Shown: positions 1 to 14,558 of the stretch, one piece after another
How positions within the stretch are numbered: position 1 is the stretch's first letter
How the letters are laid out: the number at the start of each line of letters is the position of its first letter
From: Candidatus Thorarchaeota archaeon
Lineage (GTDB): Archaea > Asgardarchaeota > Thorarchaeia > Thorarchaeales > Thorarchaeaceae
Assembly: GCA_016839605.1 (NCBI GenBank)
Contig: JAEOTX010000189.1
Span: 1-14,558 of the forward strand
Length of the DNA: 14,558 bases
Direction: 5' to 3'
Position numbers and translations under genes: made by a program
The notes under the pieces: generated by a model
The model's input: only the letters and a program-made list of their open reading frames with translations
The model's database searches: none
What the model was told of the DNA's origin: nothing

Positions 1-6
1 AAAAAA
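1..6 (-). terminator. Oligo-T (TTTTTT) archaeal-type terminator downstream of the HTH gene
   Basis: The A6 run at 1-6 reads T6 on the minus strand, about 33 nt after the TAG stop at 40; it may extend past the window edge. Confidence 0.5.
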
Positions 7-39
7 GGTTCATAGAAGAGCAGCCTGTCCAGGTAGGAT

Positions 40-357
40 CTATTCAGGAAGCTCTTCTATGACTGATTTCATTATGTTTCTGTATCTATTGAATGCCTTA
101 CGACCTGCATCAGTCAGACTCAGGGTCGTCCTTGGTTTCTTCTCTACGAAATCCTTCTTGGCCAGGACATATCCTGCCTTCTCGAGTTTCGTCAGATGAG
201 AGGAGAGGTTCCCCCACGTGAAGCCCAACTGCTTCATGAGGAATGTATAGTCGGCAGATTTCACTACATAGAGCTGGGCCATTATCTTAAGCCGAGAGGG
301 CTCATGGATAACCCTGTCGATCTCTGGGTCTGCATCAGGTTCATTCTTCTTGCTCAT
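40..357 (-). CDS. Winged helix-turn-helix transcriptional regulator (HTH_34 / ArsR-MarR-like)
   Basis: Motifs DRVIHEPSRLKIM, GNLSSHLTKLEKAGYV and KPRTTLSLTDAGRKAF. The ATG at 357 has GGGGG just upstream and overlaps the end of the upstream membrane gene, suggesting coupling. Confidence 0.9.
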   Translation of the reverse strand: MSKKNEPDADPEIDRVIHEPSRLKIMAQLYVVKSADYTFLMKQLGFTWGNLSSHLTKLEKAGYVLAKKDFVEKKPRTTLSLTDAGRKAFNRYRNIMKSVIEELPE

Positions 358-973
358 AGCCCCCAACTTCCGTTTCGAGAACTGGGTACTTACGGATGAA
401 GTGTACCATGCTGGTTATGCCTGCTAGGGTCAGTATCCCCCCTGAGAGAGTCATGAATGCGGACATTCCTACTGCAGGGTGTTGAAGCGGCAGCAGAAAG
501 ACAAACACACCCAAGATCACTGTGGCCAGACCAAAGCCGTAGTATCTCTTTAGACCTGACCTCTCTACCAGATATGCTGCGGGTTTCAGGAACGAAACAC
601 CAACCAGCAGGGGAGCCCAGGTTGCAATGAGATGGACAATCTCATGGTCAACTCTGATTGAGATCATTGCTGCAGATATTGCAACTATCAGAATGATTGC
701 GAATGTGATCCATGCAACACCAGAGGGTATCTCACTCTCATCGTGTAGTTTGACCACACCTATTCGGGGATAGGTGTACTTCTCTTTGATTCGTTCTGTA
801 ACGGCGACTTGAAAAATAATGATTAGGGCAATGTAGGGGACAAAGACCGGATTCACCAGTAGTAGTCCAATTGCCATTATCATAAGCCCCATCCAGAACT
901 CTGTGAGTCCGTCTTGGTTCGCGGTTCTGAAAGTTGCTTGTTCCAGTTTTTCCAGATCAATATCTTCGTTCAT
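341..973 (-). CDS. Multi-pass membrane protein of unknown function, co-transcribed with the HTH regulator
   Basis: About 6 hydrophobic segments and a KEKYTYPRIGVVK loop. ATG at 973 is preferred over TTG at 985. Confidence 0.8.
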   Translation of the reverse strand: MNEDIDLEKLEQATFRTANQDGLTEFWMGLMIMAIGLLLVNPVFVPYIALIIIFQVAVTERIKEKYTYPRIGVVKLHDESEIPSGVAWITFAIILIVAISAAMISIRVDHEIVHLIATWAPLLVGVSFLKPAAYLVERSGLKRYYGFGLATVILGVFVFLLPLQHPAVGMSAFMTLSGGILTLAGITSMVHFIRKYPVLETEVGGYEQEE

Positions 974-991
974 TATAGTACTCAACTTCGT

Positions 992-1021
992 AAAGTTCTT
1001 TGCAGTACAAAGTACTTTGCA
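992..1021. promoter_or_regulatory. Palindromic operator, probably bound by the downstream HTH regulator
   Basis: AAAGTTCTTTG-N5-CAAAGTACTTT inverted repeat (10/11 match). It includes the perfect 12-bp palindrome CAAAGTACTTTG (1008-1019) and lies between the TATA box and the start codon. Confidence 0.75.
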
Positions 1022-1023
1022 TT

Positions 1024-1038
1024 AATATTAAGCTTTCG
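1024..1038 (-). promoter_or_regulatory. Archaeal BRE + TATA promoter for the membrane protein/HTH operon
   Basis: Minus strand reads CGAAAG-C-TTAATATT, a purine-rich BRE directly followed by a TATA-like box. Confidence 0.65.
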
Positions 1039-1104
1039 TTCTGCGCTTCAAGATTCGGTTCAGAAAGAAATGCAATCCCCACCGTTATGAAGTGAGATTT
1101 CGAT

Positions 1105-1314
1105 TTAGAGATAATTCCACCAATATAGCGCTGCAAGAAGGCTCTGTATTTCCTTGTCGGAAAATTCGGAGAGTAGGAGCTCCATGAACTCTCGAGAACT
1201 CACACGAAAAGCATCAATGCATTTCTGCAGAACTACCTCTGCTTCATCATGCCTCTTACTGCTGAATAACATTCTCACTTCTTTTTGATGGGAAATGAAC
1301 TCAGATTCGTCCAT
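1105..1314 (-). CDS. Small hypothetical protein (69 aa, helical-looking)
   Basis: Occupies otherwise empty space. TATAAG at 1343-1338 lies 23 nt before the ATG, consistent with a leaderless mRNA. Confidence 0.5.
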   Translation of the reverse strand: MDESEFISHQKEVRMLFSSKRHDEAEVVLQKCIDAFRVSSREFMELLLSEFSDKEIQSLLAALYWWNYL

Positions 1315-1485
1315 TGCTTGGAATCAAAACACCAGAGCTTATACAGATTCCGACTTTGCAGCTGGAAAATCCCAATTCTCAGTCAGCAAGTCTGTATCAC
1401 ACAGGAAACACAGCTTCTCAAGTTCAGTATTTTCTCACTAAACACACCGAATTTATTGAGAGAAGAAGATACTGGAGGCAATCTA

Positions 1486-2001
1486 ATGGTCTTGAGATGC
1501 AGCAGGTGCGGCTCAACTGAAAAAGTCCAGCTCGTATACGACTCTTTCTCAGAAGAAGGTAAGCACAGATGTCGCGACTGTGTTAACCAGCTCTTCAAAC
1601 ATGGATCGCATGTTGTCAAGTTCACTGACATGTCACATCCACATCGTCCAGCGTATTATCTGAACTTAGAGTCAGAGGAGGATTTGGACCTGGTATTGAC
1701 TTTGGGAAGGCGCGCTCAGAAGTTCAGAGCTAAGGGTTTCCAAGCGAGCTTCTTCAAGGCACACGAAAAAGGAAGACGCATAGGTCTGGTTTCAATGTCC
1801 CTAGGACAAATGAACAGTATCATTCAGCTTCGTGGACACGTGGATAAATTGAGAATGTGGATGGAAACATCAAGTGTAATTGAAAAGGAAAAGCAGCGGA
1901 ATGATCGGTCCAATGACGATGACATGCCAGCTCTATTCTCACCGATAAATCCGCCAAAGCTGGAGTGGGCTCTCTCTGTAGAAACCACCAACGTCAAATG
2001 A
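1486..2001 (+). CDS. Hypothetical protein with an N-terminal C4 zinc finger (171 aa)
   Basis: GGAGG SD at 1474-1478 precedes the ATG at 1486, and the protein has CSRC...CRDC. The longer ORF-track start at 1285 overlaps the opposite gene. Confidence 0.7.
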   Translation: MVLRCSRCGSTEKVQLVYDSFSEEGKHRCRDCVNQLFKHGSHVVKFTDMSHPHRPAYYLNLESEEDLDLVLTLGRRAQKFRAKGFQASFFKAHEKGRRIGLVSMSLGQMNSIIQLRGHVDKLRMWMETSSVIEKEKQRNDRSNDDDMPALFSPINPPKLEWALSVETTNVK

Positions 2002-2062
2002 GCGAGATTAGTATAGTCATAGACAGCCAATTTGCTTAGTGGTCGAAAGGGAACATGCTGCG

Positions 2063-2851
2063 ATGATTGAGAATGAGCACTCACGTAAGCACGAAGATAG
2101 AATCAATACTACAGAGAGAGATAGCCCACTGAAAGCCCTTCCATACAGAGACAGTGTAATATTCCCAGACAACGAAAAGCACTTTCTTGCTGTAGGAATT
2201 GGAGATCGCGTGGTTGTGAGAGAGCTTTGTGAATATCCAATCAATTGGGAAACGAAAAACCTGCTAGCAATGACAAGCGCTGCAGTCGAGCGACTAGGAG
2301 ATGCGCCAGACTCGCTCTGGAAACATAGAGCACAGATAAATTGTCTACTTGACCTTCGTGTCTATTTGCCATGTTATCGAGGACTCAATTCGAGTATAGT
2401 ACCAATACTCCGTGCTGGTTTGGCTGAATCAGAATATGGGAATCTTAGGGCGTTCATCCGGGGGGAACTCACCAGATTATTGAAAGAACAAGTGTTGCAG
2501 GGCGGGCCAACTCATTTCTTTGACATCAATGAAATGCAGGAGATACCAGAACTAGCAGTACATGTACCAAGAATCCTCGAGTTGAGGAAGAAGGAGATTC
2601 AAGGGGTCACGTTAATAGATAGAGATGGTGTCATAGACCTCAGATCGATAATCATGACTGCATGGGGCTTTGAGCTAGTGCATGCTTTGGGATTGGGACT
2701 TGAAACTGATGCGGAGGGGTGTGATGCGATTCAGAGAAAGCTGTACGAGCTCGATTTGGAGGTTAAGATCTCAACAAACGAAGGTGACACGTCACACTTA
2801 GCAAGAATGGGTATTGGTCTCAGTCAATACATCAAATCCCTATTCAAGTAG
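2063..2851 (+). CDS. Hypothetical protein resembling the non-repeat domain associated with archaeal 'IDLSPL' LRR proteins
   Basis: Long ORF with GGPTHFFD and IDLRSIIMTAWGFELVHALGLGL segments. The start (2039 GTG or 2063 ATG) is uncertain, and the family resemblance is from recall only. Confidence 0.65.
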   Translation: MIENEHSRKHEDRINTTERDSPLKALPYRDSVIFPDNEKHFLAVGIGDRVVVRELCEYPINWETKNLLAMTSAAVERLGDAPDSLWKHRAQINCLLDLRVYLPCYRGLNSSIVPILRAGLAESEYGNLRAFIRGELTRLLKEQVLQGGPTHFFDINEMQEIPELAVHVPRILELRKKEIQGVTLIDRDGVIDLRSIIMTAWGFELVHALGLGLETDAEGCDAIQRKLYELDLEVKISTNEGDTSHLARMGIGLSQYIKSLFK

Positions 2852-2941
2852 AGAAATTGATTCTTCTAGTCTTGCATTTCCGAAACTCTAATTGCTGCGA
2901 TGCTCCTCGAAACTCTACTGCTACAATCGGGAGCAAAGTTG

Positions 2942-3550
2942 ATGTCTGAAGTCGAGCTAGTATTCACCACCACTGCAGGTTGGCAACAATATCTCCCTCT
3001 GAAACGAGAGGAGAATATGCTTGACGTGATTGCATCAGATCATGACATCAAATCAATCGATCTTGAGCCACTGAGATTTTGCGAAGATGTGAGAAGTGTA
3101 GATTTGAGCGGCAACAAGATCGAACATATTGATCTCAGTCCACTAGAGTCTTCGAAGAGTCTAGAGTCAGTCGTTCTTTACGGGAATCAGTTGAAATCAA
3201 TAGACCTCAGCCCGCTAGATGGAGCCTCCAAGTTGAAGGATCTTTGGCTCTTTGAGAACAACCTAGAAACGATTGATCTTGCGTCGTTGGGCTCGTGTAT
3301 GAGTCTGAGTTGGCTATCCGTTGCACACAATAGGTTGGTTACTCTCAATCTCGGTCACCTTCAAGCGTGCGGGAACCTACGCTTCCTAGCACTCGAGTTT
3401 AATTTCTTCTCCGAACTCAATGTCACACCCCTTCTTAGATGCCCTAAGCTCTCCGAGTTCAGTGTGGATCCCGGTGTCATTCTATATGCCAGTTCAATCC
3501 CTCTTGATATTGGTGTGGACCATGCCCTTGCTCATCTAGTGCGAAGATAA
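2942..3550 (+). CDS. Leucine-rich repeat protein (about 6 repeats of 24 aa)
   Basis: IDLEPL/IDLSPL/IDLSPL/IDLASL/LNLGHL/LNVTPL occur at exact 24-aa spacing with an LxxLxLxxNxL core. ATG 2942 is preferred; 2900 is possible. Confidence 0.9.
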   Translation: MSEVELVFTTTAGWQQYLPLKREENMLDVIASDHDIKSIDLEPLRFCEDVRSVDLSGNKIEHIDLSPLESSKSLESVVLYGNQLKSIDLSPLDGASKLKDLWLFENNLETIDLASLGSCMSLSWLSVAHNRLVTLNLGHLQACGNLRFLALEFNFFSELNVTPLLRCPKLSEFSVDPGVILYASSIPLDIGVDHALAHLVRR

Positions 3551-3671
3551 ATTCCAGCCACTTTCCAGGGACCTCCAATTTCCCAGAGGATTGATTTCCA
3601 TAATAGGTGGACACCCTAACAACTATAATTAATCACACGTGCGATTCGCTTTCCATCTGAAGGTGGGCCAA

Positions 3672-5336
3672 GTGGTAAGACAAATCGCTCTTGATTTCGC
3701 ATTCCGTGAGAAAGGCAAGAAACTGGTTGTTGAAGACGAAGATGTCGGCTTGGCGATGGCAGTTGTCTTAGCGGAGTCAAATAGAAAGGCGAAGTCCAAG
3801 ATAACCCATATAGCTCCAGTATCTTTTCCATACTGGATTGTGCAGGTCTCTGATACAGACTCTATTCTGTTGTCTGCTATTGGGGAGTCGTCAGTAACTC
3901 TTGAGCTGAGTGAGAACACTGCAATAGGCCCTGTTCGAAGGATCATCAGCAATGAAACCAGTGAAATCAAGGATATCCCTGAAGCAATCGAAAAAGCCCT
4001 TCCTCTATTGAGAGAAATTGAGCCAAGAGTCCACCATATCAAAAACCTTCAGCAACCGGAGATCATTGTCGCACAAAGCAAGAGGTATGTTGAGGTAGAC
4101 CCTAATGCAGACCTTAACGCCCTTGAGATGAAACTGGACTCTCAGACTGCACTAAGTGTGAGTGAAGAGTTTCAAGTTCTTGTGGAAGATGCAGCCACCA
4201 GACTAGACAATATTGAAGAGCTGCACAGGTTGACAAAGGAGAAGCTTACCGACCGTCTTAATGCACTAGAGAATGTGATGGCGGCAGAATTGACTCGGTG
4301 GGAGAAGAGATACGGAACACAAGAGCAGTCTTCTGAGCTGAAGATGGAGAGTCTTAATGAAAGACTGTCTGATAAGATCTACAGGATTAAGGACAGAAGA
4401 AAAAAGGATGAGAAGACACTAGTTGCAGATTTTGTACGTGAAACAACCGAGCTTGAGAGATTCTTTGCAAAAATCATGCAGGATATCAAAGTCACCAGAG
4501 GTGACATGGCTGCAAAAGCTGTGGATATTCAGGAAGCTGTGGATCTGTTTAGGTCCTTAATCAGCGGACTCACAGACACTGTTCGTACATTCGATGATGT
4601 TGCCGACTCATTGAGTGATTATGCAGACGCATCTCTCCAGAAAGCGCTTGATTACGATGATGCAGTTGCTGCCCAAATCCAAGAAGAAGAAGAATCCACT
4701 GACACTCAAATTTCAGAGCTACAATCCAAAATGATGGACCTCAAGAAAGAGATGGATGAAAAGAACGCCGAACTGAATGAGATGAAGAGAAATGTTACTG
4801 AAGCTGTGGATAGAATTGATGGGTTGGTTGAGAAGCGGCTCGAGGACCTTCAGATAGAACTTCAAAATATATCGCATTTGACGTTCGATAATAACTCCAT
4901 CAGAAACTTAGCACCCCTTACACTAGTGAATATCATGACGTATGTTGTCACCTACAACAAAGGAAAACCAATTGTAATTACTCCTATGATGATTCCGAAG
5001 GACAGGTTTGGCCTGCCTTGTGAACATGAGCCACTCGACAGTGATCTTAACAGGTTTATCCAGAAGTCGATGAAGAAACTTTACAAAGATAGTCCATCAT
5101 TTAAAACAGCCCTTGAAAAGGCATGTGCAGCGGGGAATGTGTTCCAGAATCCTGAGTCTGCTAAGATTTTCAATTCGGGTCTTGATAGACTCTGGACAAG
5201 ACAACTTCTGAAGGAAGGAGTCAAGGAGACTCTGAAACCATTATTCACCAAGCTCGTTGGTAAGTGTCATAAATGCTGGGCGGACATAGGCACTTCAGGT
5301 AAGTTTTGTCCTGAGTGCGGAGTGTCTCTGCTATAA
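3672..5336 (+). CDS. Long coiled-coil protein with a C-terminal zinc ribbon
   Basis: Central ~250 aa E/K/L-rich heptad-like region and terminal CHKC...CPECG. GAAGGTG SD precedes GTG 3672 and TATAATT lies near 3624. Confidence 0.85.
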   Translation: MVRQIALDFAFREKGKKLVVEDEDVGLAMAVVLAESNRKAKSKITHIAPVSFPYWIVQVSDTDSILLSAIGESSVTLELSENTAIGPVRRIISNETSEIKDIPEAIEKALPLLREIEPRVHHIKNLQQPEIIVAQSKRYVEVDPNADLNALEMKLDSQTALSVSEEFQVLVEDAATRLDNIEELHRLTKEKLTDRLNALENVMAAELTRWEKRYGTQEQSSELKMESLNERLSDKIYRIKDRRKKDEKTLVADFVRETTELERFFAKIMQDIKVTRGDMAAKAVDIQEAVDLFRSLISGLTDTVRTFDDVADSLSDYADASLQKALDYDDAVAAQIQEEEESTDTQISELQSKMMDLKKEMDEKNAELNEMKRNVTEAVDRIDGLVEKRLEDLQIELQNISHLTFDNNSIRNLAPLTLVNIMTYVVTYNKGKPIVITPMMIPKDRFGLPCEHEPLDSDLNRFIQKSMKKLYKDSPSFKTALEKACAAGNVFQNPESAKIFNSGLDRLWTRQLLKEGVKETLKPLFTKLVGKCHKCWADIGTSGKFCPECGVSLL

Positions 5337-5340
5337 GCAG

Positions 5341-5352
5341 AGGAAAAAGAAG
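5341..5352 (-). terminator. Oligo-T terminator for the 5943-5374 gene
   Basis: Minus strand reads CTTCTTTTTCCT about 22 nt after the stop, between convergent genes. Confidence 0.5.
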
Positions 5353-5373
5353 TGAAGGGGATTGGAGAATCCC

Positions 5374-5943
5374 CTATAGATTCCAATTGTATCTAAGGGT
5401 CAGTGTAATGTCTACATCCCAGACATCTGTTTTCCCACTCGCCTCAAACCAAATGACCCATGTGTATGAAGAAGCGTAGTTATACAGATCGATTCGTTGA
5501 GAGAAGGGACTTGGATAGGTCCCCTCATCAACGAGATAGGATGATAGCTCACCCCAAGTAGTTGCACCATCAACTATACTCACTGATGTTTCATAAACAG
5601 CGATATAGGCAGATACTGATACGCCGTCGGATCCAGTGTCGCGCACGTTAATGTCAAAGAGCAAATCCGGCACGGTGCTTGTTTGAACCTCACTTGAGGA
5701 CACCGAGAACCCTCCACGGTAATATGTTGGAGAGAGATCGATGTCTTGATTCTGATAGTCTGCTACTTCCCTCTCGCTATAGTCTCCGTTGCCTAATCCG
5801 GGTAGCAGCACTATAATAACTCCAGCCACGATAACGATTGCGATGACTAGACCAACAATCATCATCGTACCGCATCCTCGACCTTTCTTCGATGGCGCAG
5901 GTGGCGCTTCATAATCGCCAGGAGGTAATGGTATTTCTGTCAA
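5374..5943 (-). CDS. Single-pass membrane-anchored protein with a Pro-rich N-tail and an acidic beta-rich ectodomain
   Basis: PLPPGDYEAPPAPSKKGRG, then a TM helix (MMIVGLVIAIVIVAGVIIVLL), then a D/S/T/Y-rich domain. TTG start with AGGGG upstream and a CGAAAA-CG-GTAATAA promoter-like motif at 6008-5994. Confidence 0.8.
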   Translation of the reverse strand: MTEIPLPPGDYEAPPAPSKKGRGCGTMMIVGLVIAIVIVAGVIIVLLPGLGNGDYSEREVADYQNQDIDLSPTYYRGGFSVSSSEVQTSTVPDLLFDINVRDTGSDGVSVSAYIAVYETSVSIVDGATTWGELSSYLVDEGTYPSPFSQRIDLYNYASSYTWVIWFEASGKTDVWDVDITLTLRYNWNL

Positions 5944-6032
5944 AGTTCATTCCCCTAAGAAATGTACAAGGTGTCTCTAGTACGCAGACCCTCTTATTAC
6001 CGTTTTCGGGTCATCCTAGGTAGAGGGCAATT

Positions 6033-7271
6033 TCACCATCCATTGATAGCAAATGAGAAGAAATCCTTGAATTCCTCAGCAAAATCACCAAGGATGATGA
6101 CATGGTGATTTGCCAATGACTCCTCCAAGAAGTATGTCACTGGCTCTTGTAGCTTCACGCGTATCTGAGTTCTGCACCCAGTCTCGTTCTCAAGATTCTC
6201 TACTACTTCTCCCCCAGAAACCCAATAGCAAGCGAGGTCATCCCCAGAAACCTTCAGAACTGTAACACTTTGCGGAGCGATTGTTCCTCTGACACCAAGA
6301 CTCATTCCTGTCTCATAGTGTGTCATTATTCTGTAATCTGTAGCGATAGAAGTAGGGAGTGTGCAGTGCGCAAATGTAGCAATGTTTGATACTGCATCGA
6401 CGTCAGAGACATTCGCCATAAATACTGGCTTTTGAGTCACATGTTTTGCCAGTAGCATTGTGAATGTAGATGGGATATCACCCTCACATCCAGCAGCGAA
6501 AAGAGGTCGCTCATTGAGTGTGGAGAGAGCATAGCATCCTGAGACCTTTGTCTGCTTCAGAAGATCGAAGCATTCCAATGTTACCGCATTCAATTCCTCT
6601 GATTCAACAATAAGTGATACCCGCTGAGCAACTCGTGCAGCTTTCTCAGCCTCCTCTTCAGAAATATCAATACTGGATGCCCTGTTCAGGAATTCCTTGA
6701 GCTGACTCTGAGATTCTCCGCTTAGGTCTGGCGTAACGTTATTGAGAAGAAAATCCATTGGTAAGCGTTCGATAGTCAGTCCCCAGCGGCGTTTCACTGA
6801 AGCATCGTCCACACCAGAAGCAATCAACCAATGAGAGGACTTTCCAATGATCCCCAAGGTGCTTTCTCCAATCCTTTCAATAATGGCTGCATACTGCGCA
6901 CGAATCTGAAGTTGTTCAGCCAAATCAACTAATGAATAGTGGACTATCCTCGACGCTAATCCTTGATGTTCCAAAGATGCACGAGTTTCCATTGCAGCAG
7001 GCAGGGAATTATTCAGGTTATGACTGAGAAGGATGATTGTATGAGGCAATTTGACTTTGCTTACGAAATCATCAATGAGATTCTCCGTGCCCCCTGAACC
7101 AACTAGAATGTATATTTGGCCTCGGACGCGTTCTGGTTCAATCTGCAGCATTGTAGTATAATCTTCAGGCATCAGAATTTCGACATCAGCAATCTTCATC
7201 TTCTCGAGAACAACATCACGGAGGCCCTCAGGTGTCAAAGGAGAGAAGAATGGTATGACTTTGATTGCCAT
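6033..7271 (-). CDS. L-fucose/L-arabinose isomerase family protein
   Basis: LECF, GCEGD, AHCT, CRTQ and NHH motifs match the E/E/H/H metal-ligand layout of the AraA/FucI-like fold. The substrate cannot be determined from sequence. Confidence 0.8.
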   Translation of the reverse strand: MAIKVIPFFSPLTPEGLRDVVLEKMKIADVEILMPEDYTTMLQIEPERVRGQIYILVGSGGTENLIDDFVSKVKLPHTIILLSHNLNNSLPAAMETRASLEHQGLASRIVHYSLVDLAEQLQIRAQYAAIIERIGESTLGIIGKSSHWLIASGVDDASVKRRWGLTIERLPMDFLLNNVTPDLSGESQSQLKEFLNRASSIDISEEEAEKAARVAQRVSLIVESEELNAVTLECFDLLKQTKVSGCYALSTLNERPLFAAGCEGDIPSTFTMLLAKHVTQKPVFMANVSDVDAVSNIATFAHCTLPTSIATDYRIMTHYETGMSLGVRGTIAPQSVTVLKVSGDDLACYWVSGGEVVENLENETGCRTQIRVKLQEPVTYFLEESLANHHVIILGDFAEEFKDFFSFAINGW

Positions 7272-7317
7272 GGACTACATCGGCAGAGGAGTACCATATT
7301 AGTGTGAAGGGTTGAGG

Positions 7318-7971
7318 TTATGGGGGGTTCCGTGCACGCGCCAATGCATCGATGACCTCATCGTCAGGTGCGTCATACCAGTTCTCGTAGGCATTTGCCA
7401 CTGCGAATACGAACCCCGATTCAACACGAGGACAAACAAACCGATCAACTACTTGGCTGATTTTTGACGCTGCGCTAGATGATGATGTAGGGACTGCAGC
7501 GGATATGCTCTTGGGTTTTGATTCTCGCACAGACTGAATGGCTGCGAGCATTGTATAGCCGGATGCAAGACCGTCATCTACAATGATGACGTTTCGGTCT
7601 TGGGGAACATAGAGGCCAGCCAAGTCTGCGTAAGCCTCTCTCCTTTCTGCAATCTGTGCTTCCGTCTTTTTTCGAACTGTATTGATGTCATCCTCGGTCA
7701 GCCCAATACGTTTCACCAAGGCATCGTTCAGCATCATTGTGCCAAATGAAGTCAGAGAACCGAATCCTGCTTCAGGATTATGAGGTATCTGTAGCTTCCT
7801 CACAATAATGACATCCAAATCAGCTTCGAAAGCTTCAGCAATGGGAAGTGCTACTGCAACTCCTCCATTTGGAATTGCAAGGACAAGGGCTTTGCCTACC
7901 CATTCTTCTTTCTTCAACTCTTCAACAAGGACGTGACCTGCATGAGTGCGATCACGATACGACCAGGACAC
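7318..7971 (-). CDS. Type I phosphoribosyltransferase family protein
   Basis: PRPP-binding loop VIIVDDGLASGYT plus N-terminal YRDRTHAG and LAIPNGGV. GGTGA SD precedes the GTG start. Confidence 0.9.
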   Translation of the reverse strand: MSWSYRDRTHAGHVLVEELKKEEWVGKALVLAIPNGGVAVALPIAEAFEADLDVIIVRKLQIPHNPEAGFGSLTSFGTMMLNDALVKRIGLTEDDINTVRKKTEAQIAERREAYADLAGLYVPQDRNVIIVDDGLASGYTMLAAIQSVRESKPKSISAAVPTSSSSAASKISQVVDRFVCPRVESGFVFAVANAYENWYDAPDDEVIDALARARNPP

Positions 7972-8041
7972 TCATTCACCCTGCCCAATGATTGAGCAGT
8001 CATATCACTTAGCAATTGTGATGGTACTAGATCTATGATGC

Positions 8042-8581
8042 CTACTTCGCACTGTTGACACAATGCGTGAGTAGGTCCCAGAGCTGCTGATTGTCTGGCA
8101 ATACCAGCAATAATCGGCTTATCAGCTCAATAGCTTCTGGGAACGCACCTCTTCGCATATAAAGAAATGACAGTTGTTGCATAGAGTGAATATTCCATGG
8201 CTTGAGCTCCAGTGACATGCGATAGGCACGCTCTGCTTCGCCAGTTCTACCGATTCGCAAGAACAAGTCGCCCCAGATTCTCCAAGTCCACGCAACTCCA
8301 GTGTCAATCTCCAACGAGCGCTCGATAGCGTGCTCCGCTGCATCATGATCACCATTCATCATATAGACCAAAGCAAAGGCGTTCCAGAATGTTGGATTCT
8401 TGGGCTCTAGCAGCATAGAGTTTATCCAAGCTCGCTCAGCCGATGCCTCATCCAATTTAACACCTGAGCCCATGGATTTCTCAGCGTCTACATTCGTTGA
8501 ACTACTCACTGACATCATCGCATGAATTGTTTTGAGGTAGTCCGCTGGTTCTGTTTCGGATTTCGCCTCAGCCTCAGACAT
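8042..8581 (-). CDS. Tetratricopeptide-repeat protein (about 3 TPRs)
   Basis: W..LA/G...G....A...(Y/I)..SL.L.P pattern at ~34-aa spacing; GTGAGG SD upstream. Confidence 0.85.
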   Translation of the reverse strand: MSEAEAKSETEPADYLKTIHAMMSVSSSTNVDAEKSMGSGVKLDEASAERAWINSMLLEPKNPTFWNAFALVYMMNGDHDAAEHAIERSLEIDTGVAWTWRIWGDLFLRIGRTGEAERAYRMSLELKPWNIHSMQQLSFLYMRRGAFPEAIELISRLLLVLPDNQQLWDLLTHCVNSAK

Positions 8582-8604
8582 CCAATATTCCTCACACCAT
8601 TTGT

Positions 8605-8721
8605 CTAGGGTCCCTTGTACCCAGTTTTAGCCCACTCAAAAGCTAGCACCCAGTCGACCTCCCTTCTGGTCTCCTGTTCACTCTTCTTTTCAGAGGCCTT
8701 ACTCTTCTTCTTTTTTGACAT
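8605..8721 (-). CDS. Microprotein of 38 aa missed by the ORF track: MSKKKKSKASEKKSEQETRREVDWVLAFEWAKTGYKGP
   Basis: ATG at 8721, TAG at 8607-8605, AGGAG SD 11 nt upstream. It ends 23 nt before the TPR start on the same strand. Confidence 0.7.
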   Translation of the reverse strand: MSKKKKSKASEKKSEQETRREVDWVLAFEWAKTGYKGP

Positions 8722-8723
8722 CT

Positions 8724-8830
8724 GCAGTCTTGCTCCTATCAGTCGGCTGTCTCGTTACGACTGATGTACAGGGTATTAGCCAAGGACTGATTTGGCACTA
8801 CTGCCGCACTCAGTTTCTTCTTATGAGAAC
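8724..8830 (-). promoter_or_regulatory. Candidate structured 5' leader RNA enclosing the SD
   Basis: Stems AUCAGUCG/CGACUGAU, GCCAA/UUGGC and GCAGU-AG-UGC/GCA-AG-ACUGC; TATTAAAAA box at 8860-8852. Confidence 0.45.
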
Positions 8831-8959
8831 CTCAAAGCGTTCACTAAAGACTTTTTAATATCCGCATTCATGAAACGGGGTATAATGAGGTCTTTTTTCG
8901 ATGTAAGAGGCTTATGCGCCGATATTGACATTCTCCATACGTAGAATGAGTACAGAAAT

Positions 8960-10621
8960 CTAAGACCGGAGGTCTCTTGCGATGACGATTATTATGCCAA
9001 CAGCTGCAAGCCCAACGACGCCTGTAATTACAAGAGTGAGGTCTATCACTCCTACAGGCGGGGGCGGCGATGGCGAAGGTGAAGTTGGGCTCGGAGTTAG
9101 GTCGGTTGTAGGAGTGGTTGGACTGGTAGTTGTGAGAGGCGGCGTGTAGTCCATTGGATATGCAATCTCATACTTATCCACGACGAACCCGACTCCAGTG
9201 ACGCCATATGCCGAAATGGGATTCACACTTAATCGAGCTGTGTTTCCAGCCACCCAAGGAGACCAGAAGTTTCGGGCATCAAATTCATCAAAACTGCGAA
9301 TGTCTTCGACCACTCGACCATCATCATCTGTGAGAAGAGTCTGAGAGCCATCATTTGTTATCATACTGACGAAATGCAGTCTAATCATCGCCGCATCCTC
9401 CTGGAAGATTGTCCATGCTGTGGCGGTGGATACACCCGGACCATCGACATCTAGAACAAGAGACGAGCTAAGGTATACCTCAGAGGTATTGGTGGGAGTG
9501 GCTGTCAGATCTCGCGTGAAATAGACCCGGTCTTGATTGAAGTGTATCTTGAAAGCTGCAGCTATGAGTCCTGAATAGAAGCGCTCCAGCAACCAGTAGT
9601 TGTACGTGAACTGTGCGTCAACCTGAGTCATTGTGTGCCAAGTACGGCCATCAAAGAATGAAACCTGAGTAGGAGAACGTTCAGCTGAGTCCTCTATGTC
9701 TAAGTGTACGTTCACATTCTGATTGTATTCATAATTACTGATACTGATGACTGTCGATACAAGTGGATCATCTTGAGTGATTGTCACGTCATCAAGAGCT
9801 TTTGGCGAATCACTCAAGACCTCCACTCCAGTAGTTGTCACCAGGACTATGTCCTCTACTCTCACAGCCCATCCACTGAAGAATAGGTTAGGCTCAATAG
9901 CAAGCACCTGACCGACTTGCAGCTCAATCGCAGCATTTCCAGAATACAATGTAGGATATTCATGGACAAAGAACCCAACGCCATGTCCCCAGTATTGGTG
10001 GAAGTACACTCCAGCCTCTCCAATATAGTCAGACAGCTCGTTTCTCACAATGTCATCTAGCTCTCCAATAGTGACTCCAGGGGCTATCGCAGCGATGGCT
10101 GCTTCTTCGGCCGCTAGGACAGCCGAATATGCATCAAGCATTTCTTGTGTCGCATTCTCAAAGAAATAAGTTCGAGTGACGTCAGCACTGTGGTTCTGAT
10201 ATTTGCAGCCCATGTCAATCATGACGATAGGCTCTGTGGCAGGATTAATGATATGCTCATGGTCGTCATATGGATTCCCGTGTGGTTCCTCCAGCTCCGG
10301 ACCAGACATAGTGAGCGTCGCAAATGCAAGAGGACCATCAGCCCCCTCTGCACGCATTATCGCCTCAAGGTGTTTGGACACTTCCCACTGAGTCACTGAC
10401 TCATCGTATGATCGTCTGAGGATGTTTCGAGCCTCATTCTGTGCAATAGATGTAATCCTTCCGGCTTCAGAAGCACGTTCTGCAACTGAGCCTATCTGCG
10501 AAACTTGTGCCTCTATATCAGATTCTATCGGTGAGGAACTGTCTTGAGTACCTATCAATACTGGCAACATGAGGACCAAGAGAATCCAAATTACAACAAA
10601 GGAATGCTTCTTCAGGTTCAC
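8960..10621 (-). CDS. Secreted, C-terminally anchored M24B (Xaa-Pro aminopeptidase/prolidase-like) peptidase
   Basis: Signal-peptide-like N-terminus and all five metal ligands (IDMG, ADVTRT, GHGVG, IEPN, RVED). A CUB-like beta domain, a Thr/Pro/Ser linker and a terminal TM helix follow. Confidence 0.9.
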   Translation of the reverse strand: MNLKKHSFVVIWILLVLMLPVLIGTQDSSSPIESDIEAQVSQIGSVAERASEAGRITSIAQNEARNILRRSYDESVTQWEVSKHLEAIMRAEGADGPLAFATLTMSGPELEEPHGNPYDDHEHIINPATEPIVMIDMGCKYQNHSADVTRTYFFENATQEMLDAYSAVLAAEEAAIAAIAPGVTIGELDDIVRNELSDYIGEAGVYFHQYWGHGVGFFVHEYPTLYSGNAAIELQVGQVLAIEPNLFFSGWAVRVEDIVLVTTTGVEVLSDSPKALDDVTITQDDPLVSTVISISNYEYNQNVNVHLDIEDSAERSPTQVSFFDGRTWHTMTQVDAQFTYNYWLLERFYSGLIAAAFKIHFNQDRVYFTRDLTATPTNTSEVYLSSSLVLDVDGPGVSTATAWTIFQEDAAMIRLHFVSMITNDGSQTLLTDDDGRVVEDIRSFDEFDARNFWSPWVAGNTARLSVNPISAYGVTGVGFVVDKYEIAYPMDYTPPLTTTSPTTPTTDLTPSPTSPSPSPPPPVGVIDLTLVITGVVGLAAVGIIIVIARDLRS

Positions 10622-10732
10622 CCACCAAGTCAGATATCGTGTGAAAACCAGATATCAATCATACTGACCAAGCAGCCACACAATTTCGAATGAGTTATCT
10701 CCCAGTATGTGGGTAGAGGGACGGGTCTCGAG

Positions 10733-11611
10733 ATGCATCTGAAAGGAATGGAGAAAGTCCGCGAGAAACTGCCGGGATATGCCGGGAAGAGATTAGCATT
10801 GGTGCCTCTGCTCATGTTTGGCATGGCGCTGCTAGGATTGACATTCTTGCTGATTCTTGACATTCTACCCCGAATTGCTGTACAGCTATCTTTCCTGGTT
10901 TTTATAGAGCCATTATTGCCAATCGGGGGCATGACGGTATTATTAGTCGTTGCACTCTGGCTTGTTTGGGGAGTCTGGCGAAAGAGAATCGAGCTTCAAG
11001 CTGATCTTGGAGAACTGGCATATCAACGCGTCATTCCTCATGGGATTTCAGGAATTGGATTACTATTTGGATGTCTAGTTCATATGTTTGTGTCTGTGAG
11101 GTCTCTGCCTCCCGGACCTCCAGTGAACGAGTTGACAACTCTGTTCTCGCAGTCCCTCCTTCCTCTGGTTGGCATCCCTATCGAGTTAGACGTTCCTCTA
11201 CGGATAGTACTTGGGAGCTTCTTTGTGTTGCTAGGATTACTTACTATGCGTCAGGCAGTTCTTACGTTTGGCATCGATTATATGATTGTGATTTACCTCT
11301 ATTTCCCTGATGAATCAGAGATTCAGCAGCGGGAGATTTACTCAATAATCCGTCACCCGACATACTTCGCTGGCATCTTGTTGGGTCTATCTGCAATGTT
11401 CTTTCGAATGTCCGTCTTCACAATCATCTTCTTTGTGCTATTTTATGCTGCCTGGAGAGCGCAGATTTCAGTCGAGGAAAAGGAGTTGATGGAAAGGTTC
11501 GGAGAGGGATATTCTGAGTATATGGAGAGAGTCCCAGGCCTATATATCAGACTAGGGGACCTCGGCACTTACCTTCGATTCCTCCTTGGCCGTTCTGTAG
11601 ATGAAGCGTAG
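10733..11611 (+). CDS. Isoprenylcysteine carboxyl methyltransferase (ICMT/PEMT) family membrane protein
   Basis: IYSIIRHPTY and EEKELMERFGEGYSEYMERVP motifs with multiple TM segments. The substrate is unknown. Confidence 0.85.
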   Translation: MHLKGMEKVREKLPGYAGKRLALVPLLMFGMALLGLTFLLILDILPRIAVQLSFLVFIEPLLPIGGMTVLLVVALWLVWGVWRKRIELQADLGELAYQRVIPHGISGIGLLFGCLVHMFVSVRSLPPGPPVNELTTLFSQSLLPLVGIPIELDVPLRIVLGSFFVLLGLLTMRQAVLTFGIDYMIVIYLYFPDESEIQQREIYSIIRHPTYFAGILLGLSAMFFRMSVFTIIFFVLFYAAWRAQISVEEKELMERFGEGYSEYMERVPGLYIRLGDLGTYLRFLLGRSVDEA

Positions 11612-11683
11612 TTAGTTGTTTGACCTACATAATCCAGCTAAGATAAGAGAAGGTAATACAAAGCACGAGGATAGGTGTACAAC

Positions 11684-13126
11684 ATGGCCAAGGAATTTGC
11701 CTGGGATTGGATATCACGAAATGAGTCACAAATGATTGAAGTAAGCGACAAGGTCTGGGAGTTTGCTGAGCTTGGACTTCTAGAGTTCAAATCATCTGAA
11801 CTGCTTGCCAAGACGCTCGAAGAGTATGGATTCACAGTTGACCGCGGCATAGCGGACATGCCTACAGCGTTTGTAGCGACATATGGCTCAGGATCACCAG
11901 TCATTGCTATCAATGGAGAGTATGACGCACTGCCGGGATTATCTCAGAAGGCTATAGCACAACAAGACCCACTCGAGGAGGGAGCACCGGGCCACGGCTG
12001 TGGTCATAACATCCATGGCGTATCAGGAATGGCTGGAGCGATAGGAGCAAAAATCGCCATGGAGAAGAACAAGATACCGGGCACAATCAAATTCTTTGGT
12101 TGTCCAGCCGAGGAGACCTATAGCGGGAAAGTGTTCATGGTACGAGATGGATACTTCGACAATGTGGATGCAGCTATAAGTCATCATGCGGGCAGCACAA
12201 ATACAGCAGGGATAGGAAGCTCATTGGCTGTGAAGTCCGCAAAGTTCCATTTCCATGGTCTGACATCACATGCAGCTTATTCACCCGAGCATGGACGCAG
12301 CGCACTTGATGCACTTGAATTGATGAATGTTGGAGTCAACTATATGCGAGAGCATATCATGCAAGAAGCAAGAATCCACTATGTGATCGAAAAAGGCGGA
12401 ATGCAGCCCAATGTCGTTCCGGATTATGCAAGGAGTTGGTACTACATTAGAGCTCCAGAGATGAGTCAAGTAGATGAAATGATCACGTGGATTCTGGACA
12501 TTGCGAAAGGAGCCAATCTGATGGCTAGGACTAAACATGTTGTAGATGTCGTAGAAGGGTGCACCAACGTTATTCCAAGCAAGAGTCTTAGCGATGTCGT
12601 GGTTGGAAACATGAGAGAAATCGGGGCACCTGAATACACAAATCAAGAAATGGACTTCCTGAAGGAGATGAATAAGTCAATCACGAAGGAAGCAAAGATT
12701 GAACTTCTACGCATGATGAAACGACCTGACTGGGAAGACTTTGTTGACGTCCTCATTGATACGACTATTCCCGATCCATGGGACAAGGGCATTGTATGGC
12801 CGGGATCAACTGATGTGGGAGATGTAAGTTGGGTCACCCCTACAATGGAATTTACCACCGCCACCGGACTTCTTGGAGACCCGGGCCACTCATGGCAGAC
12901 GGTTGCTGTCTGTGGAATGAGCATAGGGCATAAGTCGATGCTATTCGCTGCTAAGGCAATTGCTGGCACCGCCCTAGACCTTCTCACAAAGCCTGAGCAA
13001 TTGAAAGCTGTTCAGGATGAGTTCGAGAAACGATTGATGGGTCGGGAGTACAAATGCCCGATTCCAGACGATGTGAAACCCCCACACGAAGTTGCCAGAG
13101 AGGCAGCAAAAATAACACGCACATGA
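11684..13126 (+). CDS. M20 amidohydrolase, AbgB-like (p-aminobenzoyl-glutamate hydrolase subunit B family)
   Basis: GEYDALPGLSQ, GHGCGHN, GCPAEE, GRSALDA, GSTDVGDVSW and HSWQ motifs; AGGTG SD precedes ATG 11684. Confidence 0.92.
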   Translation: MAKEFAWDWISRNESQMIEVSDKVWEFAELGLLEFKSSELLAKTLEEYGFTVDRGIADMPTAFVATYGSGSPVIAINGEYDALPGLSQKAIAQQDPLEEGAPGHGCGHNIHGVSGMAGAIGAKIAMEKNKIPGTIKFFGCPAEETYSGKVFMVRDGYFDNVDAAISHHAGSTNTAGIGSSLAVKSAKFHFHGLTSHAAYSPEHGRSALDALELMNVGVNYMREHIMQEARIHYVIEKGGMQPNVVPDYARSWYYIRAPEMSQVDEMITWILDIAKGANLMARTKHVVDVVEGCTNVIPSKSLSDVVVGNMREIGAPEYTNQEMDFLKEMNKSITKEAKIELLRMMKRPDWEDFVDVLIDTTIPDPWDKGIVWPGSTDVGDVSWVTPTMEFTTATGLLGDPGHSWQTVAVCGMSIGHKSMLFAAKAIAGTALDLLTKPEQLKAVQDEFEKRLMGREYKCPIPDDVKPPHEVAREAAKITRT

Positions 13127-13163
13127 GGACTAGACTGAATATATCTGAGAGGAGTGATGTGCA

Positions 13164-13547
13164 ATGAAGATGATAGATGTCGACAGCGAGGCTAGAAAGA
13201 AGAGCAAAGCTCACTATTCTCCTGCAGTAGTACATGACGGGATTGTATACGTATCAGGTCAACTACCTATGGATCCAGAGAAAGGAAGGCCAGTTGAAGG
13301 AGGAATTGAAGAACATACTAGGGCTGCATTGCAGAGCTTATCCCAGGTGCTTGAGGCCGCAGGGAGTTCAAAGAAGAAGGTGTTGAGGACCACGGCCTAT
13401 ATTCCTGATGTGACGTTATGGGGCCAGGTGAATGAAATTTATGCCGAGTTCTTCGGAAAACATAGACCAGCAAGAACCGTTGTTCCAACCACTGAACTAC
13501 ACTATGGGTGCCTCATAGAGATCGATGCTGTCGCCTTCGTTGACTAG
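13164..13547 (+). CDS. RidA/YjgF/UK114 family enamine/imine deaminase
   Basis: HYSPAV, YVSGQLP, RPART (catalytic Arg present) and IEIDA motifs; GAGGAGTGA SD; starts 37 nt after the amidohydrolase stop. Confidence 0.92.
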   Translation: MKMIDVDSEARKKSKAHYSPAVVHDGIVYVSGQLPMDPEKGRPVEGGIEEHTRAALQSLSQVLEAAGSSKKKVLRTTAYIPDVTLWGQVNEIYAEFFGKHRPARTVVPTTELHYGCLIEIDAVAFVD

Positions 13548-13595
13548 AAGTGAACCAGACCAATAAGTTAATTATAGTTAATTCCTCAGGTTGAT

Positions 13596-13715
13596 ATGAT
13601 GAATATGAGTATTGAGTCAGAAACAGTGACATGTAAGGCATGTGGAAGATCGTTTCATTCCGAAGAAGAGAAGGAGAATCACATCAAGGAATCTCATATG
13701 AAGCCAAAGACATGA
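13596..13715 (+). CDS. Single C2H2 zinc-finger microprotein (36-39 aa) missed by the ORF track
   Basis: MMNMSIESETVTCKACGRSFHSEEEKENHIKESHMKPKT fits C-x2-C-x3-F-x8-H-x4-H. A TTAATTATA box lies at 13568-13576; in-frame ATGs are at 13596, 13599 and 13605. Confidence 0.85.
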   Translation: MMNMSIESETVTCKACGRSFHSEEEKENHIKESHMKPKT

Positions 13716-13762
13716 AGATAAAAGGCGGATGCATGGGCTGAAAAGATGCTCTGAATTTGACT

Positions 13763-13817
13763 GAAAAAGAAGATTGCCCTGTGCAATAGCATTCACATTA
13801 ATGCTGCATGCACAGGG
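13763..13817 (-). terminator. Long hairpin followed by a U-rich tract at the 3' end of the small basic protein gene
   Basis: CCCTGTGCA (13777-13785)/TGCACAGGG (13809-13817) with inner AGCATT/AATGCT, followed by TTCTTTTTC on the minus strand. Confidence 0.55.
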
Positions 13818-13856
13818 GTCTCATGCAAAACGATTCTGGCCGTAATGGAATCGCGG

Positions 13857-14069
13857 TTATCCCTTCACTTTCCTGTCCATATATGAGCCCAGACGCCGAT
13901 TGGAATTAATCCGCGGTGTCAACGCGATATAATCACGAAGTGGAAAATTAAGGGAGCTATGCCTAGCATCAATGATATCTGCAAAAGCAGCTGTATACCA
14001 TCTTAGTTCATTCTTGTTCATTTCACGTCTCACTTTGCGTTTTCGTTTTCGTGCTTCTCGAGCTGACAT
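13857..14069 (-). CDS. Small Arg/Lys-rich hypothetical protein (70 aa)
   Basis: GAGGAGG SD (14087-14081) lies 11 nt before ATG 14069 (MSAREARKRKRKVRRE...). The ORF-track start at 14186 falls inside the structured leader. Confidence 0.7.
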   Translation of the reverse strand: MSAREARKRKRKVRREMNKNELRWYTAAFADIIDARHSSLNFPLRDYIALTPRINSNRRLGSYMDRKVKG

Positions 14070-14100
14070 TTTTCCATTTTCCTCCTCGAGGACAGCACAC

Positions 14101-14268
14101 AAAAGACAGCTTATCGCCCCTGGCGTGTAACTGTCAATAGAGTCCTCTTCCCCGAGAGGACCGCAATCAGAAGAAGTCGACAACACGAGGAAGAGAGCTC
14201 TACATTAGTTCCCACTAATAAGCGGGAACCGATAGAGATGTGTGATATTTCCTCGTGGCATTTCTGTC
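14101..14268 (-). ncRNA. Candidate structured ncRNA or cis-regulatory leader (~170 nt, three hairpin domains)
   Basis: Nested stems of 5+9+5+10 bp, a second hairpin of 7-8 bp and a third hairpin followed by UUUU. G-U pairs form only on the minus strand, and TTTAAA at 14297-14292 lies about 24 nt upstream. Confidence 0.6.
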
Positions 14269-14328
14269 AGTGCAGCAAAAACGAATTCCGTTTTAAACTT
14301 TGATGTCTCTGTAACCATCAGATATGAT

Positions 14329-14556
14329 TCACTGGGCGATTTCCTTGATCTTTACCAGCGTCTCAGAAATTGGCATCTCCCAACTCCTAGTATCAAGGTT
14401 GAATGCTGACAGTAGATGAACGTAGCCTTTACCCTTACCCTTGATTACCATCTGGATAAAGAATTCCTCAGTGTATTTTCTAAAGAGGCTGATTCTTGAA
14501 AGGAAATGATTGGTTTCACTAGCAGGCATCATCACCCAGACATTATAGGTCGACTT
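14329..14556 (-). CDS. 3' end of a gene truncated by the window edge (hypothetical; possibly an Lrp/AsnC-like multi-domain regulator)
   Basis: The frame is open from the window edge (KSTYNVWVMMPASE...FNLDTRSWEMP...IAQ*). The family guess is weak. Confidence 0.6.
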   Translation of the reverse strand, partial: KSTYNVWVMMPASETNHFLSRISLFRKYTEEFFIQMVIKGKGKGYVHLLSAFNLDTRSWEMPISETLVKIKEIAQ

Positions 14557-14558
14557 GT

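What the first reader, a model, noticed from the sequence alone, without database searches (positions are those of the whole stretch)
13857..14069. Small arginine-rich protein that may bind its own structured RNA
Seen: a 70-aa strongly basic ORF beginning AREARKRKRKVRRE, with a strong SD, flanked by a structured leader and a structured trailer. Established: arginine-rich motifs (lambda N, HIV Rev/Tat) recognise RNA hairpins. Inference: an autoregulatory or antitermination RNP module, an RNA chaperone or ribosome-associated factor, or a tightly repressed toxin-like gene.
Basis: partly seen in the sequence, partly recalled or inferred. Interest (0 to 1): 0.7.

Follow-up and report, generated by a model that had tools for sequence, protein, structure and literature searches.

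The report
Mini-gene RNA switch in Asgard archaea
A small, positively charged protein found only in one family of Asgard archaea sits behind an undescribed mRNA leader. The leader holds a hidden 16-18-codon mini-gene and folds in two ways, hiding or exposing the protein's ribosome-binding site, so ribosomes reading the mini-gene probably switch the protein on.

Summary
The 70-aa ORF is real, on the minus strand, and under purifying selection (pN/pS 0.26-0.41). It was found in 36 of 86 Thorarchaeota-family genomes and nowhere else searched. No known protein or RNA family matches.

The ~190-nt leader is better conserved than the protein and accompanies it in all 36.
(1) A near-leaderless 16-18-codon uORF whose start, stop and frame are kept in 43/43 copies, while its amino acids are hardly constrained.
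(2) Two mutually exclusive folds of similar energy: one hides the Shine-Dalgarno, one frees it. Both have covariation support.

Best reading: a ribosome-gated translational switch. The default fold is OFF; a ribosome crossing the uORF refolds the leader; the SD opens once the uORF's 5' half is vacated. The folds are computed; translation, signal and protein function are inferred.

Binding of the protein to its own RNA is untested and is not needed to explain most of the conservation; one loop remains a candidate site. The trailer looks like an ordinary terminator. The scan had noted this leader in two other genomes; the excerpts shown mention no uORF or second fold.

The parts
14290..14297 (-). 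TATA box of a stand-alone archaeal promoter; predicted start of transcription about 14268
   Evidence: TATA-like word 35-36 nt before the uORF ATG in most copies and 32-33 nt in genus g5, where the 5' end is 3 nt shorter. Start site inferred, not measured.
14205..14261 (-). Near-leaderless uORF, 18 codons plus TAA here (16-18 codons in relatives), no SD of its own
   Evidence: ATG, TAA/TAG stop and open frame in 43/43; spacings inside it vary only by 3 nt, outside by 1 nt; pN/pS 0.7-0.85 in three clades, 0.41 in g7
14249..14257 (-). Segment 1 (CACGAGGAA, uORF codons 2-5): pairs with segment 3 in fold A or with the anti-SD in fold B
   Evidence: 95% of cells paired for 1:3; 1:6 pairing
14239..14244 (-). 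Variable uORF stretch that extends the long-range fold-B helix with 14101-14096
   Evidence: Cognate duplex mean -10.3 vs -5.8 kcal/mol for swapped partners over 15 clade representatives, permutation p about 1e-5
14204..14233 (-). P2 hairpin over the 3' half of the uORF and its stop; present in both folds. Loop ends in a conserved UA (14217-14216), the candidate protein or ligand contact
   Evidence: 4 pairs with two-sided changes; loop U in 42/43 copies and unpaired in 42/43, A in 43/43 and unpaired in 30/43, while the amino acid under the U varies
14184..14195 (-). Segment 3 (CUCUUCCUCGUG): partner of segment 1 (fold A) or segment 5 (fold B)
14166..14179 (-). Pyrimidine-rich linker, conserved in composition only
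   Evidence: mean 80% C+U, minimum 67%, 43 copies
14142..14162 (-). P3 hairpin, segments 4:5, loop CGGGGA; the loop and 3' arm pair with segment 3 in fold B
   Evidence: 4:5 has 4 of 9 pairs and 3:5 has 6 of 13 pairs with two-sided changes
14105..14135 (-). Variable hairpin P4, absent in some lineages
   Evidence: alignment A4, covariation
14088..14101 (-). Long-range pairing stretch (14101-14096) and anti-SD UCCUC (14092-14088)
14081..14087 (-). Shine-Dalgarno GAGGAGG, hidden in fold A, free in fold B
   Evidence: Opening cost 6.5 vs 0.2 kcal/mol here; median 5.8 vs 1.6 over the homologues
13857..14069 (-). 70-aa basic protein: Arg/Lys-rich N-terminal helix running into an amphipathic helix (residues 3-34), then a variable tail; new family
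   Evidence: no Pfam, NCBIfam, PADLOC, PDB or Atlas match
13763..13817 (-). 3' hairpin plus U/C tract, terminator-like
   Evidence: z -3.3; hairpins of unrelated sequence followed by pyrimidine tracts recur in other genera

Best explanation
A stand-alone transcription unit whose leader is a ribosome-gated, two-state translational switch. (1) Naked nascent RNA folds into A: segment 1 pairs with 3, 4 with 5, and the anti-SD with the SD, so it is OFF [computed]. (2) A ribosome initiating on the near-leaderless uORF strips segment 1 [inferred]. Freed segment 3 pairs with the CGGGG loop of P3 and displaces segment 4; the SD stays shut while the ribosome covers the 5' half of the uORF [computed]. 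(3) When that half is vacated, segment 1 and the variable uORF codons pair long-range with the anti-SD, giving fold B, SD free, ON [computed]. So a pass of translation primes the RNA, and re-loading of the uORF shuts it again. Output should be highest when uORF loading is slow or a ribosome lingers on the late codons [inferred]. The signal is most likely the state of the translation apparatus rather than the peptide's sequence. The product most likely binds RNA, probably the ribosome, through its basic helix [inference from charge, size and type of control only; about 0.4].
For: Leader and ORF occur together in 36/36 genomes; the one extra RNA hit is cut by a contig end. uORF start, stop and frame are kept in 43/43; at least four separate 3-nt indels fall inside it, with 1-2-nt indels outside. 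In L077 the stop became CAG and the next codon is TAA. Both exclusive helices 4:5 and 3:5 have two-sided changes; in L031 and L034 both partners of one base changed together. The long-range helix is kept by sequence turnover. Folds A and B are within 4 kcal/mol in 22/37; the SD is more open in B by over 1 kcal/mol in 33/37; 1:3 forms first in 38/39; 3:5 forms without the uORF part in 33/39. A ribosome footprint on codons 1-8 closes the initiation region in 24-26 of 39 and opens it in 2-6.
Against: No expression, ribosome or probing data. Folding energies are 37 C nearest-neighbour estimates, and the direction of control rests on a kinetic argument that was not simulated. Copies are related, so counts overstate independence. 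ATG and stop bases also take part in helices, so some of their conservation could be structural. Two copies (L049, L069) lack the local anti-SD and use another pairing. Nothing links the protein to ribosomes: no homologue, and gene neighbours differ between genera.
Confidence: 0.62

Rival explanations
1. Autoregulatory RNP: the Arg-rich helix binds its own leader (P2 loop or P3) and locks the OFF fold. This could also be an added layer on the uORF switch.
For: Basic helix of the type that binds RNA hairpins. Strict 1:1 pairing of leader and ORF, single copy, never found before another gene. The P2 loop ends in a conserved, mostly unpaired UA that neither fold explains.
Against: The P3 loop and other invariant bases are explained by alternative pairing. 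It does not explain the conserved uORF frame. The basic segment varies in sequence apart from charge.
Confidence: 0.15
2. Arrest-peptide or aromatic-amino-acid attenuator: the ribosome stalls at the Y-W-F-H codons or at the S-G-N-stop end, and the stall opens the SD.
For: Trp at that column in 39/43 and Ser at -3 in 43/43; footprints on late codons leave the SD as open as on free RNA.
Against: uORF pN/pS is 0.7-0.85 in three of four scorable clades. The Trp-to-stop distance is 7 or 8 codons. Trp is lost in four copies, including this window (Arg). These codons lie in helix P2 and use almost one codon each. No runs of one codon; the downstream gene is not biosynthetic.
Confidence: 0.1
3. Ligand- or trans-factor-driven switch (riboswitch, sRNA or protein), with the uORF secondary; or premature termination by aCPSF1/FttA at the U/C-rich linker in fold A.
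For: Near-equal energies suit any trigger. The linker is 80% pyrimidine and single-stranded in fold A. aCPSF1 acts with U-tracts (PMC8716108).
Against: No Rfam match; few conserved unpaired bases for a ligand pocket; frame conservation of the uORF is then unexplained; the linker often lacks a U4 run.
Confidence: 0.08
4. Type I toxin-antitoxin-like locus (hok/mok logic): a toxic small protein kept off by structure and an antisense RNA.
For: Default OFF fold, leader ORF coupled to the main ORF, patchy presence (6 of 16 genera).
Against: The protein is hydrophilic; no recurrent antisense TATA in or behind the unit; single copy, tree largely follows genera, locus stable within genera; not found in viral contigs or PADLOC.
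Confidence: 0.05

Closest known systems
Bacterial leader-peptide translational attenuators (ermCL-ermC, cat-86; own knowledge, see also PMC5499644)
   Same: Short uORF overlapping SD / anti-SD / anti-anti-SD helices; ribosome position decides whether the downstream SD is free.
   Different: Archaeal TATA promoter and near-leaderless uORF; peptide sequence weakly constrained; the uORF itself is the anti-anti-SD, so occupancy of its 5' half closes the SD; the target is an unknown small protein.
Plasmid repY-repZ (IncI1/IncB) and tap-repA, and mok-hok (PMC8053102 for the plasmid cases; mok-hok from own knowledge)
   Same: Translation of a leader ORF is needed for a long-range pairing that activates the main gene.
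   Different: Chromosomal; the uORF ends 92-135 nt before the main start, so no overlap; no antisense promoter seen; product is neither a Rep nor a membrane toxin.
Leaderless short-ORF attenuators of mycobacteria (bioRxiv 10.1101/834739, abstract)
   Same: A leaderless short ORF at the 5' end controls downstream expression.
   Different: No run of a sensed codon; a different domain of life.
Arginine-rich-motif proteins (lambda N/boxB, HIV Rev, Tat; own knowledge)
   Same: Basic N-terminal helix; the P3 loop CGGGGA resembles the TAR loop.
   Different: No GNRA boxB; the loop is explained by pairing with segment 3; no viral or antitermination context; binding untested.
Putative archaeal uORFs from Ribo-seq of Haloferax volcanii and Methanosarcina mazei (PMC10117724, PMC11456600)
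   Same: Short ORFs in archaeal 5' UTRs, suggested to regulate the downstream gene.
   Different: The passages read give only that suggestion; here a two-state structure is supported by covariation.

Membership tests
Leader-peptide translational attenuator (erm/cat type) | Conserved uORF in the leader (start, stop, frame) | tested here: met
   43/43 copies; only 3-nt indels inside it
Leader-peptide translational attenuator (erm/cat type) | Mutually exclusive folds that hide or free the downstream SD | tested here: met
Leader-peptide translational attenuator (erm/cat type) | Conserved arrest motif at a fixed distance from the stall site | tested here: not met
   pN/pS 0.7-0.85 in three clades; Trp lost in 4/43; spacing 7 or 8 codons
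Leader-peptide translational attenuator (erm/cat type) | Inducer-dependent ribosome stalling | not testable with these tools
   needs toeprinting or Ribo-seq
Amino-acid attenuators (trpL, pheL, hisL) | Run of cognate codons and a biosynthetic operon downstream | tested here: not met
   single Y, W, F, H codons; monocistronic small gene
repY-repZ / mok-hok type antisense-controlled coupling | Cis-antisense RNA from a convergent promoter | tested here: inconclusive
   no recurrent antisense TATA; no RNA data
Type I toxin (Hok/TisB/Ldr type) | Hydrophobic transmembrane helix | tested here: not met
   GRAVY -1.0 to -1.4
Lambda N-type antiterminator | Arg-rich N-terminal helix | tested here: met
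Lambda N-type antiterminator | boxB GNRA-type hairpin and phage nut context | tested here: not met
   conserved loops are CGGGGA and NNUA; no viral copies found
Lambda N-type antiterminator | Specific binding of the protein to its RNA | not testable with these tools
   needs EMSA or probing
Small basic ribosomal proteins eL41 (PF05162), bS22/mS38 (PF08213) | Profile match | tested here: not met
   no match in own genome at E 10; no Pfam hit below E 0.03 for 40 members
Rfam riboswitch or leader families | Covariance-model match at gathering score | tested here: not met
   0 matches in the window

The most novel reading that the evidence does not exclude
An archaeal ribosome-sensing circuit: a leaderless-uORF-driven bistable mRNA switch controls an undescribed ribosome-binding regulator (rescue or hibernation type) of Thorarchaeota, and the protein feeds back by binding the conserved loop of its own leader.
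Probability: 0.2. Interest if true: 0.85.

Novelty: new variant of a known kind. Interest (0 to 1): 0.7.

Why it matters
Leader-ORF attenuators are well known in bacteria and uORF control in eukaryotes. In archaea, uORFs have been listed as candidates (PMC10117724, PMC11456600), and a 2021 paper states that no transcription attenuation is known there (PMC8448881). I found no paper describing this element. It offers a compact archaeal case with exact, covariation-supported helices in an Asgard lineage. It can be tested with reporters in Haloferax, Thermococcus or Sulfolobus, asking whether leaderless initiation can gate SD-led initiation on the same mRNA. It also defines a new RNA family and a new small-protein family.

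Tried and rejected
Protein identity: no Rfam, Pfam, NCBIfam, PADLOC, PDB-sequence, Foldseek or ESM Atlas match. The model is one confident helix (pLDDT 84-93 for residues 1-30, about 60 after), so fold searches say little. The homodimer prediction gave no answer and is not used either way.

Distribution: five weak profile hits (four in other Asgard families, one in genus g29) were cut out and are out-of-frame or unrelated; the other weak hits lie in long unrelated frames and were not cut out. The RNA model found nothing outside the family among 151 genomes. A pattern scan of 185,579 genomes gave 30 hits in archaeal records and one Nocardia hit that the model rejects. No viral copies.

Readings rejected: fusion of uORF and ORF by readthrough or frameshift (the relative frame varies 0/1/2); the 109-aa start; a bHLH resemblance (a proline precedes the YIAL-like motif); a conserved terminator at the leader's end (the U4 after P4 is not kept); homology to the leader of the tandem RIO kinases in this genome. 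No 16S 3' end is assembled, so the anti-SD could not be checked.

Full report
Observation. The ORF lies on the minus strand, 14069..13857, and encodes 70 aa beginning MSAREARKRKRKVRRE. It is very basic and hydrophilic. GAGGAGG sits 11 nt upstream, within the window where SD words are enriched in this genome. The leader folds much better than shuffles (z -4.8). The trailer is a single hairpin with a U/C tract (z -3.3; whole trailer z -1.1). Database homologues are labelled Thorarchaeota.

The protein. A profile finds it in 36 of 86 genomes of the family, in 6 of 16 genera. It is single-copy, apart from a partial second match in the N-gapped assembly G004. Among 400 genomes of the phylum there is no credible hit outside the family, and a search of 1.84 billion proteins gave 16 relatives. 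It is under purifying selection (pN/pS 0.26-0.41), and only its frame stays open. Lengths are 58-97 aa. The conserved part is a basic segment running into an amphipathic helix (K12, R15, K19, E21, R23, F29) and a later Y/T motif. No library recognises it, including eL41 and bS22/mS38. The tree of the locus largely follows genera, and neighbours are stable within but different between genera. This fits a stand-alone chromosomal gene inherited vertically with losses; many genomes are incomplete.

The leader. It is better conserved than the ORF. A covariance model finds it next to the ORF in the same 36 genomes, plus one copy cut by a contig end. It never appears before another gene, and not outside the family in the genomes searched. 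One metagenome copy (L052) is followed by a truncated ORF, possibly a chimeric contig, and one (L070) has lost the 5' half. There is no Rfam match.

A hidden uORF. An ATG lies 32-36 nt behind the TATA box, so about 3-7 nt from the inferred start, and opens a 16-18-codon frame ending in TAA/TAG (14261-14205). It is open in 43/43 copies, against 21/43 and 1/43 for the other two frames. Every spacing inside it changes by multiples of three (at least four separate events, one of them between the ATG and the conserved CGAGG), whereas spacings outside change by single bases. In L077 the stop became CAG, which improves pairing, and the next codon is TAA. The amino acids are weakly constrained (pN/pS 0.7-0.85 in three clades, 0.41 in one). 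The YWFH-like block lies in helix P2, its distance to the stop varies, and Trp is lost in four copies including this one. So the act of translation, more than the peptide, looks selected. Translation itself is inferred.

Two folds. The leader has three purine-rich segments (1, 5, SD) and three pyrimidine-rich ones (3, 4, anti-SD). Fold A pairs 1:3, 4:5 and anti-SD:SD. Fold B pairs 3:5 and 1:anti-SD, extended by the variable uORF codons. Helix 4:5 has two-sided changes in 4 of 9 pairs, and the exclusive helix 3:5 in 6 of 13. In L031 and L034 both partners of one base changed with it, and L069 changed the loop while keeping 3:5. Helix 1:3 is 95% paired but nearly invariant, so it has no covariation of its own. 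The long-range helix is kept through sequence turnover: cognate duplexes average -10.3 against -5.8 kcal/mol for swapped partners over 15 representatives (p about 1e-5; some are related). A and B differ by a median 2.3 kcal/mol, and opening the SD costs 5.8 in A and 1.6 in B. The invariant CGGGG loop is thus explained as the toehold for segment 3.

Mechanism. Computed: 1:3 forms first on the growing transcript (38/39), giving OFF. Without the uORF part, the rest folds to 3:5 (33/39) with the SD still shut (5.1 kcal/mol). Footprints on codons 1-8 close the initiation region, while footprints near codons 12-16 leave it about as open as free RNA. Inferred: a ribosome passing the uORF converts A into a primed state, and once segment 1 is vacated it captures the anti-SD and the protein is made. 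Renewed loading shuts it. Output would then peak when leaderless initiation is slow or a ribosome lingers late in the uORF. I put the uORF-gated switch at about 0.62; the exact direction and signal are less sure. That the product acts on RNA or ribosomes is a guess from charge, size and type of control (about 0.4).

Self-binding is not excluded. The P2 loop ends in a UA that is conserved although mostly unpaired, and although the amino acid under the U varies; the gene-leader pairing is also strict. But it is untested, and most conservation is explained without it. Antitermination and toxin readings lack their defining features.

Comparison and novelty. It works like bacterial leader-ORF translational attenuators and like repY-repZ coupling (PMC8053102), but fails membership tests for each named family. 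I found no paper on this element. Archaeal uORFs are reported only as candidates in the passages I read (PMC10117724, PMC11456600), and transcription attenuation was stated to be unknown in archaea in 2021 (PMC8448881); the library searched is incomplete. Earlier scan notes saw this leader in two other genomes, and another reports a different uORF leader before Thorarchaeota RIO kinases. The region upstream of the tandem RIO genes in this genome is not homologous to this leader. Verdict: a real, undescribed RNA and protein family, a new archaeal variant of a known regulatory kind; interest 0.7.

Noticed in passing
window 13596-13715 (+): Unlisted 39-aa ORF with a C2H2-type zinc finger (PF12171 just over cut-off), convergent with the basic gene.
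   Followed up: partly
window 14329-14556 (-): 3' end of a ~363-aa double winged-helix (AsnC-type HTH) regulator gene that precedes the unit in many genus g1 genomes.
   Followed up: partly
window 11675-13547 (+): M20 amidohydrolase followed by a RidA/L-PSP family gene; conserved downstream neighbours in the closest relatives.
   Followed up: no
L070:155-702: Degenerate copy: promoter, uORF and P2 are replaced, P3 is decayed, and the ORF is diverged (95 aa); looks like loss of the switch.
   Followed up: partly
L049 and L069 leaders: These lack the local anti-SD. Instead the transcript 5' end pairs (8 bp, with a compensatory change between the two) just upstream of the SD.
   Followed up: partly
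window 14268-14264 with 14068-14064 (-): The 5' GACA can also pair with the invariant UGUC of the main start (ATG TCA), a possible extra layer hiding the start codon.
   Followed up: partly
G000 C66 about 11060-11480 (-): Long leader with TATA, SD and short ORFs before tandem RIO kinase genes; not homologous to this leader.
   Followed up: partly
L077 about 2962-3144: Gene callers start this homologue late (47 aa) or others early (80, 92, 109 aa); the conserved start is the MS codon pair behind the SD.
   Followed up: yes
window 3639-5336 (+): 565-aa coiled-coil protein with a C-terminal zinc ribbon and no clear family.
   Followed up: no

Follow-up and report, generated by a model that had tools for sequence, protein, structure and literature searches.

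Organization of the locus

The window, that is, the whole stretch of DNA analysed (14,558 nt), spans the entire contig C127 of a Candidatus Thorarchaeota archaeon, and the gene upstream of the locus is therefore cut; in close relatives, this gene codes for a 363-aa winged-helix regulator. The locus lies on the minus strand, as do all the features described below unless otherwise indicated, and comprises a promoter, a structured leader RNA containing a short upstream open reading frame (uORF), a main ORF and a terminator-like hairpin.

The main ORF (13857–14069) codes for a 70-aa Arg/Lys-rich protein with an N-terminal helix; the product is basic and 58–97 aa long across homologs, with a pN/pS of 0.24 over codons 2–30. 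It belongs to no known family and did not show any informative match in Pfam (searched at E up to 1), NCBIfam, PDB or Atlas, nor did DUF1127 match it in Pfam at that threshold. The conserved start codon is ATG 14069 and not the start at 14186 named in the first-pass annotation; a 109-aa ORF beginning at that GTG was discarded because its frame is not conserved upstream of ATG 14069.

The unit is closed by a 3′ terminator-like hairpin and a CU/U tract (13764–13817), as deduced from folding and from the 3′ ends of homologs, where the ORF is followed by a hairpin at least as stable as −8 kcal/mol in 35 of 45 cases, with a pyrimidine tail in 24. The neighbouring genes differ among homologs and the distribution of the locus is patchy; these variable neighbours, together with the hairpin with a pyrimidine tail found after the ORF in most homologs, indicate a one-gene unit. 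In the window, a gene of the RidA/Ribonuc_L-PSP family (13164–13547, plus strand) is convergent with the small ORF and adjoins a peptidase-like gene, an arrangement kept in close relatives only.

From archaeal promoter spacing, transcription is predicted to start at 14268, 29 nt downstream of the first T in a TATA box (14291–14297; (C/T)TTA(A/T)A) whose distance is the same in 50 of 51 homologs. Sequence conservation begins at this same nucleotide, and the TTTAAA motif ends 24 nt before G14268, as initially proposed. Further upstream there is a conserved, loosely palindromic element, TAC-N6-GT(A/C) (14302–14313), which has diverged in this copy. It is situated 16 nt upstream of the TATA box, with T, A and C at positions −16 to −14 in 43, 39 and 41 of 46 sequences, respectively, and A at −9 in all 46; its palindromy is partial. 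Its location just 5′ of the BRE/TATA makes it a possible site for a transcription factor, such as an activator. Scanning the genome with a promoter matrix did not reveal a coherent regulon. The top match is in contig C61 of the same genome (minus strand, near 25716), ca. 250 nt upstream of an ORF that we take to resemble HMG-CoA synthase, and the intervening gap folds and holds short ORFs.

Distribution of the leader and its downstream gene

The element is single-copy in its own genome, which is 80 % complete. Searches by BLAST, and then with a covariance model, identified the full RNA in 36 of the 86 genomes of the family, from six genera, plus one additional copy truncated by a contig end. 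A profile of the downstream ORF recovered the same 36 genomes, so in all of them the full RNA is accompanied by the ORF (36/36), which does not support the earlier suggestion of a stand-alone non-coding RNA. Searches of other families of the phylum (151 and 301 genomes) gave no convincing case of either RNA or ORF, and the one RNA match outside the family is weak and partial (E = 0.003). Among 1.8 billion protein representatives, there are 16 relatives of the small protein; those that could be traced to long enough contigs carry the RNA, although in degenerate form in L099. What remains of the leader in this most distant homolog (L099:230–702, plus strand) is its 3′ half, together with the SD hairpin; the 5′ domain and the uORF have been lost, the ORF has a divergent tail and the locus is possibly decaying. 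Genome G004 has an additional, partial copy of the small ORF (L067:1330–1470, plus strand), which adjoins an N gap and is probably an assembly duplicate.

Logan RNA contigs from four runs of relatives cover parts of the leader and the ORF, three of them ending at 14213–14244 and one spanning 13832–14213; they carry no information on start, strand or level.

Secondary structure of the leader

All the stems listed in the first-pass annotation were found at their minus-strand positions, including four G-U pairs (two of them in the apical stem and one each in P1 and domain 2). The four nested stems of domain 1 were exactly reproduced when 14268–14165 was folded alone (−36.3 kcal/mol, z = −4.9), and the folding energy of the whole 220 nt was also far from that of shuffled sequences (z = −5.0), none of 200 shuffles being equally stable. 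Nevertheless, the minimum-energy fold of the whole stretch was unlike the fold first described, because 14196–14186 paired with 14154–14144; this alternative is examined below.

Four segments of the leader are relevant to its folding. Segment 1 (14249–14257) is the 5′ strand of P2 and corresponds to codons 2–4 of the uORF; 98.7 % of its alignment cells are paired among 28 homologs, and its GAGG is invariant. Segment 2 (14184–14196) can have as partner either segment 1, forming P2, or segment 4, forming an alternative helix. Segments 3 and 4 pair with each other in the hairpin of domain 2 (14141–14162), in which 96.9 % of the cells are paired and two pairs show compensatory changes; the part of this hairpin that can pair with segment 2 instead (14154–14144) consists of its loop and 3′ arm. 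The apical hairpin P3 (14207–14230) places the W/R codon opposite the stop codon, and its loop indels are of 3 nt; 80.5 % of its cells scored as paired, an underestimate, since two apical pairs (columns 53–54) were scored out of register. The primary sequence of unpaired segments of the leader is also conserved.

Towards the 3′ end, domain 3 (14105–14135) is an optional hairpin of variable sequence that, counted as present when it had 40 nt or more and folded below −8 kcal/mol, occurs in 33 of 51 homologs and is absent in several lineages. It is directly followed here by UUUU, as had been noted, but the reading of this run as a terminator did not hold: the four nearest relatives replace it, and only 12 of 51 homologs have it. 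Likewise, the proposed switch between the 5′ GACAG and CUGUC could not be maintained, since only 13 of 51 homologs have a P1 stem of −4 kcal/mol or better and domain 3 is present in only 33; the GACAG of P1 exists in the window copy and is not conserved among homologs. By contrast with these two proposals, the suggested covering of the GAGGAGG Shine-Dalgarno (SD) sequence by UCCUC was borne out, with a small anti-SD hairpin (14080–14092; −5.1 kcal/mol here) kept in 45 of 51 homologs.

The leader matched none of the RNA families searched, as anticipated. Rfam returned no matches at the gathering score, and at E up to 10 only chance matches beyond the element; its covariance models for riboswitches, T-box, SRP, RNase P, C/D and H/ACA RNAs did not match the leader, and ARAGORN found neither tRNA nor tmRNA.

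A near-leaderless uORF inside domain 1

Domain 1 is not purely non-coding, contrary to the original description, which had missed a conserved uORF of 18 codons plus UAA (14205–14261; MPRGNITHLYRFPLISGN). It is intact in all 51 distinct complete leaders, with 16–18 codons, the family consensus M(S/P)RG..YWF..S(G)N and a UAR stop (UAA in 23 and UAG in 20, shifted by one codon in 1). The AUG is located 33–39 nt after the TATA box and in frame with CGA-GGA in 51 of 51 leaders. With a predicted start at about 29–31 nt after the TATA box, the uORF would have a leader of ca. 3–8 nt (ca. 7 nt in the window), so we call it near-leaderless; the usual limit for leaderless mRNAs is set at 5 or 8 nt (PMC7531240).

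Length variation in the leader respects the reading frame. The internal distances of the uORF (3/6, 33/36/39 and 9/12 nt) are all multiples of three, whereas outside it distances vary by single bases, with 16–19 nt from the stop to segment 2 and 29–34 nt from segment 2 to domain 2. The tree requires at least four separate in-frame indel events, and one stop moved by one codon. Moreover, the six variable codons contain no stops, compared with ca. 9 expected from column frequencies, and of the two remaining sense frames, one is open in 25 and the other in 3 of the 51 leaders. These patterns show, from the comparison of homologs, that the uORF is under selection for its frame. Among the silent changes are the exchange of UAA and UAG and a change from CGA to AGA at the cost of a P2 pair. 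The pN/pS of the uORF is 0.57, and its pS is 0.09 versus 0.33 in the main ORF; this low synonymous variation shows selection at the RNA level. The peptide is loosely conserved, as expected of a frame selected for translation that overlaps an RNA structure.

The uORF is enriched in aromatic residues, with W, F and Y accounting for 5.6, 7.9 and 6.6 % of the residues, versus 1.3, 4.1 and 3.1 % in the genome. Three or more F/W/Y occur in 41 of the 44 distinct uORFs and at least one W in 40, while four have no Trp at all. The usual Trp was lost in five lineages, two of which include a member with a Trp further upstream (L104/L105 and L128), which might weakly suggest that this codon is selected for. 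Conservation of Trp is confounded, however, because in P3 UGG is opposite the C-U-A formed by the last codon and the stop, and structure plus frame alone could fix this codon.

At 14231 the window has CGG (Arg) instead of UGG (Trp), the codon found in most homologs, the four nearest relatives among them; one P3 pair is broken as a result, and the difference is either a strain variant or an assembly error.

Segment 2 has two mutually exclusive partners

An all-against-all scan of alignment columns recovered P2, P3 and domain 2 and, in addition, an 11-bp helix in which 14196–14186 pairs with 14154–14144; this helix excludes both P2 and domain 2. This alternative helix is paired in 98.0 % of the cells, versus 60–75 % in slid registers; shuffle controls alone were not significant (31–315 of 500), and the homologs are kin rather than independent sequences. 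Natural variants are informative in this respect: matched changes occur in L039/L040, L053, L113 and L024, a matched 1-nt deletion affects both strands of the helix in L064, and L062 retains the helix though it has lost domain 2. P2 is nearly invariant and shows no two-sided covariation. The alignment shows that segment 2 has two conserved partners, participating either in P2, with domain 2 formed, or in the alternative helix.

In the window, segment 2 begins 9 nt after the uORF stop. Since segment 1 comprises codons 2–4 and segment 2 lies just past the stop, the position of a ribosome on the uORF would decide which partner is free. We folded the 51 leaders with the ribosome footprint masked. 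In these equilibrium models, the mean probability of the alternative helix was highest with a ribosome on the start codon (0.87), followed by a ribosome at the W position (0.69) and by free RNA (0.44), and dropped to 0.09 with the ribosome at the stop. Free RNA is near-bistable (mean of 0.55 for P2). The models lose the alternative helix when the ribosome is at the uORF stop, and domain 2 then has a tendency to form. Pairing of the SD, by contrast, was nearly constant across ribosome states in these equilibrium models (0.69–0.83), and they consequently show no translational output. Release of the SD through pairing of segment 1 with the anti-SD was also considered and rejected: it appears in the window fold, but its mean probability was 0.26 in free RNA and below 0.1 with a ribosome on the uORF.

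A CU-rich tract (14169–14176) lies directly after the P1/P2 base, being at least 70 % pyrimidine in 48 of 51 homologs. Although it is no U-run, and a scan for sigma-70 promoters and terminators found no terminator-like site, it is a candidate site for premature termination or for FttA, which is encoded in the same genome. The pattern of a hairpin plus a CU tract in the leader resembles the small gene's own 3′ ends; domain 2 has no trailing U-run. Archaeal U-rich tracts function both with hairpins and in their absence, and together with aCPSF1/FttA (PMC13675443).

Similarity of the small protein to the N-terminus of a larger protein

Residues 1–50 of a 385-aa protein are similar to the small protein, with a per-genome E of 6e-6 and an HHalign probability of 89 %; in the reciprocal profile comparison, 16 of 49 real proteins scored at least 8 bits, versus none of 1029 controls. 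The gene for the larger protein (L057:2499–3656, plus strand; also L167–L178) adjoins genes for a PEP-utiliser mobile domain, PPDK_N and a ferredoxin. It is present in 33 of the 86 family genomes and has relatives in Methanomethylicaceae, and its predicted fold (pLDDT 65) gave no clear structural match. In genus g5, three genomes have both the small-protein locus and the 385-aa gene, 11 have only one, 11 only the other and three have neither; the two thus tend to be mutually exclusive in this genus, the genomes being non-independent kin and eight genomes holding both.

Comparison with known attenuators

Ribosome-mediated attenuation is a textbook device of bacteria. The thorarchaeal leader resembles trpL, pheL and hisL (Trp_leader, RF00513) in having a short uORF that overlaps segment 1 and carries candidate sensing codons, and in that the ribosome position picks between mutually exclusive helices, which here is a computed property. 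It differs in that it matches no Rfam leader model or sequence, in a relay of 1:2 / 2:4 / 3:4 pairings rather than 1:2 / 2:3 / 3:4, and in the absence of a U-run for a 3:4 terminator. Additionally, its uORF is near-leaderless, carries mixed single aromatic codons and does not precede a biosynthetic operon. In Bacillus subtilis, the rtpLP leader of rtpA (anti-TRAP) uses a Trp-codon leader peptide to control a small regulatory protein; our leader has no T-box, according to Rfam, nor tandem Trp codons, and its protein is unrelated. Polycysteine attenuators of mycobacteria begin with a leaderless sORF on which stalled ribosomes block a structure, with the downstream SD sequestered (10.1101/834739). 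The leaderless-type first ORF and the sequestered downstream SD are common to both systems, as would be the blocking of a structure by stalled ribosomes, but the present one is archaeal, has no homopolymeric codon run and does not show, in folding, a direct stall-driven release of the SD. Finally, a uORF of Sinorhizobium meliloti controls a DUF1127 gene by premature termination between them, with its first codons being regulatory (PMC12218461). The design proposed here has the same traits, but its protein has no DUF1127 match and its uORF is embedded in a long hairpin, to which a conserved alternative helix exists.

Another leader of the same family of genomes precedes trpB2 (L135:2790–3010, minus strand, in contig C126 of the same genome). 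Its uORF is SD-led, of 16–17 codons across the family and 16 here, with nearly invariant Q-W codons, and is embedded in a long hairpin (z = −4.4), after which comes a CU tract. Both leaders have a uORF within a long hairpin and a CU tract, the uORF of the small-protein leader having its Trp codon in most homologs, but they are not homologous (best score of 2.8 bits with covariance model R1), and that of trpB2 is SD-led and precedes an enzyme for Trp; its expected regulatory logic is that stalling turns expression on. A motif common to both, CUUCCUCG...GGGGAGAGG, was discarded as a post hoc pattern with two matches in the genome, kept within genus g1 only.

Proposed mechanism and alternatives

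We propose that the leader is a near-leaderless leader-peptide attenuator, that is, a ribosome-controlled switch for a small basic protein, with a probability of about 0.72–0.75. A ribosome on the start codon, or stalled at the Y-W-F codons, would favour the alternative helix. When charged aromatic tRNAs are plentiful, the ribosome would complete the uORF and depart, and the long hairpin would close before the CU tract; the transcript would then end early, by intrinsic or FttA-type termination, or remain blocked at the SD. Under aromatic shortage, the ribosome would stall and keep the hairpin open, the polymerase would read through, and the alternative helix would then lock P2 out, allowing the small protein to be made. 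Provided that the switch exists, termination is the output we tentatively prefer, and the CU tract its likeliest site because of the pyrimidine-rich tracts of 48 of 51 homologs, their similarity to the gene's 3′ ends, the presence of FttA and the archaeal termination at U tracts; access to the SD, in turn, is given a little less than an even chance. Domain 2 is downstream of the CU tract and would therefore act in the full-length RNA, so control of the SD or pausing of the polymerase may take part. The opposite sign, with stalling turning the gene off, is also possible.

As for the signal, and again conditional on the switch, a shortage of aromatic amino acids seems probable. EPSP synthase, prephenate dehydratase and a chorismate-binding domain were not found in the genome of this archaeon (80 % complete), and this negative result for three aromatic-pathway families, in an incomplete genome, makes such a shortage a plausible signal, even if nothing known connects the main gene with the metabolism of amino acids. 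General translation stress would be the less probable signal of the same switch. As an overall reading, a uORF that senses ribosome availability (initiation rate, antibiotics, drop-off), with the small protein being a stress or ribosome-associated factor, is a possible sub-case of the attenuator. An initiating ribosome covers segment 1, and in the folding models a ribosome on the start codon is enough for the alternative helix to form; Trp was dispensable in five lineages; and there is a bacterial parallel in the uORF that attenuates a small DUF1127 gene by ribosome availability (PMC12218461). However, aromatic enrichment survives the loss of W (Y-x-F here, FWY in L104), and N-W lineages carry Tyr/Phe in unpaired codons, which argues against this sub-case. 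More speculatively, and with considerable doubt, the small-protein and trpB2 leaders may both use a uORF-bearing hairpin and a CU tract as conditional terminators in a ribosome-sensed aromatic amino-acid regulon of Thorarchaeota, the 70-aa protein being a new starvation-response regulator possibly derived from the N-terminus of the 385-aa protein.

In the remaining readings, the uORF is not the sensor. The Arg-rich protein might bind a conformer of its own leader, in the style of Rev/RRE or ribosomal-protein leaders, with the uORF delivering ribosomes or setting the folding. The strict co-occurrence of RNA and ORF, the Arg/Lys-rich N-terminal helix and the unusual conservation of synonymous sites in the uORF are consistent with this, but autoregulation alone does not explain a frame-perfect uORF and the protein matched no RNA-binding family; although autoregulation can coexist with a leader-peptide attenuator, we consider it unlikely. 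A metabolite-binding riboswitch or a thermometer with an incidental uORF would agree with the near-bistable free RNA and the sequence conservation of unpaired segments, but is improbable given that all the conserved length changes of domain 1 keep the frame, that AUG and stop are universal and that Rfam found no match. Even more improbable is a stand-alone or trans-acting RNA ending at the UUUU of domain 3, or a toxin-antitoxin system in which an antisense RNA opposes the mRNA. A short attenuated transcript could indeed have a role of its own, like rnTrpL (PMC7968998), and the variable neighbours and patchy distribution of the unit would suit such elements; yet neither UUUU nor domain 3 is conserved, no full RNA was found that lacked the ORF, only 6 of 51 homologs share the place of an antisense TATA-like site, and the protein is basic, helical and hydrophilic, unlike a hydrophobic type I toxin.

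Significance of a probable leader-peptide attenuator in Thorarchaeota

The proposal of a new, conserved and switchable archaeal leader preceding a small protein is thus supported, with no corresponding Rfam family. The literature, within incomplete coverage, yielded no described case of an archaeal ribosome-mediated attenuator. A two-codon Met-Trp leader has reportedly been found for trpY of Methanothermobacter. Ribo-seq in archaea has reported uORFs without a mechanism (PMC11456600). The leader described here offers a fully specified and testable attenuator design in an archaeal lineage related to eukaryotes: its uORF is near-leaderless, its relay of three helices has compensatory variants in nature, and a tract is available as a candidate for termination. 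It is relevant to the question of whether premature termination in archaea is controlled by translation, and it draws attention to a small protein that has been kept behind this leader across six genera.
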